Source: Escherichia phage A5-4
Direction: 5' to 3' (one strand)
Sequence record: OP744025
Length of the DNA stretch: 64,000 bases
Translations under genes and position numbers: made by a program
The notes under the pieces: model-generated
What the model was told of the DNA's origin: nothing
Databases searched by the model: none
What the model saw: only the letters and a program-made list of their open reading frames with translations
Part shown: positions 1 through 64,000 of the stretch, piece after piece
Position numbering within the stretch: position 1 is the stretch's first letter
Layout of the letters: each line of letters starts with the position of its first letter

Positions 1-185
1 TTACTACAACTTATGAGCAAGATCGCCGTTGGATTAATCCGGCCTGTATTGCATCGCCTGAGGTTGAAGCTATGCCGGAAGGTGAGGAATTGACAGAAGA
101 AGACTTGCAAGAAGTAAAAGAAGTTATGAGTTACATGATTGATAATCTGGACGCTGAAAACTTGCAACGTGCCTTACAAAAATAA
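1..185 (+). CDS. 3' end of an upstream gene (partial), hypothetical protein
   Basis: Open frame 3 runs from window edge to TAA at 183-185; acidic C-terminus; co-oriented with following early block. Confidence 0.35.
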   Translation, partial: TTTYEQDRRWINPACIASPEVEAMPEGEELTEEDLQEVKEVMSYMIDNLDAENLQRALQK

Positions 186-199
186 TTTTAAAAAAGTAG

Positions 200-256
200 T
201 TGACTCGAAGAAACAAAACAAGTAAATTAATCACATGAGGCGGGGAATGGCCCCGC
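200..256 (+). promoter_or_regulatory. TTGACT box plus downstream GC stem-loop (cggggaatggccccg), promoter/stem-loop cassette
   Basis: -35-like hexamer at 200-205, hairpin 240-256 immediately upstream of ORF 273. Confidence 0.45.
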
Positions 257-272
257 TGAACAAAAAGAGATT

Positions 273-653
273 ATGAAAATGGCTAAAAATACTAACGTTT
301 GTGATTACGCTGATCTGGTTACTCTGAATGCAGATTCTAAAATCAACCTGTCAAACGTGGAAGCGGTGCACGTCCTGGCCCGCCGCTGGTTCCAAAAGTT
401 ATATGGTAATACTTATTTCTCTTTAAGTGTGGATGTGGAGATCGCTGGTAAATTGGTAGAAGTAGTTAACGTCCCGTTTAAATATGGTTATGGTGATCAT
501 TTCGATACCGTGGCACTGGAAGAATTTAGCAAGGTTATCAACATGGAAGGAAAAGAGTTTTCAGAGTATAGTTACCTTTCCCGTTTTTGCCGTGACAATA
601 ACATCCCTGTTTATTCGAACGCTGTTGATGTTAAACGCAAAAAAGATATGTAA
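273..653 (+). CDS. hypothetical early protein
   Basis: ORF track; preceded by promoter/stem-loop cassette; no recognisable motif. Confidence 0.6.
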   Translation: MKMAKNTNVCDYADLVTLNADSKINLSNVEAVHVLARRWFQKLYGNTYFSLSVDVEIAGKLVEVVNVPFKYGYGDHFDTVALEEFSKVINMEGKEFSEYSYLSRFCRDNNIPVYSNAVDVKRKKDM

Positions 654-659
654 TTATTA

Positions 660-718
660 TTGACAGTACATAGAAAACAAGTAAACTGTATTACATAGAA
701 AGCGGGAACACTTCCCGC
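660..718 (+). promoter_or_regulatory. TTGACA box plus stem-loop (gcgggaacacttcccgc) cassette
   Basis: TTGACA 660-665; perfect 7-bp stem hairpin 702-718 just upstream of ORF 741. Confidence 0.5.
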
Positions 719-740
719 TTATATTTCAGGAATAAGAGAA

Positions 741-992
741 ATGATCGAACAAATCAAAACTACGACGGCTAACGTAACGGGTACAATATCGCACTTTATT
801 AGTGATGAATCGCGGGGCGTTCCTTATTGTGCAGTACATGTAAACAAAAATGGCGACTACTGGTTAACGGCGTATGGATCTTATTCTTTCGGACGTAGTG
901 CACACCAAAAGATCCTGGATAAAGTACAACCAACGGGTAAAAATATTACCGCTGAGATGTTTAATAAATCACTTGCAAAGTTAAAAGCGTAA
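741..992 (+). CDS. hypothetical early protein
   Basis: ORF track; RBS-like aagagaa upstream of ATG. Confidence 0.55.
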   Translation: MIEQIKTTTANVTGTISHFISDESRGVPYCAVHVNKNGDYWLTAYGSYSFGRSAHQKILDKVQPTGKNITAEMFNKSLAKLKA

Positions 993-1053
993 AGTATAAT
1001 ACATCACATCAGGCGGGGAGTGTTTCCCCGCCACAAAATGAAAGGCCAACAAA

Positions 1054-1233
1054 ATGAAATCAAGCATGATGGTAGCGACTGTAAACATTATCATTGGTAA
1101 CGGAACTGGACACCACGAAATCATAAAAAACAAGGCTTACTCTATTAGCTCCCTCAAAAACGACATGCGTTTATCTTTGGGCCAAATCCGCGCTTACTTT
1201 CGTGAAGGCTATCAGAAAAAAGTAGCAAATTAA
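1054..1233 (+). CDS. hypothetical small protein (59 aa)
   Basis: Hand-translated ORF MKSSMMVATVNIIIGNG...; preceded by hairpin ggcggggagtgtttccccgcc at about 1012-1032; below the 60-aa track cutoff. Confidence 0.4.
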   Translation: MKSSMMVATVNIIIGNGTGHHEIIKNKAYSISSLKNDMRLSLGQIRAYFREGYQKKVAN

Positions 1234-1293
1234 TAGTTGACGCAAAGGTCATTTTAATTTAATCTATAACAAATCGACAAATGAGGCATAATC

Positions 1294-1596
1294 ATGTTTA
1301 CCAAAGCAAATGAGTATTTCTTTTTAGATTTACTTGATGAAAGTATCTTTGTAGCTATGGGCAAAAAGTCAATGGTCTTTAAACGCAAAAAAGATAATGG
1401 TGACTTTGAAGATAGCGAAGCCGTGCTAACAGTCAAGGAAGGTAGAGATCCTGCTACGTCTGTTTTAATCTACACCTTGACCAACGGCGGTGAAGTTATC
1501 GCATCAGGTAGTAGCCATCCGATCCCAAAATCGGAAGTGAACACTGTAATTATTGGTTTTGTTGTAGCTTGTTTCTACGAGGAAAAAAGCAAATGA
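1294..1596 (+). CDS. hypothetical early protein
   Basis: ORF track; TTGACG box about 55 nt upstream. Confidence 0.55.
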   Translation: MFTKANEYFFLDLLDESIFVAMGKKSMVFKRKKDNGDFEDSEAVLTVKEGRDPATSVLIYTLTNGGEVIASGSSHPIPKSEVNTVIIGFVVACFYEEKSK

Positions 1597-1757
1597 ATCC
1601 GCAAAATTTATCTTATGTAAACTGGCCCAATAAGGCTGAGAAGAAAGAAAACTTGAAACGTCTGGTTAACTTTTATCGTGAAGCTGGTCATAGTAAAGTA
1701 ACAGCGGTTAAAATGGCAAAGCGCCACCTTAACAAGCCAAGTACTAAACTAATTTAA
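1593..1757 (+). CDS. hypothetical small basic protein
   Basis: Internal Met of track ORF 1569..1757; ATGA stop/start overlap with the preceding gene suggests translational coupling. Confidence 0.45.
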   Translation: MNPQNLSYVNWPNKAEKKENLKRLVNFYREAGHSKVTAVKMAKRHLNKPSTKLI

Positions 1758-1764
1758 AAACTTG

Positions 1765-1800
1765 TTGACGTTGGCTTGTGCCGTACCTATAATGGACGGC
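1765..1800 (+). promoter_or_regulatory. sigma70-like promoter TTGACG-N17-TATAAT with the -10 inside an inverted repeat
   Basis: TTGACG 1765-1770, TATAAT 1788-1793; inverted repeat gccgt...acggc 1780-1800. Confidence 0.55.
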
Positions 1801-1828
1801 ATAGGCAAACGAAATAGGATTTATAGAA

Positions 1829-2035
1829 ATGAAAAAGAAAATTGTATATAATATTATTAGCTTTATCGCAACTATCCTCCTGGCTATTGCTGGTCTATCT
1901 TTGATTGTTGCAGTAGGATCTCTGTTTCCTGGGGCAATAAGTATTAGCATAGCTTTCGCCGCATTGTCTGTTTTTACAGGGTATGCAGGGATTAAAGTTA
2001 CTTATTGGTCAGAAGATTACAAATATTCAAACTGA
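1829..2035 (+). CDS. small membrane protein (two predicted TM helices)
   Basis: ORF track; protein almost entirely hydrophobic. Confidence 0.55.
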   Translation: MKKKIVYNIISFIATILLAIAGLSLIVAVGSLFPGAISISIAFAALSVFTGYAGIKVTYWSEDYKYSN

Positions 2036-2048
2036 ATTGAGGTGTAAG

Positions 2049-2198
2049 ATGTACAAGCTATTAACCTGGGAAACAGAATCATCGTCACCGATCAGCCGGA
2101 CCTTTTTTGATTTGTGCACGGCTTACAGGCTGGCAAAGGGAGGGTATCATAAGGCCCAAATCATTGATGAATTTAATGTTATCCTTTATGAATTTTAA
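2049..2198 (+). CDS. hypothetical small protein
   Basis: Internal Met of track ORF 1983..2198, chosen to avoid overlap; gaggtgtaag RBS-like run before ATG. Confidence 0.4.
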   Translation: MYKLLTWETESSSPISRTFFDLCTAYRLAKGGYHKAQIIDEFNVILYEF

Positions 2199-2327
2199 TC
2201 AATTCATATACTTAAAAGAAAGTTAGAAAAAGTTTTAAAAAGTGGTTGCAACAGGTATTGGATAGTAGTATAGTACTTTCAACGGGGCGAGATGGCCCAA
2301 AACGAAAAAACTTGAAAGGTGATTATC

Positions 2328-2420
2328 ATGATGGCAATTTTCTTAATTTCTCTTCTGGTCGCTGTATGTTCTGCCACTGCTGCCGCTGTACTTTATGACA
2401 CCCGCTACAATGAGGAATAA
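2328..2420 (+). CDS. hypothetical 30-aa hydrophobic peptide
   Basis: Hand-translated MMAIFLISLLVAVCSATAAAVLYDTRYNEE; aaggtga RBS; coordinates approximate. Confidence 0.3.
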   Translation: MMAIFLISLLVAVCSATAAAVLYDTRYNEE

Positions 2421-2425
2421 TAAAA

Positions 2426-2644
2426 ATGAATATTGTCAACATTACAGGTAAGACCGAGATCCTTAAGAATCTTGCGCCAGGTGAGTCCACCGTATGGATC
2501 TGCAAAGATGGCGAAGTAGAAAAACAAATGAGATTGTTTACCGCTATTTGTTGTCGGTTAAATATGAAAGTTACACAAATCCGATCGATGATTGTTAGTG
2601 TGGGAAACATTCCGACTGAATGCATAATTCTTACAAAGATTTAA
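2426..2644 (+). CDS. hypothetical early protein
   Basis: ORF track; co-oriented, tight spacing. Confidence 0.5.
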   Translation: MNIVNITGKTEILKNLAPGESTVWICKDGEVEKQMRLFTAICCRLNMKVTQIRSMIVSVGNIPTECIILTKI

Positions 2645-2720
2645 AAATAGCTTTACAACAACGATAAAATCAGTACAATACAAATCAGGCAATAAAGCCA
2701 ACTAAAGAAAGGTAAAGACC

Positions 2721-2960
2721 ATGCAAACTATTATCACTAAATTTCTTCCTCCTACGAATACCCGTGGCGCTCGCATCAAAGCAAAATGTTGGTTGACAGA
2801 TATCACTATCGCCTATCCGGTAGCCGAGATCAACGAAGCCCATAAACTGGCGGCAGAAGTGTTAATTACAAAATTGAAGATGACAACAGATATTGATTGG
2901 AAAATTGTTGCAAGTGGTGAAACACCGGACGGATCAGGTTATGCATTTATCATCAAATAA
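2721..2960 (+). CDS. hypothetical early protein
   Basis: ORF track; aaggtaaag RBS-like run. Confidence 0.55.
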   Translation: MQTIITKFLPPTNTRGARIKAKCWLTDITIAYPVAEINEAHKLAAEVLITKLKMTTDIDWKIVASGETPDGSGYAFIIK

Positions 2961-2963
2961 TTG

Positions 2964-3019
2964 TTGACAACAGCAAAGTAAGCGCGTAGTATTCATTTTA
3001 CAGGGGCGACAAGCGCCCC
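2964..3019 (+). promoter_or_regulatory. TTGACA box plus stem-loop (ggggcgacaagcgcccc) cassette
   Basis: TTGACA 2964-2969; hairpin 3003-3019; ORF starts 3029. Confidence 0.5.
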
Positions 3020-3028
3020 GCTTATCAG

Positions 3029-3310
3029 ATGAGACAAATCATGAAAATATCATTGGACGTTGCAATCAAGGCCATCGAATCCGGTTACACTCTGGTTAAG
3101 GACGATAAGGCTAAAATCGTGCATCACGTTAACAAGGAAACAGGCGAAAGCATGATCACATATAAAGCCGCCTACTTTCTCCAATCAGTAGCAGATCCGC
3201 GCCTGCAACGCCAGGTTACGGCGGCTATCGCTAAAAAATTATGTGCTTTACAGGGTACAAGTTTTAACGAGATCGCCCCGTGTTTTGATTGGTCAAGCTT
3301 GAAAAAATAG
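3029..3310 (+). CDS. hypothetical early protein
   Basis: ORF track. Confidence 0.55.
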   Translation: MRQIMKISLDVAIKAIESGYTLVKDDKAKIVHHVNKETGESMITYKAAYFLQSVADPRLQRQVTAAIAKKLCALQGTSFNEIAPCFDWSSLKK

Positions 3311-3311
3311 T

Positions 3312-3368
3312 TTGACAATACGCAGTTATCTGGTAAAGTGTACTACATAGCGCGGAAATACTTCCCGC
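3312..3368 (+). promoter_or_regulatory. TTGACA box plus stem-loop cassette
   Basis: TTGACA 3312-3317; hairpin gcggaaatacttcccgc about 3352-3368. Confidence 0.45.
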
Positions 3369-3387
3369 CATTAATGAGGATAATTTA

Positions 3388-3525
3388 ATGAAAACTTTCA
3401 ACGCAACAGCCTCGACAATTGGTTATATTATTACAGTGCAAGCCGTAGATCTGGTAGCAGCAGCAAACAAGATTAAAAGAATGATCCCGCTAGGTAGTGA
3501 ATTTTCCGTTTGGGAAGTAAAATAA
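3388..3525 (+). CDS. hypothetical small protein (45 aa)
   Basis: Hand-translated ORF ending TAA 3523-3525; aggataat RBS-like. Confidence 0.4.
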   Translation: MKTFNATASTIGYIITVQAVDLVAAANKIKRMIPLGSEFSVWEVK

Positions 3526-3528
3526 TTC

Positions 3529-3590
3529 TTGACAATAGTTTGTTACTTGATAGAATGTATTTCGTAGGGCGGGGCAATGGAGCAACGCCC
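3529..3590 (+). promoter_or_regulatory. TTGACA box plus stem-loop cassette
   Basis: TTGACA 3529-3534; hairpin gggcg...cgccc 3568-3590. Confidence 0.45.
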
Positions 3591-3608
3591 ATTAATGAGG
3601 CTAGCATC

Positions 3609-3713
3609 ATGTTAGAGAAAATTTTCACGGTTGCAGTGGTTGGCCTGGCGTTATCGGTTGGAGTGGTTGCAACTATGGCTAATATGATCCTATCTTCCCA
3701 CGGTATCGGTTAA
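3609..3713 (+). CDS. small single-TM membrane peptide (34 aa)
   Basis: Internal Met of track ORF 3510..3713, downstream of the promoter cassette; hydrophobic. Confidence 0.4.
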   Translation: MLEKIFTVAVVGLALSVGVVATMANMILSSHGIG

Positions 3714-3725
3714 GAGAGACACATC

Positions 3726-4112
3726 ATGAAAACAGAAATCATTATTGAAATCATCAACGGTTACAAAGAGGCTTTTATCTTTGCTGAATCAGCCAGGAAT
3801 CACGAAGGTGATTTTATAGATGACATGACTGATTATGATTTTTCAGATCAAGCCCAGCAACGGATCATTCGTGACGTGGCGGCTTTTTGTGACGCCAATG
3901 ATGCCGCTATCTCTGAGGCAATGAGCGACGGCGCAACAGCCAACCAGATCGGGAATGATTTACATTTTACCCGTAACGGTCACAGCGTAGGCTTTTGGGA
4001 TCGCCCTGAGATATACACTACTAACACGGCTAACCGTTTGACCAATGCCGCTAAATTTATGCCAAACGTGTCAGCCTACATTGGGAAAGATAATCTGATT
4101 TATATTGAATAA
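3726..4112 (+). CDS. hypothetical early protein
   Basis: ORF track; acidic protein. Confidence 0.55.
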   Translation: MKTEIIIEIINGYKEAFIFAESARNHEGDFIDDMTDYDFSDQAQQRIIRDVAAFCDANDAAISEAMSDGATANQIGNDLHFTRNGHSVGFWDRPEIYTTNTANRLTNAAKFMPNVSAYIGKDNLIYIE

Positions 4113-4118
4113 AAAGTA

Positions 4119-4173
4119 TTGACAAGCTGAATCAACCTGACAAGATGTATCACATAGGGGCGATAAACGCCCC
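4119..4173 (+). promoter_or_regulatory. TTGACA box plus stem-loop (ggggcgataaacgcccc) cassette
   Basis: TTGACA 4119-4124; hairpin 4157-4173. Confidence 0.5.
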
Positions 4174-4193
4174 ATAACAGAAAGGGTAATCTT

Positions 4194-4388
4194 ATGACGT
4201 TAGCAACATGTACCGGATCAAAAATTGCTTGCTTTGAGTTTATGGAAGACTACCACACGACCGCAATCACTGACCAATATATTACAGTGATCACGCGTGA
4301 CGGTATCGCCTGGCATGTTCCGGTTTATGATGGGGATACCTATGAAGTCACCGACAGCGACGGCAATACAGCTATCTTTGTTGTCTAA
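4194..4388 (+). CDS. hypothetical early protein
   Basis: ORF track. Confidence 0.5.
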   Translation: MTLATCTGSKIACFEFMEDYHTTAITDQYITVITRDGIAWHVPVYDGDTYEVTDSDGNTAIFVV

Positions 4389-4400
4389 GGGGGAAACACT

Positions 4401-4628
4401 ATGCACAATAACATCATTACCGATCGTGCCGCCACTATGCGCCCTGGCGATCGGGCACGTTTACAGGTTGGCGCTTATCCGTTCCCTACTTATGACTTTT
4501 GCAAGGTGACGGCAGTCGAAAACAATCCCTTTGATCCTGATACCGTGATCATCTGGTACGAAGGAAGGGGAAATAAGTATGAAGATGTTTTATGGCGGGA
4601 TGAGCATATCAACATTATTCGTTACTAA
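4401..4628 (+). CDS. hypothetical early protein
   Basis: ORF track; gggggaaacactATG RBS. Confidence 0.55.
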   Translation: MHNNIITDRAATMRPGDRARLQVGAYPFPTYDFCKVTAVENNPFDPDTVIIWYEGRGNKYEDVLWRDEHINIIRY

Positions 4629-4746
4629 TCGCCACCTAACAGCCTAAATAGTAGGAGGTAATGCAATCCCCTACTCAATGAGAATGGAGCGCCCTGGCTT
4701 ATGCTGGGGCGTTTTATGTTGTATGGAAATAATTTAGAAAATAAGC

Positions 4747-4803
4747 TTGACGCCGGGAATGTTAGCGCGTATAGTTTATCACATAGGGCGGCAATAGTGC
4801 CGC
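4747..4803 (+). promoter_or_regulatory. TTGACG box plus stem-loop (gcggcaatagtgccgc) cassette
   Basis: TTGACG 4747-4752; hairpin 4788-4803. Confidence 0.5.
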
Positions 4804-4823
4804 TCATAATTGGAGTAGAGATC

Positions 4824-4997
4824 ATGGCAATTCTGGCGAAAGATGTAAAAGTAGGTATGACCTTTAATGATTGTGAAGTTGTCTATGTTGCCGCGCACGG
4901 CGACGGTATCATTACCATTGAAACAGAACACTTTGATCGAGATTGTGGCGAGATGGAATATTTTTCTTGCGAGTATCATGAAAACGATGAGTTTTAA
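4824..4997 (+). CDS. hypothetical small protein
   Basis: Internal Met of track ORF 4701..4997, chosen because the promoter cassette lies inside the longer ORF. Confidence 0.4.
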   Translation: MAILAKDVKVGMTFNDCEVVYVAAHGDGIITIETEHFDRDCGEMEYFSCEYHENDEF

Positions 4998-5001
4998 ACT
5001 A

Positions 5002-5056
5002 TTGACACTGTAAGTAATTGTGTTAATATTTTTGTGTAGGGCGGCAATGTTGCCGC
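5002..5056 (+). promoter_or_regulatory. TTGACA box plus stem-loop (gcggcaatgttgccgc) cassette
   Basis: TTGACA 5002-5007; hairpin 5041-5056. Confidence 0.5.
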
Positions 5057-5077
5057 TCACTGACTGGAGCTATCACC

Positions 5078-5479
5078 ATGACCTTTACAATCACCTCTTA
5101 CACTGACGTTGCCAGCATTGCTAAAACTTTCGGCCCTGAAGCCCTTAAATATGCGGTATCCAATGGTAATCTGACAAAAGAGGAATGTTATCTGATTGGA
5201 AGCTGTAAACGTTGGGCGGTATCTCGTAACATCGAGATTGAAAACGTAAATGATGGCAACATCGAATATAGCGTTGATGCAGTATTCCAAGTTGTTGATT
5301 TAGGTGGTATCTATAATACCAATCTTAATGATGTGCGTATCGTTCGCACTGGCTTTGGGGCTTATGATGTTCCAGTTCGTGAAGCTATGGAAAAAGGTTA
5401 TATTAATCCAGCCATTTTAAGCATGATCATGACTGAGGCCAAACAACGTAACGAGATACGGGCTATCCTGGGCCTGTAA
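5078..5479 (+). CDS. hypothetical early protein
   Basis: ORF track. Confidence 0.6.
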   Translation: MTFTITSYTDVASIAKTFGPEALKYAVSNGNLTKEECYLIGSCKRWAVSRNIEIENVNDGNIEYSVDAVFQVVDLGGIYNTNLNDVRIVRTGFGAYDVPVREAMEKGYINPAILSMIMTEAKQRNEIRAILGL

Positions 5480-5500
5480 TGAAATATTAATGGAAAACTA

Positions 5501-5552
5501 TTGACACGGATCGTCAATATGCTAATATTTATCACGTAGGGCGGCAACGCCC
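5501..5552 (+). promoter_or_regulatory. TTGACA box plus stem-loop (gggcggcaacgcccc) cassette
   Basis: TTGACA 5501-5506; hairpin 5539-5552. Confidence 0.5.
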
Positions 5553-5578
5553 CAGATTAATAAAAATAGGAAATAAAT

Positions 5579-5785
5579 ATGACTACTTCAATGATCAGAT
5601 CTTCCGACATTAAAAAGGCTTTATCTGCATTGCGTTATCATCATAGAATGAAAGTAATCAACGATGAGAGCTATCTAGATTCATCGTTAGAAAGCGATAC
5701 GTTGGAAGCCATTTCAAAATTATCTGATTTGCATAAACGCATGACCGAAAGCAACCGATCCGACTTCATAGGGGGCGAAATATGA
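5579..5785 (+). CDS. hypothetical early protein
   Basis: ORF track. Confidence 0.5.
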   Translation: MTTSMIRSSDIKKALSALRYHHRMKVINDESYLDSSLESDTLEAISKLSDLHKRMTESNRSDFIGGEI

Positions 5786-6042
5786 GCATTGCAATGTTAA
5801 TCAATACCGTAGAAGAGGCGAAAGCATTAAAGTTACGTGTTGAACTGATTGATCAGCCAGGTGGAGATCTCCTTGTACAAATCTATCCCCCAAAGGATGA
5901 TTCTGGCGCTTATGATTGGTGCTACTCTGACACGTTCGAACAAGTAGACATTAAAGCAATAACATCATTTATCAATAGGGCTATACTTGAGCAAACGATA
6001 GAACTTAACGGGATGTTAAAAACACCCTGGCACATTTACTGA
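5782..6042 (+). CDS. hypothetical early protein
   Basis: ORF track; 4-nt overlap with the previous ORF. Confidence 0.5.
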   Translation: MSIAMLINTVEEAKALKLRVELIDQPGGDLLVQIYPPKDDSGAYDWCYSDTFEQVDIKAITSFINRAILEQTIELNGMLKTPWHIY

Positions 6043-6053
6043 GTTCGACAAAA

Positions 6054-6079
6054 GGGCTTGACTTGTTCAGCCCTTTTTT
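6054..6079 (+). terminator. intrinsic terminator (gggct...agccc then T6)
   Basis: Hairpin 6054-6073 followed by TTTTTT immediately after the stop of ORF 5782..6042. Confidence 0.6.
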
Positions 6080-6219
6080 GCTATTCTTATCAAACGGGCG
6101 GCACCTGGGAACAGGGGGGAGGTAATCACTGGACGACTCCGCTATATAGTGATAGTAAATAGCTATCAATAATCTCCAAAAATAAAATAAAACCTATCGA
6201 GTCTTTACAATTCTTTCTA

Positions 6220-6265
6220 TTGACACAACAACCGCATTACAGTATTATTTATCTCGTAGGGCAGC
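6220..6265 (+). promoter_or_regulatory. TTGACA promoter-like box with conserved upstream ttacaattct motif
   Basis: ctattgacac at about 6218-6227; same upstream motif recurs at about 7246. Confidence 0.4.
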
Positions 6266-6521
6266 GAAGCAGTGATGTAAAGTAGTTACTCTATGATGTA
6301 AGTTCTGAGAAGTCGAATCCGATAAAGTATCAGAAAGTTTCTAAGTTTTCGAATCGTCCAGATGAAAAAGGCTGGCAAGTGTTGAGAAAGGGCACGTTGA
6401 GTAAGTCCTGAACAGGGGCGCTCCTAGACACCTTCTACTGAGATTGCGATCGAAGTGTTAAACTGTGAGAAACGATAAAGAGTACCAGGAAAGAAAGAAG
6501 TAAAAGAAGTGAAAAAGATTG

Positions 6522-6570
6522 TTGACACGAAGGTAAGTTTTGTACTATTATCTATCTTGTAGGGCAAACT
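6522..6570 (+). promoter_or_regulatory. TTGACA promoter-like box
   Basis: gttgacacg 6521-6529; tactattat -10-like; ORF at 6596. Confidence 0.45.
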
Positions 6571-6595
6571 TCAAGAACATTAAAAAGGGTACAAA

Positions 6596-6871
6596 ATGTT
6601 ACAGCTTAACGCCAAATTAGACAAAGAAATCACTGAGTTTTGGGATATGGTAGTGGCTACAGATGTTGACGGTGTAGCAAGTCCTTACCTCAATAACATT
6701 GAGTATCATAATGTTGCAGCTATGAATGCAGAATACGCAGAAGAAGGCGGCGCGGATAAGTTTGCTAAAAGCAACGGTTTCACTGATGCTAACGACATGA
6801 TGCAATCAGTTTTGTGGCAAGCCCAGGAAGATTTTGAAGAAAAAACTCTTGAATTCGCCAGACGTTCATAA
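6596..6871 (+). CDS. hypothetical protein
   Basis: ORF track; aaaaagggtacaaaATG. Confidence 0.55.
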   Translation: MLQLNAKLDKEITEFWDMVVATDVDGVASPYLNNIEYHNVAAMNAEYAEEGGADKFAKSNGFTDANDMMQSVLWQAQEDFEEKTLEFARRS

Positions 6872-6926
6872 TAGAATAATCAAACGGGCCGAAAGGCCCA
6901 CTAATTGACCTAACAGGATTAACATC

Positions 6927-7196
6927 ATGAATCGCATCGACCAGCTTAAAGTAGTTCAGCATATGGCTTACCGTATCCTTGAAGTTCAGAAAGGGAGCAA
7001 AAAAGAAGTATGTGAGAAGGCTTATAAGGTATTCAGCCACAAAGCTGATGATTGGAAGTTGCAGAAAGTAAAAAAGGCCGATATCCTGGGATACCTTGAA
7101 GAAGAGATCCGCATTGCAGACCAAAAACAGATTCGTCGTGATGAAGCAGAACATAACCAGGCCTGGCAAGAATGGTTTAAAGGCTACACTAAGTAA
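6927..7196 (+). CDS. hypothetical protein
   Basis: ORF track. Confidence 0.55.
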   Translation: MNRIDQLKVVQHMAYRILEVQKGSKKEVCEKAYKVFSHKADDWKLQKVKKADILGYLEEEIRIADQKQIRRDEAEHNQAWQEWFKGYTK

Positions 7197-7259
7197 AATT
7201 GAAAACGGGGGGCCATATGGTCCCTTTGTAAATATTCCATTAATTTACAATTCTCCCTA

Positions 7260-7290
7260 TTGACAAGAAAGTCAATTTTGCAGTATAGTT
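7260..7290 (+). promoter_or_regulatory. sigma70-like promoter TTGACA-N18-TATAGT
   Basis: TTGACA 7260-7265, TATAGT 7284-7289; conserved upstream ttacaattctccctat. Confidence 0.5.
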
Positions 7291-7329
7291 ATATCTCTAG
7301 CAGCAAACAACAAAACAAAGGACAACGAC

Positions 7330-7749
7330 ATGAACATCAAATCAACTAATCCGGCTTACTCTTTCGATAACGCTTTTTGTCACGGTAGCGCCGCCAAAGG
7401 TTTTGAAATTGATGGTAAACTGGTTATCGTCAATGTTGATGGGGAAGAGGTTGCAGTTTATCCAGTGGCAGACGTTAAAAGCCGTTTACAATGTCGCATG
7501 GACGTTAATGAATACCGCCTTGATCCGGTTCGTGTCGTTGCCCTGGTCCTGGAAGAAGAAATTAAAGCAATGCAGCACGGTAATAAGTTTATTGGTGATG
7601 CACAGGACAACATGAAAGTAAGCCGCCACAAAGTTAATGAAGCACTGAAAGATTTTGGCTTTAAAGACCTGATTATCAAACGTGATGAAAAATTCCGCTT
7701 TCGTAATGATCTGGCAAATCGCTACTATGAAATCTATGAAGCACTTTAA
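7330..7749 (+). CDS. hypothetical protein
   Basis: ORF track. Confidence 0.6.
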   Translation: MNIKSTNPAYSFDNAFCHGSAAKGFEIDGKLVIVNVDGEEVAVYPVADVKSRLQCRMDVNEYRLDPVRVVALVLEEEIKAMQHGNKFIGDAQDNMKVSRHKVNEALKDFGFKDLIIKRDEKFRFRNDLANRYYEIYEAL

Positions 7750-7764
7750 GAGGTAAGACAACAA

Positions 7765-7787
7765 GGGGCCGCAATAGCGGCCTTTTC
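7765..7787 (+). terminator. intrinsic terminator (ggccgc aata gcggcc then TTTT), overlapping the next TTGACA box
   Basis: Hairpin 7767-7782 and T-run 7783-7786, directly after the stop of ORF 7330..7749. Confidence 0.5.
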
Positions 7788-7869
7788 TATTGACACCTGC
7801 TAACCATTCCTTTAATATGCATCTTGTAGGGCAAGCAATAACGCAAGCCCACAAATAGGACAAACCATC

Positions 7870-8067
7870 ATGACCATCGCTAATCAACTGATCGCCGTAT
7901 TGAATGAAGCCAAATCTAATGAAATCGATGTACAGATCAAAGAATTGCCCAATGGCCTGATCGGTTGCACTTGCACCTGCTTCGGAAGTGACTACACAGA
8001 GGTAAGCTCTCTAGAATCTCTCATTCGTCACTTGAAATCAATAGTTGAAGATTGGAGAATCATCTAA
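7870..8067 (+). CDS. hypothetical protein
   Basis: ORF track; last plus-strand gene before the non-coding region. Confidence 0.5.
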   Translation: MTIANQLIAVLNEAKSNEIDVQIKELPNGLIGCTCTCFGSDYTEVSSLESLIRHLKSIVEDWRII

Positions 8068-8075
8068 TCAACCAG

Positions 8076-8093
8076 GGGCCGCAATAGTGGCCC
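8076..8093 (+). terminator. stem-loop (gggccgcaatagtggccc), near-copy of hairpin at 7767
   Basis: Same hairpin sequence family after the stop of ORF 7870..8067; weak T-tract. Confidence 0.4.
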
Positions 8094-17283: not shown

Positions 17284-17622
17284 TTATAATTCTTCAGTAT
17301 TTTCCACAGCATGAGCCAGTTCACTCAAGAAGTCTTTCAAGCTAATGGTGTACGATTCAACAAGAGCTTCTGCAATTTGGCTCTTAAACTCCGAATCGGC
17401 TAACTCTTCCATCCGGCTATGTACGCTGATGTTCGTAATCAGAAACTTAACGATATAGCTCGCCTTGTAGAGCAAAGGGAAGTAATCTTCTACCATGTTT
17501 TCAATACGGAAGTATTTTTCTGCGTTGTATTCCCACATAAAAACAGCCGTCAGTTCTTTGGCAAGTTCATGGTCTTTTTTAGCCATTGCAATCAGATGTT
17601 CTATCTCTGCTTGTTCAACCAT
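17284..17622 (-). CDS. hypothetical protein
   Basis: ORF track. Confidence 0.55.
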   Translation of the reverse strand: MVEQAEIEHLIAMAKKDHELAKELTAVFMWEYNAEKYFRIENMVEDYFPLLYKASYIVKFLITNISVHSRMEELADSEFKSQIAEALVESYTISLKDFLSELAHAVENTEEL

Positions 17623-17849
17623 TAAATGACCTCCTCTTTAAGAATCTCGCGATGATCTGCGCTGTACCATCCTTTCATCGTATTAACTACACCAACAGCC
17701 TCGCCGTATGTTTCAAATTTCGATTCTTCATGTGGGCCAATACGGACAGTTACCCAAAACAAGTTAAATACTTTACGATGAACTTCGTAATGCGTTGATT
17801 CACCTTTCCGAACTTTAACGATCCGAACTTTCATTATACCACCCTCCAA
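17622..17849 (-). CDS. hypothetical protein
   Basis: ORF track. Confidence 0.5.
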   Translation of the reverse strand: MEGGIMKVRIVKVRKGESTHYEVHRKVFNLFWVTVRIGPHEESKFETYGEAVGVVNTMKGWYSADHREILKEEVI

Positions 17850-18030
17850 AAGTCATAAATGCTTGATCAACCATATCTTTCCACTCAGGGTAGAGAGCAC
17901 AAATCATGATGTAGACCTCTTCATCAATGTCTTCACACTCCTCCATTTCCAAATACTCTACCACAGGTATGGGCAGAAGGCAATTTATTTCTTTACCCCT
18001 GAATTTCAGACCCTTAACTAATTTTAGCAT
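17815..18030 (-). CDS. hypothetical protein with ALYPE motif
   Basis: Contains EDIDEEVYIMICALYPEW, the motif shared by several neighbouring ORFs. Confidence 0.5.
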   Translation of the reverse strand: MLKLVKGLKFRGKEINCLLPIPVVEYLEMEECEDIDEEVYIMICALYPEWKDMVDQAFMTFGGWYNESSDR

Positions 18031-18031
18031 A

Positions 18032-18271
18032 TCAATCCTTAATCACGTAGAATCCTGATTCGTTCATCAGGACAAAGGACTTGCCGAAGAAATCCTTACG
18101 ATTATCCAAAACAAGGTAGAATCTTCGCTCAGACGAGAGGTGATGTGGGTCAGCCATATAGCTTACCCTCGCCGTCATGCCCTTATTCTTGCCCCTCGTG
18201 ATCCTTACCCTTGTACCATTCTCATATTTAATAGACACCGAACCTCCCTTGCAACTCTTTATGAACCGCAT
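18032..18271 (-). CDS. hypothetical protein
   Basis: ORF track. Confidence 0.5.
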   Translation of the reverse strand: MRFIKSCKGGSVSIKYENGTRVRITRGKNKGMTARVSYMADPHHLSSERRFYLVLDNRKDFFGKSFVLMNESGFYVIKD

Positions 18272-18731
18272 CTAATCCTGGCTTCAGTTTTGGAAGATCT
18301 CTTATAAACTCAGGGTATAGGATATTAACGAACTCAATCTCATCATCAGTAGGCTTTTGGGTATCTTCAAAATACTCGTCAAGATTGAATATCTGCCAAT
18401 CCTTATGCCTTGCCTTTCGTATAGCTATGAAGATTTCATTGTTGCAGGTAGCCATCCAGGAAATCCTAGAACCTTCACCTTTACCACTTGGTAGTGTGGA
18501 AACACAGAAGCGTGGTACTTCCCGAACCTTAAAACCCTCGTCATAGTATCCACGACCACGTTGAAATTTAAACTTGGTCTTCCCCACTCTCTGACTAATC
18601 TTCATGTCACGACGAAAGCTGTGGTCAGAAGTATAAATAAGTGGCCTAATGTATCCCGTATGACGGATCTTTTTCCAATTCCAATCTCGAATCAGTATCT
18701 CATAAACTTCCTTAAATGCTTCATACGCCAT
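18228..18731 (-). CDS. hypothetical protein with ALYPE-type motif
   Basis: Contains KPTDDEIEFVNILYPEF. Confidence 0.55.
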   Translation of the reverse strand: MAYEAFKEVYEILIRDWNWKKIRHTGYIRPLIYTSDHSFRRDMKISQRVGKTKFKFQRGRGYYDEGFKVREVPRFCVSTLPSGKGEGSRISWMATCNNEIFIAIRKARHKDWQIFNLDEYFEDTQKPTDDEIEFVNILYPEFIRDLPKLKPGLDAVHKELQGRFGVY

Positions 18732-18960
18732 CGAACGATTCCTTATCTAGAGCACCAACAATCTCGAACTTTGCTACGCCTAAAACAACCACATGACCCA
18801 AGGATTGTACACCTGTCCACGGAGTACCATTCCTCTTAGGTCGCTTACCAGTTACATCGCAGAAATCATTCCGCATTTCTGTTGCATCAAACAACTCGCC
18901 TTTCGGAAAAACATCTTTGAAGTCAGCGATCACGTTAAGACATTTCAGTTTCATATTCAA
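18721..18960 (-). CDS. hypothetical protein
   Basis: ORF track. Confidence 0.5.
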   Translation of the reverse strand: MNMKLKCLNVIADFKDVFPKGELFDATEMRNDFCDVTGKRPKRNGTPWTGVQSLGHVVVLGVAKFEIVGALDKESFDGV

Positions 18961-19297
18961 ACACTCCTCTCTCTAATCTTTGTTTGGCAAGTAACTCCCT
19001 TTGTGCTCTAAGTGGCATCCTGAAAAATATCACAACATTCTCCAAATCTGCCGCCCGTTTTTTAAGCTCTTTGGTGAATTTACCTTCCCGCTTAATTGCA
19101 TCGTATATCTCTCTATACTCATATTCGATAGAGTTGTCTTCAAATATCCGGTTGGCGACCATATTATCAATCTCCATACCGATAGCTTCAAAGCTATACC
19201 AGTCTACATGTTCTTCTGTAACAGGACCTCTTTCTTTGTACACTTGTCCAGTTATTTCATTAACTACGATCGTTGTCATTGGAGTATCTCCTTGCAT
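18935..19297 (-). CDS. hypothetical protein, FFRMP-motif paralog A
   Basis: Shares GMEI...FED.S and FFRMP motifs with the 19260 gene. Confidence 0.5.
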   Translation of the reverse strand: MQGDTPMTTIVVNEITGQVYKERGPVTEEHVDWYSFEAIGMEIDNMVANRIFEDNSIEYEYREIYDAIKREGKFTKELKKRAADLENVVIFFRMPLRAQRELLAKQRLERGVFEYETEMS

Positions 19298-19604
19298 TAT
19301 ACGGCATCCTGAAAAAGTTTAAAAGGTTGTAGATAGCAGCAACCCTCTCTCTTACCTTTTCGTCAGAGAAACAATCAGGACCTTCGCTGCAAAGTTTAAA
19401 ATCTATATCTTCCCACTCAGCGACCACAGATTCGTCTTCGAAAACTCCCTTTTCAAACATCATTCGAATCTCCATCTCCATACCCTTGAAGATTGTAAAA
19501 GTAACATCTTCAGGATCAAGGTATGATACATTGTCTATAAAGAGGCCCCTTTCGGGATAAATGACCATATGCAAAATAATCCTCCTGTGTCCAATATAAT
19601 CCAC
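19260..19604 (-). CDS. hypothetical protein, FFRMP-motif paralog B
   Basis: See paralog A; the DNA repeat ggcatcctgaaaaa occurs in both genes. Confidence 0.5.
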   Translation of the reverse strand: MDYIGHRRIILHMVIYPERGLFIDNVSYLDPEDVTFTIFKGMEMEIRMMFEKGVFEDESVVAEWEDIDFKLCSEGPDCFSDEKVRERVAAIYNLLNFFRMPYNARRYSNDNDRS

Positions 19605-19692
19605 CCAGAAGCGATTTTGACGAGGTTTTCTTAAGATAATGATAAATCACCTTACCTCGTCGTAGACCTCGTTAGAATCGTTCTGAGAGCGT

Positions 19693-19947
19693 TTAAGCCA
19701 TACCGAGCAAATTCATCTCTTTTAACAGGCCTTCCAAGGTAGCATTAAACAACACTGGCTTGCCTTCCTCCAGCTTATTGAAGAAGATTTCATGAGTTTC
19801 ATTATCTATCTTCTCCATCTCTTTTACCACTTCCTCTGACAAAAAGATATCACTACCTTTTAAACCAGGAAACATCAAGAGAATTGCAGTTTTTGCATTT
19901 GTTGCCCAACCCTGACCACCATTCAGACTGAATATCTTAATCATCAT
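19693..19947 (-). CDS. hypothetical protein
   Basis: Internal Met of track ORF 19693..20025 with RBS tggagg. Confidence 0.5.
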   Translation of the reverse strand: MMIKIFSLNGGQGWATNAKTAILLMFPGLKGSDIFLSEEVVKEMEKIDNETHEIFFNKLEEGKPVLFNATLEGLLKEMNLLGMA

Positions 19948-20245
19948 TTTCCTCCAAATTAACCAGTGCAGTTCGGACTTCAAGAAGAGTTGCTGCCCTT
20001 GCCTCGTTTCTCTCTGAGAAATCACGAATCATCATCTTGTACTTCATTTCTTCTTCAGTACGAAGAATTTTCTGTTCGATCAGTTTGTAAACTTGGCCTG
20101 CTCTTTCTGGAAACAACGCTGCAAAGAGATTCCAATCTTCCAATCTACCTTCGTAAGACTCTCCAGAAGTAAAGTACCGATCTCTTTCGATACTGTCAAC
20201 AAAATAGTAGCCGAATTCACCATAACGCCAAGTTTCATTTTTCAT
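19937..20245 (-). CDS. hypothetical protein, paralog of 20407..20646
   Basis: Shared YFTS...EGR.EDW...PE motif. Confidence 0.55.
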   Translation of the reverse strand: MKNETWRYGEFGYYFVDSIERDRYFTSGESYEGRLEDWNLFAALFPERAGQVYKLIEQKILRTEEEMKYKMMIRDFSERNEARAATLLEVRTALVNLEENDD

Positions 20246-20403
20246 TTGATGTACCGAGCAGCAGCCGTACCGATAAGGAAGCCAGCAGGAACTGCGACAA
20301 TGATAGCTTCAATCATTTTAAGATCTGCTGCAACACATGCTGCACCAACAACAACAGAACCAGCCCAGATAGCAATTACACGTTTCAAAAATTTAGTATT
20401 CAT
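20242..20403 (-). CDS. small membrane protein (53 aa)
   Basis: Hand-translated MNTKFLKRVIAIWAGSVVVGAACVAAD...; RBS aggaga; ATGA overlap with downstream start. Confidence 0.5.
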   Translation of the reverse strand: MNTKFLKRVIAIWAGSVVVGAACVAADLKMIEAIIVAVPAGFLIGTAAARYIK

Positions 20404-20406
20404 TCG

Positions 20407-20646
20407 TTAGTCTCCTGATTTTGTTAAGTTTTCTTTTATTTTTACGTACTCGATTAAAGATTTTGCGAGATCACCATCGATTTTCTCACAAACCATGAGT
20501 ATCTCTCTTACCTTTTCGGGATGAACAGATTCATAAAATTTCCAATCCTCTGTTCTCCCCTCTGTGGTTTGGGAAGTGAAGTATTCTTCTCTGTCTCGCT
20601 CCGGTAAGAGATAATATACAAGACTTAGCTTCCTCTCGTCAAGCAT
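20407..20646 (-). CDS. hypothetical protein, paralog of 19937..20245
   Basis: Shared motif. Confidence 0.55.
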   Translation of the reverse strand: MLDERKLSLVYYLLPERDREEYFTSQTTEGRTEDWKFYESVHPEKVREILMVCEKIDGDLAKSLIEYVKIKENLTKSGD

Positions 20647-20655
20647 TTTATCACC

Positions 20656-21027
20656 TTATTCGTAAAAAACCTTATCCGCTTGTTCTTTTAACCAACCCCG
20701 TCGGAAAGCACTCTTAAGTATTTCTGCCCACTTCGGATTTGCTGCCTCTAAGAGAAGTACCTCTTCTTTCTCTATGTTCATAGGATCAGCAAAGAAATCC
20801 AAAATCTCCTCATTGAAGACACCCTCTATCAAGATCCCTTTATATTTCAACGTCAAAAGTTTTGCCATAAAACCTTGAGATATTGCTCCCTCTCTATCAA
20901 TTGTCGTAGTTGGGGGATTTGGAAAAGGGAAACCCTGCATCGGTGTTGGTGATGCACCTGTCTTCACAAAAGTGTTCCCGCCAGTGTTATTGAAGAAACC
21001 TTTCATATTTTTATCGTACAATGACAT
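20656..21027 (-). CDS. hypothetical protein with ALYPE-type motif
   Basis: Contains FADPMNIEKEEVLLLEAANPKW. Confidence 0.5.
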   Translation of the reverse strand: MSLYDKNMKGFFNNTGGNTFVKTGASPTPMQGFPFPNPPTTTIDREGAISQGFMAKLLTLKYKGILIEGVFNEEILDFFADPMNIEKEEVLLLEAANPKWAEILKSAFRRGWLKEQADKVFYE

Positions 21028-21466
21028 TTTCTACCCTCTCTTGAATTTTTATCTCTGCCTCATCTAAAGCTTCCCCCATTGCAAGGATATACCTTGAAAT
21101 TTCAGGGAACAACGCTTCAAACATCTCTATCTCCTCTTCAAGTATATCTGTTGGATCGAAGAAATACTCTTCAAGGACTATTCGCTTTGTCACGATCTTG
21201 TTGCCGTAAGTAACAAAAACGAAACGATCAGGTTTCCCAATAGAATCTTTGGAGGTTCTCCATTGGAAAAGATGCCTGTTTGAACTTATGTTTATCCTTT
21301 TGTCAGCCTTGTCCAGCGGGATTCTAAAACTTACGGATGCTGACATTCCTTCGGATTGAGTCCATTTTTCACTCTTCTTAAAAATATTGTTCCGGTATCT
21401 GTTTTTACCTAAGGCATTAAAAGTCCACTGCCTGCTCAATCTCTCGATTATCTCTTTAGTTTTCAA
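21011..21466 (-). CDS. hypothetical protein with ALYPE-type motif
   Basis: Contains FFDPTDILEEEIEMFEALFPEI. Confidence 0.55.
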   Translation of the reverse strand: MKTKEIIERLSRQWTFNALGKNRYRNNIFKKSEKWTQSEGMSASVSFRIPLDKADKRINISSNRHLFQWRTSKDSIGKPDRFVFVTYGNKIVTKRIVLEEYFFDPTDILEEEIEMFEALFPEISRYILAMGEALDEAEIKIQERVENVIVR

Positions 21467-22014
21467 AACGGTATGTCCTCGTCAACAATAAATTTTATAG
21501 CATTCTTTACAGCCGCTTTATTCAGATGTTGAACACGCTGGAAGAACATTAGGTTCAAGTCAAGAAGAATATCATCATCTCCGTACAACGCCGTGAAAAG
21601 ATCAAGCTCTTCATCTGTCGGATGCGTGGGATTCTCAAATAAGCCCTCAAACACCACCTGGGCCTCATTTCTTTTAGCCAGCGTGGTTGAGTCTCGATAG
21701 ATATTTAATACCGTGTGTACATCATCTACGCTTAGGATTTTGACACATTCCAGATCTCCTGTGTCACCATCGAGATAAAGAGTGATCGCAGGAGTTGACC
21801 AATTTGATTCACTTATTGCATAAACGTAGATGCTTTTGCGATTACCAACTGCAATAGACTCTTCAATTTTCTTTTCTGCCGCCTTAAAGAAAGGTTGGTG
21901 TTTGATCCAATGCTCCCAACCAATCCAACGAGCACCCTTACCATACGCATTCAGCACATGATTCTCAATGTTACGTTTACTCTTTAAAACCTCCATAAAA
22001 GAAAAGCCAGCCAC
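21463..22014 (-). CDS. hypothetical protein with ALYPE-type motif
   Basis: Contains NPTHPTDEELDLFTALYGDD. Confidence 0.55.
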   Translation of the reverse strand: MAGFSFMEVLKSKRNIENHVLNAYGKGARWIGWEHWIKHQPFFKAAEKKIEESIAVGNRKSIYVYAISESNWSTPAITLYLDGDTGDLECVKILSVDDVHTVLNIYRDSTTLAKRNEAQVVFEGLFENPTHPTDEELDLFTALYGDDDILLDLNLMFFQRVQHLNKAAVKNAIKFIVDEDIPF

Positions 22015-22035
22015 CTTTCGGTGACTGGCCTAGAG

Positions 22036-22503
22036 TTAGCTACTAATCACCACGAATGCAGTAACTATAGCATACAGAAATCCAATTGCAACAAAAATTA
22101 TCATAATGGGGTCAGAGGTTACTCGCTTAAGTTTTCCTAAGAAAGTTGATCGGTATTTGTGTTCCTTCTCCATTTTGTTTATCAAAATGATGAAAGAGTT
22201 GATATGAATATCTTCAGCACTCTCTGCAAAAGGTGTGTACTTGAACGTACCTTCTGTATTTGCAACAAAGCTGCGATGATACTTTTTACCGTCATAACTT
22301 TCTATAAGAAGACCATCCTTTGTCACCCGATAACTAACTGAACGGAACTTGTCATAAAAAACGTATGCCCTGAATCCATCTTGATCGGGAACAGCCTTTC
22401 TGACGTAGCCGTCAAAAAACTCCAATCTCTTTCCAGAATTCAGTTCCAAGTTGTCAGCTAACATAGGGAGTTGACTTACGTATGTAAAGTACATAATGAT
22501 CAT
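22036..22503 (-). CDS. hypothetical protein with C-terminal TM helix
   Basis: ORF track; hydrophobic C-terminus. Confidence 0.5.
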   Translation of the reverse strand: MIIMYFTYVSQLPMLADNLELNSGKRLEFFDGYVRKAVPDQDGFRAYVFYDKFRSVSYRVTKDGLLIESYDGKKYHRSFVANTEGTFKYTPFAESAEDIHINSFIILINKMEKEHKYRSTFLGKLKRVTSDPIMIIFVAIGFLYAIVTAFVVISS

Positions 22504-22695
22504 CCTTCCACTAAGCTGAAATCATTTTATCATATTATGAAAAAATACAACAGCGAAGATCGGTCATGAACACTATGTTGTTAATTTTTACAACAGGACT
22601 CCAAAAAAGTATTTAAATCACTTAAATCGATTTTAATACATAGAAAATACCTATGGACCAGATCTGACCCATAGGCTATACCTTAATGTGAAATT

Positions 22696-23274
22696 TTATT
22701 CATTTCCCCGATATTTTTGAATTGCGATCGAAGTCCTTGGTTCAGCCAGTCCAGTTCCATATGCATACCATTTGCCAGTGAGTGTTTTTCGAGCACCGTA
22801 GGACCCAATCTCCATGTCGTCACAATAAACATCGTAACCGATCGGGGTCTTAACTAAAAAGAGTACATTACGAGGAATCCCTAAGAGGGTAAACATCGAT
22901 ATGGCATCTTTTGCGATCTCGTGAGAAATCTTCTCTGCATTCTTTTTACTGGTTGCACTTCTAAACAGTTCCATCTTTAAGAAGATATTGAAATGAATAT
23001 CATCAAGAACCATCTCATCACGGAAGCATGGGGTCACAGCCATCCAACTGCCATCTTCCAACTTCCCTTCTTTGTCGAGTTGGAGGAATGATTGCTCTGC
23101 GGAAGCCACTGCATATTTCCCGTTCTGGACAATTCGAAGATCAGTAACATCTTCGGGGCATGTATGATCCATAGCATCATCATCCACATAGCTTGGGACA
23201 ACCTTATCATTGAAACCTTTACATTTCCACCAACTGTGGGCATCAATAAACAATGTGAAGTCGATGTTTGACAT
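22696..23274 (-). CDS. hypothetical protein
   Basis: Internal Met (MSNIDF) of track ORF 22696..23304, removing overlap with the upstream gene. Confidence 0.5.
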   Translation of the reverse strand: MSNIDFTLFIDAHSWWKCKGFNDKVVPSYVDDDAMDHTCPEDVTDLRIVQNGKYAVASAEQSFLQLDKEGKLEDGSWMAVTPCFRDEMVLDDIHFNIFLKMELFRSATSKKNAEKISHEIAKDAISMFTLLGIPRNVLFLVKTPIGYDVYCDDMEIGSYGARKTLTGKWYAYGTGLAEPRTSIAIQKYRGNE

Positions 23275-23275
23275 T

Positions 23276-23779
23276 TTAGCCTCGCTTACCATTCTGGAAT
23301 GCACGTTTAGTAATTTTTGACATAACCATCAGGTCTTCTATTGAAGTGCTTGGATGATACTTATTCAGGTAGGCTTCCATAGCGCCGACCAGATCAGAAA
23401 GCTCTACCAACTCCATGATCTTACATTTTTGTTTAGCTGCATCCTTGAGTTCATCAAGTTCTTCTTGAATCTTAGTGATCTCTCCAAGCTCTCCGCGAGG
23501 GAAAGTATCCAGATGATAACCAGGTTTTTGTTCTTCAATGCCCTCATGTCCGACAACACGAAATTTTCCGGCAGCGAAACGCCAAACACCTTCAAAATAC
23601 ACAATGTAATGTTCCGACTCTGCAATGAAGATAGTGTCGAAATTTTTAAATTTAAAAAATCCTTCGATAAGATTATCTTCTGTACTGAAACTTCCTAAGA
23701 AGTTGAGTTCTTGCTCCGTATGAAATTCCATAACCATATTTTCGTTCTGGAGTTTCGTCAGCAATTTTAAAATTTTCAT
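23276..23779 (-). CDS. hypothetical protein, possibly MazG-like all-alpha pyrophosphohydrolase
   Basis: Internal Met with RBS aggagag; C-terminal ELGEITKIQEELDELKDAA...LVELSDLVGAMEAYL loosely resembles the MazG EExxE motif. Confidence 0.35.
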   Translation of the reverse strand: MKILKLLTKLQNENMVMEFHTEQELNFLGSFSTEDNLIEGFFKFKNFDTIFIAESEHYIVYFEGVWRFAAGKFRVVGHEGIEEQKPGYHLDTFPRGELGEITKIQEELDELKDAAKQKCKIMELVELSDLVGAMEAYLNKYHPSTSIEDLMVMSKITKRAFQNGKRG

Positions 23780-23790
23780 TTTCTCTCCTC

Positions 23791-24279
23791 TTATGGGCAA
23801 CACCGTGGAGATCTTCCACAGAAGAATTGCCAATTGGTTTCTGAGTCTTTGTAATTTACAAACCCTATCCTTCCGCACCCTTTCCCACTACAAACCGCTT
23901 CACGAGGATGATAGTCTATACTGCAAGAGTGGGGATGATCAAACGCTTCTCGTATTTCAACACAGAGTCTACTTAACCAAGCGAACATTTTTGGCATAGA
24001 AGCTTCAAGGAGTTTAAGTTCATCGACCGTAGGTTTGTCTTTCTCCATGAAGAAGTCATTTATCTCGGAAAACAAAATCACGTTTTGAACTATACCGCTG
24101 CTTACCTTGTAAGAGAACTCCTCAGTAAGTCTCACAGTAACTTCCTCTATCAATTCTTTTTCATTATCTTGATCTTTTGCTAATCTTTCTTCAATCCATC
24201 GGATAACGAAGAATCTTTCTCTCTGAACATCCATGTTCAAAGTATTGATTATTTTTTCATAGATTAGGTTTCCTTCCAT
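23791..24279 (-). CDS. hypothetical Cys-rich protein with ALYPE-type motif
   Basis: Contains KPTVDELKLLEASMPKMF; N-terminal cysteine cluster. Confidence 0.5.
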   Translation of the reverse strand: MEGNLIYEKIINTLNMDVQRERFFVIRWIEERLAKDQDNEKELIEEVTVRLTEEFSYKVSSGIVQNVILFSEINDFFMEKDKPTVDELKLLEASMPKMFAWLSRLCVEIREAFDHPHSCSIDYHPREAVCSGKGCGRIGFVNYKDSETNWQFFCGRSPRCCP

Positions 24280-25391
24280 ACCTTGTCTTGTGCCTCCAGG
24301 ATAAGTTTTTCAACAATCTTCAGATCTGTTTTCTTTGGTAAGCTCGATTGCTTATAAAGAACATCTGTGATCATTTTATCTTTTTCTTCAGCCCAGTCAA
24401 CAATTTCTTCATAGCGGTATTCACCATTTCGGATTGCGAGGAGTTCTTCAGCGTCTGGTCGATTAACTAAAACTTTACCTTCTGTGAGGATTTCTTCACC
24501 CATCCGAAGAAGCCGGACCAAATGCATAGCATGTTTAGTGTCGTAACCGAACTTCTCTTCCAGTTCATGACGCTTCTCGTTACGATTCTTAACCCATTCC
24601 CAATAGTTGTGGTGTTTCTCCTTGGCCCATTTATGATCGTCAGCACAATACTTAACAATCATCAGTGTCTTACCTCTTTTAACTTCATCTGGGATTTCTT
24701 CATAGTCCAGCTTACGGATAGAACCATCTTTGTTAAACATAGGTTCAACATTTTCACGACGATCCTCTACAACGCCGTAAATGTTACTGCCGTAATGAAC
24801 CAAAGTACAGAAGCCTTCCATGTTTTTAAATTTACGAACAAAGTCTTCGTACTTCAACTCACCTTCTCCGAGATAGCTCTGCACCAGACGGAAATAGTCA
24901 AATTGAGTTGGTGGCTCTTTTGGTTGCGGATTATTAATGTGTTTGTTGTGACCCTTGATCCGCTTTAACTGAGACATTGCATAACCACTGAAGCGAAATG
25001 CAACTTCACGAGACAGTAAGGAGTAGAAATGTTCTTTCATCTCTTTCCAAGCTTCGTGCTCGTACAATGTGGCTTTCGGATCAGTAAAACCCAGTTCAAT
25101 GATATTTGGGTTCATCTTCGAAAACAGTTGAAGGAAAGTTCCCAATTCGTAGATCTTGGCATCCTCTTCACCAGGGATGTTTAATTCAGTAACCTCTTTG
25201 AATGGGGTACGAACCACATTTGGGGTTGCAACAAAAACCCCACGGATATCAATATCACTACCTTCGTTATTCGTACCATACGCATGAGATCCTGCCAGAC
25301 TCAACATCAGTACCTTCGCCACGTCTGGATGATTTTCCATCTTCTCTACGATACTTTTTACCTTTCCAGCACTCACAACTGAATTTTCCAT
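24264..25391 (-). CDS. Pol-beta superfamily nucleotidyltransferase
   Basis: N-terminal motif LSLAGSHAYGTNNEGSDIDIRGVF (hG[GS]...D.D signature). Confidence 0.6.
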   Translation of the reverse strand: MENSVVSAGKVKSIVEKMENHPDVAKVLMLSLAGSHAYGTNNEGSDIDIRGVFVATPNVVRTPFKEVTELNIPGEEDAKIYELGTFLQLFSKMNPNIIELGFTDPKATLYEHEAWKEMKEHFYSLLSREVAFRFSGYAMSQLKRIKGHNKHINNPQPKEPPTQFDYFRLVQSYLGEGELKYEDFVRKFKNMEGFCTLVHYGSNIYGVVEDRRENVEPMFNKDGSIRKLDYEEIPDEVKRGKTLMIVKYCADDHKWAKEKHHNYWEWVKNRNEKRHELEEKFGYDTKHAMHLVRLLRMGEEILTEGKVLVNRPDAEELLAIRNGEYRYEEIVDWAEEKDKMITDVLYKQSSLPKKTDLKIVEKLILEAQDKVWKET

Positions 25392-25481
25392 TTATCCTCC
25401 AATCATGTAAGTCACACAAGCCAACCCAGTTGGCCTGTTTAATCTTTATAAAGTTTACGCAGCTTGTGCAGTCTTTTTTAT

Positions 25482-25877
25482 TTATAGGCATTTCACACCA
25501 TAAATGATCATCAATACAACAAGTGTCAGTGTATAGATCAAACTCCCATAAAGTCCATGACTGGTGATTTTAAGCTTTTTCTTAAAGCACATCATTGTAC
25601 TATAAATTACACCAGTCCAGTGAATCACTAAAATCGCGGTGGCAATATCTGAAACATTACCCGCCCAAAGCATCAAAGAGTATGAGAGGTACATTGCAAA
25701 ACCTGATAGTAGGAATGTAAACAAATAACCAATTACACTTTTCTTTTTCTGATCTACGATTTTATTTTTCATGGTATCGATGTTCAGATTGTAATAGGCA
25801 ACTGCCACTATCTGGATAATCAGCCCCAAAATAAAGAAAGAGATCAGTGTAACGTATTCAAAAATTGGTGCAGTCAT
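25482..25877 (-). CDS. integral membrane protein (about 4 TM helices)
   Basis: Highly hydrophobic ORF. Confidence 0.55.
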   Translation of the reverse strand: MTAPIFEYVTLISFFILGLIIQIVAVAYYNLNIDTMKNKIVDQKKKSVIGYLFTFLLSGFAMYLSYSLMLWAGNVSDIATAILVIHWTGVIYSTMMCFKKKLKITSHGLYGSLIYTLTLVVLMIIYGVKCL

Positions 25878-26275
25878 TATAATTTCTCCTCAATAATTTC
25901 AGAAATGAGATTCGAGATCTCGAAAGTTTCTAACTCTTCGACGTGTGACAAGCGCTGGAGGCGCTCGATAACAAAGTCTTTCTTCACAAACACATCCGAC
26001 AGATGCTCAATGTCCTGCTTACCACGCATTCCGCTAACCAACTGCTTGTATCGGATGAGTTCAATATACTCCTCTTTAGACATTACTGTCAAGCGTTCAT
26101 CTGCACAAATATGCAAAAATACTTGCTTGCTGTCCCAGTCAAATCCTCTGTACACTGCCTCTACTTCACGGCGTGGTGTCCCGCCCAGTGTTACATGACC
26201 AACCTCAACAGGGATAGATACCTGATCATCAGGTCGGCACTGCTGCAACTCCTCAATCAATTCAGATACTTTCAT
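25877..26275 (-). CDS. hypothetical protein
   Basis: ORF track. Confidence 0.55.
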   Translation of the reverse strand: MKVSELIEELQQCRPDDQVSIPVEVGHVTLGGTPRREVEAVYRGFDWDSKQVFLHICADERLTVMSKEEYIELIRYKQLVSGMRGKQDIEHLSDVFVKKDFVIERLQRLSHVEELETFEISNLISEIIEEKL

Positions 26276-26277
26276 AG

Positions 26278-26733
26278 TTACCCCTGTTTAAGCTTAAAAG
26301 ATTTAAAGGCTTCGATAAAGTCCATTTCTTTTTGCGTGTATTTGTGGTCAATTGTATCAGAGAAAAGAGGGCAACGACCATCAACCAACTTCACATCCCA
26401 CAGATGTTGAGGGAGAATAAATGCAATGGCTGTAAGTGCACCATTCAAAGAATCATTCTCCTCGCAGAAAAATGCGTAAGGAATCTTCTCTATGTTTGGA
26501 GCTAAAAATCCTTCTGCAAAATTAAGCATCTTCGATTGATAGCCTCCGTTCAACAAGATCATTGTTTGGTCTTTGCTTTGCCACTGATCTACAAGGTTGT
26601 ATCTGTCATCATATCGATCGGCATAGGCAAATCCATAATGACCTACAAGGTTTGCTGCTGCATGTGCTGCTTGGATACCTGCTTGGATTCCCATCATGTA
26701 GCTGTTTACCAATACGTACATCCGAGTTTTCAA
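26278..26733 (-). CDS. hypothetical protein
   Basis: ORF track. Confidence 0.55.
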   Translation of the reverse strand: MKTRMYVLVNSYMMGIQAGIQAAHAAANLVGHYGFAYADRYDDRYNLVDQWQSKDQTMILLNGGYQSKMLNFAEGFLAPNIEKIPYAFFCEENDSLNGALTAIAFILPQHLWDVKLVDGRCPLFSDTIDHKYTQKEMDFIEAFKSFKLKQG

Positions 26734-27050
26734 TTCTTACCTCCAAAAATTCGTTTTGCAAACTTTTCATTACCAATCGTTAGATTATAAACAACCATAG
26801 TTGAATAAACAATCCACGCAAGAGCATAAAACAAAATCAAGAAAGGCCACCCTACAAACCAGAATACAGTCATTATTAACCAACCTAGCATCAGGAGTTT
26901 ATAATTAACATTTCCGTGATTTAAAGGGTCGAGTAAGTTACTGTTTTCTGGCAAAGGGATACGAAACCCGCCCTGGCGAAGCTTGATTAACAAGAACCAA
27001 GCGGCAGAACTTATAATGCAACATAAAATATACGTTAATAAACTTGTCAT
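26730..27050 (-). CDS. membrane protein, tandem paralog 1
   Basis: Shares WFLLIKLRQ.GF.IP.P motif with the adjacent 27047 gene. Confidence 0.55.
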   Translation of the reverse strand: MTSLLTYILCCIISSAAWFLLIKLRQGGFRIPLPENSNLLDPLNHGNVNYKLLMLGWLIMTVFWFVGWPFLILFYALAWIVYSTMVVYNLTIGNEKFAKRIFGGKN

Positions 27051-27376
27051 TTTTTAACCCCAAAGATCTTAGTTAGTAATTTATCATTCCCTATAGTAAG
27101 GCCACATAAACTTTTTATACCGAACACCAAGTACGACCCAATTGTAACACAGATAATAATTGGGTAAACAAGATACCAGAAGAATGTTGCACATAGCCAA
27201 CCAACCATGACCATACGTAAATTTACATTTTCATTGTTCAGGGGTTCTAGGATATACAGGTCTTCACTATCCTTGGGGAAGGGGATGTTGAACCCCTTCT
27301 GCCGTAATTTGATCAATAAGAACCAAAGTGGACAACTGATCAAACAACCTATTAAATAACCTTCAACCATTTTCAC
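27047..27376 (-). CDS. membrane protein, tandem paralog 2
   Basis: See paralog 1. Confidence 0.55.
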   Translation of the reverse strand: MKMVEGYLIGCLISCPLWFLLIKLRQKGFNIPFPKDSEDLYILEPLNNENVNLRMVMVGWLCATFFWYLVYPIIICVTIGSYLVFGIKSLCGLTIGNDKLLTKIFGVKK

Positions 27377-28613
27377 TCTCCTTCAACTTGTCAAGGTATT
27401 GTGTAACGTATCTTACTTTTACATTTCGGATTCTGCTCTTGATCTCATTTGGACGTCCCGCGAATTTTTCAGAAATCTCTTTACTTTCTTTTGAGATTGC
27501 AACACTGTTCTGGATAATCCCTGCCAGTGCTGAGAATAATACCAAAGGCTGAGTGTAACTGTCAAACATTTTTTCAGGACCACGACCACGAGAATCACAG
27601 ATGCAAGCATCAATGAATTCAGAAAGGAATGCTTGGTCCTTTTCACCACGTAAGGCTACTAACAAGTCATAAACTTTCTTCGGCTTCATTTCTTTGATAC
27701 GGTGGAGTCGCGTATGATGCTCAGTCACAGCTAAAGCCAACTTCTTCCAACTATTGGGGACACCAAAGCGATCACAAACTTGTTCAGTTAACTTGATACC
27801 GTGCTCTTCGTGACCGTGCAGTTTACCCGTTACCCAGTAAATACATTTACCTAAGTCGTGACACAGAACTGCCCACTTCACAGCTTCACTTGCACGAGTC
27901 GCCTGGGCATAATCCATGCAAAGTAAAGTGTGAACAAATGCATCACCTTCAGGATGGTGCTCCTTGGGTTGAACAACATCGTATAAATCCACAAGCTCAG
28001 GAAATTCTCCCAGTTGAGTCAACATACGGATCATTACCGAAGGTTTATTCATTTCTGACTGATCACTAAAGCATTTCTTAATCTCTGCAAATTTACGCTC
28101 TTTTGGAAGTGCACTTAAGTCTACATTTTGGCACATTCCCCAAGTGTCATGATCAATTGTAAACTCACCGCCGTATCGGGCGTGTAGTCTGGCTAATCGG
28201 TATACACGTAAAGGGTCTTCGATAAATGCTTTAGTGGATACACAACGTAACCGACTATTTTCAATATCAAGTACACCACCACAAGGGTCAATAATTTCAC
28301 CCGTGGAAAGATCCTTGGCAATAGCATTAATGGTCAAATCTCTTCGCATCAGATCTTGTTCGATTGTAACGTCTGGAGAGAACACAACCTCGAAGTCGTG
28401 ATAACCAGGGCCTGTTGATCTTTCTGTCCGAGCAAGAGCGTACTCTTCTTTGGTGTCTGGTTCAAGGTACACAGGGAAAGCTGCACCAACCTTAGTGAAT
28501 CCTTTTTCAATCATCTCTTCGTGGGTCGCACCAACAACCACGTAGTCTCGATCCTTACTTTCAACGCCCATTAGTTCATCACGAACTGCTCCACCTACCA
28601 AGTAAACTTTCAT
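27363..28613 (-). CDS. cca: tRNA nucleotidyltransferase (CCA-adding enzyme) with HD domain
   Basis: N-terminus MKVYLVGGAVRDELMG..DRDYVVVG matches bacterial Cca; HD motif LCHDLGK; start set at internal Met with RBS gaggag. Confidence 0.8.
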   Translation of the reverse strand: MKVYLVGGAVRDELMGVESKDRDYVVVGATHEEMIEKGFTKVGAAFPVYLEPDTKEEYALARTERSTGPGYHDFEVVFSPDVTIEQDLMRRDLTINAIAKDLSTGEIIDPCGGVLDIENSRLRCVSTKAFIEDPLRVYRLARLHARYGGEFTIDHDTWGMCQNVDLSALPKERKFAEIKKCFSDQSEMNKPSVMIRMLTQLGEFPELVDLYDVVQPKEHHPEGDAFVHTLLCMDYAQATRASEAVKWAVLCHDLGKCIYWVTGKLHGHEEHGIKLTEQVCDRFGVPNSWKKLALAVTEHHTRLHRIKEMKPKKVYDLLVALRGEKDQAFLSEFIDACICDSRGRGPEKMFDSYTQPLVLFSALAGIIQNSVAISKESKEISEKFAGRPNEIKSRIRNVKVRYVTQYLDKLKESENG

Positions 28614-28875
28614 ACTCTTTCTCCTCTTAAGTTTAAAGACCAATCTTTTATTTCTTCTTTCCAGTTTGTATTTCTCTCAATGTCTTGCTTTTGACCACGA
28701 AGATAGTTGATGATCTCAAGCGGGTCTTGCTTAACAAAAGAAATATTATCGATCGGACACTCAACTAACTTAAGCATCCTTTCAAAACGATTATACTCAT
28801 CTTCTGACTTTGATGCAACAGGAATAACATCGTAATCTTCAAGATTATTGAGAGTTTCAAGAGTGACCTTCATCT
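28610..28875 (-). CDS. hypothetical protein
   Basis: Internal Met of track ORF 28610..28939; ATGA coupling to cca. Confidence 0.45.
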
Positions 28876-28993
28876 CGTAACCTTCTAATTTCTTTGTCTT
28901 GATACCAAACACTCTTCGAAAGTAAATGTAATATTTCATTATGTTCTCCTAGTTGATGACTATCATTATACACATCTATGAATTCAAGTCAAT

Positions 28994-29029
28994 AAAAAAA
29001 AAAAAAAAAAGGCCACCCGAAGGTGACCT
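28994..29029 (-). terminator. intrinsic terminator (hairpin then about 17-nt T run on minus strand)
   Basis: ggccaccc gaag gtgacc hairpin 29011-29029 next to A17 on the plus strand; downstream of the stop of gene 29036..29545. Confidence 0.55.
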
Positions 29030-29035
29030 TTAAAT

Positions 29036-29545
29036 TTAAGGGTGAATCCAGTAAAAAGGTTTTGTTAAACCAAGTTTACCTTTTTTATCCCAAATAAAAT
29101 AACCATATGCTGCACCATCTGTTTTACCATCGTCAGTAAAAGAAGGTCGCTTAGATAAAGTAACTAAGTGATCAACAGGGTATTGCTTCCAGAACTCAAC
29201 ACGTTTGGTACTCTCAAGGAAACCTAAACGAAGAAGCATGATCACTACATCAGCATCCTTGTGCGCTTTTTCTACAAACTCTTGAGCTAAATTGTAAGGT
29301 GGATTAGTTAACACACAATCTACCTTATTGTATTTAGTTGCAAGATAATCAACACCTTCTTGAATCTCTCCCCAGGCTGAACCAATTGGCATTTCATTAT
29401 AAAAACTTCCAGAGGCTCTGCAAGGTTCCAGATAAGTCCAATCCTGACGGATTGGAACTAAATTCAAGAAAGCATCTACTGCCCATTTCGGAGTTTCATA
29501 GCGATCATTTTCACGGCGCTCTGCTTTAGGTTTCAATGCTGCCAC
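29036..29545 (-). CDS. putative N6-adenine-type methyltransferase (NPPY motif)
   Basis: Motifs EPCRASGSF (SAM-binding-like) and TNPPY (catalytic motif IV). Confidence 0.5.
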   Translation of the reverse strand: MAALKPKAERRENDRYETPKWAVDAFLNLVPIRQDWTYLEPCRASGSFYNEMPIGSAWGEIQEGVDYLATKYNKVDCVLTNPPYNLAQEFVEKAHKDADVVIMLLRLGFLESTKRVEFWKQYPVDHLVTLSKRPSFTDDGKTDGAAYGYFIWDKKGKLGLTKPFYWIHP

Positions 29546-29547
29546 TC

Positions 29548-30393
29548 TTATTTGCCCCCTTCTTTCGCCGCAGTGATGATCTGTTCAATTAACTCGTCAC
29601 GATAATAAACGTACTGTTCAACACCGAAACATTCCGCAATCTCGTCTAGTTCGTCGAGGTTGTACTCGTCAAAGTCTCGTGGGTTAAGAGTAAAGATGTT
29701 GAATTTTTTGGCGTAGCCTTCGTCGAGGACGATTTCAAATTCTCCCTCTCCGATTTCCTTCGCATCATCAACATCACTCGATTCGATTGACCCTTCAACC
29801 TTAATCCCCCCTGTATTTTGTTGATCGGCTTCCATTTGCTTTTTAATTGCTTCATCTTCAGCGGTCAAACGGGCTTGCATCTGAGAGGAAGTGAAGTAAA
29901 TTTCGCCAGCACGATCAAACAGTTCAACGAGTTCATCTTCTGTCATAACACCCTTGTACAGATCGTAGTATTTCTCTTTGAACAGGTCTTTGTAGAAATC
30001 GCTACGTTTAAATACCAGCGCCGAGTCACCACCCATACTCATCTGAACGTTGTGGAACATATAATGAGAACCTGGACGACAAATTCGAACATGACCAGAT
30101 AAGAAGATCATTGTTGCAGCACTTGCCACTTCACCAATGCCGTGTGTCACAACAGTCGCCTTAGCTTCAGAGATCGCTGTCATGTACATATCTGCGATAT
30201 CACAATAACCACCGCAAGAAGTAATGTATAGATTTACAATATCACCTTCTGGTGCTGAACGAATCAGATCAACAGCCTCAATATGTGCTTCAGGTGAGTT
30301 GTGCAGATCGGTAACATAGATACGCCAATCGTTAGAAGTTACTGGAGATACCCAAATGTTTTTTGCTGGACCATTCATTACGATTTCTTCCAT
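29548..30393 (-). CDS. ClpP-like serine peptidase with acidic C-terminal tail
   Basis: ClpP-like segments NLYITSCGG, GEVASAATMIFLSG, HYMFHNVQ. Confidence 0.45.
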   Translation of the reverse strand: MEEIVMNGPAKNIWVSPVTSNDWRIYVTDLHNSPEAHIEAVDLIRSAPEGDIVNLYITSCGGYCDIADMYMTAISEAKATVVTHGIGEVASAATMIFLSGHVRICRPGSHYMFHNVQMSMGGDSALVFKRSDFYKDLFKEKYYDLYKGVMTEDELVELFDRAGEIYFTSSQMQARLTAEDEAIKKQMEADQQNTGGIKVEGSIESSDVDDAKEIGEGEFEIVLDEGYAKKFNIFTLNPRDFDEYNLDELDEIAECFGVEQYVYYRDELIEQIITAAKEGGK

Positions 30394-30405
30394 ATTAATT
30401 CCCCC

Positions 30406-30876
30406 TTAGCTGATTAAAGTACGGATGCGGGTAGCGTTTTGCAGAACCCAGTCTACTACGATAGAATGGTCAGAGTCAACAATTACTTCATGATGACGTT
30501 TGAACATATCAAGAATCTTTGCTGCTTCGGCAGTATAAAGTGCCGCACGATCTAAAAAGATAATCTGCTCTTTAAGTTCTTCTGTAATCGGACATAACTT
30601 ACTTGGGACCTTGATGGCTGACAAATGTTCTACCAACTCTTTTCGAGTAGAGAACATAATATCAACCTCCTGATCGATACTAAGAGAGCCTAAGAATAAG
30701 CGAGAAAACCATCCACGATACTCATCGTTGTTTTTACGCAAAGTCTTAATTCCAAATATTAACTCTTCGAACAGGGCTGTTGCAATTTCTTCAATACGAT
30801 CAGGAACAATAGCCCCACAATTTTTCAATTCCATCAGTTTACGATGATCAACTGTTGCGTACATACCCTTATCCAT
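30406..30876 (-). CDS. hypothetical protein
   Basis: ORF track. Confidence 0.55.
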   Translation of the reverse strand: MDKGMYATVDHRKLMELKNCGAIVPDRIEEIATALFEELIFGIKTLRKNNDEYRGWFSRLFLGSLSIDQEVDIMFSTRKELVEHLSAIKVPSKLCPITEELKEQIIFLDRAALYTAEAAKILDMFKRHHEVIVDSDHSIVVDWVLQNATRIRTLIS

Positions 30877-30884
30877 ATCACCCC

Positions 30885-31202
30885 TTAAATTCCGATTAAA
30901 TATTTAAACTTCCCGTCGTTCTCTGCGATCTTGTGGATTACATAGAACCAATTTTCAATTCCGTCTTCATCTTCCTCTTTCACACGATCACCAGTTTTCA
31001 ACTCAACCTCGGAAACGTACTCCTTACTTTCAAGAAAATACTTCCACTGAACCATGTCTTTAAAATTACAGATTAGTTTATTTTTGCCATCTGTCGTCCA
31101 AAGGTCCTGATTGACCCACATACCAACAACGAAATTCTTTTCTTTTTTAGGACGACCAAGTGCATAAGTGTTGTTTAACATCTTTGCTTTATCTAAGACC
31201 AC
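30885..31202 (-). CDS. hypothetical protein
   Basis: ORF track. Confidence 0.5.
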   Translation of the reverse strand: MVLDKAKMLNNTYALGRPKKEKNFVVGMWVNQDLWTTDGKNKLICNFKDMVQWKYFLESKEYVSEVELKTGDRVKEEDEDGIENWFYVIHKIAENDGKFKYLIGI

Positions 31203-31842
31203 GTTTTGACTCCAAGTTAACTAAGAAATTCTCAAGCACTGTGATGTTGTCTTCTTTCCAAAGATTAAGTGTTCTTACTCCACTCTTCTTTGCAAGATTG
31301 ACTGCTGTAGCAGTGCCGCCCTTGGGATTGCCCGTTCTTGTTTCCTTTGCGTAGTATATCACAAACTTACTTTGCATCAAGTATGCATTTGAAAGATTTT
31401 TACCAAAAATCTGGTGTACGTTTCTTTCGTGCAACTTCCTTGCCCCCTGACTCAACTTATCCCAACCACCATGAACTTCCTTTATCCATTCCCACCTCAT
31501 TTCCTTATGTTCTGGAAATTCTATATCAATCGCGTTTAGTGAGATATTATACAGATCTTTAAGTCCCTGTCCACCTTTAAAGTTGTCCCAAGGAACATAT
31601 ACCTCTGCAAGTTTGCTCGGCGATTGAGCCATATTACAATCTTCATGAAACCTCTGCATACCCCTTTGGAAGGCTGCATCTGCACCACCTGCACCACCAG
31701 ATCGTAATGTGTACCCAACCCTTGCTAATCTCCAACCTGCATCTTCCATAATTTTTAATATTTCTTCAGGAGTCTCCCTTGAACCTATTCCTGTATAAGC
31801 TGGCACTTTAACCTCCTTCATCTTCAGTTGACCAGTACCCAT
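31189..31842 (-). CDS. DprA/Smf-like (SLOG-type Rossmann) protein
   Basis: Motifs YTGIGSRETP, TLRSGGAGGADAAFQRG and GGTATAVNLAKKSG; start approximate (internal Met). Confidence 0.4.
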   Translation of the reverse strand: MGTGQLKMKEVKVPAYTGIGSRETPEEILKIMEDAGWRLARVGYTLRSGGAGGADAAFQRGMQRFHEDCNMAQSPSKLAEVYVPWDNFKGGQGLKDLYNISLNAIDIEFPEHKEMRWEWIKEVHGGWDKLSQGARKLHERNVHQIFGKNLSNAYLMQSKFVIYYAKETRTGNPKGGTATAVNLAKKSGVRTLNLWKEDNITVLENFLVNLESKRGLR

Positions 31843-32290
31843 TAACTTTTTTCCAAAGCCTTTGGTTATCTGATCCCCTGAATCTTTTAGTTGTAGGTTT
31901 GTTTTCATTATACTTACCGTCCATGATTAAGTCAACGTGTTTCTTTATTTCCTCATCCAAGTCTTCAAAAAGATACCCTGTCCACACCATGATATCTTTA
32001 CTCTCACCAAAGCACAACTTTACTTCCTTGATGATTCTTTTTACAATATCAATATTCTCAGGGTCAAGAGGTTCTCCACCCATAATTGACAATCCACTGA
32101 TAAAGTTTCGAGAAAGATCTTTTTTCAATCTCTCCATATCTTCATCTGTGAATTCTTTTCCATACCTGTATGACCAAGCCTTTTGGTTAAAACAGCCTTT
32201 GCACTTATGGCTGCATCCACTAACCCACAGGGAGGTTCTTACACCCTCCCCGTTGATGAAGTCTGTGCTTTCATACCCGCAGATGTTCAA
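31808..32290 (-). CDS. nrdG: anaerobic ribonucleotide reductase activating protein (radical SAM)
   Basis: Cys cluster GCSHKCKGCFN; position immediately downstream of nrdD. Confidence 0.8.
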   Translation of the reverse strand: MNICGYESTDFINGEGVRTSLWVSGCSHKCKGCFNQKAWSYRYGKEFTDEDMERLKKDLSRNFISGLSIMGGEPLDPENIDIVKRIIKEVKLCFGESKDIMVWTGYLFEDLDEEIKKHVDLIMDGKYNENKPTTKRFRGSDNQRLWKKVNGYWSTEDEGG

Positions 32291-34365
32291 ACGTGTTTTT
32301 CCCTTTGTAAGACCTCCTGCATCTTACCCTTATTATAAGGTCTTGCATTCGGAGCCGATAAATAACCAGAAACCCGTCGGATTACTGAAATTGTTCCTTC
32401 TTCTTTATTCCCGCAACAAGGGCATTCAAAACCTTTTGCTGTTGCATGGAATTCACCACTAAAGTTACACTTAAAGCACTGGTCCACAGGTTGATTGACA
32501 CCAAAGTAAGGTATCATTTTATAACCGTAATCGATCAATGTTTCAAGTGCCTTCATATTATTTTTCAAGTTTGGCGTTTCAACATAACCAATATTACCGC
32601 CTGAACTTATTGTTGCGAAACCGGATTCATACTTCCACTTAGCGAAAGGATCTGAATGTTCCCAAACAGGTACATGAAAAGAGTTTGTAAGGTAGTCTCG
32701 CTTAATGGCTTCTGGATATTTTTCCTTCAGCTTTGTGGCGAAACGATAGCACAGACTCTCCGCAGGTGTTCCATAAAGACTGAAAGAAAGGTGTGAACGA
32801 TCTCTGAACTCGTCACACTTAAGTTTCATATGATTAAGGATCATTATCGCTAAACCCTTATGCTTTTGCCCCAAGATAATATCAACTGCTTCCGATAAGC
32901 CTACATATCCAATACTGATCGATGCGTACCCGTCATAGAATAACTTACTAATCTTTTCATCAGCGCCCAACCTTGCTAAAGCACCCTCCATAAACAGGGT
33001 TGGGTTTTGAGATGCTTTCACATTCTTGAGTCTATTGACACGAACCATGTGAGATTCGTATGCCTTTTCCATATGCTCGTCAAGGAAAGCGTAAAAATCA
33101 CCACCTTTTGCTTTGTACTCTGCTGCAATCAGCGGTAAATTTATAGAGACAACACCTAAATTGAATCTACCATCATACTTCTCTCCATGTTCTGTCGTAA
33201 ATTTGGAAAGGAAGCTCCTACAACCCATACTTGTAACTTTCCCATCTGAAGATCCAGTAACCTCTTTATTTAATGGCACAGAGATGAAGTCAGGATAGAT
33301 CCTTTCAACACAGCACTGCATTGCCATTTGTTTAAGGTCATAATTAACATCACCAGGTTTCAGGTTTACACCATCTTGCAAAAAGAAGACAACCTTCGGA
33401 AAAACTGGAGTTACCTTATCCTTGCCAAGCCCCTCAGTATGGACCTTTAGATAGTTTTTGGTAATCATTCTACCAAACTCTGAAGTTTCAAGACCCATAC
33501 TGATCGTAATGAAAGGCGATTGACCGTTAACACTCATTAAAGTATTAACCTGATAAACCAGAGTCTGCATTGCATCATACACATCTCGGTCTGTCATTTC
33601 CATTGCTAAAGATTCATTAGGTTTTCCGATCTTTTCTAAAAACTCGATATTCTTTTTGTGACTCATCTCAACATATGTTTTCAAACCCTCATCGATATGA
33701 GCACATGTTTGTCCTCCGTATTGACTGGATGCTACAGCCTGAATGATTTGAGTCAGAACTGTTGTTGCAACACCAATCGACTTAGGTTTTTCGATCTTTG
33801 CATTTCCAATCTTAAAACCATTTTCAAGCATGTCCCGATAGTTAACAAGACAACAGTTAGTTAATGGACTAACCAAATAATCCAAGTCGTGAATGTGACC
33901 ATAACCTTCATTGTGCCAAGCAGCGAGGTCTTTTGGCAAGATCTGATTAATACTGACATGCTTGCTTAAAATACCTGCCAGCAAGTCCCGATGAGTATTT
34001 ACCAAATTGCTAGGTTTGTTTGCATTCTCACGAGTAAATTCTTCAGCCGTTTGATCCAAAAATCCGCTAATATCTGAATAAAGTTTACCTTTGCCTTCAC
34101 GAACTGAATCCCGATCATGACGGTATTCAATATAGCATCTGGCAGCATCTTGAAGATTTTTCTGACTCATTAAGGTATTCTCAACAACCTTATGAATCTC
34201 TTCTACAGATATACGATCTTTATCTTCAATCTGACTAACGACTTCAGTAATGAGTTTATCAACATCGGCTTTAGTGCCTGCGGATAAAAGAGCGCCCCGA
34301 AGGGCTGCTCCGATCTTATCCGTGCACAAGGTTTCTTCACGCCCGTCACGTTTTGCAATAATCAA
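32287..34365 (-). CDS. nrdD: anaerobic ribonucleoside-triphosphate reductase (class III)
   Basis: 692 aa; C-terminal glycyl-radical motif RRVSGYL and zinc ribbon CFKCNFSG...CPCCGN. Confidence 0.85.
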   Translation of the reverse strand: MIIAKRDGREETLCTDKIGAALRGALLSAGTKADVDKLITEVVSQIEDKDRISVEEIHKVVENTLMSQKNLQDAARCYIEYRHDRDSVREGKGKLYSDISGFLDQTAEEFTRENANKPSNLVNTHRDLLAGILSKHVSINQILPKDLAAWHNEGYGHIHDLDYLVSPLTNCCLVNYRDMLENGFKIGNAKIEKPKSIGVATTVLTQIIQAVASSQYGGQTCAHIDEGLKTYVEMSHKKNIEFLEKIGKPNESLAMEMTDRDVYDAMQTLVYQVNTLMSVNGQSPFITISMGLETSEFGRMITKNYLKVHTEGLGKDKVTPVFPKVVFFLQDGVNLKPGDVNYDLKQMAMQCCVERIYPDFISVPLNKEVTGSSDGKVTSMGCRSFLSKFTTEHGEKYDGRFNLGVVSINLPLIAAEYKAKGGDFYAFLDEHMEKAYESHMVRVNRLKNVKASQNPTLFMEGALARLGADEKISKLFYDGYASISIGYVGLSEAVDIILGQKHKGLAIMILNHMKLKCDEFRDRSHLSFSLYGTPAESLCYRFATKLKEKYPEAIKRDYLTNSFHVPVWEHSDPFAKWKYESGFATISSGGNIGYVETPNLKNNMKALETLIDYGYKMIPYFGVNQPVDQCFKCNFSGEFHATAKGFECPCCGNKEEGTISVIRRVSGYLSAPNARPYNKGKMQEVLQREKHV

Positions 34366-34367
34366 CC

Positions 34368-35114
34368 TTAATTACCTCCTTTAAGATCCTTTTCACGAGC
34401 CTTGACAACTGCCTTACAGAATGGACTACGAACGATTTCTTCACTAGTCGCTTCAACATAATCGGCAAAGTCGTAAAGTTCATGACGATCAATGAATTCG
34501 ATTGCCCATTCTAATCCAGTTTCACGATTACGCATATCGTTCTGTGTGATATCGCCTAAGCAGAACAGCTTAGAACTTTCACCTTTACGAGTCATGATCG
34601 TGTAAGCCGTATCTTCATCTGTGTTCTGAAACTCATCGACAATAACAACCGCATTATCGAAAGAACGCCCACGGATATATTCCAGAGGAACAAATTCAAT
34701 GTTACCACAACCCAACTGAGTTTCAAAGAAACCGTGACCGTAGCGTTGCTGAATAACCTGAATAAGTGCCTGAAGGAAAGGCTCGAATTTCTCACGGATA
34801 GTCCCAGGTAGTAACCCGAGGCTGTTCCCCATTCCCAATGTTGGTCGAGTAAGGACGATCTTTTCAATCTTACCTTGCTTCAGCCAATCAATAACGGTAC
34901 TCATAATGACAAATGTCTTACCTGTACCCGCCGGAGCGTTAACGAAAACAACTTCCTTCTCGTTAACCAGAGATAACAATTCCTTTTGGAATCGGTTCTT
35001 TGGAGTAATAGGTTTTTTCAACTCTTCATAGGCTTTAGGTGTTACCTGACGGCCTTTTGAACGCTTCTCTTCACGACGATCCTGACGAGATTTACGATTA
35101 GTATGACGTTGCAT
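34368..35114 (-). CDS. phoH: PhoH-like ATPase
   Basis: Walker A NAPAGTGKT; length and motif order typical of phage PhoH. Confidence 0.8.
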   Translation of the reverse strand: MQRHTNRKSRQDRREEKRSKGRQVTPKAYEELKKPITPKNRFQKELLSLVNEKEVVFVNAPAGTGKTFVIMSTVIDWLKQGKIEKIVLTRPTLGMGNSLGLLPGTIREKFEPFLQALIQVIQQRYGHGFFETQLGCGNIEFVPLEYIRGRSFDNAVVIVDEFQNTDEDTAYTIMTRKGESSKLFCLGDITQNDMRNRETGLEWAIEFIDRHELYDFADYVEATSEEIVRSPFCKAVVKAREKDLKGGN

Positions 35115-35129
35115 AGAGTACCTCGCTTC

Positions 35130-35513
35130 TTAAGGGTAGAGTTTATGAGGGAGTTGGAAATGAGGACCATCTTTAAATGAAGTCCAATCACCGCCCCACT
35201 CAATCGGGATGTTTAATTCTTTTGCTGCATCCTTAACAGCTTCTGCCATCGGGTAATAATATTTCCAGTCCCAAGTAACCGATCCGTTAACCAAAGGCCA
35301 CAAATCTACAGCATGTCCGGTCAGATGACGACTGTTCATCGTCTTACTCTTACCTTCTGCAACATACTTACGTTGGGTTTCTATTGTACGTAGACCTTCA
35401 CCAACAGTAAAGTCAATCGTACTCTTTTTGATTGCCAGTTTCACAACTTCAACCAAGTCGGGATGAACGCCCTTAAGACGTTCAATACTCCGTTTACCTA
35501 ATACAAATCCCAT
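35130..35513 (-). CDS. peptidase M15-family cell-wall hydrolase (candidate endolysin)
   Basis: Motif SRHLTGHAVDL typical of VanY/M15 L-alanyl-D-glutamate peptidases. Confidence 0.6.
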   Translation of the reverse strand: MGFVLGKRSIERLKGVHPDLVEVVKLAIKKSTIDFTVGEGLRTIETQRKYVAEGKSKTMNSRHLTGHAVDLWPLVNGSVTWDWKYYYPMAEAVKDAAKELNIPIEWGGDWTSFKDGPHFQLPHKLYP

Positions 35514-35521
35514 TAAGTCTC

Positions 35522-35932
35522 CTAGTGAGTAACTTCAGTTTTTACATACCCCAAGATCAAATCATCTTGGATCTCTTTCATCGCCACAGACATTTTCAAC
35601 TGAACTTCAGCGATAGCTTCTGAATATTCAATTTCGTCTACAAAGCGTTGAAGATGTTCAGTGGATAACGAATCCATATTTTCCACGATCGCATTCTGCA
35701 TTACCTTTTCGTAATTTTCAGAAGTCATCGCTTCAACGATCTTCTGTTGATTTCGGACCTTAATGATATCTTCTTCTGTCTTATCTTCAATACCTTTCAG
35801 GAAGTCCAGCGTCATCACTGCCACTTCAAGGTTTGCGTCAATTGCCTTACCAACAACGTACTTTGCAATTTTATGAAGCAGACGCTCACGATCAGTCAGT
35901 TCTTTTTCAATTTTATCAACGGTATTAGTCAT
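35522..35932 (-). CDS. hypothetical protein
   Basis: ORF track. Confidence 0.55.
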   Translation of the reverse strand: MTNTVDKIEKELTDRERLLHKIAKYVVGKAIDANLEVAVMTLDFLKGIEDKTEEDIIKVRNQQKIVEAMTSENYEKVMQNAIVENMDSLSTEHLQRFVDEIEYSEAIAEVQLKMSVAMKEIQDDLILGYVKTEVTH

Positions 35933-36225
35933 TACAGATCTCCCAGGTCATCGTTATTGAAGTCAAGTTCTACTTTGCTCGGCAAATTCTTTGCTACCAG
36001 TTCAGTGTAGCCTCCAACGTACTCGCTGTCAATAAAAATCTGAGGAACTGTACGTGGAACATAACCAACAGCATCGCTTACCTTTTTAACCATCTCTTGC
36101 AGATTGCCAGAGTTTGCACCCACGTCAATATACTCATACTCATAACCTTTCTGATCAAGGAGGGTTTTTGCATTGTCACAGAATGGGCAGTTTACTTTAC
36201 CATAAATCACATTACTCATTATCAA
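35932..36225 (-). CDS. nrdC: glutaredoxin (NrdC-like)
   Basis: CPFC active-site motif; sits between nrdB and nrdD. Confidence 0.7.
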   Translation of the reverse strand: MIMSNVIYGKVNCPFCDNAKTLLDQKGYEYEYIDVGANSGNLQEMVKKVSDAVGYVPRTVPQIFIDSEYVGGYTELVAKNLPSKVELDFNNDDLGDL

Positions 36226-36256
36226 TCTCCTTTATCCAGAAAACAAAACTATTTAA

Positions 36257-36451
36257 TCACACTTCTTTGAACGTTGCAAGCACTGTTGATTCAATTTCGT
36301 AATAATTTTCACGAACTTTGATATCTTCATTCAATGCCCAAGGTACACCAAGGTCAGTGCTTACATATTGGAGATCATCTGATCCATCATAAACAGAATT
36401 CTGTTCAAACACAAAACCTTCCACTGCAAAAGTACAAATAAGTTTTTTCAC
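36257..36451 (-). CDS. hypothetical small protein (possible GTG start)
   Basis: Track ORF 36257..36520 overlaps nrdB; GTG with RBS ggaga after a hairpin gives a non-overlapping start. Confidence 0.35.
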   Translation of the reverse strand: MKKLICTFAVEGFVFEQNSVYDGSDDLQYVSTDLGVPWALNEDIKVRENYYEIESTVLATFKEV

Positions 36452-36491
36452 TTTTAGAATCTCCAGGTTAAGGGCCTTTCGGCCCAGCTTA

Positions 36492-37589
36492 TTAAAGTTC
36501 GAAATCGAAGTCAGATGCACTTACTGAAGAGTCAACCTGACCAGACAGATATTGACCATTTTCTAGTTCCTGTGGAGTCACCTGGACGTTTTTAGTATTC
36601 AGGTGGCTATTGATCCAAGGGATCGGGTTCTTCAGTGGCTTACCGATGAAACTATCTAAACCAACTGCTCGCATACGTTGGTCAGCCATATAATCTACGT
36701 ATTGCCACAGGATCTCTTTATTCAGTCCAACCATCGAACCATCTTTGAACAGGTATTCTGCCCAATCACGTTCTTGCTGTCGTGCCTGTAAGAACAACTC
36801 ACGGGCTTCATCTTTACAATCTTCTGCGACTCGTGCAATAAGGTCACCTTCACGACCACTCTGCATTTCGTTCAGAATATACTGAGTACCCGACAAATGC
36901 AATGCTTCATCACGAGCGATCAGTTCGATAATGTTGGTGTTGCCAGTCATGATACTACGCTCACCAAATGCAAACGAACATGCAAAACTCACATAGAAGC
37001 GGATTGCTTCCAAAGCATTAATACTGTGCATACACAGATACAGTGCTCGTGCATGTGCATAACGATCGACTGGCAAGTTCAAAGCGTAACGACTGTTCAA
37101 CTGGAATAAATCGTCATACAGCTTCGTAACTGCATCTGCACGTTCCAGAATTTCTGGAGTTTTCATGATCTCATCAAGAATTGCAGAAGGATCACTAAAT
37201 ACATTTCGAATAATGTGTGTATATGAACGGCTGTGGATTGTTTCACTGAAACCCCAAGTCTCAATCCAAGTTTCCAAAGCTGGGTCAGAAACAATTGGAA
37301 GTAATACTGCATTCGGGCCACGCCCTTGAACTGAATCAAGCAATGTTTGATACTTAAGGTTACTAATGAAAATATGTTTTTCATGATCAGGTAATCCCAT
37401 AAAGTCAATTCGGTCACGGGTCACATCGATTTCTTCCGGTCGCCAGAAGAATGCCAACTGCTTTTCTGTCAGCTTTTCAAATTTGTTGTGTTTTTGCTTG
37501 TCGTAACGAGAAACGTTAACAGACTCACCAAAGAACATCGGTTGTTCCATGAAATCAAACTGGTTTTTATTAAAAGTCGTGTAGCTCAC
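36492..37589 (-). CDS. nrdB: ribonucleotide reductase class Ia beta subunit
   Basis: N-terminus [33 protein letters not shown]...[13 protein letters not shown] closely parallels E. coli/T4 NrdB. Confidence 0.9.
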
Positions 37590-37644
37590 TTATTATCTCC
37601 TCTTCGTTAATCTGAAAACCATTATACCTGAACTTACCAAGAAA

Positions 37645-37986
37645 TCAATAGTTATTTCTTAAAATTTCAATTCCGTATCGCTTAAAAACTTCCTTCGCTG
37701 CCATAAACTTCTGTGCTGCACTTGGATTTGAAGTATGAACAAACAGAACAGCAGGATACAGGATCGGCTTCCCAAATACAAGCTTTTCTTCTAACATTTC
37801 TAAACAACGGTAGCCTTCTTTTGAATCTTCACCAAGGTCATTGTCGAAGTGCCATTCTGTTACCCGACGATACATTTTATTGGGGTCATCAAGGAACTCG
37901 ATAAACTGGTCAGAATTTTTAAACCAGATGGCATCATCATGCCCGTAATCTTTTGGATCTCTCAAATCATCAAGCCAAATCTTCAT
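37645..37986 (-). CDS. hypothetical protein between nrdA and nrdB
   Basis: ORF track. Confidence 0.55.
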   Translation of the reverse strand: MKIWLDDLRDPKDYGHDDAIWFKNSDQFIEFLDDPNKMYRRVTEWHFDNDLGEDSKEGYRCLEMLEEKLVFGKPILYPAVLFVHTSNPSAAQKFMAAKEVFKRYGIEILRNNY

Positions 37987-38044
37987 CTTTTCCTCCTGTC
38001 TCGTTTATGTGGTTTATTATACGGATTACCTTACCGAAGTCAAT

Positions 38045-38066
38045 AAAAAACCGCCCCGAAGGGCGG
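38045..38066 (-). terminator. intrinsic terminator (ccgccc cgaa gggcgg then T run on minus strand)
   Basis: Hairpin 38051-38066; A-run on plus side; downstream of the stop of gene 38073..38261. Confidence 0.65.
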
Positions 38067-38072
38067 TTAATT

Positions 38073-38261
38073 TTAATTGTACTTGTTGAGAATGTTAAAC
38101 ATATCTTTTGCAATATATTTATTGTCTCGACAACCAGCAAGGTTGTTACGAAGTGCAGCCATATAGATCTCTGTGCCGCAACCTGGGTAGGATGTGCCGA
38201 ATCTTTTTGCCTGTCGTTTAAATGTCCAACGATCAATAAAGAACCACGAGATAAATTTCAT
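38073..38261 (-). CDS. hypothetical small protein in a terminator-flanked cassette
   Basis: ORF track; strong RBS ctgaggagg; identical terminator hairpins on both sides. Confidence 0.55.
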   Translation of the reverse strand: MKFISWFFIDRWTFKRQAKRFGTSYPGCGTEIYMAALRNNLAGCRDNKYIAKDMFNILNKYN

Positions 38262-38269
38262 ATTCCTCC

Positions 38270-38291
38270 TCAGAACCGCCCCGAAGGGCGG
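38270..38291 (-). terminator. intrinsic terminator (ccgccc cgaa gggcgg)
   Basis: Hairpin 38276-38291 followed on minus strand by a T-rich run; downstream of the nrdA stop. Confidence 0.65.
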
Positions 38292-38301
38292 TTATTTATT
38301 G

Positions 38302-40560
38302 TCACAGTTTACAAGCACCTGATTCGCAGCCTTCATCCTCTTCATCTTCACCATCACGAGTTTCTTGATAGTAAACAGTCTTCAGGCCAATCTTGTAAGC
38401 ATACATCAGGTCACGCAGTACAATCTTAATCGGCAGTTTGCCACCTGGATAATCCCAAGGTTTGTAGAAGGTATTGGTCGAGATCGACTGGTCAATAAAC
38501 TTCTGGATGATAGCCATCAGGTTAAGATAAGCTGTCGGTCCGTTCATATCCCATTTGTACTCGTATACCACACCTTCCTCACCAACACCAGGAACCAGCG
38601 TCGGAAGCATACCCGCAGGTGACTTCTTAAACGTCACTGGACCACGAGGAGGTTCAATGCCGTTGGTAGAGTTAGTGATCTGGCTCGATGTTTCACAAGG
38701 CATCATTGTGGACAACGTTGAGTTACGTAATCCGTGCAATGCGATATCCAGACGCAAACTTTCCCAATCTTGTTGCAATTCTGCGGTATGCAACTGATCA
38801 ACTTCTTTCTTGTAGCGATCGATAGGTAAGATGCCACGAGAATAAGATGTTTGATCGTACCACTCACAAGCACCACGCTCTTTCGCCAACTGAACAGAAG
38901 CTTTCAGCAGGTAGAACTGGAATGCTTCCGCGAGTTTATGAACTTCATTGGCAGCTTCCGGCGAACTATATTTAAGTCCACGTTTAGCCAAGTAATACGC
39001 CAAGTTAGTCCAGCCAATACCTAAAGTACGACGCAGTAACGTTTTCTCTGCTGCAAGAACAGGGTAGTTCTGATAATCAAGCAGGTTATCAAGAGCACGT
39101 ACCGTGATCATAACAGGTTCTTCTAAATCTTCAAGCTTCTCGATCTTTCCGAGGTTGATTGCTGATAAAGTACACAGTGCAACTTCACCAGAATCTTTCG
39201 GGTCCTTAATGTTATTGATCGGAGCCGTAGGTAATGCAATTTCCATACACAGGTTAGACTGCTTAATCGGAGCCACTTCAGGAAGGAACGGACTGTTGCT
39301 ATTGCAATGGTCAACGTTCTGAATATAAATACGACCCGTCTGGCTACGTTCTTGAGCTAAACGAGTGAAAGCATCAGTCGCTTCAAGCTCTTTGCGAGGA
39401 ATGGAAGGATCTGCTTCCAATTTCTCATACAGTTCTGCAAATGCTTCTTGATCCGAGAAGAAGTATTTATACAGATCACCGTTTGCTACGTTTGGATGGA
39501 AGAAACTGATCTTGCCACCTTTCTGTAAGCGAGTATAGAAGAACTTGTTGATCTGAACACCATAATCAACATGTCGTGCACGGGTGCTTTCAGTACCACG
39601 GTTGTTCTTCATTACGATCAGGTTTTCAAAGTCCCAGTGCCAAATCGGGTAGAAGTAGTTAGCTGAAGCTTTACGCAGACCACCTTGAGATGCCCAACCT
39701 AAAGATTCTTGATACATTCGAACAATGCCAACCGTACCTGCATGTTTAACTTCCCCGCCGCGAATAGGAGCGTCCTGTCCACGAATAGCACCAAAGTTCA
39801 AACCGATACCTGCTCGCTGTGCTGCATACTTACCTTGTGCTTCAACTGCTGCAAAGATCTGGTTAATATCATCACCGGACTCAATCAGTACACAAGAACT
39901 GAATTGTCGAGTCGGGGTTCGTACCCCACCCATAATCGGAGTAGGCAGAGAAACCTTCATGGTAGAAACCATATTGTACAGATCAATCACTTTTTGTAAA
40001 CGCTTCTTAGGATCTTCTTTACTCATCAAACACATTGCGATCAGCATCAGTGCTGTCTGAGGGGATTCAAAGATTTCACCTGTTACACGATCCTTGACCA
40101 AATACTTATCTTCATACTGACGCATAGCTGCGTAAGTGTAATCAAAATCACGGTCATGATCGATAACTGTATCTAAGAATTCAATCTCTTCCTTCGTATA
40201 ATCTGAAATCAGATGTTCATCGTATTTACCGCGAGCCACAGTCATAAGAATGTGAGCATACAGTGGACGAGGTTCAAAACCACCATAAGCCTGCTTACGC
40301 AGTTTAAACAGAAGCAGACGTGCTGCTGGATACTGATAGTTTGGACTTTCTACACTAATTAGGTCCGCTGCGGACTTGATCAGGGTATCGTGGATCGCGT
40401 CTGTTTCTACACCATCATACATCTGAATCTGAGATTTCATCAGGATATCAGAAGGACTTACATCATTAACCCCTTCACAAGACCAAACTACAACACGGTT
40501 TATTTTCTCAGCTTCGAATTTCTCTACAGAACCATTACGCTTACGAACAGTAATACCCAA
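38302..40560 (-). CDS. nrdA: ribonucleotide reductase class Ia alpha subunit
   Basis: 752 aa; N-terminal ATP-cone-like region; C-terminal redox cysteine pair CESGAC. Confidence 0.9.
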   Translation of the reverse strand: MGITVRKRNGSVEKFEAEKINRVVVWSCEGVNDVSPSDILMKSQIQMYDGVETDAIHDTLIKSAADLISVESPNYQYPAARLLLFKLRKQAYGGFEPRPLYAHILMTVARGKYDEHLISDYTKEEIEFLDTVIDHDRDFDYTYAAMRQYEDKYLVKDRVTGEIFESPQTALMLIAMCLMSKEDPKKRLQKVIDLYNMVSTMKVSLPTPIMGGVRTPTRQFSSCVLIESGDDINQIFAAVEAQGKYAAQRAGIGLNFGAIRGQDAPIRGGEVKHAGTVGIVRMYQESLGWASQGGLRKASANYFYPIWHWDFENLIVMKNNRGTESTRARHVDYGVQINKFFYTRLQKGGKISFFHPNVANGDLYKYFFSDQEAFAELYEKLEADPSIPRKELEATDAFTRLAQERSQTGRIYIQNVDHCNSNSPFLPEVAPIKQSNLCMEIALPTAPINNIKDPKDSGEVALCTLSAINLGKIEKLEDLEEPVMITVRALDNLLDYQNYPVLAAEKTLLRRTLGIGWTNLAYYLAKRGLKYSSPEAANEVHKLAEAFQFYLLKASVQLAKERGACEWYDQTSYSRGILPIDRYKKEVDQLHTAELQQDWESLRLDIALHGLRNSTLSTMMPCETSSQITNSTNGIEPPRGPVTFKKSPAGMLPTLVPGVGEEGVVYEYKWDMNGPTAYLNLMAIIQKFIDQSISTNTFYKPWDYPGGKLPIKIVLRDLMYAYKIGLKTVYYQETRDGEDEEDEGCESGACKL

Positions 40561-40571
40561 TTTATTTCTCC

Positions 40572-40820
40572 TTATTTAGTTTCAGTTTTAGTTGCAGACT
40601 TGTTGATCAGGGTATCATATTTATCGACATTTTCAAGTGTCGGTTCACCTAATCGAACAGTTAATCCAGAATATTGATCGTGGTAAGTGTCGTCATAACC
40701 AAACGAGTCATCAACCAGATCATTAAACTGCAACCAACCTAAGTATTCATGCTTACTTGCAAAACCACGCTGGAACCATTTAGTTTGTTCAACCGGAACT
40801 GTTAATTTAGATTTACCCAT
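40572..40820 (-). CDS. hypothetical protein
   Basis: ORF track. Confidence 0.5.
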   Translation of the reverse strand: MGKSKLTVPVEQTKWFQRGFASKHEYLGWLQFNDLVDDSFGYDDTYHDQYSGLTVRLGEPTLENVDKYDTLINKSATKTETK

Positions 40821-40834
40821 AATATCTCTCCTTA

Positions 40835-41329
40835 TTATTTAATCAGTGTTTCAGAAAACTCAGGAAGATCCATAACGATTGTTTCGGAACGATCTTCTTT
40901 TCGTGTGTACTTACGGGTATTCACCTTTTCAACAACCGGAATATCAAAATCTAAAGAGTTAACAAAAGCTGTTGCTTTTGAACTTCTAACATCCAGAATG
41001 TCCATCTTTTCATAGATATCTACCAGCGGGAATTCTGATTTGTCACGTAGACGTCCAGAAAACACTGTTGTTTCACGGCAAAGGTACGGCTTGTCGATAC
41101 AACGCACATTCACTCGGTTAATTCGGTCAATCTGGCAAGGTTTATATTCACCAGTCTCTTCATTCAGAATTGAAACTTGGAAACCGATCAGGTGAAGGAC
41201 TTTACGAAGAGTTTTGTCATCCTTCGGGTCGAAGTTCATGATTTTTGCACATTCCAAAATGAAATCCAGAGTTACTGCACCGTATTTAACTTCTTTCTTA
41301 AAACCCATTTTAATCTCCTCGTACAACAT
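40835..41329 (-). CDS. hypothetical protein
   Basis: ORF track. Confidence 0.55.
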   Translation of the reverse strand: MLYEEIKMGFKKEVKYGAVTLDFILECAKIMNFDPKDDKTLRKVLHLIGFQVSILNEETGEYKPCQIDRINRVNVRCIDKPYLCRETTVFSGRLRDKSEFPLVDIYEKMDILDVRSSKATAFVNSLDFDIPVVEKVNTRKYTRKEDRSETIVMDLPEFSETLIK

Positions 41330-41395
41330 TTTAAAAGTGGGGCAACATGCCCCAGCGCCGATAATGATATAAAATTAACTAACCAATGTCAATAA

Positions 41396-42418
41396 TTATT
41401 TTGCAACATGTCCAGGAATTAACTGACGATGTTGAACAAACCCTTTCAGGTTACCACTCCAGAAGTTACCGTCGCGATCTACGTGAGTAATGCCTTCTTC
41501 CCAAGATTCTGGACACCACGGCACGTTCACCATGCTCTGCCCTTCTTCAACATCCTCACACGTTTCCTGGATCTCCTTCGCCTGATGCTCGAATGGAGAA
41601 GCGTGAACCTTTTTACCCGATACAAGCTTGGCATAAATATCCAGAGCCTTATCTTTCGTATTGTTAAGACGACGATAACTTACCTGCCCACAACAAGAGG
41701 AAGAGATAGACAAAGCTTCTTCTTCAGACAGCATAATATGATTACCATCTTCATCCTGTACACAATACCCTGCGAAAATATGTCCATCGCCCAAAGGTCC
41801 AGAGTCGAAGCAATGATCTACGTAAGGAGTATGCCACACCCCAGGCTGTAACCATTCTGGAGTAGAAGCTTTATAAGCTTCGTGCATTTTCTTAGCCAAT
41901 ACTTCGATCGTTGGATCTGCATCTGCATCAACACGTAGCCAGAAGAAGTTTTCAAATTCCGTTGCTGTAACGATAGTCTTCATCATCTGGAACGGTTCGA
42001 TCAATCGGTTAGCAATCTGCTTATGGAACCCTGCCGTCTCGAAACGTTCTGCCCATTCACAGGCATTTTCCGCAGCCTTGGCCCAAGCTTCTCGTCCGGT
42101 ACAGTACAGTTCATGACACACGCCACTTGTATCTTCCACCCAATCATACCATACTTTACCATCATGTTCTGTTCCTTTATCCTGCATACCAGGTTGGTTA
42201 GCACCAAATCGAACAGGCATTGCCATATTTTCACGGATCAGTTTAACCATTGTCTTGATCGGCACTGCACGAGAAGACATTGCATTTCGGCTAAACAGTC
42301 GGTGCGTCATAAGTTCTGAGTGAATGAATCGAGGATAGGTCAATTCAAACGTGGTGATACGAGCTTTACTACGATAGCCAACAGAATCTGCAATAATACG
42401 GGCTTCAATCATGGACAT
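41396..42418 (-). CDS. ThyX-like protein (flavin-dependent thymidylate synthase family) with atypical motif
   Basis: ELMTHRLFSRNAMSSRAVP resembles the ThyX RHR-x7-S signature but the first Arg is Thr; 340 aa is longer than typical ThyX. Confidence 0.5.
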   Translation of the reverse strand: MSMIEARIIADSVGYRSKARITTFELTYPRFIHSELMTHRLFSRNAMSSRAVPIKTMVKLIRENMAMPVRFGANQPGMQDKGTEHDGKVWYDWVEDTSGVCHELYCTGREAWAKAAENACEWAERFETAGFHKQIANRLIEPFQMMKTIVTATEFENFFWLRVDADADPTIEVLAKKMHEAYKASTPEWLQPGVWHTPYVDHCFDSGPLGDGHIFAGYCVQDEDGNHIMLSEEEALSISSSCCGQVSYRRLNNTKDKALDIYAKLVSGKKVHASPFEHQAKEIQETCEDVEEGQSMVNVPWCPESWEEGITHVDRDGNFWSGNLKGFVQHRQLIPGHVAK

Positions 42419-42434
42419 TCAAATCTCCTCTCTA

Positions 42435-42641
42435 TTAATTTAAATCTTCAACAAATTGTGGCAAGTAATCTTCAATTGGGCTACTCAAATCATTTTCTCT
42501 TACAATTTCCAAGTTAGCAAGTCTTTTCTTTGCCAAGTAAGAAATAAATTCCTTAGTATCTACCCTGTGTCCTTCTAGTGCCAACTTACCGTCAATATAA
42601 ACACCTTCCCAATCTTCACCTTCGAAAAATACTATTTTCAT
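42435..42641 (-). CDS. hypothetical protein
   Basis: ORF track. Confidence 0.5.
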   Translation of the reverse strand: MKIVFFEGEDWEGVYIDGKLALEGHRVDTKEFISYLAKKRLANLEIVRENDLSSPIEDYLPQFVEDLN

Positions 42642-42823
42642 TTTATTTTCCTGATTTTGTAATCAACACGAACATCATACATAACGTGAAGATACATGTC
42701 AAACATTTCTTTGCACATATCGCTTTTTACTTTGAAGGAAGCCAAAAGGCTTCCATTTTCTTTAGAAAGGATCTCTACATAATCCCCTTCCCTAACTACC
42801 CACCTTCCTTTACCACATCTCAA
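42638..42823 (-). CDS. hypothetical protein
   Basis: ORF track. Confidence 0.45.
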   Translation of the reverse strand: MRCGKGRWVVREGDYVEILSKENGSLLASFKVKSDMCKEMFDMYLHVMYDVRVDYKIRKIK

Positions 42824-43425
42824 GATTCTCTCTCCAAAATAAATTCAGCAATCGATGCCCAATCGCTAGTTACCAAGTCGTAACATCCGATCTCTTCTTC
42901 ATCTTGACTGAAGGGTGTATCATACTTGATTTTTACTACCTTGTCACTAAATTGATTCAAAAATTTATTACGATCATCAATGATGTAATCACCCGAAACT
43001 CCAGCCTTGTACTTTGTAGCATAAAAACCACACCCGTCTGTTCCATTTTCAAGGTCCAGGTTAGGGAAGTGTCGCTTCAAGAAACGAACCTTACTGCTAA
43101 AATGACCTTTCTTGCAATAAGAAACAAACCGAATAGGGAATCCTGCGGCATGTAACTTGTTGATTGCATCTACCGCTCCCGCAATAGGGAACATCTTATC
43201 ATACAAGAAAGGATCTTCCCAATAATCATACGGAGGGATAGCCTTCTTACAGCGATCAGGGAAGTACCGAGAAAGATTGTAATCAAAATACCCATTCTCG
43301 CTAATGTCCTTTTCCATAAGGTCAGAATCAGCCTCCATATTATAGATGCTTTCCATCCAGTGCAACCAAGGCCATCCAGAATCAACGATAGTTAAGTCAA
43401 CATCCACAATGATCGCTTTTTTCAT
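42820..43425 (-). CDS. HAD-superfamily hydrolase (nucleotidase-like)
   Basis: N-terminal IIVDVDLTIVD (DxDxT) motif. Confidence 0.55.
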   Translation of the reverse strand: MKKAIIVDVDLTIVDSGWPWLHWMESIYNMEADSDLMEKDISENGYFDYNLSRYFPDRCKKAIPPYDYWEDPFLYDKMFPIAGAVDAINKLHAAGFPIRFVSYCKKGHFSSKVRFLKRHFPNLDLENGTDGCGFYATKYKAGVSGDYIIDDRNKFLNQFSDKVVKIKYDTPFSQDEEEIGCYDLVTSDWASIAEFILERES

Positions 43426-44064
43426 TTACTCTTTCCCCTCTGAGAGTTTGATAATTAATTTTGCAGTTTCAGTTAGCTTACCATTAACGTTTTCAACGTC
43501 GAAATCTCTAGGTCGTGCACTTTCAGGGAAATTCTCAGAGTAAATATAATTACGAGAATCACCTTCAAAAGTTAATTTATTACCTGTTCGTGGATCAGTA
43601 CGATGTAAACGGATCAGGGTGTAATCACCATTTACCGCTTTAACTACCGGAACACTTTCATGAATAAATCCACCATCAGAGCTAATAAATGTACAAGTAT
43701 AACCATCCATTTCCATACTTTTCGCAATATCTTTAACACGCTTGGCAAGAGCAACACCGAAGTATTCTTCCCCGAAGAGAGGCTTCGCAACATTCTCCGA
43801 GATGTGGATCAGCCAGTTACGTGGGGACACTTGTTTACCTGCAACATTAAAATATGGTTGAGGTACTTCTTTATAATCACGGTGGTAAAGTGCATCCCAC
43901 AGTTCACGATTAATACCTGCAATACGAATAGCTAGATCGATAAGGGAACCTTTAAACTCCACATGAATACCCACGTTGTTGCCTACGGTAACTAACTGAG
44001 CGATCTCACCAGCAAGAGCATCTTTACCAGAAAAAGCAGGACCATTCAAATTGATAAATTTCAT
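43426..44064 (-). CDS. deoxynucleoside monophosphate kinase-like (T4 gp1-type)
   Basis: P-loop-like GPAFSGKD resembles the T4 Dnk G..RSGKD motif. Confidence 0.5.
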   Translation of the reverse strand: MKFINLNGPAFSGKDALAGEIAQLVTVGNNVGIHVEFKGSLIDLAIRIAGINRELWDALYHRDYKEVPQPYFNVAGKQVSPRNWLIHISENVAKPLFGEEYFGVALAKRVKDIAKSMEMDGYTCTFISSDGGFIHESVPVVKAVNGDYTLIRLHRTDPRTGNKLTFEGDSRNYIYSENFPESARPRDFDVENVNGKLTETAKLIIKLSEGKE

Positions 44065-44089
44065 ATTAATCTCCTCTCAGTTTCACAAT

Positions 44090-44111
44090 AAAAAACCGCC
44101 CCGAAGGGCGG
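44090..44111 (-). terminator. intrinsic terminator (ccgccc cgaa gggcgg)
   Basis: Same hairpin as at 38051 and 38276; downstream of the stop of gene 44123..45217. Confidence 0.65.
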
Positions 44112-44122
44112 TTAAATCAAAA

Positions 44123-45217
44123 TTACAGAATGTTTGCCAGCGTTTTCTTCATCGCTGCCTTCTCGCGAACATTCTGACGATCTCGTGCACAAGAACCACA
44201 TTCTTGACAACGATAAATCTTGAACTTAGACAAGAACGTTACTGCTGACTTACCTTCCTCAATAACCAAGTCGTCACTACCACAACGAACACAACGCATT
44301 GCCGTCTGATCTTTGTGGAACAATGCAATGTTCGGATGTTTACGCATGAAAGGTCGTACAGTCAGATACAGTTCTTCCAGCGTTGGAATATCACCAATGT
44401 TATATTCTTCCATCTCTTCAAATGCGGTTGGGTCACCTTCAACACAACGTCGCCACAGACTGAAACCTTCGTGCGACAGCTTACGACTATCAAGTTCAAA
44501 ATAGTTACATGCTGCTTCAAGTGCATTTGAAGGAAGAGAGAAAGCTTCTTTCAGTGCAGCCAATGTATCGATCGTAATGTAAGGACTTGGTGGTTGCATA
44601 CCGTAATATGCGAAACGCTGATTTGCCCAACCACGGTCAAAGCGAGCATTATGTGCGATGAAGATATCACATTCATCCAGAACTTTCCACAGGTCTTCGA
44701 TCAACTTACGATCTGACTGGTGATCTCGTGCAAACTCTTCTGGATAATCCGTCAGCTTACGGCTGAAGATCGACGGGTTGTGCAACCACTTACCAGCAAA
44801 TGTCAGCATGTACGGTTCCATAATTACCTGCTTCGGTGCAATGAACTGTTTAAATCGTCCAAACGAATATGCAACAGAAGGAGATGTTTCAACGTCACCA
44901 AGGAAAACTTTAGCACCTGGGTTCTGCTCTTTGATCTTTTCAATGAAATCTTTTTGAATCTTAGCAACAGGTTCACCACCCGACTCTTTCTGCTGCATAT
45001 ATTCTGCATAGTTTTCGTAATCTTCATACGCCGGAGTGATTTCAAGGAGTTCTTTAACGCTTGAAACATCATTCTTTTCAATTTCACGACGGATCATATT
45101 ACGAACCGTGGATTCCTGAGACTCTTTACCCAATTGGCGAGCTACTTCGCGCTGAGACAGACCGTGTTTCATCAGTTGCAGAACTTGTTCAACAGTAAAA
45201 GTTACTTTATTAGTCAC
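44123..45217 (-). CDS. DEDD-family 3'-5' exonuclease with N-terminal HTH and C-terminal zinc ribbon
   Basis: Exo motifs FLGDVETSP, IAHNARFD, YNIGDIPTLEELY; C-terminal CVRCGSDD...CQECGSC. Confidence 0.55.
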   Translation of the reverse strand: MTNKVTFTVEQVLQLMKHGLSQREVARQLGKESQESTVRNMIRREIEKNDVSSVKELLEITPAYEDYENYAEYMQQKESGGEPVAKIQKDFIEKIKEQNPGAKVFLGDVETSPSVAYSFGRFKQFIAPKQVIMEPYMLTFAGKWLHNPSIFSRKLTDYPEEFARDHQSDRKLIEDLWKVLDECDIFIAHNARFDRGWANQRFAYYGMQPPSPYITIDTLAALKEAFSLPSNALEAACNYFELDSRKLSHEGFSLWRRCVEGDPTAFEEMEEYNIGDIPTLEELYLTVRPFMRKHPNIALFHKDQTAMRCVRCGSDDLVIEEGKSAVTFLSKFKIYRCQECGSCARDRQNVREKAAMKKTLANIL

Positions 45218-45227
45218 TAAAAACTCC

Positions 45228-45473
45228 TTATTTAAAAAATTCGATTACATCGGCAACAGCAAAGTCACGGATATCTTGTTTATCTACATCATACGCTTTC
45301 ATAAACCACTGTTCGCCACGATGATACGGCGATTCACCATACCACATCACTGGCGTTCCAGTTACAGTACGATAACCACACTCACCTTTCCAATTGCGGT
45401 AATAAAACCGCAAGGTTGGTAAACCGTAGGTGTTATGGTCAACTTCTTGACTCATACAAATAACCCTCCTCAA
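45228..45473 (-). CDS. hypothetical protein
   Basis: ORF track. Confidence 0.5.
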   Translation of the reverse strand: MRRVICMSQEVDHNTYGLPTLRFYYRNWKGECGYRTVTGTPVMWYGESPYHRGEQWFMKAYDVDKQDIRDFAVADVIEFFK

Positions 45474-46017
45474 GTTTATCGATAAACGCTTTCACATAAA
45501 GAGTTATCATCTCTCCTTTATCCAAACCCTCATCGATAACTACATTGTACCTCAATAAAGCGTTCGTTGCAATTGTTTCTTTCTTTAATCTCTTCAAATA
45601 TTTTTTCAGGTCAGCAACAATCTCACCATGAAACTTTCTTGAAGAGTAATCCCTTTCGAGATAGTCAGCCATTCTACGCAGAACTTCACTCATTGTCAAG
45701 TCTGTTTTATCTTCCATGTGCTTAGACCAAAGTTTTTGTACACCACCTTCGAAAAGGTTCAGTGTGCTTCCAATAACACCTCTGACCTTTCCGTCAAAGT
45801 GATCATGGTCTAAACAAGGCTTCTCCATAACTTCACCCAGTATAGCACAAACTCCTTGTTGGTCAAGCAATATTTCATCACGATATTTTGCTATTTCTTT
45901 TGACCCACTTACCCAAAGATCCTTATTTAGTTTCACACGGATAGGTGTAGTCGCCTTATCCTTTGCTGTGAATAGAGGCTTCTTTGACCGCCGCTTCCTC
46001 ACTCTCGGTACTCGCAT
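45439..46017 (-). CDS. endonuclease VII-like protein
   Basis: CLDHDHFDGKVRGVIGSTLNLFEG parallels T4 endo VII HLDHDH...GKVRGLLCNLCNAAEG but the second Cys pair is missing. Confidence 0.5.
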   Translation of the reverse strand: MRVPRVRKRRSKKPLFTAKDKATTPIRVKLNKDLWVSGSKEIAKYRDEILLDQQGVCAILGEVMEKPCLDHDHFDGKVRGVIGSTLNLFEGGVQKLWSKHMEDKTDLTMSEVLRRMADYLERDYSSRKFHGEIVADLKKYLKRLKKETIATNALLRYNVVIDEGLDKGEMITLYVKAFIDKLEEGYLYESRS

Positions 46018-46624
46018 GTACTCCCTCCAAGGCTAAAGCCATTAAGAACTCACCATGTGTTGGTTCAAGAGGGTTTTCAAAATACTCTTCCATTCCGAAA
46101 CGATAAAGTGACATTGGGAAGTTTATACTACTAAACAAGCTGTTGTCAACATTATTTTTAAATTCCGGTGGGACGTTCGTATCAAATTCCCTAAAGAATT
46201 CAGATCGACTAGAGTTTATAAAAACCCTTAGAGCATTATCAAAAATTGGATTACCTTTTTGCTTAGTCAGATAAAGCAATTCTTTTAGCGAAGCCTTATC
46301 AGAAACAGACTTAAAAGAATATCCACTAATAATGATCTCGTCAAAACACATACCTCTAACTTTTTGCCAAAAAGACCACTGTGCAGAACTGATCGTCTGA
46401 ATGTGCATGTTCAGCTTAGACCGTTCATTAAACAGGTTTATATCGTAACCACTACGATCTTTCTGATAAGAACCAAACCCCAAGCTATTTGCAGTGTGCT
46501 TCAGTTTAGCAATGAAATCCCCCCTTTCGAGGGTATTCCAACAGATCACTAATTTCTTACTTTGGTAAAACTCTTCCGATTCGTATCGTTCAATAACCGT
46601 TTCGTTCAAGGTAGCATCTCCCAA
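45956..46624 (-). CDS. hypothetical protein
   Basis: ORF track; overlaps the neighbour so the true start may be internal. Confidence 0.45.
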   Translation of the reverse strand: MGDATLNETVIERYESEEFYQSKKLVICWNTLERGDFIAKLKHTANSLGFGSYQKDRSGYDINLFNERSKLNMHIQTISSAQWSFWQKVRGMCFDEIIISGYSFKSVSDKASLKELLYLTKQKGNPIFDNALRVFINSSRSEFFREFDTNVPPEFKNNVDNSLFSSINFPMSLYRFGMEEYFENPLEPTHGEFLMALALEGVHASTESEEAAVKEASIHSKG

Positions 46625-47168
46625 TTAAGTAGGCATCTGCAAGGTCTGTAGATCCACCGTTCTTACCCGTCTTTGAATATCCGGCTAAAAACCCAGGCTG
46701 CATCAACTCGCACACCTTCATCATCTGATCTTTATCCATTTTAATTTTTTCCATCTTTGTACCTTTTGCATTCATCACTTCTTGTTCTTCACCAGGTAAC
46801 TTACCTCGCGCCCAAGATTTAACGGATGTTGGTGCAATTGTGTGTATGTTGTCCATACTATACCCATCTCGAAGTAGTGTCAACTGAATACAGAAAAATA
46901 ATCCTGCAAGATCCCTTGTCGCATTACCAGCAGAGCCGAAACTCAAAGACTCCAATACGATCTTCTCAACATTAAAAGATTCACAAATATCTGCAATGTG
47001 TCTAGAGATGTATGCCATCTGCTCGACAGGGTTGTCAAATCGAATCTGCCAGTCCTTGGCATTTGCAGATCCGGTGGTTTTTAATACCTCTTTAAAGATC
47101 GGTTCATTACCGTCAAAAACTACACATGCACAAGAAGCCATACTCTGATCGATGGATAAAATTTTCAC
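46590..47168 (-). CDS. RuvC-like Holliday junction resolvase (RNase H fold)
   Basis: N-terminal KILSIDQS, KIVLESLSFGS and C-terminal DLADAYLIG fit the RuvC catalytic pattern. Confidence 0.5.
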   Translation of the reverse strand: MKILSIDQSMASCACVVFDGNEPIFKEVLKTTGSANAKDWQIRFDNPVEQMAYISRHIADICESFNVEKIVLESLSFGSAGNATRDLAGLFFCIQLTLLRDGYSMDNIHTIAPTSVKSWARGKLPGEEQEVMNAKGTKMEKIKMDKDQMMKVCELMQPGFLAGYSKTGKNGGSTDLADAYLIGRCYLERNGY

Positions 47169-47476
47169 GCTGATTCCCCTTCTTCGGTATTATCAAGATA
47201 ATGATACTGGTCGATTAAGAACACATAGTTCTTTACTTCTCCGTCCATGTAAACCATAAAAGTTACATATTTCTCATCATAGAACGGATCACCAACAACA
47301 TAGATCTGGCAGATAGAATCAACACGTTTGTCAAACCACTGGATTCGCCAAGGCTCCTCAATCATAGTCCAAGGTTCTTCAATCTTGTAGACCTGGCGCT
47401 TTGCGCCAGGAACGAGTGCTGCACGAATTTCGTCAGCGATCATAACATCATCAAAACTCTCAGAAAAACCCGACAT
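47165..47476 (-). CDS. hypothetical protein
   Basis: ORF track. Confidence 0.5.
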   Translation of the reverse strand: MSGFSESFDDVMIADEIRAALVPGAKRQVYKIEEPWTMIEEPWRIQWFDKRVDSICQIYVVGDPFYDEKYVTFMVYMDGEVKNYVFLIDQYHYLDNTEEGESA

Positions 47477-48585
47477 TAAATACCTACCCGTTTTAAAGTT
47501 GAGGCTAATGTTGTCTTATCATTTTCTGTACGCTTCATATAAACACACTGGAAAATGACAGAAGCCCACTGACCCGCCGAAAACTTACGATGATTCCCTA
47601 AGTGGTCTGTATATTCAACACCCTCAGGAAACCACTTCTTATACTGATCAATAATAGCTAACCACATACTCTTCTCGTCTGCACAAGGGGAGATGACCTG
47701 GAAAGCCGATGTTTCACCAAAGCGAAGACCCTCGAAGGTTTGATATGGTTTAACGTTATCCGCTGCATCACCAAATAGCATTTGGTAACCGAAGAATTTC
47801 TTACCCCAACCTTTTACCTTACCAGACTCCATCCAGATCTCACCCATAGAATCATCGATCAACCAAAGTTCAGGATGTTTCCATGTACGCTCTGTTGAGT
47901 CACGCATTGTGTTAAACAACAAAGAAGGAACCTGGACCTGATCCTTATCGAATGATGCCACAATATGACTAAACTTTCCAGTCTTCCGATAATTTAAATA
48001 TCCTTTATATCCAAGGATCGATAAATAATCATCTGCCTCAATACCATCCACAATGATCGCACCATACTTCTGCTGAACATATCGACGAGTCTCCCCAAGC
48101 AACAAAGGACGTAAAGTATCTTCACGGTTACCCTTATAGACCTCGGGGGTCGGGAGTGCAAGACGGAAGTTACCACTCCCACCTAAAACACCAAGCCCGT
48201 TTGCTGATCCTACGTGCTCAAGAATAGCATTGATCTTAATCTTCAATAAGTGAAGACAGTTCTCAACTGGTTCTGGAGTTTGCTTTTCAATGATCTCGAA
48301 ATCATCACGAGTCCACGGAGTAAATTCTTTTCCGCGAGCAACCGCTTTTGCTTCCATATTAATGTTTTGGTCTTTTAACCACCCACCAACAACATTCTTT
48401 TGGCGACCCCAGAACTCTGTTCGATTTTTAAACTCTTTCTCTCGGCCTGTTTCTTTGTGCCGAGCAATGATCGTTCGCTTCTCTGCACCTGCCGCAGCCA
48501 CGTATGCTGTCTGGTCAAGATCCAGAGCTACTACAACATTATCTTCTACAATGCCGGACCAATCTTTTACTTTAGGATATCCCAT
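47476..48585 (-). CDS. rnh: RNase H / flap endonuclease (T4 rnh-like 5'-3' exonuclease)
   Basis: VVALDLDQTAYVAAA and GIEADDYLSIL parallel T4 RNase H ICLIDFSQIALSTAL and YEADDHIAVL. Confidence 0.55.
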   Translation of the reverse strand: MGYPKVKDWSGIVEDNVVVALDLDQTAYVAAAGAEKRTIIARHKETGREKEFKNRTEFWGRQKNVVGGWLKDQNINMEAKAVARGKEFTPWTRDDFEIIEKQTPEPVENCLHLLKIKINAILEHVGSANGLGVLGGSGNFRLALPTPEVYKGNREDTLRPLLLGETRRYVQQKYGAIIVDGIEADDYLSILGYKGYLNYRKTGKFSHIVASFDKDQVQVPSLLFNTMRDSTERTWKHPELWLIDDSMGEIWMESGKVKGWGKKFFGYQMLFGDAADNVKPYQTFEGLRFGETSAFQVISPCADEKSMWLAIIDQYKKWFPEGVEYTDHLGNHRKFSAGQWASVIFQCVYMKRTENDKTTLASTLKRVGI

Positions 48586-49079
48586 TATAACTCCTTACCG
48601 TGATTTTCATGAAAGCCGTATTTAATCTCTGCTGCTTTTCTTGCAGCAATTGCATCCTCTTTATCTTCGAAGCGTCCTAGGTATACTCTAACACGATTTA
48701 CAGTTATAGATGCAAGCCATTTTTGCTCTTTTTCCCTCCACATGACCCCTGTGTATCCACTTTTATTACGAGAACTCTTCTTGTTGTTTCTCATATTGTC
48801 TATCTGAGATACCATACGAAGATTACTCATCCTGTTATCCCAAGGTACGTGGTTTATATGGTCAATTACCTTATTGTCCGGTATTTCTCCATTGTTAATT
48901 TCCCACGCTACACGATGACCGAGATGAAGAACGCCATCTAACCATATGTGTATATAACCCCTTTTCTTATTTCTTTTTCCTGCAACGTCACCAGGATAAA
49001 TACCATTATGTCTTCTAACTTTCCAGTACATAACCCCAGTTTCTTGATCGTAAATAAGATAATCATGCCAATTTACCAT
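48585..49079 (-). CDS. HNH homing endonuclease with AP2 DNA-binding domain
   Basis: HNH motif HLGHRVAWE...IDHINHVPWDNRMSNLR; AP2-like GYTGVMWREKEQKWLASITVNRVRVYLGRFEDKEDA. Confidence 0.7.
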   Translation of the reverse strand: MVNWHDYLIYDQETGVMYWKVRRHNGIYPGDVAGKRNKKRGYIHIWLDGVLHLGHRVAWEINNGEIPDNKVIDHINHVPWDNRMSNLRMVSQIDNMRNNKKSSRNKSGYTGVMWREKEQKWLASITVNRVRVYLGRFEDKEDAIAARKAAEIKYGFHENHGKEL

Positions 49080-49582
49080 CAGAAAGCCTCGCCGTAATCT
49101 TCGTCTTCTTTAACTTCTTTTACTGGTCGCTTGAATTTGAAATCTTTACCCATATATTCATACAAATAATCAATATTCAAAGACCATTCTTGCTTACTTC
49201 TTTGTCGCCACAATGCCGCAGCTTGCATAATGTATTCTTCAGCAGCCTTCTTGTCAACACCGTTAACTTTCATAAAGTGTCGTATTGCACGAGCCATGTT
49301 ACCAGTTGCTTGAGCACGACCGATGTGTTTTACTTCATGGCAAGGAGGGCATAAAGCAATCACGCCTCGTAACACAACTTCACTATTAACAAAGTCCCAC
49401 ACTTCGTGGGCCTCTACCGGATGCTTACGACCGTTCCCGCCTTTTCCACCACAAACTTCACAAGTGTAGTTGGCCTCTTGATAACATTTACGACGAACTT
49501 TGTCCCATCCCGCTTGGGTAAGGTAAGATCGAAGGTTGTTGTCCCAAGCTGTGCTTGGGATTAATTCGATAGTTAATTTCAT
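49079..49582 (-). CDS. zinc-binding HNH-like nuclease (tentative)
   Basis: Cys/His pattern CEVCGGKG...HPVEAHEVW...CPPCHEVKH. Confidence 0.35.
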   Translation of the reverse strand: MKLTIELIPSTAWDNNLRSYLTQAGWDKVRRKCYQEANYTCEVCGGKGGNGRKHPVEAHEVWDFVNSEVVLRGVIALCPPCHEVKHIGRAQATGNMARAIRHFMKVNGVDKKAAEEYIMQAAALWRQRSKQEWSLNIDYLYEYMGKDFKFKRPVKEVKEDEDYGEAF

Positions 49583-50134
49583 TTAGTATGCCTCACATTT
49601 ACCAATCATATTCATAGCTTCAGAAACATCGATAATCATATCGGTTGCTTCGTCCCAAGCTTTCCCCAAGAGATTCTCACCATACCAGAAACTTTCATCA
49701 TCTACCATAGGGTGATTCTCATCCATACCGATCCCCCATATACGATCTCTCGGAGAAGCCTCTACAAACTTTAAACCCTTTTTACGGTAACCTACCGCAA
49801 GTTCACGGAGATTACCATTATCACACATACGACTATACACTAAACGGGTTACAATGTTAAATTTATTTTCATCCCAAACTGCCTGATCAAAATCCTTAAC
49901 TTTACGACCTAGCCTTTTAGCACCTTGTGGAGTTACAGATTTAAGGATTCTTTCCGCTGAAGCTTTGTCACCGAAAAGCATAGCCTTTTCATACATCATG
50001 TAATGCTCACCTGTGTGGAAATAAACCCCTTTCATCTTCTGGTCGAAGTTTGAAAACGGAGAGATCTCCTGGTAATGATTACTAAAAACATCACGAAAAG
50101 AATAAAAGAACACATGTTTATCAGTGACTCGCAT
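49583..50134 (-). CDS. NADAR-domain (YbiA-like) protein
   Basis: Motifs FFYSF, FSNF, GEHYMMYEKAMLF, LGRKVKDFD, WGIGMDENHP typical of NADAR/DUF1768; start set at internal Met. Confidence 0.6.
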   Translation of the reverse strand: MRVTDKHVFFYSFRDVFSNHYQEISPFSNFDQKMKGVYFHTGEHYMMYEKAMLFGDKASAERILKSVTPQGAKRLGRKVKDFDQAVWDENKFNIVTRLVYSRMCDNGNLRELAVGYRKKGLKFVEASPRDRIWGIGMDENHPMVDDESFWYGENLLGKAWDEATDMIIDVSEAMNMIGKCEAY

Positions 50135-50270
50135 AAAAACTCCTATAGATCTAATGCAGATATTGAAATCAAGAATAGCACTACCGAAAGTAATCCGTCC
50201 GGCGTACTGAAAAATCCAATCCAGCACGCCCTTGTGAACAGGTAGAATGCCAGTATTAAAACGATAACCC

Positions 50271-50507
50271 CTAAGAATGTTTCGATTTTTCTAACTCCCG
50301 AGCCATAATCTTCGTAATGTCAGCAAACGCAACATAAGCATGTTTGTAACAACCTACATCAACATTGAGAGACTTGATCTCCTCTTCTAATGAATTTATT
50401 ACATGAAGTGTTTGACGAATAAGATCAACATCCTTAGTCGTTACATTAGGAGAATCCGTCATCAACTTAAGCCTTTCTTTAATCGTTTCGATATCTTGAT
50501 TATACAT
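50271..50507 (-). CDS. hypothetical protein
   Basis: Internal Met of track ORF 50271..50663 with RBS ggag. Confidence 0.45.
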   Translation of the reverse strand: MYNQDIETIKERLKLMTDSPNVTTKDVDLIRQTLHVINSLEEEIKSLNVDVGCYKHAYVAFADITKIMARELEKSKHS

Positions 50508-50832
50508 TAACAATCTCCAGTAAAGATCCAGGAATTGAAACAGAACAGTTTTCTGCCATCGGGAATTTAGCAATCCAATCTGAAAGGCTGCAATAGGCAG
50601 ACCAATCAAAGTCTTCGTCGAAAACGACAATATTATTAAATTCCACACCATCAAGATTAACAATCTTTTTAATAATCAGGTCTTCGATCTGACTTGCCTT
50701 AAAAAGACCACAGATTTTGGATGGCAAGTTAAGTCCCCACCGTTCACGAAATTCAGAATCTTCAAACTTGAAGAAACCAACTGCCTTTGCCAAGTCTGCT
50801 GCACGGACCTCTAAAATAACCAATTTACTCAT
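50500..50832 (-). CDS. hypothetical protein
   Basis: ORF track. Confidence 0.5.
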   Translation of the reverse strand: MSKLVILEVRAADLAKAVGFFKFEDSEFRERWGLNLPSKICGLFKASQIEDLIIKKIVNLDGVEFNNIVVFDEDFDWSAYCSLSDWIAKFPMAENCSVSIPGSLLEIVNV

Positions 50833-51081
50833 TTAATTTCCTCCTCGATCTGTGTAGTGCTGTATAATCTCATTTAAACATTTACCTGTCAACGAAAATT
50901 TCTTAGCTACATAACACTCAGCAATGTGTTCTTTCAAATCCTTAGAGTCTGTGTAGCCCATCTCTACAATGAAGTTACGAATCTTAGCCTTATCTTTATC
51001 ATTTAAAGAATTAAAATAATCACTTTTAGAATTAATTATCCTCATTTTCAAGTTTCCTGATCTGATAGTAAAGAGAGTCAA
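50833..51081 (-). CDS. hypothetical protein
   Basis: ORF track. Confidence 0.5.
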   Translation of the reverse strand: MTLFTIRSGNLKMRIINSKSDYFNSLNDKDKAKIRNFIVEMGYTDSKDLKEHIAECYVAKKFSLTGKCLNEIIQHYTDRGGN

Positions 51082-51304
51082 TGATCTCTTCGTTGGCCTT
51101 AATGTACATATCCCGTAAGAAAGGTTTCAACCCATCACGCAAAATATTTCCATCACAAGCATCGTTCAGGTATGGATGACCTAGAGCCTCCCAAGCAGGC
51201 TGATTAGTATACGTACCCCAACCCTCTTTCATCATCTGGTTAAGATGCTCGATTTGTTTTATCTTAAGCTGTAAAGCTTCAATAGTAAGCTGTTTAATGT
51301 TCAT
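51032..51304 (-). CDS. hypothetical protein
   Basis: ORF track; overlap suggests the true start may be internal. Confidence 0.45.
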   Translation of the reverse strand: MNIKQLTIEALQLKIKQIEHLNQMMKEGWGTYTNQPAWEALGHPYLNDACDGNILRDGLKPFLRDMYIKANEEIIDSLYYQIRKLENEDN

Positions 51305-51768
51305 CAGTAAAGGTCCTCCGAGTAAAGTTCTTTCTCACTTCCACCACGTTCGATACGTACCTGTCCGGCATAAGTTGCAATAACCATTGCTTCTTCACGA
51401 GTCCAGTAATTTGAATATTGATCAATAAAGCCTTGGTCGTCACCACAGACTTGTTGTGAAACTAATTGGGGACCCACCACATCAAGCACTTCAGCCATAT
51501 CTTTAGAGTAATGACGAGCACCAGGAATAACCAGAGTTCCACCACCCTTCAATTTAAACCGATTAGCAGCACATACAATAGTACGTTGAACTTTTTGATC
51601 ATTATTCCAATGACATGTTTGCCAACAGATCTCAGGAATATCGTCCATCATATCTTCGAAAGAGTAATCAGCATTTCCGTATGACTGTAGTTTTTCAAAC
51701 AAACTCTCTGGAGTTTCACGAGACAAAGCTTTATCCAATAATTCCAGGCGTTCTTTAAAAGTTTTCAA
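51304..51768 (-). CDS. hypothetical protein
   Basis: ORF track. Confidence 0.55.
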
Positions 51769-51772
51769 TTGA

Positions 51773-51961
51773 TCACCACTCTGTAGTAGAATCTTGCTTG
51801 GTCATTTCACGAAGAATAAGTGCTCCAACATTTTCAAGAAGTGTTACGAGAGAGTCAACTTCAGGTAACTTAATACTCTTAGATTCTTTACTCATCCCAT
51901 CACGAACTGACGAAATTTGCATAAACACGGCGATCATTTCTTTTGTAAGCTTAATATTCAT
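51773..51961 (-). CDS. hypothetical protein
   Basis: ORF track. Confidence 0.45.
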
Positions 51962-52036
51962 TTTATCCTCTTTAGTTAGTAGATGAATCGTTGATCATGG
52001 TTGTGGCCCAAGTTGAACAATCTGAAGTAATTTATA

Positions 52037-52258
52037 TCAATTTCTCTTGATGTGTTTACTAGGACAGGCTCCCGCACCGTCTTTATATACCACAGCAGAC
52101 GATCGACCGTTGCTATAAACGCAGACAGTTTGGCTACCGTCGCGGTATGAATCTTCTAAGTCTAACGTCTGACTGGCGTGAGCCTCGGGGAAGTTCAGTA
52201 CACTCGTAATTAGGCAACCGAGTGCAAAACCCATAACCAGTGCTCTATTTTTGCTCAT
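52037..52258 (-). CDS. small secreted protein (signal peptide)
   Basis: N-terminal MSKNRALVMGFALGCLITSVLNFPEAHA looks like a cleavable signal peptide. Confidence 0.5.
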   Translation of the reverse strand: MSKNRALVMGFALGCLITSVLNFPEAHASQTLDLEDSYRDGSQTVCVYSNGRSSAVVYKDGAGACPSKHIKRN

Positions 52259-52337
52259 CGTTTCATATCCTCTTCGTTGGTTGATATAAGGATTATACAG
52301 GATTTGTGGTGGGTGTCAACAGGCAGATAAAGAAAAA

Positions 52338-52353
52338 CCGCCCCTAAGGGCGG
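52338..52353 (-). terminator. intrinsic terminator (ccgccc ctaa gggcgg)
   Basis: Variant of the recurrent terminator hairpin, downstream of the stop of gene 52365..52607. Confidence 0.6.
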
Positions 52354-52364
52354 CTTAAAAATTT

Positions 52365-52607
52365 TTACCAATTCGCATAACCATCTTGTTCATCAGTATC
52401 ACGATCTACGATTCGTGGCTTTGGAGTAAGATCCATATGAGCAAGAGGCGTACCTTCTGGAATATCATTCAGTGAATATTCAACATTAACCAGTTGACCT
52501 GTGAGTTCATCCATCTTTTGGGAGATATACGCTGCAACTGATCGGCCTTCCAGAGTAGCCAGGTATTTCAGTTTTTCGTAAGTCGCGTCATTAAAATTAA
52601 TATTCAT
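52365..52607 (-). CDS. hypothetical protein, possible ribbon-helix-helix DNA binder
   Basis: N-terminal ATYEKLKYLATLEGRSVAAYISQ resembles an RHH beta-strand/helix. Confidence 0.4.
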   Translation of the reverse strand: MNINFNDATYEKLKYLATLEGRSVAAYISQKMDELTGQLVNVEYSLNDIPEGTPLAHMDLTPKPRIVDRDTDEQDGYANW

Positions 52608-52669
52608 ATTTGTATCTCCTTTTTGTATTTTTCATTATAAGGGCCACACTAACGTGGCCCGATCGTTAC

Positions 52670-52891
52670 TTAAGCTACCAGTTCTAAATCTTCAGCTTCT
52701 GCGTAGAAACCATCGACGATAACACCGTCCTGACGTGTGAATGCAACAATAACATCTTTACATTCTTCATCAACGAATTCAACAACACCTGTATCTCCAA
52801 CTTGAACACCTGACAAACTGTAGCGATCCTCATAATTACCCAGTGGATTGAACTTAACTGTCTGACCTGGATTAACTTCTTTGATATTCAC
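52670..52891 (-). CDS. hypothetical protein
   Basis: ORF track. Confidence 0.5.
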   Translation of the reverse strand: MNIKEVNPGQTVKFNPLGNYEDRYSLSGVQVGDTGVVEFVDEECKDVIVAFTRQDGVIVDGFYAEAEDLELVA

Positions 52892-52931
52892 AGAATTTCT
52901 CCTTATACAAATTTAAGATATTAACTTTATA

Positions 52932-53243
52932 TTATTCTTCACCAACTTCACGGCCCATCAAGATATCAAGTTCGTTCAGTTGTTCAATCTGGCTTTCAAG
53001 CGCTGCACGTTTCTTCTCTGCTGCATCTTGCTTATCGTATTCACCGTTGATCAGGGTACGTAGGAATTTAGGGTCGATGTTCAGGTCTTCTTTAGTGATC
53101 GCCAGGATGCTTTTCAGATCTTCAGCAGCATCTTTCTGACGACGAACAGCTTCAACACCTTCCTGAACAATGTTAGCCAGACGCTTACGAACTTCCAGGT
53201 CAGAAGGCAGGGTAGTGATCAGGTCAGTTTTAGATTTAGCCAT
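52932..53243 (-). CDS. hypothetical protein
   Basis: Internal Met of track ORF 52932..53315 with strong RBS aagaggag. Confidence 0.5.
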   Translation of the reverse strand: MAKSKTDLITTLPSDLEVRKRLANIVQEGVEAVRRQKDAAEDLKSILAITKEDLNIDPKFLRTLINGEYDKQDAAEKKRAALESQIEQLNELDILMGREVGEE

Positions 53244-53328
53244 TTTGTATTTCTCCTCTTTAATGTTTAAATAGTAAGTTAACTTCTTTGCTTCGATGCG
53301 GTAAGAATACCCCATTCAATATCTTATG

Positions 53329-53673
53329 TCAAGCAGGATTTTTAAGTTCTTTAAAAACAACCTGGAAGACTGGGATTTCATCACTGATCTCTGACACAAG
53401 CAGAGCTACAGTTTCACAAGGTAAAGTACACGTTGCAAATGTTTCATAACCCGTATGGATCTTCAAGGTTAAATTACCTTTTAGTCCAATTTGGAACTGA
53501 CGGACAAAAGGACTTAATGCACTGACATAGATCTCATGATAACCGTTTGGACGACGAGCATATTTTTTACCACTCGCAAGACCTGTAATAACTAAACCAT
53601 CAAAAGAAATTTTAGTCTGAGAACCATCATACACAGGTAAGCCAGGTTTTTCAACATCTTTTTCTTGATTCAT
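53329..53673 (-). CDS. hypothetical protein
   Basis: ORF track. Confidence 0.5.
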   Translation of the reverse strand: MNQEKDVEKPGLPVYDGSQTKISFDGLVITGLASGKKYARRPNGYHEIYVSALSPFVRQFQIGLKGNLTLKIHTGYETFATCTLPCETVALLVSEISDEIPVFQVVFKELKNPA

Positions 53674-53681
53674 AATTCCCC

Positions 53682-53858
53682 CTATCGTACAAACATTTTA
53701 CCCTGGTCACAATAACCGTTTTTAATTCCTCGTGGAGCAGACAAACATTTTACTGCAATCTCTCCACACTTGCAAGGAGCATTTTCACGTTCTGCAATCT
53801 TTCGGTTCTGATCGAAAACTTCACCACATTTTTCACATTTGTAAGAATACAACGGCAT
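53682..53858 (-). CDS. zinc-ribbon protein (FmdB-like)
   Basis: Hand-translated MPLYSYKCEKCGEVFDQ...PCKCGE; CxxC...CxC pattern. Confidence 0.45.
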   Translation of the reverse strand: MPLYSYKCEKCGEVFDQNRKIAERENAPCKCGEIAVKCLSAPRGIKNGYCDQGKMFVR

Positions 53859-53861
53859 TAA

Positions 53862-54599
53862 TTACATACCCTCCAGGTTTGCTTCAAAATAAGTGATTGG
53901 CTTCATGATCTTGCCATTCTTATCTTTAAATACTACACGATCCATACCATCACCACCTTTTACGATGCTTCCCTTTACACCTTGATAACGGTTACGGTTA
54001 CGCAGTTCAATCTGTTCAGCTTCCAAACGCAACATGGCATCAAGATCAAAATCAGCTTCTGCAAAAAAGTAATACGTCTTGTAGAAACATTCCGTAAATT
54101 CTTTCACGGTTGGGATCTTTGAATCATTTGAATCCAAAACCTCATTTAAAGCACGACGAGCATTGAAGTTGGAGTTCTGCATGATTGCAACAACCGCCAT
54201 AACGATCCCGTTTGTATTGTCACTCTCGATAAATTGATCAAGAGTTCGATAAAGCGAAGTCAGATTATACGTACCCATATTGTCAGCAGGGCAGATGTTT
54301 TCAGAACCACCTTTTAGGAAGTTGTAATATGATCCAACTACAAACAAGTCGCAAAGTGCATCTATGATTTCCTTACGATTCTTTTTAGTTAAACCAAGAT
54401 CATAAAGTTCATTGTACTCTTCCATAACAAGAGTTTTTTGGAATTTTGAAATATCTTCAGAGAAGTCATGAAAACCACGAGCAACAAAATTCCAATTTTT
54501 TACTCGCTCTGCTGCTTCCCGAAAGAAGCTATTGCCCTTAACATCAATCATCTCGGAAATAAAGGTTTTTTGATCAGTACTCAATTCATTGTATTTCAA
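53862..54599 (-). CDS. hypothetical protein
   Basis: ORF track. Confidence 0.55.
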   Translation of the reverse strand: MKYNELSTDQKTFISEMIDVKGNSFFREAAERVKNWNFVARGFHDFSEDISKFQKTLVMEEYNELYDLGLTKKNRKEIIDALCDLFVVGSYYNFLKGGSENICPADNMGTYNLTSLYRTLDQFIESDNTNGIVMAVVAIMQNSNFNARRALNEVLDSNDSKIPTVKEFTECFYKTYYFFAEADFDLDAMLRLEAEQIELRNRNRYQGVKGSIVKGGDGMDRVVFKDKNGKIMKPITYFEANLEGM

Positions 54600-54652
54600 T
54601 TTAATCTCCTTTCGTTTAACTTGGGGCCATTATACATGACCCCTTATCATTG

Positions 54653-55114
54653 TCAACAGTCTTTATAAGTTTCTAGTGCAACTTTACGTGCTTCATCCTT
54701 TTCAATCTCAAACTTAGATCGCTTGTCCTTTCTTGAAGCCTTGTTACGGCGTTTAATGATCCGACGGCAAGCATGATAAAGGCGTGTACCTTCGTAATCA
54801 TTCATCCAGAACAGATCGCCATTTACAAAAAGGCTGTCGGAGAAAATACCACAAACCTTTTCAATGTAAGTAACCTTGCCTGTGACCGTATCAACAATTG
54901 TATAATCAACATACCAAAGATCATCATTATCCTCGCATGGGTCTTCATGACCTTCAGGAACAAAAACTCCAGAATGTATCTCAAACCGAGGAGATCCTTT
55001 ACGAATCAACTTCAAGATCTTACCTGCTGGCTTACGAGTCATCAGCACAGGAGCGCCCAAAATTAAAGAAAGGTAAAGCGCAATCCCCACAACAGCGATA
55101 ATTAAAGCTTCCAC
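54653..55114 (-). CDS. hypothetical protein with N-terminal TM anchor
   Basis: N-terminal MEALIIAVVGIALYLSLILGAPVL. Confidence 0.55.
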   Translation of the reverse strand: MEALIIAVVGIALYLSLILGAPVLMTRKPAGKILKLIRKGSPRFEIHSGVFVPEGHEDPCEDNDDLWYVDYTIVDTVTGKVTYIEKVCGIFSDSLFVNGDLFWMNDYEGTRLYHACRRIIKRRNKASRKDKRSKFEIEKDEARKVALETYKDC

Positions 55115-55116
55115 TA

Positions 55117-63900: not shown

Positions 63901-64000
63901 TGTTGACAAGGTCAGTGCTTTTATGCATTGGCCTTTATTTTTTATCCTTTTTATGGTAATATACCTTTTATCGGTTCAAGTCAAGAACTAAAGGAGAATT

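Follow-up and report, generated by a model that had tools for sequence, protein, structure and literature searches.

Our comparative analysis shows that a gene-free gap in the early region of the window (the whole 64-kb stretch of DNA analysed here, which comes from a Vequintavirinae-like E. coli myovirus and is 98% identical in this region to phage A7_1) contains, at positions ~6256–6465 of the + strand, the template of a conserved, structured, non-coding RNA of roughly 210 nt that is single-copy and modular. The host σ70 RNA polymerase would transcribe it from a promoter at 6220. By these comparisons the RNA is a real, previously undescribed family of modular structured RNAs, and it is present, whole or in part, in Vequintavirinae, Seuratvirus, Drexlerviridae, Autographiviridae, Kuravirus and Salmonella 7-11-like phages. 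An earlier note on this DNA had suggested that the gap might encode a small non-coding RNA; that suggestion holds in so far as a conserved structured RNA with extensive covariation lies at 6256–6465, but it is not established that the RNA is free-standing rather than the 5′ leader of a longer transcript, as no terminator was found behind it.

Organization of the locus

The upstream operon (gene 5782–6042) is closed by an intrinsic terminator at 6050–6082 of the + strand (hairpin AAAAGGGCU...AGCCCUUUUUU followed by a U6 tail), which the earlier note had placed at 6054–6079. Its predicted folding energy is −15.3 kcal/mol (z −3.2), a stability equalled by only 1 of 200 shuffled sequences, and it is kept in all four close relatives and in Vequintaviruses that do not carry the RNA; our pattern scanner passed over it because its loop is longer than 8 nt. 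It is followed by a spacer (6083–6219, assigned to neither strand) that lies outside the RNA and is weakly constrained, with 83–88% identity to phages UPEC06 and LTH01. The left half of this spacer is homologous to the spacer of the RNA-negative relatives AlexBoehm and phita32, and its sole ORF (6058–6162) is frameshifted in three relatives. Phage phita32 also has an 870-nt unannotated stretch (L014 1380–2250) with coding sequence homologous to the window genes at ~5579–5785, so genes have been missed in that annotation.

Two σ70-type promoters, both on the + strand and both recognized earlier (at about 6220 and at 6522), flank the RNA and its tail. Promoter 1 (TTGACA-17-TATTAT, 6220–6248, in segment 6220–6255) matches the consensus at 11 of 12 positions, and we infer that transcription from it would start at ~6255–6256; its hexamers are retained in UPEC06 and LTH01 though the spacer between them diverges (69–75% identity). 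Promoter 2 (TTGACA-18-TATTAT, 6522–6551), which also matches at 11 of 12 positions, occupies 6522–6595 together with the leader of the gene at 6596–6871, which begins at the ATG at 6596. Promoter 1 is one of five copies in the window, where none is expected by chance, of a cassette TTGACAC..TAnTAT..GTAGGG. These copies, at 5002, 5501, 6220, 6522 and 7790 on the + strand, also have the initial transcribed sequence in common, and the early region is an array of such promoter-gene cassettes with few terminators.

Between the RNA and promoter 2 lies an A/G-rich, C-poor tail (6466–6521, + strand), a low-constraint linker that doubles as the upstream flank of promoter 2. It is 78–82% identical within the lineage (UPEC06 and LTH01), contains indels, and carries 2.3 units of a 9-nt tandem repeat, AAAGAAGTA, at 6494–6514 (found with TRF); the length of the tail differs among close relatives by units like this repeat. 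The purine-rich stretch described in the earlier note is thus present, but the enrichment is moderate, the A+G fraction being 0.61–0.63 across 6300–6599 against 0.48–0.60 in the surroundings, and it is strongest (0.78) after 6466, in the tail. This tail, which had drawn attention, is the least constrained part.

Absence of a conserved open reading frame

The earlier observation that the first ATG is followed at once by a stop is correct (the ATG at 6275–6277 directly abuts the TAA at 6278–6280), and its statement that the gap has no plausible ORF holds for both strands in the sense that none is conserved. There are no + strand ORFs of 20 or more amino acids with a start codon in 6286–6539. The minus strand has ORFs of 30, 33 and 47 amino acids, whose frame and extent are not conserved; two of these three carry hypothetical-protein annotation in relatives. 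In GenBank, minus-strand hypothetical proteins overlie the RNA and tail in A7_1 (A71_258, L001 3225–3368) and in UPEC06 (L002 2086–2178 and 2224–2361). The annotated ORFs are broken in A73 and LTH01 and lie in a different frame in other lineages, so what several GenBank records annotate across the RNA element on this strand is probably spurious. A conserved short ORF recognizable by homology was looked for on both strands and was not found. Similarity between lineages is visible in all six reading frames, and there are indels inside the core.

Architecture of the RNA

The RNA is built of two tandem modules, each with the plan helix-GAA-hairpin-AAAGUA-helix, a core containing helices P3–P6, and a closing hairpin P7; all are on the + strand. 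Module M1 (P1, 6258–6292), delimited with RNAalifold and pair counts, has an outer helix, the GAA, a hairpin GCA-GUGA-UGU (6269–6278) and the AAAGUA, and a 19-mer within it, GAAGCAGUGAUGCAAAGUA, is identical in UPEC06 and LTH01, the Salmonella 7-11 group and Kuravirus. Module M2 (P2, 6303–6335) has the outer helix UUCUGA/UCAGAA, the GAA, an inner hairpin GUCG-AAUC-CGAU (6312–6323) and the AAAGUA; all ten of its ten pairs covary over six phage groups, with as many as four pair types at a position. The GAA, the AAAGUA and the linker GUAGUAAG are invariant across these six groups.

An invariant GAAUCGU and then P3 occupy 6351–6376, P3 being a CCAG/CUGG hairpin with the 10-nt loop AUGAAAAAGG. Its A-U pair has become G-C independently in Seuratvirus and Rtp, and in Autographiviridae the stem is CUAG/CUAG. 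The core continues over 6377–6436 with J3/4 (AAGUGUUG), P4 (6385–6391 with 6431–6436, AG(A)AAGG/CCUUCU), an invariant internal loop of 7+7 nt, P5 (6399–6402 with 6420–6423, GAGU/GCUC) and P6 (6405–6419, GUCCU-GAACA-GGGGC). P5 and P6 covary. The pairs of P4 are invariant among the core-bearing phages, but this helix is nevertheless supported, because its bulge differs among them (A, C or AC) and because the Autographiviridae relatives keep P4 and cap it with a loop of 8–9 nt that replaces the entire P5-P6 extension. All members have GAANA as the loop of P6, its fourth base being variable, and the stem of this hairpin is weaker in the Drexlerviridae (4 bp plus a bulge). P7 (6437–6456) is weak in the window lineage, where it reads ACU-GA-GAU-UGCG-AUC-GA-AGU; in Seuratvirus, Drexlerviridae and the metagenome contig L030 the same position is taken by a 7-bp hairpin with a 1-nt bulge on its 3′ strand, and five different sequence solutions realise P7 altogether.

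Evidence for structure and selection

When the window lineage is aligned with the Seuratvirus copies, RNAalifold predicts 39 pairs in 7 helices, 11 of which are changed on both sides. In this alignment 98.3% of the cells are paired, compared with 36–48% in slid controls, and the covariation score is reached by none of 500 shuffles. With the Drexlerviridae and L030 added, giving 10 distinct sequences over the core and P7, 92.3% are paired, as against 37–53% when slid. For the 5′ domain, which can be followed through six phage groups, 16 pairs are predicted, 11 of them compensatory; here 96.3% are paired (24–38% when slid) and the covariation score is 0.776, as against 0.085 at most. We assign the RNA to the + strand because it has many G-U pairs and because this strand folds 11 kcal/mol better than the minus strand. 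By folding energy the RNA does not stand out from shuffled sequence (z +1.2 to +1.8), and the case for structure is therefore comparative only.

Purifying selection within the window lineage, judged from segment-wise identity, peaks on the same interval. Relative to UPEC06 and LTH01, 6256–6465 is 96–100% identical segment by segment and about 98% identical overall, the few substitutions inside the RNA being structure-neutral, and the flanking genes fall below it at 90–96% identity.

Distribution among phages

BLAST with the gap as query matched four close myovirus relatives, and a core of ~88 nt (6351–6438) was found at 85–92% identity in unannotated intergenic DNA of other phages, namely three Seuratviruses (SA80RD, SLUR75 and WildeMaa/Bas23) and four Drexlerviridae (Rtp, ZL19, PH1062 and BUCT-XGG-1). 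The core is present in about 12 of 50,697 phage records and is patchy within each family. A covariance model built from it, R1, scores 112 bits at the window core and finds no other copy in the window; the complete genomes of Rtp and WildeMaa likewise have just one each. Exact-anchor scans that covered IMG/VR, JGI metagenomes and GTDB genomes returned Rtp itself, one true new member (L030, a divergent core that scores 97.5 bits with R1) and otherwise chance matches, which were filtered out with R1; three IMG/VR matches were discarded as protein-coding false positives.

The Drexlerviridae copies have one GAA/AAAGUA module only. A weak match opened a path to the Salmonella 7-11-like phages (Grimontviridae) and thence to a subset of Kuravirus that includes Bas89, and Klebsiella and "Ralstonia" Autographiviridae are further carriers of M1 and M2. 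In Grimontviridae, Kuravirus and Autographiviridae alike, the two modules lie in unannotated DNA just downstream of a promoter-like site. The Autographiviridae carry a minimal core as well (30–37 bits with R1), and R1 detected no P3–P6 core in Kuravirus or Grimontviridae. Modules of this core-less kind are seen in Salmonella phage SE131 (L118 ~960–1090), pSal-SNUABM-01 (L010 1480–1585), Kuravirus MN03 (L119 ~895–985) and Bas89 (L122 ~400–480), and a motif UAAGGACUC downstream of the modules is common to the Kuravirus and Klebsiella phages. E. coli K-12 supports the growth of two carriers from the BASEL collection, Bas23 WildeMaa and Bas89 KarlSchell.

Searches for a host origin or mimicry gave no match in 5,426 E. 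coli genomes, and none was found among 72,556 plasmids. At the gathering threshold the 4227 models of Rfam 15 matched only tRNAs in the window, permissive scans of the window, WildeMaa and Rtp copies gave noise of at most 21 bits, and we found no description of the RNA element in the literature. The sixth of the tRNA-like Rfam matches in the window (61271–61349, + strand) scores 35.8 bits, just above its gathering score, and is not called by ARAGORN; it adjoins the tRNA cluster at 61.3–63.1 kb.

Exchange of the RNA as a cassette

Every copy of the RNA lies just downstream of a σ70-type or promoter-like site and has the same direction as the genes downstream of it. In WildeMaa and Rtp it stands first in operons running out of the main divergent control region; pattern scans of these two phages and of the window revealed no intrinsic terminator behind it. 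The downstream genes are unrelated between lineages, and none of the neighbouring proteins or of those displaced by the RNA has a recognised function. Comparison of carriers with their RNA-negative relatives shows that the RNA has been exchanged horizontally as a cassette that begins at the start site of a resident early promoter. For example, KurtStettler, a Seuratvirus without the RNA, uses the same resident promoter for a 95-amino-acid gene; in SA80RD the switch to the RNA comes right at the start site, and homology between the two phages returns ~13 nt before the next gene. Similarly, RNA-negative Vequintaviruses have the terminator and spacer, then a single promoter and then the gene; the window has that type of promoter twice, bracketing the RNA and tail, and the Drexlerviridae have a similar flanking repeat.

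A BLAST comparison of the proteins of the window (64 kb), WildeMaa and Rtp brought out a single one common to all three, an HNH homing endonuclease, a ubiquitous type of protein that we rejected as a co-travelling partner of the RNA. The window copy (48585–49079, minus strand) is 40–47% identical to those of Rtp and WildeMaa, and WildeMaa has two copies within 1–2 kb of the RNA; the endonuclease is a possible vehicle for lateral transfer of the RNA. Another resemblance between these genomes is an 84-amino-acid ORF at 2721–2960 (+ strand) of the window that is 35% identical (E 2e-8) to Seuratvirus bas23_0076, a gene that neighbours the RNA in WildeMaa. A motif AATAGCAC-N-TTTG stands directly upstream of the −35 region of the RNA promoter in Drexlerviridae and in WildeMaa/SLUR75 (Rtp L003 60–110, WildeMaa L008 1350–1372). 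In the Drexlerviridae this motif is repeated downstream of the RNA, and multiple TGCAATA repeats are present farther upstream of the RNA promoter; the motif and these repeats may be regulator sites of the divergent control region.

Possible roles of the RNA

The RNA probably aids viral takeover of host transcription or defences early in infection. Our tentative first choice is that it would be a cis-acting, promoter-proximal leader that acts on host transcription elongation. The nascent RNA would fold while leaving the polymerase, its invariant loops would engage the elongating host RNA polymerase and/or host elongation factors, and the early region, with its short and poorly translated ORFs, would then resist pausing and Rho-dependent or intrinsic termination. 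The principle would be like that of phage HK022 put, λ nut and the rrn leaders, with an unrelated RNA architecture. Such a leader is favoured by the promoter-proximal and co-directional placement in every lineage, by the lack of a terminator behind the RNA in the window, WildeMaa and Rtp, and by its position at the head of operons in the latter two phages. Since the downstream genes differ between lineages, any action of the RNA must be gene-agnostic, and since the three-genome comparison gave no phage partner protein, host factors common to all these phages must be what it relies on.

Further support comes from the Autographiviridae relatives, in which a perfect boxA, GCUCUUUAACAA, lies ~45 nt downstream of the minimal core (12 of 12 positions, a score reached by 0 of 2000 shuffles). 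This rrn-type boxA (GCTCTTTAACAA) is in the early leader of the Klebsiella phage RCIP0053 (L121 593–604) and of Reminis (L123 581–592), and it fits the published consensus GYTCTTTAANA (PMC5725501). At least that leader would therefore be an antitermination leader, and the boxA suggests Nus-factor antitermination in early operons of virulent podoviruses. On the other hand, there is no boxA within two mismatches near the RNA of the window: its stretch CGCUCCUAGACA matches the consensus (CGCUCUUA / GYUCUUUAANA) at only 8 of 12 positions (as scored in LTH01, which has the same sequence there), and scores of 8–9 of 12 are no better than those of shuffles. Other observations also weigh against a cis-acting leader. 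In the window and the Drexlerviridae a second promoter follows the RNA and precedes the first downstream gene, which is thus independent of the RNA; in Seuratvirus the RNA sits in the slot of a small protein gene and so behaves like a gene cassette; presence in about 12 of 50,697 records is a patchiness that one would sooner expect of accessory genes than of a core device for transcription; and beyond the want of a significant boxA the window copy has no relationship to put and a fold energy of z +1.2.

Nearly as likely, in our estimation, is a stand-alone, trans-acting early RNA that would bind a macromolecule of the host (a defence-system sensor or nuclease, say, or a protein that binds RNA) and sequester or redirect it, and whose 3′ end would come from processing or from protection by P7. 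The swap with a 95-amino-acid early protein gene under the same resident promoter in Seuratvirus is what would be expected of such an RNA, as are its position between duplicates of the resident promoter in the window and Drexlerviridae, where the downstream gene keeps a promoter of its own, and its patchy, accessory-like transfer among unrelated E. coli phages. The long invariant unpaired stretches suggest recognition by a conserved partner, and promoter-gene cassettes without terminators are the norm in this region. However, the scans of the window, WildeMaa and Rtp gave no terminator or defined 3′ end behind the RNA, its direction always matches that of the downstream genes, the 5,426 E. coli genomes contain no homologue for it to mimic, no partner emerged from the three-genome protein comparison, and the boxA adjoining the RNA of the distant relatives points to control of transcription.

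The remaining explanations are much weaker. It is unlikely that the RNA is a ligand-sensing riboswitch or a protein-operated translational or attenuation leader for the downstream early genes. Its aptamer-like architecture with invariant internal loops would suit such a role, in Seuratvirus it directly precedes the first gene, and three CCGG segments that follow the core of WildeMaa and SLUR75 might pair into alternative hairpins, but these hairpins are not conserved in SA80RD, the window or the Drexlerviridae. Moreover, the downstream genes are of unknown function and unrelated between lineages, a separate promoter intervenes in the window and Drexlerviridae, and no Rfam riboswitch matches. 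We give slightly less credence still to the idea that it is a small RNA which depends on Hfq for base-pairing, or that its A/G-rich (ARN)n tail makes it a sponge for Hfq. The tail is indeed rich in A-R-N triplets, part of its sequence is common to the window and Drexlerviridae, and L030 has 10 consecutive triplets, a run matched by 10 of 2000 shuffles; yet the ARN content of the window is explained by composition alone (448 of 2000 shuffles), the Seuratvirus copies have no ARN tract, and the scans of the window, WildeMaa and Rtp found no U-tailed terminator after the RNA. The tail is also the least conserved part, and a role for it would leave the conserved structured body unexplained. A DNA-level element (a replication origin, an R-loop primer site or a protein-binding array) in place of a functional RNA is very improbable: a promoter firing into purine-rich sequence could favour R-loops, and in the siphoviruses the element sits in divergent control regions, but its helices are kept by compensatory changes and by G-U pairs that exist only on the + strand, and it is common to phages with unrelated replication machinery. 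Least probable of all is a small protein gene on either strand or the decayed remnant of one (a deleted gene was the other explanation in the earlier note), since the minus-strand hypothetical proteins annotated in relatives are its sole encouragement, and no ORF, the annotated ones and that of the spacer included, keeps frame, start or extent, the similarity across lineages extends to all six frames, the core contains indels, and the segment, under strong purifying selection, surpasses genuine neighbouring genes in conservation and has been exchanged between unrelated phage families.

The usual picture of the early region of a virulent coliphage is a series of genes for tiny orphan proteins; here one of the cassettes carries an RNA instead. 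We suggest with some doubt that it may represent a new class of RNA at the 5′ end of early transcripts in at least six groups of virulent Enterobacteriaceae phages, one that would either reprogram elongation without a phage protein or be an RNA-only effector of counter-defence or takeover. An RNA so conserved, mobile and dependent on host factors would point to a general, RNA-level means of host takeover. Were RNA polymerase its target, it would be one of only two known types of protein-independent antiterminator, a put-like solution structurally unrelated to the first, and it would explain how early operons of short ORFs escape Rho; were it trans-acting, it would count among the rare takeover or counter-defence effectors made of RNA.

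Comparison with known RNA elements

The modules M1 and M2 contain what may be a variant of a familiar motif. The sarcin-ricin/loop E (bulged-G) signature is an AGUA opposite a GAA in an internal loop between two helices, and in M1 and M2 an invariant GAA likewise faces an invariant AGUA between covarying helices; neither the GAA nor the AAGUA varies among 10 sequences drawn from six phage groups, and the helices that flank them covary. Compared with the ribosomal sarcin-ricin hairpin, the motif of M1 and M2 is flipped; its loop is asymmetric with extra A residues. Resemblances of parts of the RNA to 4.5S/SRP RNA and to loop B of the hairpin ribozyme we take to be short purine-rich coincidences; they have no model support. 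A type III antitoxin RNA of the ToxI kind was also rejected: such RNAs have tandem direct repeats of ~34–40 nt and a toxin endoribonuclease gene as neighbour, and here there is only the 9-nt repeat, 2.3 times, in the tail, and the adjoining genes match no known family.

P6 resembles λ boxB in having a 5-bp stem and a GAANA pentaloop. With this boxB-shaped hairpin, whose pentaloop is GNRA-like, and with the perfect downstream boxA of the Autographiviridae relatives, the RNA is like λ nut, but M1, M2, P3 and P4 have no counterpart in nut or in the rrn leaders. The perfect boxA of an rrn-type leader is found only in the distant relatives RCIP0053 and Reminis and not in the window. As to an N-like protein with an arginine-rich motif, the BLAST comparison of the window (64 kb), WildeMaa and Rtp, which could miss small, divergent proteins of this kind, gave nothing in common beyond the HNH endonuclease.

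The put RNAs of phage HK022 are structured phage RNAs of irregular stem-loops with conserved bulges that need no phage protein; they bind the zinc-binding domain of the RNA polymerase β′ subunit and suppress pausing and termination in cis (PMC9378689). Like putL and putR, the RNA described here lies just downstream of an early σ70 promoter on the strand of its operon and is indifferent to the genes downstream. It differs in being about three times larger and modular, and in occurring in virulent rather than lambdoid phages. We rejected homology between the two, as putL taken from HK022 shares nothing with the element, R1 scores in HK022 are at most 10.5 bits and the put sites are unmatched. 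The RNA can also be set beside the large orphan structured RNAs of phages, such as GOLLD, ROOL and HEARO. It is far smaller than these, has no Rfam match, is always promoter-proximal and belongs to virulent phages of Enterobacteriaceae, but, like them and like phage small RNAs, it was discovered by comparative analysis and is a conserved, covarying, phage-borne orphan RNA.

Follow-up and report, generated by a model that had tools for sequence, protein, structure and literature searches.

Nine small proteins of Escherichia phage A5-4 share an acidic helical segment of about 45 residues that had not been described before

The window analysed here is a 64,000-nucleotide stretch of Escherichia phage A5-4 (record OP744025), a Septuagintavirus of the Vequintavirinae. 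Eight small ORFs within 6.5 kb, all with the minus strand as coding strand, share the consensus h-x-[ED]-[ED]-[YF]-F, 4–7 residues, (P)T-x-[ED]-E-h-x-h-h-x-A-L-[YFH]-P-[EK] (Table 1). A sequence-only reading of the region had described a signature of roughly 20 residues in these eight ORFs. The ORFs exist, translate as quoted there and all carry the motif, and the signature itself holds; its extent and copy number have to be revised upwards. A heptad-like hydrophobic pattern runs ~15 residues past the P-E, adding to ~25 residues of sequence conservation in a unit of ~45 residues overall, and a ninth copy, whose motif region reads MEEYFENPLEPTHGEFLMALALEG, lies outside the earlier range. We conclude that an acidic helical segment of ~45 residues in nine small non-structural proteins is real and previously undescribed.

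Table 1. ORFs carrying the motif, with orthologues and PHROG matches (match values in brackets). Members are named in the text by the first coordinate of the ORF.
ORF	Strand	Length (aa)	Motif (aa)	Motif (nt)	Motif sequence	Orthologues or relatives	PHROG matches
17815–18030	−	71	23–49 (core)	17884–17964	VVEYLEMEECEDIDEEVYIMICALYPE	W70_231	none in PHROG search
18228–18731	−	167	117–141	18309–18383	LDEYFEDTQKPTDDEIEFVNILYPE	CR3 gp173, phiTE_113	phrog_12307 (4e-31); phrog_12686 cross-matched
19937–20245	−	102	21–47	20105–20185	RDRYFTSGESYEGRLEDWNLFAALFPE	related to CR3 gp183	phrog_15823 (E 0.004)
20407–20646	−	79	19–44	20515–20592
20656–21027	−	123	75–99	20731–20805	ILDFFADPMNIEKEEVLLLEAANPK	CR3 gp185, P0017, P0019, P0020, P0029	phrog_21419, 30227, 13666
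21011–21466	−	151	98–122	21101–21175	LEEYFFDPTDILEEEIEMFEALFPE	CR3 gp187, phiTE_123, Kashira_01720	phrog_12686 (4e-19)
21463–22014	−	183	122–146	21577–21651	FEGLFENPTHPTDEELDLFTALYGD	CR3 gp188, phiTE_124	phrog_12009 (1e-36)
23791–24279	−	162	73–97	23989–24063	INDFFMEKDKPTVDELKLLEASMPK	CR3 gp193, phiTE_129	phrog_12113 (2.5e-40)
45956–46624	−	222	178–202	46019–46093	MEEYFENPLEPTHGEFLMALALEGV	P0028	phrog_12410 (1e-19)

The motif is internal in most members, with 21–177 residues ahead of it and 5–65 residues C-terminal of it. Its net charge is negative in all nine (−2 to −10), and the flanking parts range from +14 to −6 and differ in predicted secondary structure as well. The N-terminal parts of 18228 (net +12) and 21011 (net +14, beta-rich) are basic, that of 20656 is rich in Gly, Pro and Thr, a conserved Cys/His-rich tail follows the motif in 23791, and 21463 ends in ...VDEDIPF, of which DEDIPF is SSB-tip-like. 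The minimal member, 20407, has a pI of 4.9, and 21011 is the closest of all to the consensus. The ninth member is flanked by genes for a RuvC-like resolvase and an endonuclease VII. The member genes sit in a nucleotide-metabolism/non-structural array, and we found no consensus early promoter inside the cluster.

Acidic helical composition recurs by chance more than most, and a similar peptide could also arise from a DNA or RNA repeat that translates alike. We consider an artefact of either kind practically negligible. A loose regular expression gave six matches, all in the eight ORFs, whereas 500 residue shuffles of the ORFs averaged 0.004 matches and never gave more than one; this, together with the retention of the motif in orthologues across genera, refutes a low-complexity acidic pattern arisen by chance. 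At codon positions 1, 2 and 3 the identity is 0.51, 0.60 and 0.28, the last close to the ~0.25 expected of unrelated sequences, and columns with the same amino acid use an identical codon in only 93 of 223 pairs. Conservation is thus at the amino-acid level, and selection acts on the protein and not on the DNA.

Profile searches recovered the members when these were withheld; the sequence-only reading had named a lack of enrichment in HMM searches as evidence against the motif. With leave-one-out HMMs each left-out member ranked 8th or 9th among 1109 six-frame ORFs (E 4e-10 to 1.3), 17815 being the weakest (E 1.3, rank 9), and the ninth member was the top non-training match of the eight-member HMM (E 0.012). 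In a stricter test the whole orthologous subfamily was removed and 4663 six-frame ORFs were searched. Here 21011 was recovered at 4e-8, 18228 at 5e-6, 21463 at 4e-5, 45956 at 2e-3, 20656 at ~0.03 (its CR3 orthologue gp185 at 1e-3) and 23791 at 0.17 (its phiTE orthologue at 1e-4). The subfamily of 19937, 20407 and gp183 (E 1.8–79; 4.9 for 19937, which is weakly tied to the other subfamilies, and 79 for 20407) and 17815 (E 2.1) are marginal, with single targeted tests giving p of ~4e-4 to 0.02. By these profile scores, membership is weakest for 17815 and the pair 19937/20407, which are marginal without their own relatives.

The eight ORFs had been called otherwise dissimilar. This is correct between subfamilies; within the set, 18228/21011 and 19937/20407 (BLASTP E 1e-9) are full-length paralogue pairs. 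BLASTP with the motif masked gave no similarity between subfamilies, and hhalign between subfamily profiles aligned 27, 32 and 21 columns, all of them motif (E 1.4e-6 to 8e-4). The 21463 profile matched the 21011 family over 27 columns (E 1.4e-6, probability 90%), and that of 23791 aligned over the motif alone (E 8e-4 and 5e-4). Because the profiles align over the motif only, the evidence points to a shared module and not to demonstrable full-length homology; beyond it, the two paralogue pairs excepted, the subfamilies have nothing detectable in common. Duplication is locally active: 18935 and 19260 are neighbouring paralogues (E 9e-11). The set has the marks of a lineage-specific paralogous family: nine copies, eight of them clustered on the same strand, mutual similarity over the module only, and colinear orthologues.

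The Certrevirus phages CR3 and phiTE, whose genus has at most ~30% nucleotide similarity to Septuagintavirus, carry the motif in the same subfamilies and keep the gene order. In both genera 23791 (gp193), 21463 (gp188), 21011 (gp187), 20656 (gp185), 19937/20407 (gp183) and 18228 (gp173) are colinear, and in CR3, phiTE and Kashira the motif HMM matched on the coding strand only, in the syntenic region. In orthologue alignments of the 18228, 21463 and 23791 families the columns of the motif rank with the best conserved; in that of 21463 they are mostly invariant, against 38% identity overall. Given this colinearity with CR3 and phiTE, the expansion is ancient and stably kept, not recent. Hence the earlier suggestion of an expanded family diverging rapidly around one helix comes closest in speaking of a family, and fails in that the homology covers the module only and the expansion is old and stable. 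A scan of 1.84 billion protein representatives gave only 21 true relatives, every one an orthologue of a gene described here, and tblastn with 21011 matched 31 phage records. In these searches the module is essentially confined to the Vequintavirinae and conserved across the whole subfamily. Candidates in rV5-like phages and Seunavirus retain only the first half of the motif.

The sequence-only reading had not recognised the motif as a named domain, in agreement with our searches of Pfam, NCBIfam, PADLOC, PDB sequences and folds, which gave no match to the module; in PADLOC and NCBIfam none of the nine proteins matched a family at E ≤0.1. Two Pfam candidates were rejected. DUF7675 (PF24723) matched 20656 alone at ~14 bits (E 0.04 and 0.009; gathering cut-off 27 bits), that is, one of 19 module sequences, with no match in the 20656 orthologues P0017, P0020, P0029, P0013 and P0012, and DUF1266 (PF06889) matched 17815 alone at 15.6 bits (E 0.019; gathering cut-off 27 bits). 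The window subfamilies are already catalogued as PHROGs (Table 1), where they stand as separate, unannotated groups of hypothetical proteins from CR3-like phages and their relatives, only 12307 and 12686 matching each other. The link of seven or more PHROGs through one module is absent from PHROG itself and from the Septuagintavirus and CB7 genome papers.

AlphaFold2 models, built on shallow alignments of 15–19 rows, predict the motif segment as helix–loop–helix–helix (pLDDT 75–94) in two different members, 20407 and 21011, so the structural correspondence that had been proposed as a check is present in both models. A short helix leads into a loop, after which come an amphipathic helix and one initiated by proline. 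In 20407 (pLDDT 86.9, pTM 0.72, residues 21–50 above 90) the motif lies inside a predicted five-helix bundle (4–13, 16–22, 28–41, 43–55 and 58–77). In 21011 (mean pLDDT 58.9) the N-domain is poorly predicted, and the motif block, at 75–88, has the same local secondary structure as in 20407. By the models, then, the module is small and folded rather than a free linear peptide. Fold comparison of the 20407 model repeatedly gave Death-fold/CARD-like helical bundles, as weak neighbours.

These predictions bear on the idea, also raised from the sequence, of a short docking peptide, for example an exposed PIP-box/clamp-like or other hub-binding motif that would tether its carriers to the machinery of replication or recombination. 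In its first half, h-x-[DE]-[FY]-F, the motif is similar to the hydrophobic core of PIP-type motifs, and most members have the h-x-x-[FY]-F part; the SSB-tip-like end of 21463, the setting of the ninth member among resolvase, endonuclease VII and exonuclease genes, and the persistence of just the first half in the rV5-like and Seunavirus candidates all point the same way. Against this, a PIP box (Q-x-x-[LIM]-x-x-[FY]-[FY], or bacterial QL[SD]LF, at a flexible terminus) has a conserved Gln that is missing here, conservation continues for ~40 residues, and the motif is internal and predicted to form ordered, high-pLDDT helices with no disordered tail. Among the few ORFs checked near the ninth member are nuclease genes, a kinase gene and one for a polymerase exonuclease subunit, and none for a clamp. 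The definition of a short linear motif, 3–10 conserved residues in an intrinsically disordered region that is not conserved otherwise, is likewise ruled out by the ~25 + 15 residues of conservation, at hydrophobic, aromatic and cap positions, and by the predicted helices. We therefore do not favour the docking peptide and regard it as quite improbable.

Taken together, these results make the motif the conserved core of an acidic helical module of small size. The module begins with a short helix or turn that has the aromatic pair [ED][ED][YF]F at its end, continues through a loop of 4–7 residues, often D/N-P-x-x-P, into an amphipathic helix capped by Thr, T-x-[ED]-E-h-x-h-h-x-A-L-[YFH], and closes with a second, Pro-initiated amphipathic helix. 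The best explanation, to which we give about an even chance, is that this module serves as a common handle for interaction or oligomerisation on varied partner domains; most likely it is a common protein-binding or folding module. Old tandem duplication, with flanks that diverged or were replaced, would have hung different parts on it: the basic beta-rich N-domains of 18228 and 21011, the Cys/His-rich tail of 23791, the SSB-tip-like tail of 21463 and, in rV5-like phages, possibly a HigA-like HTH. As a protein–protein handle the module may let the paralogues associate with themselves or with each other, or dock on one shared phage or host partner. Because the conserved residues build the fold (hydrophobic face, aromatic pair and helix caps), a partner would probably be contacted through the folded surface and its negative charge and not through a free peptide.

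The interaction function is pure inference on our part. The positions conserved family-wide, namely aromatic/hydrophobic residues and the helix caps (T-x-x-E, P-E), are nearly all structural, while the solvent-facing helix positions differ between subfamilies in the alignments, a pattern that fits a mere folding nucleus equally with a binding surface. The proteins may instead descend from one small helical ancestor of which the motif is the obligatory folding nucleus, with no common partner and unrelated functions among the paralogues. This we hold to be possible, if on the doubtful side. Besides the pattern of conserved positions, it is consistent with the tandem duplication evident in the cluster and with the minimal member 20407, a self-contained predicted helical bundle. 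However, the flanks have no detectable homology even by profile–profile comparison and differ in size, charge and secondary structure, a pattern met more typically where one module is attached to several kinds of domain, and folding alone does not need a consistent negative charge.

Two further readings keep the handle and change its reader. The phage's own ClpP-like gene (29548–30393; counterparts CR3 gp205 and phiTE_141) is conserved in the same array, and a protease of this kind might recognise the module as a degron or delivery handle for timed turnover, in keeping with one module in many members whose putative target-binding parts differ. Clp degrons and adaptor tails, as far as they are known, are short terminal elements, unlike this internal and, by prediction, folded module, and we find this very improbable. 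A capsid-targeting or injection signal, packing the proteins in the virion for delivery with the DNA, would share the logic of one signal on otherwise unrelated small proteins, and genes for RCC1-like virion proteins lie just downstream (12846–16377). The location in a nucleotide-metabolism/non-structural array speaks against it, and mass spectrometry of the W70 virion identified 28 proteins, W70_216–231 not among them (PMC11370258). As the W70 orthologues were not detected in the virion, we call the module proteins non-virion, and a capsid signal is extremely unlikely.

Returning to the interaction handle, a more specific and in our view unlikely version is that the module is a docking handle and the family an adaptor panel that brings different recognition or effector parts (the basic beta-domain, the Cys/His-rich tail, the SSB-tip mimic and the HigA-like HTH) to one hub, which could be the replication/recombination machinery with its SSB interactome or the phage ClpP-like protease. 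Poxvirus ankyrin proteins carry a C-terminal PRANC/F-box-like motif as a small docking module on variable bodies. The phage family resembles these in having many paralogues per genome, a helical module of ~40–50 residues and a variable remainder. The analogy is functional only: we found no relation in sequence or fold (no F-box or PRANC match in Pfam), and bacteria are not known to have an SCF system. The members also resemble the small acidic helical host-takeover proteins typified by T4 AsiA, T7 Ocr and lambda Gam in being small, acidic, all-helical (five predicted helices in the 79 residues of 20407), non-virion and, as it seems, located among early or middle genes.

The module joins seven or more separate, unannotated phage protein groups, about nine genes per genome, into one Vequintavirinae-restricted family, in a subfamily whose members are under characterisation for therapy and biocontrol. 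If the motif is a folding nucleus, it would supply a new domain definition useful in annotation, and these phages would be building small proteins from varied parts and one stable mini-fold. If it has one partner, that partner would offer a first hint at the function of about half the genes of the 6.5-kb block and might expose a host-takeover or anti-defence hub. An adaptor panel, if true, would be a bacteriophage counterpart of the adaptor families of eukaryotic viruses (poxvirus PRANC/F-box).

All eight small ORFs that the sequence-only reading had linked by a common motif (named here by their start coordinates, minus strand: 17815, 18228, 19937, 20407, 20656, 21011, 21463 and 23791) are present, with the translations given for them. 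Their motif segments align cleanly in MAFFT and yield the signature h-x-[ED]-[ED]-[YF]-F, then 4–7 residues (often D/N-P-x-x-P), then T-x-[ED]-E-h-x-h-h-x-A-L-[YFH]-P-[EK]; an amphipathic pattern runs about 15 residues beyond it. An HMM of these eight members found a ninth copy in ORF 45956 (MEEYFENPLEPTHGEFLMALALEG).

The motif is genuine, and selection acts on it at the level of the protein. A loose regular expression matched six copies, all inside these ORFs, whereas 500 shuffles of ORF residues gave 0.004 on average and at most 1. With leave-one-out HMMs, every omitted ORF ranked 8th or 9th of 1109 six-frame ORFs. Both results speak against a chance acidic pattern devoid of HMM enrichment, which the sequence-only reading had considered. 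In a stricter test, a whole orthologous subfamily was left out and 4663 six-frame ORFs from six phage regions were searched. This recovered 21011 (E 4e-8), 18228 (5e-6), 21463 (4e-5), 45956 (2e-3), 20656 (0.03; its orthologue in Certrevirus phage CR3, 1e-3) and 23791 (0.17; its orthologue in Certrevirus phage phiTE, 1e-4). The E-values for 17815 (2.1) and for the group of 19937, 20407 and CR3 gp183 (1.8–79) are marginal, equivalent as single targeted tests to p between about 4e-4 and 0.02, and these are the least secure members; 17815 has no BLASTP similarity to its positional counterpart, CR3 gp171. Across the nine copies, the first, second and third codon positions have identities of 0.51, 0.60 and 0.28, and an identical amino acid shares its codon in just 93 of 223 cases. 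This rules out an RNA or DNA signal embedded in the sequence, a repeat at the nucleotide level and recent gene conversion; chance is excluded as well.

The motif is predicted to be folded, helical and acidic. Word-indexed homologue searches returned only 3 proteins for the motif profile, 3 for the 21011/18228 profile and 10 for a 19-sequence profile, so the alignments for structure prediction were shallow. From a 19-row alignment, AlphaFold2 modelled 20407 (79 aa) with five helices (mean pLDDT 86.9, pTM 0.72). Here the motif spans the end of helix 2 (..EEY), a loop (23–27), helix 3 (28–41) and a Pro-initiated helix 4 (43–55), with pLDDT >90 over residues 21–50. For 21011 the model as a whole is poor (mean pLDDT 58.9, N-domain badly modelled). 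Its motif block (pLDDT 75–88) comprises a strand (92–97), a short helix (98–101, EEYF), a loop and helices 110–119 and 121–150. The structural comparison proposed in the sequence-only reading thus found the same local helix arrangement in both models. Conserved across the family are an aromatic pair, one hydrophobic helix face, a T-x-x-E capping box and a P-E helix start, while solvent-side helix positions vary. This pattern, together with the predicted helices, points to a small folded module and away from the disordered short linear motif that had been offered as one option; a PIP-like docking peptide is possible, with little or contrary evidence. Foldseek against the PDB gave no known fold (best E 2), and a BFVD search returned only the protein's own orthologue. 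That the motif matches no named domain also held: NCBIfam, PADLOC and PDB sequences gave no family match, and Pfam gave isolated sub-threshold matches only. DUF7675 and DUF1266 were rejected as chance matches, being sub-threshold, isolated and absent from orthologues.

Outside the motif, the members have little in common. Two pairs are paralogues: 18228 and 21011, at 25% identity along their full length (phrog_12307 and phrog_12686 cross-hit), and 19937 and 20407. Apart from these pairs, motif-masked BLASTP among members found no similarity. Profile–profile comparison aligned the 21011 family with those of 21463 (27 columns, E 1.4e-6, probability 90%) and 23791 (32 columns, E 8e-4), and the latter two with each other (21 columns, E 5e-4), in each case over the motif only. 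N-terminal of the motif lie between 18 and 177 residues, with net charges from +14 to -6; the motif itself is acidic in every copy (-2 to -10). At least six robust subfamilies have no detectable similarity to one another besides the motif. One reading, to which we give about even chances, is that the module is a shared handle for interaction or oligomerisation, attached to functional parts that differ between members. The main rival, that the motif is a mere folding nucleus which the members keep from one ancestor and that they have no partner in common, is kept alive by the conserved residues being structural in nature, and seems to us less likely. Tandem duplication is active locally, since two motif-less neighbours within the cluster, 18935 and 19260, are also paralogues (BLASTP E 9e-11; common GMEI...FED...FFRMP pattern), a second such duplication.

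The 17800–24300 region is 92–96% identical in nucleotide sequence to five Escherichia phages (A7_1, A73, W70, UPEC06 and LTH01), which places it in the genus Septuagintavirus, subfamily Vequintavirinae. With 21011 as query, tblastn found relatives at 29–34% identity in Certrevirus (CR3, CR8, CR9, phiTE, CB7 and POP phages) and Serratia phage Kashira, and the motif HMM found several members each in CR3, phiTE and Kashira, all on the coding strand of the syntenic region. Gene order is colinear with CR3 (23791=gp193, 21463=gp188, 21011=gp187, 20656=gp185, 19937/20407=gp183, 18228=gp173). Because the subfamilies are colinear in two genera with no more than about 30% nucleotide similarity (PMC11370258), the expansion predates the split of Septuagintavirus and Certrevirus, with all subfamilies retained. 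Copy number differs between the genera, as the window has nothing at the position of CR3 gp189 (..ALFFNQYALTRDDMAFFQMTYPDEFKAFREQW..) that corresponds to it. Motif columns rank among the best conserved within orthologue alignments. One probable member each, with the first motif half only, lies at the same genomic position in the rV5-like phage TH18 (non-circular E 0.009) and the Seunavirus SSE121 (0.006). The TH18 protein (P0021) carries this half near its C-terminus (MKEMFLDWTQPTEKEVDML); possibly it is a phage-borne mimic of an antitoxin, linked to the module. HMMER, run filter-free over 1.84 billion cluster representatives, gave 22 proteins at E <=1e-3, 21 of them orthologues of window subfamilies; P0031 was a false positive, a translated repeat with five copies of 'ALYPTWFRWN'. 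IMG/VR added only Certrevirus-like contigs, and a related-locus search with the 18228 orthologue alignment found CR3, phiTE and one CR9-like UViG only. As these searches gave nothing beyond the lineage, the module is essentially confined to it; the motif is ancient and clade-restricted.

Between about 10 kb and 58 kb, every gene is on the minus strand. This array holds nucleotide and DNA metabolism genes, with products including NrdD, a CCA-adding enzyme, a ClpP-like protein, DNA ligase, a polymerase exonuclease subunit, a RuvC-like resolvase, endonuclease VII, a NADAR protein and an RlaP-type nucleotidyltransferase. Directly upstream of the motif cluster is the nucleotidyltransferase gene; downstream of the cluster come three genes for RCC1-like virion proteins, which sit at the end of this non-structural array. 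The W70 virion proteome of 28 proteins includes their counterparts, W70_237-239, detected by mass spectrometry, and lacks the motif genes W70_216-231 (PMC11370258). The motif genes are non-structural and co-oriented with the metabolism genes; a packaging signal is a possible reading with slight or contrary evidence. The same grade applies to a degron or ClpP adaptor; the ClpP-family protein is kept in CR3 (gp205) and phiTE (141). NADAR enzymes undo ADP-ribosylation of DNA, and the NADAR protein is therefore a candidate counter-defence gene.

According to the CB7 paper, which does not describe this motif family, sigma70-like early promoters lie mainly in the short-ORF block. Three exact matches to the Certrevirus-type early promoter occur in the window (0.01 expected), none within the motif cluster. 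A sigma70 promoter and terminator scan of 16–26 kb gave no excess over shuffled expectation, except for two hairpins that flank a membrane-protein gene and, judged by sequence, would split the cluster into transcription units.

Features of the window and of related phages
Feature	Coordinates	Strand	Details
Ninth motif ORF	45956-46624	-	
Early promoter	1763-1793	+	TGTTGAC-N(16-20)-TATAAT, exact
Early promoter	52292-52321	-	as above
Early promoter	54629-54658	-	as above
Terminator-like hairpins	22031-22004; 22676-22649	-	strong; 12-bp stems then T-run
Membrane-protein gene	22036-22503		
21463 C-terminus	21466-21483	-	...VDEDIPF
23791 Cys/His-rich tail	~23791-23960	-	C-terminal third; HPHSCSIDYH...CSG.GC...VNY...C....RCCP
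Motif-less neighbours	18935-19297; 19260-19604	-	120 and 114 aa; adjacent, slightly overlapping
RCC1-like genes	12846-16377	-	three consecutive ORFs, ~380-414 aa; RCC1-like repeat domain in 12846-13988, the one scanned
Nucleotidyltransferase gene	24264-25391	-	
Synthetase-like protein	22696-23304	-	202 aa; phrog_4806 'histidyl tRNA synthetase' E 5e-56; weak Pfam match to class II tRNA synthetase cores
ClpP-family protein	29548-30393	-	281 aa; PF00574 E 4e-8; Clp fold matched in part only
NADAR protein	49583-50227	-	214 aa; PF08719 E 6e-37
CR3 gp189	L002 18999-19505		extra motif member
TH18 peg154 (P0021)	L005 17057-17797		N-terminal HigA-antitoxin HTH (TIGR02607, E 8e-16, above cut-off)

Single members carry further features. 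No other ORF in the window ends like 21463, whose C-terminus is close to the E. coli SSB tip (DDDIPF). Its orthologue P0018 ends in DEDIPF and the more distant P0027 in EEIPF; the CR3 and phiTE orthologues have no such tip. The end of 21463 may mimic the SSB tip on a non-OB protein. An SSB-like protein of phage Bas52 with an FDDDIPF tip is a reported trigger of the DRT10 defence system (bioRxiv 10.64898/2026.04.29.721553). The tail of 23791, near-invariant among Septuagintavirus, CR3 and phiTE and by itself matching phrog_19749 and phrog_14060, is probably a metal-binding module. The synthetase-like protein is far too short for a complete enzyme, and related phages label its counterparts inconsistently, as seryl or histidyl.

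PHROGs already list the individual genes, as unknowns; neither Pfam nor the Septuagintavirus and CB7 papers describe the unifying module. It is a new lineage-specific domain and multigene family, of a sort that large phages often carry, and is useful for annotation.

Follow-up and report, generated by a model that had tools for sequence, protein, structure and literature searches.

Gene models and genome setting

The window, by which we mean the whole 64,000-nt stretch that was analysed, contains on its minus strand two ORFs (18935..19297 and 19260..19604) that hold a pair of small genes, designated A (downstream) and B (upstream) (Table 1). For gene A the most likely start codon is ATG 19279, with a Shine-Dalgarno sequence AAGGAG (19293-19288) found 8 nt upstream, within the gene B codons for A-R-R. 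The start of gene B is likely to be either ATG 19568 or TTG 19574, the latter lying 6 nt after an AGGAGG (19586-19581) and giving a protein of 104 residues; GenBank records differ on this point, both starts having been used by annotators. The stop codon of gene B (19260-19262) is 17 nt within gene A, and the overlap between the two genes is a probable site of translational coupling.

Table 1. Features of the A/B locus, in window coordinates
Feature	Position	Strand	Description
Gene A (downstream paralog)	18935..19279	-	114 aa from ATG 19279; pI 4.9
Gene B (upstream paralog)	19260..19568	-	102 aa from ATG 19568; acidic, pI 4.4
A/B overlap	19260..19279	-	20 nt; 5' end of gene A, also read in a different frame as the 3' end of gene B
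Leader upstream of gene B	19569..19692	-	Intergenic; joined directly to gene A in genomes lacking gene B
14-mer, copy 1	19014..19027		GGCATCCTGAAAAA on +, TTT TTC AGG ATG CC on -; FFRMP 85-89 of A
14-mer, copy 2	19303..19316		GGCATCCTGAAAAA on +; FFRMP 85-89 of B
G-M-E-I block of A, predicted helix 1	19167..19180	-	GGT ATG GAG ATT GA; from the codon alignment
G-M-E-M-E(-I) block of B, predicted helix 1	19471..19484	-	GGT ATG GAG ATG GA; from the codon alignment

The region 17000-22000 was compared with the genomes of five Vequintavirinae coliphages (A7_1, A73, W70, UPEC06 and vB_EcoM-LTH01, hereafter LTH01), to which it is 92-97% identical, the figure for A7_1 being 97%. The source of the window is a Septuagintavirus-like (Vequintavirinae) E. 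coli phage; W70, A73, A7_1 and A5-4 have recently been assigned to the genus Septuagintavirus, with UPEC06 left unclassified (2026 paper, PMC13538427). The A/B pair sits inside a long minus-strand block of small genes, every one of which is annotated as hypothetical, and all PHROG matches in the block around it are to families of unknown function. Gene B is annotated in A7_1, A73, W70 and UPEC06. Gene A is annotated in UPEC06 and LTH01 and has no annotation in the GenBank records of A7_1, A73 and W70, where it is nonetheless intact and 94-100% identical (locus L001, 4956-5260, for A7_1; L004 and L005, 1521-1825, for A73 and W70). Across five phage genomes its identity is 91-100%.

Several other features of the window were seen in passing. 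Seven small minus-strand genes that flank the pair (17815-18030, 18228-18731, 19937-20245, 20407-20646, 20656-21027, 21011-21466 and 21463-22014) have in common a C-terminal motif of approximately (D/E)E-x-x-x-F-x-A-L-(Y/F)-P-E, e.g. EIEFVNILYPEF, EIEMFEALFPEI and EDWNLFAALFPER. BLASTP supports a relationship only for 21011/18228 (E 4e-4) and 19937/20407 (E 1e-7), and an HMM built from hand-picked segments of the seven genes returned its own seeds only, which is circular; these genes may form a larger and very diverged paralog array, perhaps more interesting than A/B. The leader upstream of gene B contains an inverted repeat, GACGAGGT...ACCTCGTC, as well as a block, GTAAGGTGATTTATCAT, shared even with a distant single-copy relative (L006, 3850-3990); this may be a promoter or regulatory site of the gene cassette. 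Further away there are three copies of a 21-nt palindromic, GC-rich repeat, AACCGCCCCGAAGGGCGGTTA (38049-38069, 38274-38294 and 44094-44114), which can form a hairpin (CCGCCC-CGAA-GGGCGG) and could be a terminator or regulatory stem-loop. There are also five tRNA genes on the plus strand (Met, Tyr, Gly, Gln and Pro; 61369-63124), a 19-nt sequence, TTATGAATGAAATGAATAA, repeated 31 nt apart (59121-59170), and a run of 17 A (28994-29010).

Reality and homology of the two genes

Comparison with relatives shows A and B to be real protein-coding genes under purifying selection. Both ORFs are intact in every genome having them, and dN/dS between the window and UPEC06 is 0.10 for A and 0.14 for B (0.10 outside the overlap). 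Amino acid identity between the same two genomes is 91% for A and 83% for B, and gene B appears to evolve faster than gene A. It is hardly conceivable that the resemblance between A and B arose by chance or composition in two acidic helical ORFs, one or both of which would be no genes at all. The missing annotation of gene A in three records and the lack of database family matches would fit such a reading, but the similarity is significant under composition-adjusted statistics, the ORFs are intact everywhere with low dN/dS, UPEC06 and LTH01 do have gene A annotated, the AF2 cores are confident and of the same topology, and profiles link the proteins to other phage genera.

The first-pass annotation, which saw A and B as tandem paralogs, was right in this respect. 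The two proteins have 31/92 identical residues in BLASTP (34%, E 8e-11 with composition-adjusted statistics), and the pair is recovered in an all-against-all search of the 424 window ORFs (E 2.7e-8). The similarity covers most of their length, the genes are adjacent on the same strand with a 20-nt overlap, and the proteins form a clade against the single-copy orthologues and share derived features (see below). It had also been proposed that the copies diverge everywhere except in two short segments, which understates their likeness since 33 identical residues are spread throughout the predicted three-helix core. The C-terminal motif FFRMP(L/Y)xA(Q/R)R is present in both proteins exactly as first written. 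The N-terminal motif needs amending: the string originally given is the sequence of gene A only, and the part common to both is F....MEI..M.....FED.S, gene B reading FKGMEMEIRMMFEKGVFEDES. At the nucleotide level, the G-M-E blocks of the two genes match at 13/14 positions (19167-19180 in A and 19471-19484 in B). A profile of the pair found no third copy in the window, where the two ORFs are its sole matches.

Other paralogs lie side by side in this genome, and local duplication followed by deep divergence is, judging from the ORF comparisons, the norm in it. Adjacent sets are found at 26730/27047 (26730-27376; 43% identity, E 5e-29), 60243/60460 (60243-60678) and 19937/20407, and there is a tandem triple at 12846/13998/15145 (12846-16377) encoding proteins of 380-414 residues. 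These sets belong to families unrelated to A/B, and presence/absence polymorphism of one copy has been shown only for A/B. Two dispersed pairs were also noted (16730-16957/10744-10950 and 4625-4825/3264-3401).

The 14-nt repeat

The sequence GGCATCCTGAAAAA occurs twice in the 64 kb and nowhere else. As noted earlier, it is found in both genes and encodes FFRMP on the minus strand; its positions are 19014 and 19303 (first given as about 19012 and 19305). The two copies are in register (nt 253-266 of each ORF) and code for F85-F86-R87-M88-P89. As an independent mark of the duplication, however, the repeat is not supported. With FFRMP conserved, identical codons for F, F and R in both copies have a probability of about 0.06 under window codon usage, the identity ends at the edges of the peptide, the Pro codons being different (CCA versus CCG), and gene B of UPEC06 has undergone a synonymous change (TTC TTC AGG ATG CC, 13/14), so that only gene A of this phage keeps the 14-mer. 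On these grounds we conclude that the 14-mer would be a by-product of a conserved FFRMP and of coincident codon choice rather than a DNA element. The copy in gene A is invariant across all six genomes compared, and the 14-mer was found in none of the outgroups or more distant homologues compared; conservation beyond what the peptide needs, with retention at the orthologous positions of relatives, was not seen. Gene conversion was also considered as its source and rejected, the identity stopping exactly at the peptide boundaries and the third position of the Pro codon already being different.

A functional role at the DNA or RNA level, be it as a promoter spacer, as a recombination site for gain and loss of a copy, or as a site of ribosomal frameshifting (TTT TTC and then the rare codon AGG), is very improbable. 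The copy in gene B does form the spacer of a sigma-70-like TTTAAA-N16-TATAAT (10/12; minus strand, 19323..19296) just upstream of gene A. In addition, within B the frame of gene A is open after a TAA that closely precedes the motif, and a +1 shift there would fuse B to A; AGG accounts for just 11% of the Arg codons of the window. These properties are not shared by the copy in gene A, which has no promoter-like hexamers nearby and whose +1 frame hits a TAG within 19 codons, before the next gene; the two copies thus have no DNA-level context in common. Promoter-like matches in the region are only in modest excess (7 versus 3.4 +/- 2.2 in shuffles), and the TTC TTC AGG of UPEC06 B breaks the T-run and weakens the -35. 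Conservation in the zero frame extends to the peptide past the motif, P(L/Y)xA(Q/R)R, which implies that this frame is read, and in the genomes lacking B the deletion does not run between the 14-mers, its junction being at the start codons. A programmed +1 frameshift at TTT TTC AGG giving a B-A fusion was accordingly rejected (no parallel at the A copy, broken T-run in UPEC06, conserved zero-frame peptide), as was deletion of gene B by recombination between the 14-mers, the junction in LTH01 and in a contig from SRR29026051 joining leader and start codons. The promoter-like sequence itself falls inside the 3' end of gene B, and in UPEC06 its -10 is kept.

Single-copy relatives and known families

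An exhaustive profile search (HMMER) of 1.84 billion representative proteins gave five matches at E<=0.001, i.e. the A cluster, the B cluster, P0003, P0005 and P0004. The last of these (778 aa, eight repeats) was judged to be a spurious match amplified by its repeats. P0007 was added by a word-indexed profile search, and tblastn with P0003 revealed single-copy homologues of 109 residues in F1M1E, PcCB7V and other Certrevirus phages. No relatives came from an alignment scan of viral contigs or from a metagenome scan with protein A. When fetched loci were examined with the profile HMM, two copies were present in the window, A7_1, UPEC06, A73 and W70. A single copy was found in LTH01, five metagenomic loci, two Certrevirus phages and AH04 (gp9), and also in SRR29026051. 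The search for single-copy orthologues in related phages that the first-pass annotation had called for has therefore been run, and such orthologues exist.

Among the outgroups, P0003, P0005 and P0007 lie on metagenomic phage contigs (loci L006-L010) in the slot of A/B, between the orthologues of window 19693-19944 and 18721-18954. They keep FEDSSIE and GxFSxxLKxR and are 33-38% identical to A but, unlike A/B, occur in one copy, are 84-90 residues long, have no YxERG extension and read (D/N)FY(R/T/K) in place of FFRMP. The Certrevirus proteins, e.g. those of vB_ExiM_F1M1E (UNA02814.1) and PcCB7V (QQG33478.1), are matched by a profile of A, B and close relatives (E 4e-9 to 1e-8). They resemble A/B in being encoded by small genes in Vequintavirinae hypothetical-gene blocks and in the pattern of their three-helix core, ED-x-W-(Y/H)-x-(F/W)-EA ... 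G-x-FS-x-x-L-(K/R)-x-RA. They differ in being single-copy, in having neither the N-terminal hairpin nor FFRMP, in reading FVSKG for FEDxS, and in their longer and different C-terminal tail. In gp9 of the Erwinia jumbo phage AH04 (QZA70499.1, 189 aa), the helical core is found at residues ~109-183 (profile E 8e-9). Here, however, the module is a C-terminal domain behind an unrelated N-terminal domain of ~105 residues, and the gene has a different context, beside thymidylate kinase and terminase.

These relatives provide a connection to a known protein family. The 109-residue Certrevirus proteins are examples of phrog_12468 (unknown function), the HMM of which matches Certrevirus at 1e-56, AH04 at 1e-10, P0003 at 1.8e-7 and P0005 at 8e-3; its match to A is weak (E 0.038) and B is not matched. 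The link of A/B to this family would thus be transitive, via P0003 and the Certrevirus/AH04 members that an A/B profile detects at ~1e-8.

Age and origin of the duplication

In a neighbour-joining tree, A and B group together with 80% bootstrap, a moderate value obtained from distances over 85 columns only. The two proteins also share an N-terminal extension, (V/I)Y(K/P)ERG (YxERG), and FFRMPxxAxR, which are found in A and B only and are absent from the outgroups. Because of this grouping and of these shared derived characters, the duplication is taken, on the sequences compared, to be specific to this coliphage lineage.

It had been described as recent, which does not hold. Over aligned codons A and B are 54% identical in nucleotides, and in amino acids their identity (36%) equals that between A and the outgroups (33-38%). 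Synonymous divergence between the window and UPEC06, which both carry the two copies, is already 0.45 for A and 0.74 for B (0.79 outside the overlap), so that on these estimates the duplication predates the divergence of the phages that carry both copies. For these three reasons, a low nucleotide identity with codon identity not significantly above expectation (see below), an A-B distance no smaller than that to the outgroups and an origin before the split of the carrier phages, the duplication is not recent; neither high nucleotide identity, nor unsaturated synonymous sites, nor an age younger than the genome split was found. A recent tandem duplication that diverged outside two constrained segments, leaving the 14-mer as a remnant of the original identity, is therefore most implausible. 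The 14-mer is exact and in register, and there is a second 13/14 block at the GME motif. Identical non-Met residues use the same codon slightly more often than expected from window codon usage (16/29 versus 12), but this excess is not significant (P=0.09); a weak nucleotide-level signal beyond codon usage may still be left. Low overall nucleotide identity, the presence of both copies in phages separated by dS of 0.45-0.79, an A-B distance as large as that to orthologues of other phage lineages, and a 14-mer already synonymously changed in UPEC06 B all speak against recency.

We thus regard A and B, with good though not complete confidence, as tandem copies that arose long ago, and in this lineage only, from a small accessory gene with a predicted three-helix core; in relatives this gene is single-copy in the same slot, and both copies are under purifying selection. 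Sequence comparison suggests how the event may have shaped gene B. The 20-nt overlap (19260..19279) would be the probable duplication junction, at which the upstream copy was truncated, its tail now running out of frame over the start of A. The last eight codons of gene B have no counterpart in A or in the outgroups, and the C-terminal helix of A (…LAKQRLERG…), matched in P0003 (…FAKQRAKEH…), is absent from B, which may have lost this ancestral helix.

An alternative scenario is that B is a homologue which entered by recombination with a more distant phage and was inserted beside A, LTH01 and SRR29026051 having kept the original single-copy state. This would account for every outgroup being single-copy, for the clean state of the genomes lacking B, with the leader directly before A, and for an A-B divergence as large as that between lineages, in phages that are visibly mosaic. 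It seems difficult to reconcile, however, with derived characters unique to A and B, i.e. (V/I)Y(K/P)ERG, M-E-I and FFRMPxxAxR, and with their grouping in the tree. Nor was any B-like single-copy gene found among the 1.84 billion representative proteins, and gene A of LTH01 is nested beside that of UPEC06 (dS 0.16), a phage that has B. We consider acquisition improbable.

Loss of gene B and mosaicism

In LTH01 and in one SRR29026051 contig, only gene A is found and the B ORF is cleanly missing, the leader normally before B being fused to the ATG of A with the same junction in both. Gene B is therefore taken to be dispensable, whichever way its absence from these two related genomes arose. Gene A of LTH01 is 100% identical in amino acids to that of UPEC06 (dS 0.16), while the more diverged UPEC06 and window (dS 0.45 in gene A) both carry B. 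The absence of B would thus be explained most simply if B had been lost secondarily, or else by an old polymorphism in its presence that recombination has shuffled. Signs of recombination are indeed visible within the locus. The window does not differ from A73/W70 anywhere in B or at the start of A; 17 differences then follow within a 135-nt patch, after which the sequences are identical again, which suggests a short recombination event in A. This patch corresponds to window ~19038-19172, in the middle of gene A, and the window equals A7_1 throughout. Since these phages are visibly mosaic, recombination could blur genealogical arguments on A and B.

Predicted structure and possible function

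AlphaFold2 models were computed for both proteins from an alignment of only eight sequences. The model of A (mean pLDDT 80, pTM 0.69; E4-6, E13-15, H27-42, H50-65, H70-87, H90-113) has a short N-terminal beta-hairpin, a block of three helices (27-42, 50-65 and 70-87) with pLDDT of 86-96, and a C-terminal helix (90-113) predicted with lower confidence. That of B (pLDDT 76) has helices 24-39, 47-62 and 70-87 and disordered tails. Three antiparallel helices with a hydrophobic core are seen in the predicted models. A and B are acidic proteins of ~12-13.6 kDa with a predicted three-helix-bundle core. In the predicted model, GME(I) is in the middle of helix 1, FEDxS makes up the loop between helices 1 and 2 together with the helix 2 N-cap, helix 3 closes with FFR, and the chain turns into helix 4 at M-P. 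The conserved islands would thus be structural positions. The family-wide invariants (F30, I37, F46, E47, D48, E54, I58, G66, F68, R75 and F85) are, on the model, mostly core hydrophobics and loop glycines or turn positions.

Searches for structural neighbours of the AlphaFold model returned none that were informative; the 189-residue BFVD model at Foldseek rank 3 is probably AH04 gp9. Neither A, nor B, nor their profile had a match in Pfam, PADLOC or PDB sequences, no characterised protein of known defence or anti-defence families was matched in sequence or fold, and these genes were not found described in the literature searched. The size, fold and acidity of the proteins, together with their genomic setting and accessory behaviour, are what points to a role, tentatively that of non-enzymatic accessory modules binding a partner from host or phage, the two copies having partly diverged in target or partner. 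A more specific version of this idea, in which A and B would be small acidic inhibitors, diversifying as a pair, that are involved in host takeover or anti-defence and cover two variants of a host target, is doubtful. Were it correct, the faster evolution of B, the loss of its C-terminal helix and presence/absence polymorphism among near-identical phages could be read as the footprint of an arms race, and the A/B-specific FFRMP turn and N-terminal hairpin might be a newly acquired interaction surface.

Significance

The A/B pair is a real but ordinary accessory-gene duplication, the importance of which lies mainly in annotation, and the DNA repeat has no independent meaning. Three GenBank records lack gene A, which is real and conserved, and A and B can now be placed as probable divergent members of an uncharacterised (phrog_12468-like) phage family. 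The locus offers a clean example, from little-studied coliphages, of a duplicated gene with truncation at the junction and subsequent loss of one copy. Should the proteins prove to act on host factors or defence systems, genomes that naturally have one copy or two would serve as a ready comparison set.

What the first reader, a model, noticed from the sequence alone, without database searches (positions are those of the whole stretch)
19937..20646. Paralog pair split by a start/stop-coupled 53-aa membrane peptide
Genes 19937..20245 and 20407..20646 share YFTS..(E/T)..EGR.EDW......PE. Between them sits an unannotated 53-codon hydrophobic ORF (20242..20403) with a strong AGGAGA RBS, whose TGA overlaps the ATG of the downstream gene. 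Small membrane peptides of this kind fall below the track cutoff and are easily missed.
Basis: seen in the sequence. Interest (0 to 1): 0.4.

Follow-up and report, generated by a model that had tools for sequence, protein, structure and literature searches.

The report
Small phage membrane hairpin gene
The 53-codon ORF is a real, conserved gene for a tiny two-helix membrane protein of an E. coli phage, read in tandem with the gene after it; databases already list it as a hypothetical protein and its function is unknown.

Summary
The window is a Septuagintavirus-like (Vequintavirinae) E. coli phage. On the minus strand lie g79 (20407..20646), a 53-codon ORF p53 (20242..20403) and g102 (19937..20245). 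p53 has an AGGAGA Shine-Dalgarno 7 nt upstream, and its TGA overlaps the g102 ATG (ATGA). g79 and g102 are true paralogs (BLASTP 3e-10; hhalign 95%).

p53 is a real gene. Across six genomes, 15 of 16 variable sites are third-codon positions and dN/dS is 0-0.17. A metagenomic lineage has a 51-aa homolog (40% identity, E 2e-11) in the same position with the same ATGA overlap. Certrevirus phages carry a 57-aa two-segment hydrophobic peptide in the same slot. AlphaFold2 predicts a helical hairpin (pLDDT 88) with basic ends.

The conserved unit is the peptide plus the g102-like gene. g79 is an extra copy found only in Septuagintavirus. The downstream gene has a weak Shine-Dalgarno in all three lineages, which suggests translational coupling.

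p53 is not unannotated: all five related GenBank genomes list it as "hypothetical protein". The lipoprotein label in UniRef is not supported by conservation. No family, fold or defence library matches it, so the function is unknown; an accessory inner-membrane module is my inference. This is an ordinary, solid small gene of modest interest.

The parts
20407..20646 (-). g79: a 79-aa acidic (pI 4.9) soluble protein. It is the upstream paralog and is found only in the Septuagintavirus lineage.
   Evidence: ORF. It is annotated in 5 relatives. dN/dS is 0-0.26. It is absent from the Certrevirus and metagenomic-lineage loci. pI.
20482..20616 (-). Shared N-terminal domain of g79 (residues 11-55): VYYLLPERDREEYFTS..EGRTEDW..YESVHPEK.
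   Evidence: BLASTP E 3e-10 against g102 residues 13-58. hhalign 95%.
20411..20416 (-). Shine-Dalgarno AGGAGA of p53. It lies inside the last codons of g79, 7 nt upstream of the ATG.
   Evidence: Sequence. It is invariant in 6 genomes. Anti-SD duplex energy is -7.4 kcal/mol.
20242..20403 (-). p53: gene for a 53-aa basic (pI 9.9), Ala/Gly/Val-rich protein predicted to be a two-helix membrane hairpin.
   Evidence: The 16 variable sites split 1/0/15 by codon position, and dN/dS is 0-0.17. A homolog, p51, matches at E 2e-11. AF2 gives pLDDT 87.9 with helices 3-25 and 30-51.
20329..20379 (-). Hydrophobic segment 1 of p53 (residues 9-25, VIAIWAGSVVVGAACVA). It is preceded by the basic N-tail K4, K7, R8. 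It contains Cys23 (20335..20337).
   Evidence: Hydropathy and window sums. AF2 helix 3-25.
20317..20328 (-). Predicted turn of the hairpin (residues 26-29, A-D-L-K), presumed to face the periplasm.
   Evidence: AF2 secondary structure. The charge distribution follows the positive-inside rule, which is established knowledge.
20257..20307 (-). Hydrophobic segment 2 of p53 (residues 33-49, AIIVAVPAGFLIGTAAA), followed by the basic C-tail RYIK.
   Evidence: AG.L.G..A.RYI[KR] is conserved in p51.
20242..20245 (-). ATGA overlap of the p53 stop (TGA) and the g102 start (ATG).
   Evidence: It is invariant in 6 genomes. The same ATGA occurs in the metagenomic lineage, and Certrevirus has a 1-nt TGATG overlap.
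19937..20245 (-). g102: a 102-aa acidic (pI 4.7), all-helical protein. It is the conserved downstream partner of the peptide and has a weak SD of its own.
   Evidence: ORF. SD energy is -3.0 kcal/mol. AF2 gives pLDDT 78.7 with helices 4-15, 18-24, 31-44 and 46-99. Homologs are g98 in L014 (E 1e-11) and Certrevirus g96, which is phrog_15823.
20072..20209 (-). Shared N-terminal domain of g102 (residues 13-58).
20656..21027 (-). g123: the gene upstream of the module. In the other two lineages its ortholog directly precedes the peptide gene.
   Evidence: BLASTP to the L014 116-aa protein (E 7e-17) and to the Certrevirus ~150-aa proteins. hhalign 97%.
19693..19947 (-). g85: the gene downstream of g102, which it overlaps. 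It is the syntenic anchor (phrog_14890) in all three lineages.

Best explanation
p53 (20242..20403, minus strand) is a genuine protein-coding gene of a Septuagintavirus-like phage.

It encodes a 53-residue basic protein predicted to insert into the host inner membrane as a helical hairpin. Both short basic tails (MNTKFLKR... and ...RYIK) would sit in the cytoplasm, and a 4-6 residue turn (A-D-L-K) would face the periplasm.

p53 is translated from its own strong Shine-Dalgarno sequence, which is embedded in the end of g79. Its stop codon overlaps the ATG of g102 (ATGA). g102 has only a weak Shine-Dalgarno sequence of its own. I infer that g102 is made largely by ribosomes that have just finished p53 (termination-reinitiation). 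That would tie the amount of the acidic, all-helical g102 protein, and the place where it is made, to the membrane peptide.

The evolutionarily conserved unit is the peptide plus the g102-like gene. It is found in three lineages and is lost as a block in phage phiTE. g79 is a Septuagintavirus-specific extra copy of the g102 family inserted just upstream.

The module lies in a string of small, tightly packed genes next to nucleotide-metabolism genes, not in a lysis cassette, and it is dispensable.

My functional guess is inference only. I think it is an accessory host-envelope module. The membrane hairpin would act on or at the inner membrane, for example in superinfection exclusion or in interference with a membrane-associated host function. 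Its cytoplasm-proximal conserved ends may dock the g102-like partner, while its periplasm-proximal half varies between lineages.

- Shown: the coding status, the conservation, the architecture and the synteny.
- Inferred: the membrane insertion and topology, the translational coupling, any p53-g102 contact, and the biological role.
For: Coding status:
- The 16 variable sites among 6 genomes split 1/0/15 by codon position.
- 14 codons carry synonymous changes only, against 2 conservative changes (I31V, F42L).
- NG86 dN/dS is 0-0.17, the lowest of the three genes.
- The antisense ORF that shares third positions has a higher dN/dS, and its start codon is not kept.

Homologs and synteny:
- The 51-aa p51 lies on metagenomic contigs L014-L016. 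BLASTP gives 2e-11, 40% identity, 50 ungapped residues. The gene order is the same, g155-g183-g151-g123like-peptide-g102like-g85like, and the ATGA overlap is the same.
- Twenty-one Certrevirus records carry a 57-aa peptide with two hydrophobic segments (phrog_17188) immediately upstream of the g102-like gene (phrog_15823), overlapping it by 1 nt.
- Both genes are missing together in phiTE.

Topology:
- There are two ~17-residue hydrophobic segments flanked by +3 and +2 tails.
- AF2 predicts a hairpin with pLDDT 87.9.

Coupling:
- The peptide SD energy is -6.3 to -9.3 kcal/mol, against -3.0 to -4.5 for the downstream gene, in all three lineages.

Conservation pattern:
- The ends are conserved and the middle is variable. 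p53/p51 identity is 9/15, 3/22 and 8/14 along the sequence.
- Entropy in the 57-aa family is 0.72, 1.51 and 0.74 for the same three parts.

g79 as a lineage-specific duplicate:
- It is absent from the other two lineages, and its best match is g102.

Context:
- The window carries nrdA/B/D, ligase, exonuclease and tRNA nucleotidyltransferase genes.
- No lysis gene appears among the ten cluster proteins scanned, 18.9-22.5 kb.
Against: - There is no direct evidence of translation, membrane insertion or function. No Ribo-seq, proteomics or transcriptome was found for this phage group.
- The two hydrophobic segments are short and only marginally hydrophobic. Simple sums on the Hessa scale, taken from memory, give +0.3 and +1.6 kcal/mol.
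- Homology of p53 to the Certrevirus 57-aa peptides is not demonstrated. BLASTP finds nothing. hhalign gives 43% probability. The HMM score of 9.2 bits is reached by 0.4% of shuffles for p53 but by 17% for p51. The Certrevirus peptide may therefore be an analog rather than an ortholog.
- Stop/start overlaps are common along this whole gene string, so the overlap itself does not prove special coupling.
- P7_Pc combines a g96 that is 98% identical to PcCB7V's with the other peptide subtype. This argues against tight co-evolution of the variable middle of the peptide with the partner.
- The AF2 model of p53 used an alignment dominated by the Certrevirus peptides, whose homology is uncertain.
Confidence: 0.75

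Rival explanations
1. p53 is a lipoprotein precursor. Residues 1-22 would be a signal peptide cleaved by signal peptidase II at the lipobox-like V-G-A-A|C23. The product would be a 31-residue N-acylated peptide with one transmembrane helix.
For: UniRef names the identical protein 'Lipoprotein'. The sequence has a basic n-region (K4, K7, R8), a 14-residue hydrophobic core and small residues at -1 and -2 before Cys23. That fits the permissive PROSITE-type lipobox rule as I recall it. A Cys at the equivalent position occurs in p51 and in about half of the Certrevirus peptides.
Against: Position -3 is Gly, which lies outside the usual [LVI] of the strict lipobox (from my own knowledge). In the true homolog p51 the residue before the Cys is Val (IIATV|C), which is not a permitted -1 residue. 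About half of the positional equivalents in Certrevirus have no Cys at all (LIGGLGAY, LIGGFGAY). The N-terminal 'signal' part is among the best-conserved parts of the protein (9/15 identities with p51), which is unusual for a cleaved signal peptide.
Confidence: 0.08
2. p53 is a class II holin, pinholin or antiholin that controls the timing of lysis.
For: It has two hydrophobic helices, an N-in/C-in topology, a basic C-terminal tail and a size near that of small holins. Single Certrevirus peptides give sub-threshold Pfam hits to holin families (E 0.017 and 0.16). The Septuagintavirus paper names an endolysin-type peptidase and an amidase but no holin.
Against: No holin family reaches threshold for p53, p51 or the 57-aa peptides. 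The gene sits in a string of small genes beside nucleotide-metabolism genes. No endolysin or spanin was found among the neighbouring cluster proteins scanned. The module is deleted in the viable phage phiTE. It has no dual-start motif, and the tail carries only 2 basic residues.
Confidence: 0.06
3. The ORF is only a translational device, an upstream ORF whose translation delivers ribosomes to g102. Its peptide product would have no function of its own.
For: The peptide gene has a strong SD and the downstream gene a weak one, with overlapping stop and start codons, in all three lineages.
Against: The amino-acid sequence is under strong purifying selection (dN/dS 0-0.17). The length, the two-segment hydrophobic architecture and the basic tails are kept at 40% identity in p51 and in the Certrevirus peptides. 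A pure coupling ORF would not need any of this.
Confidence: 0.03
4. The real gene is the antisense ORF 20093..20410 on the plus strand (105 aa), and the p53 frame is its shadow.
For: That ORF is open in all six genomes and shares third-codon positions with p53. It therefore inherits part of the third-position variation pattern.
Against: Its dN/dS over the p53 portion is higher than that of p53 in every pair (0.05-0.52 against 0-0.17). Its TTG start is replaced by a non-start codon (Phe) in three of the five relatives. Half of it lies antisense to g102 in a different phase. All genes from about 11 kb to 58 kb are on the minus strand. The p53 frame alone has a homolog in L014.
Confidence: 0.01
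5. p53 is a small membrane-damaging or depolarising peptide that contributes to host shut-off, similar in kind to type I toxins. The g102-like protein, and g79, would be its cytoplasmic moderator or antidote.
For: It has the size, hydrophobicity and small-xxx-small motifs (GFLIGTAAA) typical of oligomerising membrane peptides. It is strictly paired with an acidic partner made in fixed ratio. In Septuagintavirus a second copy of the partner family sits right next to it.
Against: It has no sequence or profile similarity to any known toxin or defence-related family. There are no toxicity data. The idea rests on architecture only.
Confidence: 0.1

Closest known systems
Phage T4 Imm, the immunity (superinfection exclusion) protein, and similar small inner-membrane exclusion proteins such as HK97 gp15 (from my own knowledge, not tested here)
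   Same: It is a small phage-encoded inner-membrane protein with two predicted hydrophobic helices. It is encoded among accessory genes outside the structural and lysis modules, and it is dispensable for growth.
   Different: There is no detectable sequence, profile or fold similarity. p53 is shorter, at 53 aa against about 83. It is strictly paired with a soluble partner gene, which is not a feature of Imm. The exclusion function is untested.
Pinholins and class II holins, e.g. phage 21 S21-68 (from my own knowledge)
   Same: Two transmembrane helices, an N-in/C-in topology and a basic C-terminal tail.
   Different: p53 is not next to an endolysin, and no holin family reaches threshold. The module is deleted in a viable relative.
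phrog_17188 plus phrog_15823, the Certrevirus 57-aa peptide and its 96-99-aa downstream partner, both of 'unknown function'
   Same: They occupy the same position in a syntenic gene string. The peptide has two hydrophobic segments and basic tails, and its stop overlaps the start of a g102-like gene. g102 and g79 are detectably related to phrog_15823.
   Different: The p53/p51 peptides do not match phrog_17188. Homology of the peptides is only hinted at, with hhalign at 43%. Certrevirus has no g79.
Bacterial small inner-membrane proteins that modulate larger membrane complexes, such as AcrZ, KdpF and MgtS (from my own knowledge)
   Same: Size class, location in the membrane, and the fact that they are easily missed by annotation.
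   Different: Those proteins have a single transmembrane helix and are host-encoded. There is no sequence relation, and the complete E. coli genomes contain no similar DNA.
Translationally coupled gene pairs with ATGA or TGATG stop/start overlap, a classic feature of bacterial and phage operons (established knowledge)
   Same: There is a four-base ATGA overlap, and the downstream gene has a poor SD.
   Different: Nothing differs in kind. The only notable point is that the arrangement is kept in three diverged lineages.

Membership tests
Bacterial lipoprotein (signal peptidase II substrate) | A lipobox [LVI][ASTVI][GAS]C at the end of a signal peptide | tested here: not met
   p53 has V-G-A-A-C, with Gly at -3. 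This passes only a permissive pattern. Its homolog p51 has A-T-V-C, with Val at -1.
Bacterial lipoprotein (signal peptidase II substrate) | The lipidated Cys is invariant across family members | tested here: not met
   Cys is present in p53 and p51 and in about half of the positional equivalents in Certrevirus. The others have LIGG[LF]G with no Cys.
Bacterial lipoprotein (signal peptidase II substrate) | Lgt/LspA-dependent lipidation and cleavage | not testable with these tools
   This needs globomycin or palmitate-labelling experiments.
Holin (class II / pinholin) | Two transmembrane helices with N-in/C-in topology and a charged C-terminal tail | tested here: met
   There are two hydrophobic segments, basic N- and C-tails and an AF2 hairpin. 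The tail is short, with 2 basic residues.
Holin (class II / pinholin) | Location in a lysis cassette next to an endolysin or spanin | tested here: not met
   The neighbouring cluster proteins scanned are small proteins of unknown function, and the larger window genes scanned are nucleotide-metabolism genes. No lysis gene was found among them.
Holin (class II / pinholin) | A match to a curated holin family | tested here: not met
   There is no Pfam, NCBIfam or PHROG holin hit for p53 or p51. Certrevirus peptides give only sub-threshold hits (E 0.017 and 0.16).
Holin (class II / pinholin) | Essential for timed lysis | tested here: inconclusive
   The module is deleted in the isolated phage phiTE, which argues against an essential role. 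No lysis phenotype was tested.
Glycine-zipper 2TM families (Pfam Rick_17kDa_Anti / Gly-zipper) | A match to the Pfam models | tested here: not met
   None of the 9 peptides scanned at E<=10 hits these families.
phrog_17188 (Certrevirus 57-aa peptide) | Sequence match to the family profile | tested here: not met
   p53 and p51 match no PHROG. My own HMM of 29 clusters scores p53 at 9.2 bits, a score reached by 0.4% of shuffles. p51 scores 3.4 bits, reached by 17% of shuffles. hhalign gives 43%.
phrog_17188 (Certrevirus 57-aa peptide) | Same genomic slot and same architecture | tested here: met
   The peptide lies between the g123-like and g102-like genes, and its stop overlaps the downstream start. 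It has two hydrophobic segments and basic tails.
phrog_15823 (g102-like partner family) | Sequence match of g102 and g79 | tested here: met
   g102 matches at E 0.0039 and g98M at E 7e-4. hhalign gives g79~g96 85% and g102~g96 82%. P0033 bridges the families at E 1e-7. The matches are weak but consistent.
Superinfection-exclusion membrane proteins (T4 Imm type) | Blocks DNA entry of a superinfecting phage | not testable with these tools
   This needs expression and superinfection assays. There is no sequence similarity on which to lean.

The most novel reading that the evidence does not exclude
The 2-TM micro-protein plus the acidic helical partner form a previously undescribed two-component accessory module of Vequintavirinae. 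The membrane hairpin's conserved cytoplasm-proximal ends would hold the partner at the inner membrane. Its fast-evolving, recombining periplasm-proximal half would engage a variable host or rival-phage target, making this a new kind of superinfection-exclusion or counter-defence device. The Septuagintavirus-specific duplication of the partner (g79) would be an adaptation of that system.
Probability: 0.2. Interest if true: 0.55.

Novelty: new member of a known kind. Interest (0 to 1): 0.3.

Why it matters
Small membrane proteins are a blind spot of phage annotation, and the few that have been studied often control host takeover, exclusion of rival phages or lysis timing.

This work shows that the 53-codon ORF is a selected gene. 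It defines the gene's real evolutionary unit, the peptide plus the g102-like partner, which is conserved in three lineages and lost as a block in one phage. It corrects the 'Lipoprotein' label. It also gives testable predictions about topology, coupling and a possible complex.

In practice, Septuagintavirus and Certrevirus phages are being considered for therapy and biocontrol, so knowing their accessory envelope-acting genes is useful. In itself, however, this is one more uncharacterised small phage gene, not a surprise.

Tried and rejected
Searches and analyses that found nothing or were inconclusive:
- Pfam, PHROGs, NCBIfam and PADLOC gave nothing at or near threshold for p53, g79, g102 or p51.
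- The word-indexed search of 5.8 billion proteins found only the protein's own 90% cluster, both for p53 and for g102.
- The exhaustive HMMER search with the g102/g79 profile found only 3 representatives. One of them (P0033) led to the useful third lineage.
- Foldseek of the g102 model against the PDB found nothing. Against BFVD it found only a 79-residue viral protein, plausibly its own paralog, which I did not verify.
- Foldseek of the p53 hairpin against the PDB gave only insignificant hits. The afdb50 library was unavailable.
- Scans of IMG/VR and JGI metagenomes with the g102 family or the neighbouring g155 membrane protein gave nothing new.
- Complete E. coli genomes have no similar DNA.
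- The promoter and terminator scan found no more sites than in shuffled sequence.
- Literature: the Septuagintavirus description does not discuss this gene, holins or membrane proteins. I found no transcriptome or proteome for this region.

Readings I rejected:
- The lipoprotein reading, because the lipobox is not conserved.
- The antisense ORF, because its dN/dS is higher and its start codon is lost in relatives.
- The pure-uORF reading, because the peptide is under amino-acid-level selection.

Left undecided: my first visual impression was that g123 shares the g79/g102 domain. Direct hhalign did not support this (no link above 30%). It emerged only after iterating an HMM, so I report it as a lead, not a result.
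Full report
WHAT THE WINDOW IS. Bases 18000-23000 match five Escherichia phages of the subfamily Vequintavirinae at 92-96% identity: A7_1, A73, W70, UPEC06 and LTH01. The p53 protein is identical to 'hypothetical protein A54_134 [Septuagintavirus sv54]', so the window comes from a Septuagintavirus-like virulent myovirus. Almost all ORFs from about 11 kb to 58 kb are on the minus strand. The larger ones encode ribonucleotide reductases (nrdA, nrdB, nrdD), DNA ligase, an exonuclease, nucleotidyltransferases and three RCC1-like repeat proteins. A tRNA cluster lies at 61-63 kb. The finding sits inside a string of small, tightly packed genes of unknown function.

THE OBSERVATION. On the minus strand the order is g79 (20407..20646), a 53-codon ORF here called p53 (20242..20403), and g102 (19937..20245).
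- The AGGAGA sits at 20416..20411, and 7 nt separate it from the ATG. It overlaps the last codons of g79, and its anti-SD duplex energy is -7.4 kcal/mol.
- The p53 TGA and the g102 ATG overlap as ATGA (20245..20242).
- g79 and g102 share an N-terminal domain of about 46 residues. BLASTP gives E 3e-10, phmmer gives 4e-8 against all 423 window ORFs with no other hit, and hhalign gives 95%.
- The ORF is not unannotated in public data. All five related records carry it as a hypothetical protein.

IS p53 A GENE? I aligned the trio from the window and the five relatives.
- Within p53, 16 sites vary: 1 at codon position 1, none at position 2 and 15 at position 3.
- Fourteen codons carry only synonymous changes. 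Two carry conservative changes, I31V and F42L.
- Nei-Gojobori dN/dS is 0-0.17. That is lower than for g79 (0-0.26) and at least as low as for g102 (0.07-0.31).
- A 105-codon ORF on the opposite strand (20093..20410) shares third positions with p53 and could mimic this pattern. However, its dN/dS over the same stretch is higher in every pair, and its TTG start is a non-start Phe codon in three of the five relatives. Half of it also lies antisense to g102 in another phase.
- The SD, the start and the ATGA junction are invariant in all six genomes.

RELATIVES AND SYNTENY. Searches with p53 or g102 in the 5.8-billion-protein index found only their own clusters. An exhaustive HMMER search with a g102/g79 profile against 1.84 billion representatives returned three proteins: the two query clusters and P0033, a 98-residue protein at E 1e-7.

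P0033 is encoded on three metagenomic contigs, L014-L016.
- Their gene order parallels the window: g155-like membrane protein (74% identity), g183-like (43%), g151-like (33%), g123-like (35%), a 51-codon ORF, the g102-like gene (28%) and a g85-like gene (39%).
- The 51-residue product, MKTVKRVAFINAGSVIIATVCGLSGLTVMDSLFVSCIAGALLGISAVRYIR, aligns with p53 over 50 residues without a gap. Identity is 40% and E is 2e-11.
- Its stop overlaps the downstream ATG as ATGA, and its own ATG overlaps the stop of the upstream gene.
- There is no g79 in this lineage.

In Certrevirus phages (CR3, CR8, CR9, PBES02, PcCB7V, POP15, F1M1E, KaOmega, P7_Pc and others) the same syntenic string exists.
- A 57-codon ORF (phrog_17188) lies directly upstream of a 96-99-residue g102-like gene (phrog_15823). 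Its stop overlaps that gene's ATG by one base, and it has its own GGAG.
- The 57-residue peptides again have two hydrophobic segments and basic tails.
- Their homology to p53/p51 is not established. BLASTP finds nothing. An HMM of 29 clusters scores p53 at 9.2 bits in a collinear alignment, a score that 0.4% of composition-matched shuffles reach. p51 scores only 3.4 bits, reached by 17% of shuffles, and hhalign gives 43% probability. I therefore call them positional equivalents and possibly orthologs.
- Phage phiTE keeps the g183 and g151 homologs. A deletion has removed the g123-like gene, the peptide, the g102-like gene, the next gene and part of the g85-like gene. The module is therefore dispensable and was lost as a block.

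The conserved unit is thus the peptide plus the g102-like gene. g79, whose best match is g102 of its own genome, is a Septuagintavirus-specific extra copy placed upstream of the peptide.

WHAT THE PEPTIDE LOOKS LIKE.
- p53 is basic (pI 9.9) and has two hydrophobic stretches of about 17 residues, at 9-25 and 33-49.
- It has a +3 N-tail (K4, K7, R8), a +2 C-tail (R50, K53) and a short D-L-K-M-I-E connector.
- By the positive-inside rule (established knowledge), both ends would be cytoplasmic.
- AlphaFold2, with an alignment of p53 and 23 Certrevirus-type peptides, gives a helical hairpin: helices 3-25 and 30-51 with a turn at 26-29, mean pLDDT 87.9. The caveat is that the alignment partners are of uncertain homology.
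- The segments are only marginally hydrophobic by a simple sum on the Hessa scale, which I took from memory.
- In both peptide families the membrane-inner ends are conserved and the middle is variable. The middle comprises the outer halves of both helices plus the turn. p53/p51 identities are 9/15, 3/22 and 8/14, and column entropy in the 57-residue family is 0.72, 1.51 and 0.74.
- In Certrevirus the middle exists in two subtypes. P7_Pc combines a partner gene 98% identical to PcCB7V's with the other peptide subtype, so recombination occurs within the module.

THE LIPOPROTEIN LABEL. UniRef calls the protein 'Lipoprotein', presumably because V-G-A-A-C23 after a basic, hydrophobic N-terminus fits a permissive lipobox rule (my inference). 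Three points count against it. The -3 residue is Gly. The true homolog p51 has Val at -1. About half of the Certrevirus peptides have no Cys. The putative 'signal' region is also among the best-conserved parts. I give this reading about 8%.

THE PARTNER. g102 is acidic (pI 4.7). AlphaFold2, with a shallow 3-sequence alignment and pLDDT 78.7, predicts three short helices followed by a 54-residue helix. Nothing in the PDB resembles it. The only BFVD match is a 79-residue viral protein, plausibly the g79 ortholog but not verified.

The SD of the g102-like gene is weak in all three lineages (-3.0 to -4.5 kcal/mol), whereas that of the peptide is strong (-6.3 to -9.3). Together with the overlapping stop and start, this suggests termination-reinitiation coupling, which is an inference. 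Overlaps are common along the whole string, so the overlap alone is not distinctive.

FUNCTION. No family, defence, fold or literature evidence bears on function. Complete E. coli genomes have no related DNA. From its position (an accessory gene string, not a lysis cassette), its dispensability, its architecture and its fixed pairing with a soluble acidic protein, I infer an accessory inner-membrane module. It possibly acts in superinfection exclusion or in interference with a host membrane function. This is the weakest part of the account, and I put about 0.2 on any specific version.

The holin reading (about 6%) is disfavoured by location, by the lack of family matches and by the phiTE deletion. 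A toxin-like membrane peptide moderated by its partner (about 10%) cannot be excluded.

WIDER FAMILY (LEAD).
- An HMM of the g79/g102/g96/g98 N-domain also hits g151 (E 6e-4) and g167 (E 4e-3) in the window.
- On iteration in a 649-ORF local database it gathers g123, g162, g183 and their orthologs. It picks up no off-frame ORF.
- Cross-hits in BLASTP agree with this.
- Direct hhalign links were seen only for g151~g183.
- The 'paralog pair' may therefore be the closest pair in a diverged tandem multigene family spanning 18.2-24.3 kb.

VERDICT. This is a solid, already-annotated small gene for a predicted two-helix membrane protein. It forms a conserved pair with the downstream gene, and its function is unknown. 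It is a new member of a known kind, and I score interest at 0.3.

Noticed in passing
window 18228..24279 (-): g167 18228..18731, g102, g79, g123 20656..21027, g151 21011..21466, g183 21463..22014, g162 23791..24279: A short motif of about 30 residues (roughly EEYF..x..[DE]E[WLI]..F..L[YF]PE) recurs in at least seven genes of this string and in their orthologs in Certrevirus and the metagenomic lineage. An iterated HMM gathers only real same-strand genes and no off-frame ORFs. This looks like a diverged tandem multigene family of unknown function.
   Followed up: partly
window 18935..19297 (-) and 19260..19604 (-): A second pair of adjacent paralogs, g120 and g114, scores 96.5% in hhalign and about 34% identity over 92 residues. 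They share an 'FFRMP' motif, and their ends overlap.
   Followed up: partly
window 12846..16377 (-): Three consecutive genes of 380-414 residues all match the RCC1-like 'regulator of chromosome condensation' repeat PHROG (phrog_4219). They form a tandem triplet of beta-propeller-type proteins.
   Followed up: no
window 16965..17072 (-) and 58519..58662 (-): Two further very small hydrophobic ORFs have ATG starts and good Shine-Dalgarno sequences. The first is 35 aa (MSIWKNNVPATNKVTFTKTEITVMVIATFIVLVLL) and appears to correspond to a 108-nt CDS annotated in UPEC06. The second is 47 aa with one hydrophobic segment. Conservation was not analysed.
   Followed up: no
window 61271..61349 (+): Rfam's tRNA model finds a sixth tRNA-like sequence (35.8 bits; gathering score 29) just upstream of the five tRNAs. 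ARAGORN did not call it.
   Followed up: no
window 22004..22031 (-): A terminator-like hairpin with a 12-bp stem and a T-rich tail overlaps the GTG start of the long reading of ORF 21463..22014. The true start of that gene is therefore probably further downstream, and this may be a transcription-unit boundary just upstream of the gene string that contains the finding.
   Followed up: partly
L013 (Pectobacterium phage phiTE) 4452..4772: This is a fusion ORF whose C-terminus matches the g85-like protein. It marks a deletion that removed the g123-like gene, the small peptide, the g102-like gene and the following 87-aa gene.
   Followed up: yes
L009 (phage P7_Pc) 1328..1791 compared with L003 (PcCB7V) 2313..2776: The g102-like genes are 98% identical, but the upstream 57-aa peptides belong to different subtypes (58% identity, differing in the middle). 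This indicates a recombination breakpoint inside the peptide gene.
   Followed up: partly
L003 (PcCB7V) 1805..2101 and 2109..2258: The g123-like gene is a single ORF of about 150 codons in other Certrevirus phages. Here it is split into two annotated ORFs, probably by a frameshift or a sequencing error.
   Followed up: no
L001 (A7_1) 4967..5488; L002 (UPEC06) 6197..6775: Public annotations call the g183 homolog 'ATP synthase gamma chain' and a neighbouring gene 'putative seryl-tRNA synthetase'. These names are not supported by Pfam or PHROG for the window's g183 ORF. The neighbouring gene was not scanned. The names look like over-annotation.
   Followed up: partly

What the first reader, a model, noticed from the sequence alone, without database searches (positions are those of the whole stretch)
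24264..28613. Pol-beta nucleotidyltransferase, membrane proteins and CCA-adding enzyme form one co-transcribed cluster
A CCA-adding tRNA nucleotidyltransferase with HD domain (27363..28613) heads a run that includes two tandem paralogous membrane proteins (26730..27376, shared WFLLIKLRQ.GF.IP.P), two unknowns, a polytopic membrane protein, and a 375-aa Pol-beta-superfamily nucleotidyltransferase with the GS...D.D signature (24264..25391). Together with the five CCA-encoding tRNAs in the window, this points to phage investment in tRNA 3'-end maintenance or RNA end modification. Why a second, unrelated NTase travels with membrane proteins is not explained by known T4 biology.
Basis: partly seen in the sequence, partly recalled or inferred. 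Interest (0 to 1): 0.55.

Follow-up and report, generated by a model that had tools for sequence, protein, structure and literature searches.

The report
Phage tRNA-end repair gene cluster
This stretch of an E. coli phage genome is the core of one early operon that encodes three enzymes acting on the amino-acid-accepting end of tRNA (a CCA-adding enzyme, a peptidyl-tRNA-hydrolase-like protein and an RlaP nucleotidyltransferase); the same trio sits side by side in many unrelated phages, so the "mystery" second nucleotidyltransferase belongs to a known RNA-repair family.

The parts
29008..29031 (-). Intrinsic terminator ending the upstream unit (ClpP-like protease, DNA methyltransferase)
   Evidence: 10-bp GC-rich stem followed by a T18 run. 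The same hairpin is conserved at the equivalent place in Cronobacter phage CR3.
28965..28992 (-). Sigma-70-like promoter (TTGACT-16-TATAAT), the likely start of the operon
   Evidence: Matches 11 of 12 consensus positions. It lies in the only sizeable intergenic gap, directly after the terminator and 25 nt before an AGGAG ribosome-binding site. Promoter-like hits inside genes are no more frequent than in shuffled sequence.
28610..28939 (-). 109-aa protein of unknown function, first gene of the unit
   Evidence: phrog_12008. Found upstream of the CCA gene in 14 related loci. Its stop overlaps the CCA start by 4 nt.
27363..28613 (-). Class II CCA-adding tRNA nucleotidyltransferase with a C-terminal HD phosphohydrolase domain (416 aa)
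   Evidence: PF01743 and PF01966. NF008137 scores 379 bits over the full length. phrog_2244. Motifs A, B, D and HD are present.
27047..27376 (-). Small membrane protein, paralogue A (109 aa)
   Evidence: phrog_17692. Hydrophobic segments. Only one copy in CR3.
26730..27050 (-). Small membrane protein, paralogue B (106 aa)
   Evidence: phrog_17692. About 42% identical to paralogue A, measured against the UPEC06 orthologue.
26278..26733 (-). PTH2-fold (peptidyl-tRNA hydrolase 2-like) protein, 151 aa
25877..26275 (-). 132-aa protein of unknown function
   Evidence: phrog_12566. Conserved between the PTH2-like and RlaP genes in 6 related loci. No PDB or Pfam match.
25482..25877 (-). 131-aa polytopic membrane protein
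   Evidence: phrog_12739. Three or more hydrophobic segments. Found only in close relatives.
25267..25491 (-). Possible 74-aa Cys-rich ORF bridging the 90-nt gap and overlapping the RlaP start by 125 nt (uncertain)
   Evidence: Open and 68% identical in CR3-type phages, with CxxC...C..H...C retained. Broken or absent in L016 and L018. No Pfam or PHROG match.
24264..25391 (-). RlaP-family Pol-beta nucleotidyltransferase (375 aa)
   Evidence: PF10127 6.9e-19, 68.9 bits. phrog_388 over the full length. G34 S35 D46 D48 invariant. Strong GGAGG ribosome-binding site. Homologous to T4 NrdC.11.
23791..24279 (-). 162-aa protein of unknown function with a Cys-rich C-terminus
   Evidence: phrog_12113. 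No Pfam or PDB match.
23276..23779 (-). 167-aa protein of unknown function
   Evidence: phrog_6408 on residues 85-167. No Pfam or PDB match. Start taken from the UPEC06 annotation.
22696..23274 (-). 192-aa minimal class II aminoacyl-tRNA-synthetase-like catalytic core (closest to SerRS)
   Evidence: phrog_4806. TIGR00414 1.6e-4. The family profile hits SerRS catalytic domains at E 6.6e-7. TPCFRDE and GTGLAEPR are invariant. 775 homologues of about 190 aa.
22649..22676 (-). Terminator-like hairpin, first candidate 3' end of the unit
   Evidence: 12-bp stem with a weak T tract. Not detected at the equivalent CR3 site.
22004..22031 (-). Stronger terminator after the next gene (membrane protein 22036-22503), alternative 3' end
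   Evidence: 12-bp stem with 7 GC pairs and a T-rich tail. A terminator occupies the equivalent site in CR3.
61271..63124 (+). tRNA gene region: five tRNAs with encoded CCA and one atypical tRNA-like gene without CCA (context only, not part of the operon)
   Evidence: ARAGORN, sequence, Rfam.

Best explanation
The region is the core of an early operon, roughly 28,990 to 22,650 or 22,000 on the minus strand, of a Vequintavirinae-type E. coli phage. It probably starts from a host sigma-70-type promoter.

The conserved functional core is a trio of enzymes that all act on the acceptor end of tRNA:
1. A class II CCA-adding enzyme with an HD phosphohydrolase domain, of the E. coli Cca type.
2. A PTH2-fold hydrolase homologue.
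3. An RlaP nucleotidyltransferase.

The small membrane proteins, three unknowns and a 192-aa SerRS-like minimal class II core are lineage-specific additions.

Inferred mechanism. Host nucleases or toxins may shorten, block or modify tRNA 3' ends during infection. The HD domain would then heal phosphorylated ends. RlaP would add back one or two untemplated nucleotides that lie beyond the reach of the CCA enzyme, such as the discriminator base. The CCA enzyme would rebuild C74-C75-A76. The PTH2-like protein would remove acyl, peptidyl or N-blocked aminoacyl groups that occupy the 3' end. Together these steps would keep a chargeable tRNA pool for phage translation without any RNA ligase.

Shown here: gene content, family and fold assignments, catalytic motifs, operon-like packing, and conserved neighbourhood across phages.
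Taken from the literature: RlaP biochemistry, measured on Pseudomonas homologues.
Inferred: the substrates, the order of steps and the counter-defence role.
For: Family assignments:
- RlaP PF10127, 68.9 bits against a cutoff of 23.
- CCA enzyme with HD domain and all motifs.
- RlaP adds 1-2 NMPs to RNA 3'-OH, prefers damaged tRNA mimics, and rescues aminoacylation of a tRNA lacking one nucleotide (PMC12776372).

Operon structure:
- Terminator plus TTGACT-16-TATAAT promoter upstream.
- ORFs overlap or abut over the whole run.
- The upstream terminator is conserved in CR3.

Conserved linkage, starting from RlaP:
- After collapsing RlaP sequences at 70% identity, 9 of 22 clusters have a CCA enzyme and 6 have the PTH2-like gene. 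In all but one locus the CCA gene lies within 2.5 kb upstream on the same strand.
- Gene order is shuffled but adjacency is kept: L064 CCA-PTH2L-RlaP, L012 CCA-RlaP-PTH2L, L057 PTH2L-CCA-x-RlaP, L082 RlaP-CCA, and L011/L024 CCA-RlaP with overlapping stop and start codons.

Conserved linkage, starting from the PTH2-like family:
- 27 of 55 loci carry a CCA enzyme (14), a Thg1-like enzyme (12) or RlaP (7) nearby.

No ligase:
- No RNA ligase or Pnkp was recognised in the large ORFs of the A73-type genome, in the CR3 annotation, or next to the other CCA-RlaP pairs.

The tRNA acceptor end is a documented target of defence systems and toxins:
- Cas12a3 cuts off ACCA tails (PMC12851939).
- toxSAS/CapRel enzymes pyrophosphorylate the CCA end.
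- MenT toxins extend it.

A review of jumbo phages already groups RlaP, CCA enzyme, Thg1 and PTH2 as phage RNA-repair and ribosome-rescue genes (PMC7824862).
Against: - No experiment exists on this phage or on any phage RlaP.
- From my reading of the profile alignment, the residue aligned to the catalytic Lys of archaeal Pth2 is a conserved Gln, while the Asp position is a Glu (catalytic residues recalled from memory). Esterase activity is therefore unproven.
- 13 of 22 RlaP clusters lack a nearby CCA enzyme. One large lineage places RlaP between RecA-like/gp32 genes and a helicase gene.
- The CCA gene is split in phage UPEC06 and in locus L020. It may be dispensable, or these may be sequencing errors.
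- RlaP shows little NTP specificity, so exact restoration of a lost base would be inefficient.
- From general knowledge, E. coli already has Cca and Pth.
- Five of the six phage tRNA genes in the window encode CCA, so the enzymes are not needed for their maturation.
- Co-transcription rests on sequence signals only.
Confidence: 0.6

Rival explanations
1. RlaP has its canonical role. It refills a nucleotide lost from a cleaved anticodon loop before the halves are resealed by a ligase supplied in trans, either host RtcB or the phage ATP-dependent ligase. The CCA enzyme and the PTH2-like protein do separate jobs (tail repair, ribosome rescue). Adjacency reflects a shared tRNA-repair theme, not one pathway at the 3' end.
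For: - This is the published model for RlaP (PMC12776372; PMC7824862).
- E. coli has an RtcBA operon.
- The phage encodes an ATP-dependent ligase at 55117-56484.
- PNK-like P-loop kinase genes lie near RlaP in L010, L011, L012 and L081.
Against: - No RNA ligase lies in the operon, in the genome's large ORFs, or near the other CCA-RlaP pairs.
- RlaP leaves a 3'-OH, which RtcB cannot use.
- The closest and most recurrent partner in this clade is the CCA enzyme, often with overlapping stop and start codons.
Confidence: 0.2
2. The cluster is housekeeping support for phage translation rather than counter-defence. The enzymes would mature or maintain phage and host tRNAs and recycle peptidyl-tRNA during the burst of late protein synthesis.
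For: - A sixth tRNA-like gene lacks an encoded CCA.
- These phages carry 6 to 18 tRNA genes.
- The operon also has an aaRS-like gene.
- The CCA gene appears split in two relatives, as expected for a helpful but non-essential function.
Against: - Five of the six tRNA genes in the window encode CCA, and the host supplies Cca and Pth (general knowledge).
- RlaP has no known role in normal tRNA maturation. It adds random nucleotides, which would harm intact tRNAs.
- The promoter type suggests early expression rather than late.
Confidence: 0.15
3. There is no functional unit. The genes are syntenic early genes of unrelated function, and the NTase acts on a non-tRNA substrate, for example a nucleotide signal or decoy, or protein or small-molecule nucleotidylylation.
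For: - The top structural neighbours are HalB (a defence NTase that makes oligo-dA), DrrA and aminoglycoside NTases.
- Many RlaP loci have no RNA-related neighbour.
Against: - The Pfam assignment to RlaP is clear. Tested RlaPs used RNA, not DNA or protein.
- Adjacency with shuffled order across lineages is hard to explain without functional coupling.
Confidence: 0.05

Closest known systems
RlaP (PF10127) RNA-repair nucleotidyltransferases: Pseudomonas PfRlaP/PaRlaP and phage T4 NrdC.11
   Same: Pfam family membership. The G-S...D-x-D Pol-beta catalytic signature. An N-terminal NTase domain followed by a C-terminal helical domain. Presence in phages. Profile-level homology to T4 NrdC.11.
   Different: The protein is 375 aa, with an extra mixed alpha/beta insertion at about residues 160-250 in the model. 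Only the N-terminal half matches the Pfam model. Its gene neighbour is a CCA-adding enzyme, not an RNA ligase, and no RNA ligase was found in the genome.
E. coli-type multifunctional CCA addition/repair protein (Cca: class II CCA-adding enzyme with HD domain)
   Same: Full-length collinear match to NF008137. Head-domain motifs A, B and D, and the HD motif.
   Different: The score of 379 bits is below NCBI's equivalog cutoff of 451, so this is a diverged, phage-specific lineage (phrog_2244). It is encoded in an operon with RlaP and a PTH2-like gene.
Archaeal/eukaryotic peptidyl-tRNA hydrolase PTH2 (PF01981; PDB 1wn2, 1xty)
   Different: Below the Pfam threshold (16.4 against 23 bits). About 30-60 residues longer, with a C-terminal extension. 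The position of the catalytic Lys is a conserved Gln (my reading). It forms its own large, mostly metagenomic family of 2,515 clusters at 50% identity.
T4 Pnkp/Rnl1 tRNA healing-and-sealing pathway against PrrC
   Same: Phage-encoded restoration of host tRNA damaged during infection. Early expression.
   Different: No polynucleotide kinase-phosphatase and no RNA ligase were recognised here. The enzymes present act on tRNA ends, not on internal breaks.
Jumbo-phage RNA-repair gene set (RlaP, CCA enzyme, Thg1, PTH2) described by Iyer et al. 2021 (PMC7824862)
   Same: The same four families and the same proposed purpose: repairing RNA hit by host RNases.
   Different: That survey reports that RlaP distribution mirrors RNA ligases in jumbo phages. 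Here the phage is about 140 kb, has no recognisable RNA ligase, and the three genes form one compact operon.
Truncated SerRS-like class II synthetase homologues (for the 192-aa protein)
   Same: Motif 2 (TPCFRDE) and motif 3 (GTGLAEPR) are conserved. The profile matches SerRS catalytic domains.
   Different: Only about 190 aa, with no N-terminal tRNA-binding arm. Far below the serS equivalog cutoff. Restricted to close relatives among the loci examined.

Membership tests
RlaP (PF10127) | Match to the Pfam model above the gathering score | tested here: met
   68.9 bits against a cutoff of 23, E 6.9e-19, covering residues 15-145 only. All 119 full-length homologues among the 120 listed carry PF10127; the one 236-aa fragment has none.
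RlaP (PF10127) | Pol-beta NTase catalytic signature (G-[GS], D-x-D, third acidic residue) | tested here: met
   G34, S35, D46 and D48 are invariant in 39 sequences. D77 and E82 are invariant candidates for the third carboxylate.
RlaP (PF10127) | N-terminal NTase domain plus C-terminal helical domain forming a cleft | tested here: inconclusive
   The AF2 model (pLDDT 91.3) has an N-terminal alpha/beta NTase domain and a C-terminal helical bundle, plus an extra insertion. No RlaP crystal structure was found in the PDB copy for comparison.
RlaP (PF10127) | Gene neighbourhood with an RNA ligase (the origin of the name) | tested here: not met
   No RNA ligase in the operon, in the large ORFs of the A73-type genome, in the CR3 annotation, or near other CCA-RlaP pairs.
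RlaP (PF10127) | Adds 1-2 NMPs to RNA 3'-OH, Mn2+-dependent | not testable with these tools
   Shown only for PfRlaP and PaRlaP (PMC12776372).
Class II CCA-adding enzyme with HD domain (E. coli Cca type) | PolyA_pol head domain with motifs A (GGxVRD..DxD), B (RRD) and D (EDxxR) | tested here: met
   PF01743 5.6e-20. GGAVRDELMGVESKDRD, RRD and EDPLR are present.
Class II CCA-adding enzyme with HD domain (E. coli Cca type) | C-terminal HD phosphohydrolase domain | tested here: met
   PF01966 4.1e-08. HD motif at residues 252-253 in CHDLGK.
Class II CCA-adding enzyme with HD domain (E. coli Cca type) | NCBIfam equivalog score cutoff | tested here: not met
   NF008137 scores 379.4 bits against a cutoff of 451, although the alignment is full-length (1-407 of the protein to 1-404 of 409 profile positions). 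PcnB models score far lower.
PTH2 peptidyl-tRNA hydrolase (PF01981) | PTH2 fold | tested here: met
PTH2 peptidyl-tRNA hydrolase (PF01981) | Pfam gathering score | tested here: not met
   16.4 bits against a cutoff of 23 for the window protein. 11 of 32 family members match, but only sub-threshold.
PTH2 peptidyl-tRNA hydrolase (PF01981) | Catalytic Lys and Asp (Lys18/Asp86 of S. solfataricus Pth2, recalled from memory) | tested here: inconclusive
   Extrapolating the profile alignment to 1xty places a conserved Gln (Q17) at the Lys position and an invariant Glu (E91) at the Asp position. No structural superposition of the residues was available.
Class II aminoacyl-tRNA synthetase (SerRS-like), for 22696-23274 | Class II motifs 2 and 3 | tested here: met
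   T81-P82-C83-x-R85 and G173/T174/G175...P179-R180 are invariant or nearly so. The profile hits SerRS catalytic domains at E 6.6e-7.
Class II aminoacyl-tRNA synthetase (SerRS-like), for 22696-23274 | Full synthetase architecture (tRNA-binding arm, equivalog score) | tested here: not met
   192 aa, compared with about 425 aa for a SerRS. TIGR00414 scores 20.9 bits against a cutoff of 301.
T4-type RNA repair (Pnkp plus RNA ligase) | Presence of a polynucleotide kinase-phosphatase and an RNA ligase | tested here: not met
   Neither was found by Pfam or PHROGs in the candidate ORFs, nor in the annotation of relatives.

The most novel reading that the evidence does not exclude
The CCA enzyme, the PTH2-like protein and RlaP form a ligase-independent pathway that rebuilds tRNA acceptor tails. 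RlaP restores the discriminator base (or other nucleotides upstream of CCA) on tRNAs whose ACCA tail has been cut off. The HD domain heals the end, the CCA enzyme re-adds CCA, and the PTH2-like esterase clears blocked ends. This would be a phage counter-measure to defences that attack the universal 3' end of tRNA: Cas12a3-type tail cleavage, toxSAS pyrophosphorylation, MenT extension and GNAT acetylation. The Cas12a3 authors state that viral resistance to tail cleavage would need 'yet unknown' means. The large, unnamed PTH2-like family would then be a dedicated partner of tRNA-end repair enzymes (CCA enzyme, Thg1-like, RlaP).
Probability: 0.3. Interest if true: 0.75.

Novelty: new variant of a known kind. 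Interest (0 to 1): 0.45.

Why it matters
tRNAs are a main battleground between phages and bacterial immunity. The textbook phage answer is T4's kinase-plus-ligase repair of a cut anticodon loop, or carrying replacement tRNAs. Several newly described defences instead attack the universal CCA tail, which replacement tRNAs cannot escape, and no phage counter-measure is known. The compact trio described here has no ligase and recurs in phages of enterobacteria and in marine and other metagenomes. It is a concrete, testable candidate for such a counter-measure. It also gives a biological context to two poorly understood families: phage RlaP, and a PTH2-like family of about 2,500 clusters that has no Pfam model. 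If the trio turns out to be only general tRNA housekeeping, the result is still a useful re-annotation of genes that are 'hypothetical' in the five closest E. coli phage records found here, and probably in many more.

Tried and rejected
- T4-like origin: rejected. The closest records are Vequintavirinae phages A73, W70, LTH01 and UPEC06.
- CD-NTase or signalling enzyme: no support.
- Direct sequence search of the PDB with the NTase, alone and as a profile: only a marginal MNT hit, and no RlaP structure.
- Single-sequence PDB search with the 151-aa protein: nothing useful. The fold search was needed.
- Search for an RNA ligase or Pnkp partner: none found. I read the CR3 annotation and ran Pfam and PHROGs on the large unassigned ORFs of the window and of phage A73 and on ORFs near other CCA-RlaP pairs. 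Two ORFs of 391 and 405 aa stay unassigned, so absence is not absolute.
- The 132-, 162- and 167-aa proteins: no informative Pfam, NCBIfam or PDB match. My guess that the 167-aa protein is MazG-like was not supported.
- Internal promoters: hits are no more frequent than in shuffled sequence (31 against 31.3), so they were ignored.
- Burroughs and Aravind 2016, the original RlaP paper: not available in the library. Its content is cited only through later papers.
- The idea that the repeat downstream of the tRNA genes is a hammerhead ribozyme: no Rfam match, and the predicted topology does not fit.

Full report
**What is there.**
- The window is not from a T4-like phage. Region 24000-29000 is 93-96% identical to E. 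coli myoviruses LTH01, A73, W70, A7_1 and UPEC06, which are classified in Vequintavirinae.
- The 375-aa protein is 100% identical to that of A73. The left end of the window is 98.5% identical to A73 positions 77,707-80,000.

**Gene by gene.**
- 27363-28613 encodes a class II CCA-adding enzyme with an HD domain. It matches PF01743 and PF01966. It aligns over its full length to the E. coli-type 'multifunctional CCA addition/repair protein' NF008137, at 379 bits, below the equivalog cutoff of 451. Motifs GGAVRD..DRD, RRD, EDPLR and HD are intact.
- 27047-27376 and 26730-27050 are tandem paralogues. Both match phrog_17692. They are about 42% identical, measured against each other's UPEC06 orthologues. 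They share the WFLLIKLRQ.GF.IP.P motif and have 2-3 hydrophobic segments. CR3 has only one copy.
- 25482-25877 is a small polytopic membrane protein.
- 24264-25391 is an RlaP-family nucleotidyltransferase. PF10127 scores 68.9 bits and phrog_388 matches over the full length. G34, S35, D46 and D48 are invariant across 39 homologues.

**The 'unknown' 151-aa protein.**
- It is annotated only as 'hydrolase' (phrog_3668).
- Sequence support is weak but consistent. The best PDB profile hit is the PTH2 structure 1xty. Eleven of 32 family members hit PF01981 below threshold.
- By my reading of that alignment, the acidic catalytic position is an invariant Glu. The Lys position is a conserved Gln. The catalytic residues are recalled from memory, so activity is not assured.
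- An exhaustive profile search shows a large family: 2,515 clusters at 50% identity, 1,951 of them at E below 1e-10. It has no Pfam model of its own.

**Operon.**
- Upstream of the 109-aa gene 28610-28939 lies a textbook terminator (a GC stem followed by T18). It is followed immediately by TTGACT-16-TATAAT and an AGGAG ribosome-binding site. The same hairpin is conserved in CR3.
- From there, eleven genes follow on one strand. Their stop and start codons overlap or abut. A possible overlapping 74-aa ORF makes a twelfth.
- The only gap is 90 nt before the RlaP gene, which has a strong GGAGG ribosome-binding site.
Terminator-like hairpins follow at 22676-22649 (weak) and 22031-22004 (strong; its position is conserved in CR3).
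- The 192-aa protein is a minimal class II synthetase core closest to SerRS. It matches phrog_4806, its profile hits SerRS catalytic domains at E 6.6e-7, and motifs 2 and 3 are invariant. It has 775 homologues of about 190 aa.
- Co-transcription is therefore well supported by sequence signals but is not demonstrated.

**What is known about RlaP.**
- A December 2025 preprint reports results for two Pseudomonas RlaPs (PMC12776372).
- They add one or two NMPs, from any NTP, to RNA 3'-OH. They do not act on DNA or protein.
- They prefer Mn2+ and prefer a damaged-tRNA mimic.
- They partly restore aminoacylation of a tRNA that lost one nucleotide before ligation.
- The preprint places phage T4 NrdC.11 in the same family. 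I confirmed homology directly: BLASTP E 2e-6 over the NTase core, and hhalign probability 97.3% with E 2.5e-11 over 264 columns.
- So the statement that the enzyme is unexplained by T4 biology does not hold.
- A comparative study of jumbo phages already lists RlaP, CCA-adding enzyme, Thg1 and PTH2 as phage RNA-repair and ribosome-rescue genes. It notes that RlaP distribution mirrors RNA ligases (PMC7824862).

**Conserved neighbourhood.**
- The order ClpP-like protease, methyltransferase, small genes, CCA enzyme, membrane gene(s), 'hydrolase', NTase recurs in CR3 (Certrevirus) and in Klebsiella phage K54_rec3. In CR3 an aaRS-like gene follows.
- Two unrelated metagenomic phage contigs have the PolyA_pol and RlaP genes with overlapping stop and start codons.
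- I fetched 80 viral loci around RlaP homologues and searched them with iterated HMMs.
  - 20 of 44 loci with at least 5 kb on both sides carry a CCA enzyme. In all but one locus of the set it lies within 2.5 kb upstream on the same strand. 14 of the 44 also carry the PTH2-like gene.
  - After collapsing RlaP at 70% identity, 9 of 22 clusters have the CCA enzyme and 6 the PTH2-like gene.
  - The order varies while adjacency is kept: L064 CCA-PTH2L-RlaP, L081 CCA-PTH2L-gap-RlaP, L012 CCA-RlaP-PTH2L, L057 PTH2L-CCA-x-RlaP, L082 RlaP-CCA.
- The membrane proteins, the 132/162/167-aa unknowns and the mini-synthetase occur only in close relatives, 4-6 loci.
- The remaining RlaP loci belong largely to one lineage in which RlaP lies between RecA-like/gp32 genes and a helicase gene.
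- Starting independently from the PTH2-like family gave a matching result.
  - 27 of 55 loci with at least 3 kb flanks carry a CCA enzyme (14), a Thg1-like 3'-5' polymerase (12) or RlaP (7) nearby.
  - The Thg1-like gene is the immediate neighbour in several loci.
- In a Yersinia jumbo phage a Thg1-like gene lies about 3 kb from RlaP.

**No ligase.**
- The CR3 annotation has a DNA ligase but no RNA ligase or Pnkp.
- Pfam and PHROG scans of the large unassigned ORFs of the window and of A73 found RCC1-like proteins, a PIF1 helicase, an ATPase, exonucleases and an ATP-dependent DNA ligase, but no RNA ligase.
- None was found beside the other CCA-RlaP pairs either. PNK-like P-loop kinases do recur there.
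- The feature that gave RlaP its name is therefore not met here.

**Mechanism.**
- All three conserved enzymes act on the acceptor end of tRNA. Their alternative partner, Thg1-like, repairs the 5' strand of the same stem.
- The most economical reading is a module that maintains or repairs the acceptor end. HD-domain end healing, RlaP addition of nucleotide(s) upstream of CCA, CCA rebuilding, and PTH2-like removal of acyl or peptidyl groups would be its steps. The steps and their order are inferred.
- A plausible selective pressure exists.
  - Cas12a3 cuts off ACCA tails, and its authors state that viral resistance would need 'yet unknown' means (PMC12851939).
  - toxSAS/CapRel enzymes pyrophosphorylate the CCA end.
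  - MenT toxins extend it.
- Caveats:
  - 13 of 22 RlaP clusters lack a nearby CCA enzyme.
  - The CCA gene is split in UPEC06 and in L020.
  - RlaP is unspecific for NTPs.
  - The host has its own Cca and Pth (general knowledge).
  - No experiment exists for any phage member.

**Verdict.**
- The components are known families already discussed as phage RNA-repair genes.
- The compact CCA/PTH2-like/RlaP triad without a ligase, and the PTH2-like family's association with tRNA-end polymerases, appear to be new details worth testing.

Noticed in passing
window 61271-61349 (+): Rfam finds a sixth tRNA-like gene (35.8 bits) that ARAGORN missed. The D-arm is reduced to about 4 nt, the variable region is about 21 nt, the anticodon loop is CUUCUAA (UCU, Arg), and it is followed by CTA instead of CCA. 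Similar sequence (85-94% identical) occurs unannotated in several unrelated E. coli and Salmonella phages.
   Followed up: partly
window 61444-61560 and 62338-62470 (+): A structured repeat of about 115-130 nt lies directly downstream of tRNA-Met and tRNA-Tyr. The first 54 nt are 80% identical. The two copies share a predicted fold with 6 compensatory base-pair changes and conserved unpaired GACUGA and GAAA. There is no Rfam match. Part of it is also found next to tRNA genes in T4-like phages.
   Followed up: partly
window 12846-16377 (-): Three consecutive genes (380, 414 and 410 aa) encode RCC1-like beta-propeller repeat proteins (PF25390, RCC1_2). This is an unusual tandem set for a phage.
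   Followed up: no
window 25267-25491 (-): A 74-aa Cys-rich ORF fills the only intergenic gap of the operon and overlaps the RlaP start by 125 nt in another frame. It is open and 68% identical in CR3-type phages but broken in others.
   Followed up: partly
L001 (UPEC06) 9364-10705; L020: The CCA-enzyme gene is split into two ORFs in phage UPEC06, where the segment corresponding to window 27518-27608 aligns to both blocks of the comparison, consistent with a short duplication at the split. It is also split in one IMG/VR relative. This is either real decay or a sequencing error.
   Followed up: no
L094, L095, L096 and L103-L112: In another phage lineage that carries PrkA/DUF444/SpoVR-like genes, PhoH, ThyA, DHFR and Acb1, the PTH2-like gene sits next to a Thg1-like gene.
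   Followed up: partly
L010, L028-L092 (many loci): In a large, mostly environmental phage lineage the RlaP gene lies between RecA-like/gp32-like genes and a DEAD-type helicase gene. This is a DNA replication and recombination block with no RNA-repair neighbour.
   Followed up: no
window 29036-30393 and 31189-31908 (-): Immediately upstream of the operon lie a small DNA methyltransferase, a ClpP-like protease (PF00574) and a weak DprA-like protein. This block is syntenic in CR3 and in Klebsiella phage K54_rec3.
   Followed up: no

What the first reader, a model, noticed from the sequence alone, without database searches (positions are those of the whole stretch)
29036..30393. Small NPPY-motif methyltransferase next to a ClpP-like peptidase
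Gene 29036..29545 has EPCRASGSF and TNPPY motifs in only 169 aa, consistent with a compact N6-adenine (or N4-cytosine) methyltransferase. Its neighbour 29548..30393 has ClpP-like catalytic segments and a long acidic C-terminal tail, yet sits in a metabolic rather than a head-morphogenesis context. The methyltransferase could relate to the GATC cluster near 59047 if it has Dam-like specificity.
Basis: partly seen in the sequence, partly recalled or inferred. Interest (0 to 1): 0.4.

Follow-up and report, generated by a model that had tools for sequence, protein, structure and literature searches.

The report
Phage Dam-like methylase beside ClpP-like peptidase
Two adjacent phage genes encode a very small DNA adenine methylase, whose close relative is already shown to methylate GATC, and a ClpP-type protease that is not the capsid protease and has no known job; both are already annotated in related phages, so the finding is mostly ordinary.

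Summary
The window is a Septuagintavirus-like E. coli myophage (Vequintavirinae), 95-98% identical to LTH01, A73, W70 and UPEC06. Both genes lie on the minus strand and end a transcription unit.

Gene 29036..29545 (169 aa) is a methyltransferase catalytic core with motifs in M.TaqI order and no target-recognition domain. It is 61% identical, and syntenic, to the Bas51 (phage WalterGehring) N6-adenine methyltransferase. Nanopore data for Bas51 show that enzyme methylates GATC: 1405 modified GATC sites in wild type against 35 in a T83P mutant. The three residues mutated in Bas51 loss-of-function escapers are conserved here as D66, D76 and T80.

Gene 29548..30393 (281 aa) has a ClpP fold with invariant Ser91 and His114. 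Glu164 replaces the catalytic Asp. An acidic linker and a small folded C-terminal domain of unknown type follow. The related phage W70 has a separate capsid protease, and this protein was absent from W70 virions. Its family is widespread in phages, including T5, and its function is unknown.

Both genes are already annotated in GenBank relatives. Interest is low to moderate.

The parts
29036..29545 (-). 169-aa N6-adenine DNA methyltransferase without a target-recognition domain (GTG start). Motif X 'YETP' is at residues 16-19. Motif I 'LEPCRASGSF' spans 29402..29428. Motif IV 'NPPY' spans 29294..29305. Motif VIII 'RPSF' is at residues 133-136.
29863..30393 (-). ClpP-fold catalytic core of the 281-aa peptidase (residues 1-177). 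Codons: Ser91 at 30121..30123, His114 at 30052..30054, Glu164 at 29902..29904.
   Evidence: Pfam CLP_protease, 3.9e-8. PHROG 5410, 2.4e-77. Foldseek hits are all ClpP, with target-normalised TM-score 0.6-0.69. S91 and H114 are invariant in 20 homologs. E164 aligns to the catalytic Asp of ClpP.
29749..29862 (-). Acidic linker (residues 178-215). It begins with the end of a long helix; residues 195-215 are predicted disordered. Its length varies strongly among homologs.
   Evidence: pLDDT below 50 for residues 195-215. The linker carries 11 D/E against 4 K/R. The alignment shows large indels here.
29551..29748 (-). Small acidic C-terminal domain (residues 216-281), made of a beta-hairpin and three helices. 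No family could be assigned.
   Evidence: pLDDT 82-91. G, K, DF and E positions are conserved. There is no significant PDB or Pfam match; Rho_N reaches only E=0.0034, in one member.
29546..29566 (-). Gene junction. The ClpP-like stop codon TAA (29548..29550) is followed after 2 nt by the methylase GTG start. A GGGGG Shine-Dalgarno sequence lies inside the ClpP-like 3' end, which suggests coupled translation.
   Evidence: Minus-strand read AAGAAGGGGGCAAATAAGAGTG.
28998..29031 (-). Intrinsic terminator immediately after the methylase stop codon (stem AAAGGTCACC-TTCG-GGTGGCCTTT followed by a T-run). It ends the transcription unit. A TTGACT-16-TATAAT promoter follows at 28992->28965.
   Evidence: sequence
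30406..30876 (-). Upstream 156-aa ORF (PHROG 7224, unknown function). It precedes the ClpP-like gene in several genera and is fused to it in the Salmonella phage SSBI34 annotation.
59047..59095 (.). Cluster of five GATC sites in the AT-rich divergent intergenic region 58944..59310. This is a candidate substrate or regulatory target of the methylase; the link is not shown.

Best explanation
The two genes are the last two cistrons of a minus-strand early/middle operon of a Septuagintavirus-like phage.

(1) The 169-aa protein is a SAM-dependent DNA N6-adenine methyltransferase consisting of the catalytic Rossmann core only. It binds SAM through motifs X, I and III (D66). It flips the target adenine into the NPPY pocket (N81-Y84), probably against F136 of the RPSF loop. 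It most likely methylates GATC on replicating phage DNA, and on any other DNA in the cell. This would be needed because host Dam cannot keep pace with phage replication. Sequence recognition must come from loops of the core and the basic N-terminal arm, since no separate recognition domain exists; this step is inferred.

(2) The 281-aa protein is an active ClpP-fold serine peptidase with Ser91, His114 and Glu164. It probably forms a ring. It is made together with the metabolic genes and is not the capsid maturation protease. Most residues of the pocket where ClpX and ClpA dock on bacterial ClpP are polar or charged here, so it probably works without those host unfoldases. The acidic C-terminal domain probably recruits a substrate or a partner. 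The substrates are unknown.

The adjacency of the two genes reflects conserved Vequintavirinae gene order. It is not evidence of a demonstrated functional couple.
For: Identity of the phage.

Methylase:
- PHROG 799, 3e-63.
- The model is confident and its fold matches M.TaqI, ErmC' and type I HsdM.
- M.TaqI-like order of motifs X, I and IV.
- T18, P19, P41, N81, P82, P83, R133, P134, S135 and F136 are invariant across 27 homologs down to 39% identity.
- The ortholog in Bas51 is 61% identical over the full length and shows the same order, ClpP-like gene then methylase.
- Published nanopore data for Bas51: wild type has 1405 m6A sites at GATC, the T83P mutant has 35.
- The Bas51 escape mutations D69G, D79G and T83P correspond to D66, D76 and T80 here, all conserved.
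- ClaI digestion of the Certrevirus CB7 is consistent with GATC methylation.
- Vequintavirinae are very sensitive to the restriction-modification (RM) systems tested in that study, which argues against promiscuous adenine methylation.
- GATC is not avoided in the window: 403 sites, observed/expected 1.12.

Peptidase:
- Pfam, PHROG and PDB profile hits and fold.
- S91 and H114 are invariant; E164 sits on the catalytic Asp column.
- W70 has a separate virion-associated capsid maturation protease, and this protein is absent from the virion proteome.
- The same gene sits in a metabolic or early context in T5, next to dnk.
- Positions equivalent to the E. coli ClpP docking-pocket residues Y60, F82, I90 and L114 are N, E, H and R here. 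The list of pocket residues and the E. coli sequence come from my own knowledge.

Operon structure.
Against: - Specificity is inferred from an ortholog at 61% identity. Methyltransferase specificity can shift at that distance, and nothing was measured for this phage.
- The fold alone cannot separate DNA from rRNA m6A enzymes. ErmC' and METTL5 score as high as M.TaqI, and several neighbouring genes are tRNA-related.
- No Pfam or NCBIfam model reaches threshold for the methylase.
- For the peptidase, no activity, oligomeric state or substrate is known for any family member. The T5-like homolog in BF23 is described as of unknown function and was found in virions at low level.
- The third triad residue varies in the wider family: E, Q, D and N. 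Catalytic competence is therefore not certain.
- The docking-pocket argument rests on a low-identity alignment.
Confidence: 0.72

Rival explanations
1. The small methyltransferase acts on RNA (tRNA or rRNA m6A), or on protein glutamine, rather than on DNA. This would fit the tRNA-repair flavour of the neighbourhood.
Against: A point mutation in the Bas51 ortholog removes GATC m6A from phage DNA. The best sequence-profile hits are DNA methyltransferases: DpnA, M.TaqI and PacII. An additional RNA activity is not excluded.
Confidence: 0.07
2. The methyltransferase is a DNA adenine methylase with a different specificity, or with relaxed specificity like the non-specific T1-Dam-like enzymes. In that case it would not be GATC-specific in this phage.
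For: It has no target-recognition domain. It is only 61% identical to the characterised ortholog, with substitutions in the loop after RPSF (TDDGK here, QSNGR in the ortholog). It shows weak similarity to PF05869 and T1 Dam (hhalign 70%, E 3.9e-5).
Against: The Bas51 methylation logo is a clean GATC. Vequintavirinae remain highly sensitive to the restriction-modification systems tested in the BASEL study. Most putative contact segments are conserved. A GATC cluster is conserved in the regulatory intergenic region.
Confidence: 0.15
3. The ClpP-like protein is a morphogenetic (prohead or scaffold) protease encoded away from the structural module.
For: It matches PHROG families labelled head maturation protease (phrog_1684 4.7e-17, phrog_94 1.6e-11) and NF045542 weakly. 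The BF23 homolog was detected in virions at low abundance.
Against: W70 has a dedicated capsid maturation protease (phrog_1530) in the structural module, and it is present in virions. The ClpP-like protein is not among the 28 virion proteins. NF045542 scores 31 bits against a cutoff of 120. The gene is co-transcribed with nucleotide-metabolism genes.
Confidence: 0.08
4. The ClpP-like protein co-opts host Clp machinery. It would either dock ClpX or ClpA, or stack on a host ClpP ring as Listeria ClpP1 does on ClpP2, and so redirect ATP-dependent proteolysis during infection.
For: The best sequence matches in the PDB are ClpP1-type subunits from Listeria and Pseudomonas. The T5 homolog has Asn at the third triad position, as Listeria ClpP1 does (the Listeria fact is from my own knowledge). 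Database annotations read 'ATP-dependent protease'.
Against: Positions equivalent to the ClpX/ClpA docking pocket are mostly polar or charged. The N-terminal region is unlike ClpP axial loops. There are no experimental data.
Confidence: 0.15

Closest known systems
N6-adenine methyltransferase of Escherichia phage WalterGehring (Bas51), bas51_0176 (PLoS Biol 2025, PMC12548924)
   Same: It is 61% identical over the full length and has the same architecture without a target-recognition domain. It holds the same position directly downstream of the ClpP-like gene. The residues hit by loss-of-function mutations are conserved (D69/D79/T83 there, D66/D76/T80 here).
   Different: It is 8 aa longer, comes from a different genus (Vequintavirus against Septuagintavirus-like), and has substitutions in the loop after RPSF. 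GATC specificity and retron triggering were shown only for Bas51.
M.TaqI catalytic domain (gamma-class N6-adenine DNA methyltransferase, PDB 1AQI/2IBS)
   Different: M.TaqI has a C-terminal target-recognition domain of about 180 aa and a longer region between motifs I and IV. It recognises TCGA. The protein here has no such domain.
T1 Dam / HP1 Dam family (Pfam PF05869, TIGR01712)
   Same: These are small phage adenine methyltransferases of about 170-240 aa without a separate recognition domain, and several are GATC-specific. hhalign finds collinear similarity from NPPY to motif VIII (70% probability).
   Different: The protein scores below the family thresholds (14 bits against 28.1; 13.4 against 97). 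The N-terminal half does not align.
E. coli Dam / T4 Dam (alpha class, Pfam PF02086)
   Same: The likely target (GATC) and product (m6A) are the same.
   Different: There is no detectable sequence relationship (no PF02086 hit at E<=0.1). The motif order differs, and Dam has a dedicated DNA-binding domain. The two are functional analogues, not homologues.
Bacterial ClpP (MEROPS S14), e.g. E. coli ClpP, Listeria ClpP1
   Same: The fold is shared, with target-normalised TM-score up to 0.69. The catalytic Ser and His and the Gly-rich handle segment are present.
   Different: Identity is only 14-24%. Glu replaces the catalytic Asp. The docking-pocket positions are not hydrophobic. The N-terminus is unlike ClpP. 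There is an extra acidic C-terminal extension of about 100 aa. Scores fall far below the NCBIfam ClpP cutoffs.
Phage 'ATP-dependent Clp protease' family (PHROG 5410/1827), e.g. T5 T5p041, BF23 ORF45, Bas51 bas51_0177
   Same: The family is the same (2.4e-77 to phrog_5410). Members sit in a non-structural, metabolic or early gene context, and their function is unknown.
   Different: The T5-type proteins are about 200 aa, lack the C-terminal domain, and have Asn at the third triad position.

Membership tests
Gamma-class (M.TaqI/Eco57I-like) N6-adenine DNA methyltransferases | Linear motif order X - I - IV - VIII with an (N/D)PP(Y/F) catalytic motif | tested here: met
   YETP at 16-19, LEPCRASGSF at 39-48, NPPY at 81-84, RPSF at 133-136. 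The profile aligns residues 15-89 to M.TaqI 20-112.
Gamma-class (M.TaqI/Eco57I-like) N6-adenine DNA methyltransferases | Class I Rossmann SAM-methyltransferase fold | tested here: met
Gamma-class (M.TaqI/Eco57I-like) N6-adenine DNA methyltransferases | C-terminal target-recognition domain | tested here: not met
   The protein ends about 30 residues after motif VIII. All 169 aa belong to the catalytic core.
Gamma-class (M.TaqI/Eco57I-like) N6-adenine DNA methyltransferases | Pfam PF07669 (Eco57I) gathering score | tested here: not met
   13.2 bits against 25.3.
Orthologs of the Bas51 GATC methyltransferase (PHROG 799) | Full-length sequence similarity and family HMM match | tested here: met
   61% identity, BLASTP E 8e-78; phrog_799 3e-63.
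Orthologs of the Bas51 GATC methyltransferase (PHROG 799) | Conserved genomic position, immediately downstream of the ClpP-like gene | tested here: met
   Seen in Bas48, 49, 51, 52, 53, 55, 56, 57 and 59, and in ABPH49. In KNP2 an HNH insert lies between the two genes.
Orthologs of the Bas51 GATC methyltransferase (PHROG 799) | Conservation of the residues whose mutation abolishes activity (D69, D79, T83) | tested here: met
   D66, D76 and T80 here; each is at least 90% conserved in the family.
Orthologs of the Bas51 GATC methyltransferase (PHROG 799) | N6-methylation of adenine in GATC | not testable with these tools
   This needs native sequencing or DpnI/MboI digestion of this phage's DNA.
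T1 Dam-like (Pfam PF05869 / TIGR01712) | Score above the curated cutoffs | tested here: not met
   14.0 bits against 28.1; 13.4 against 97. hhalign to T1 Dam reaches only 70% probability over 64 columns.
Dam (alpha class, Pfam PF02086) | Sequence match to MethyltransfD12 | tested here: not met
   No hit at E<=0.1.
ClpP / MEROPS S14 | Pfam CLP_protease gathering score | tested here: met
   33.8 bits against 20.2.
ClpP / MEROPS S14 | Ser-His-Asp catalytic triad | tested here: inconclusive
   Ser91 and His114 are invariant. The Asp position holds Glu164 here, and D, Q or N in other phage members. The geometry was not measured.
ClpP / MEROPS S14 | NCBIfam ClpP equivalog or subfamily cutoffs | tested here: not met
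   13-29 bits against 228-308.
ClpP / MEROPS S14 | Stacked heptameric rings, and a hydrophobic pocket for the IGF/LGF loops of ClpX/ClpA | tested here: inconclusive
   Only a monomer was modelled. The columns aligned to Y60, F82, I90 and L114 hold N, E, H and R, on a low-identity alignment.
ClpP-related head maturation proteases (NF045542) | Score above the cutoff, and location or role in the capsid module | tested here: not met
   31.3 bits against 120. The gene lies among metabolic genes. W70 has a separate virion protease, and this protein is absent from the W70 virion proteome.

The most novel reading that the evidence does not exclude
The ClpP-like protein could be a phage-made ring peptidase that works independently of the host unfoldases, or that forms hybrid rings with host ClpP. 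Its acidic C-terminal domain would capture specific host proteins, such as defence or DNA-metabolism factors, for destruction early in infection. Its conserved pairing with the GATC methylase would then reflect a joint takeover module. A second, smaller novelty is that a 169-aa methyltransferase core reads GATC with no recognition domain, which would be a new structural solution for sequence recognition.
Probability: 0.15. Interest if true: 0.6.

Novelty: new member of a known kind. Interest (0 to 1): 0.25.

Why it matters
The practical value is in annotation and prediction. This phage very probably carries fully methylated GATC. That affects its sensitivity to DpnI-type and DpnII-type restriction, can trigger retrons that sense msDNA methylation (as shown for Bas51), and may control the GATC-rich divergent regulatory region. 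The open question is the ClpP-like peptidase. It belongs to a family found in over a thousand phage genomes, including T5 and ICP1, always outside the capsid module, and no function has ever been assigned. The Vequintavirinae version with its extra acidic domain would be a tractable entry point. The minimal methylase is also a candidate for learning how GATC can be read without a recognition domain.

Tried and rejected
1. I considered that phi92-like phages replace the ClpP-like gene with an HslV-like peptidase at the same locus. This was rejected: the VEcB 'peptidase HslV family' protein is a PhoH-like ATPase, so those phages have the methylase without any peptidase.
2. Membership in T1-Dam PF05869, Eco57I, MTS or EcoRI_methylase: all scores are sub-threshold, including for 10 distant family representatives.
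3. The Rho_N/HeH assignment of the C-terminal domain is not supported. It reaches E=0.0034 in one of 13 members. The profile search against the PDB gave only chance hits to antibody light chains.
4. A search for a second methylase in the window (PCQ or (D/N/S)PP(Y/F/W/H) motifs in ORFs of at least 100 aa) found none.
5. Literature searches for a function of phage ClpP-like proteins found only the statement 'function currently unknown'.
6. GATC avoidance or enrichment as evidence for specificity was uninformative (observed/expected 1.12).
7. The library-wide profile search showed a very large family (18,278 cluster representatives). They are almost all stand-alone proteins of 155-260 aa, so no informative domain fusions turned up.

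Full report
**What the window is.** The 2.4 kb around the finding is 95-98% identical to five E. coli myophages of about 140 kb: vB_EcoM-LTH01, A73, W70, UPEC06 and A7_1. These are classified in Vequintavirinae. A73, W70 and A7_1 belong to the recently described genus Septuagintavirus (PMC11370258). In those GenBank records the two genes are already annotated. The first is 'DNA N-6-adenine methyltransferase' or 'DNA methyltransferase'. The second is 'putative ATP-dependent protease subunit / putative ClpP'. The window's ClpP-like protein is 100% identical to the LTH01 protein, and the methylase is 99.4% identical.

**Observation.** Both ORFs exist at the stated coordinates, on the minus strand.
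- The ClpP-like stop codon (TAA, 29548-29550) is separated by 2 nt from the methylase GTG start. A GGGGG Shine-Dalgarno sequence lies inside the upstream gene.
- Directly after the methylase stop comes a strong intrinsic terminator (29031->29008 plus a T-run). A TTGACT-16-TATAAT promoter for the next gene follows.
- The pair therefore closes a transcription unit that also contains NrdD, NrdG, a DprA-like protein and two unknown ORFs. A CCA-adding enzyme lies just downstream.

**The methyltransferase: fold and family.**
- Pfam and NCBIfam give only sub-threshold hits around NPPY: Dam PF05869 at 14 bits, Eco57I at 13 bits, TIGR01712 at 13 bits. PHROG 799 'DNA methyltransferase' matches at 3e-63.
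- The family is very large. A profile search found 18,278 cluster representatives at E<=1e-3, almost all stand-alone proteins of 155-260 aa. No Pfam model covers it.
- An alignment of 27 homologs down to 39% identity shows invariant T18, P19, P41, N81, P82, P83, R133, P134, S135, F136, G140, D143 and Y147.
- AlphaFold gives a confident model (pLDDT 91.6) of a single Rossmann domain.
- A profile search of PDB sequences aligns residues 15-89 with M.TaqI residues 20-112. This covers motif X (ETP), motif I (LEPxxxxGxF) and motif IV (NPPY).
- The protein is thus a gamma-type amino-methyltransferase core with no target-recognition domain.
- It is not related to E. coli or T4 Dam, since PF02086 gives no hit. 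It is only marginally similar to T1 Dam (hhalign 70%, 64 columns).

**The methyltransferase: the experimental ortholog.** The decisive evidence is published. A 2025 PLoS Biology paper (PMC12548924) identified the 'N6 adenine methyltransferase' of BASEL phage Bas51 as the trigger of two retrons.
- Native nanopore sequencing gave a GATC logo.
- The counts were 1405 GATC, 509 GTAC and 576 other m6A sites in wild type, against 35, 511 and 349 in a T83P mutant.
- I traced Bas51 to Escherichia phage WalterGehring (MZ501111). Its bas51_0176 is the only gene with that annotation at this locus, and it lies directly downstream of bas51_0177, 'ClpP-like protease'.
- The window protein is 61% identical to it over the full length.
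- The three escape mutations (D69G, D79G, T83P) fall on residues conserved here as D66, D76 and T80.

Two further observations bear on specificity.
- ClaI digestion of the Certrevirus CB7 was reported as consistent with Dam-type methylation, although host Dam was not excluded.
- Vequintavirinae are 'exceptionally susceptible' to restriction-modification (RM) systems (PMC8594841). This argues against non-specific adenine methylation.

I therefore conclude that this is very probably a Dam-like (GATC) DNA methylase by function. It belongs to a different family from Dam and lacks a recognition domain. How it reads GATC is not known. I infer that the basic N-terminal arm, the loop after strand 5 and the RPSF loop take part.

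**GATC in the window.**
- GATC is not avoided: 403 sites, observed/expected 1.12 by a Markov model.
- The cluster at 59047-59092 is real. By density alone it is only marginally improbable (P about 0.07).
- It lies in a 367-bp, 27.5% GC divergent intergenic region between the leftward operons and a rightward block of small ORFs and tRNAs.
- Certrevirus relatives keep a GATC cluster there, with six sites and some site turnover. Conserved direct repeats and TTGACA boxes lie next to it.
- A methylation-sensitive promoter or origin element is plausible but untested.

**The ClpP-like peptidase: what is shown.**
- Pfam CLP_protease is above threshold, and PHROG 5410 'ATP-dependent protease' matches at 2.4e-77.
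- All structural matches are ClpP, with target-normalised TM-score 0.6-0.69.
- Among 20 homologs at 31-58% identity, Ser91 and His114 are invariant.
- Profile alignment to P. aeruginosa ClpP1, and a multiple alignment with E. coli ClpP, place Glu164 on the catalytic Asp column. The E. coli sequence was supplied from memory; its Ser111, His136 and Asp185 numbering checked out.
- Other phage members carry D, Q or N at that position. T5 has N.
- Residues 178-281 are strongly acidic. Residues 195-215 are predicted disordered.
- Residues 216-277 form a confident small domain of a beta-hairpin and three helices. It has no significant match in the PDB or Pfam.

**The ClpP-like peptidase: what it is not, and what is unknown.**
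- It is not the capsid protease. W70 has a gp21-like maturation protease (W70_136) in its structural module, and that protein is detected in virions. The ClpP-like protein is absent from the list of 28 virion proteins.
- Homologs occur in 1138 phage records. These include T5, where the gene lies next to dnk in the early region, and ICP1.
- For BF23 the authors state that the function is unknown.
- Columns aligned to the hydrophobic ClpX/ClpA docking-pocket residues of E. coli ClpP are mostly polar or charged in the phage proteins. The label 'ATP-dependent' is therefore unsupported.
- My best guess is an autonomous ring peptidase whose acidic domain recruits substrates. This is inference, and the confidence in any specific biological role is low.

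**Are the two genes a functional pair?**
- The order ClpP-like then methylase is conserved in Vequintavirus, Septuagintavirus, Certrevirus, Mydovirus (with an HNH insertion) and an Acinetobacter member.
- However, phi92-like phages carry the methylase without the peptidase, and T5 carries the peptidase without the methylase.
- The simplest reading is conserved gene order within a highly syntenic subfamily.

**Verdict.** Both genes are already annotated in relatives, and the methylase's activity has been demonstrated for an ortholog. The unresolved parts are the role of the ClpP-like family and how GATC is recognised without a recognition domain. These are real questions but are not specific to this window. 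Interest is 0.25.

Noticed in passing
window 58944..59310: A divergent, 27.5% GC intergenic region holds the 5-GATC cluster, two copies of TTATGAATGAAATGAATAA, and TTGACA-type promoter boxes. The equivalent region of Certrevirus phages CR9, P7_Pc and F1M1E keeps a GATC cluster (6 sites) with site turnover. It is a candidate methylation-sensitive promoter or origin element.
   Followed up: partly
window 30406..30876 (minus strand); P0158 of Salmonella phage SSBI34: The 156-aa PHROG 7224 ORF directly upstream of the ClpP-like gene is fused to it in the SSBI34 annotation (448 aa). It precedes the ClpP-like gene in KNP2 and ABPH49 but is absent in Vequintavirus. This could mark a functional partner or be a sequencing or annotation artefact.
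   Followed up: partly
L012 (T5 T5p041), L014 (KNP2), P0159, window residue E164: The third catalytic position of phage ClpP-like proteins varies: E, Q, D and N. Ser and His are invariant. T5 has Asn, as Listeria ClpP1 does.
   Followed up: partly
Bas51 data, PMC12548924 supplement S4: About 510 m6A calls at GTAC in Bas51 are unaffected by the methylase mutation. This could be a second modification activity or a base-caller artefact. No second NPPY- or PCQ-type ORF was found in this window.
   Followed up: no
L013 2228..3031 (Escherichia phage VEcB JR328_gp055): This gene is annotated 'peptidase HslV family', but it is a PhoH-like ATPase by Pfam. The misleading label comes from phrog_1040.
   Followed up: yes
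window 26278..26733 (minus strand) and 27363..28643 (minus strand): A 151-aa ORF with a weak PTH2 (peptidyl-tRNA hydrolase) hit (E=0.011) lies near the CCA-adding/HD-domain enzyme. Five tRNA genes sit at 61369..63124. Together they suggest a tRNA maintenance theme in this region.
   Followed up: no
window 26730..27376 (minus strand): Two tandem paralogous small membrane-protein ORFs of 106 and 109 aa share the motif 'WFLLIKLRQ-GF-IP-P'.
   Followed up: no
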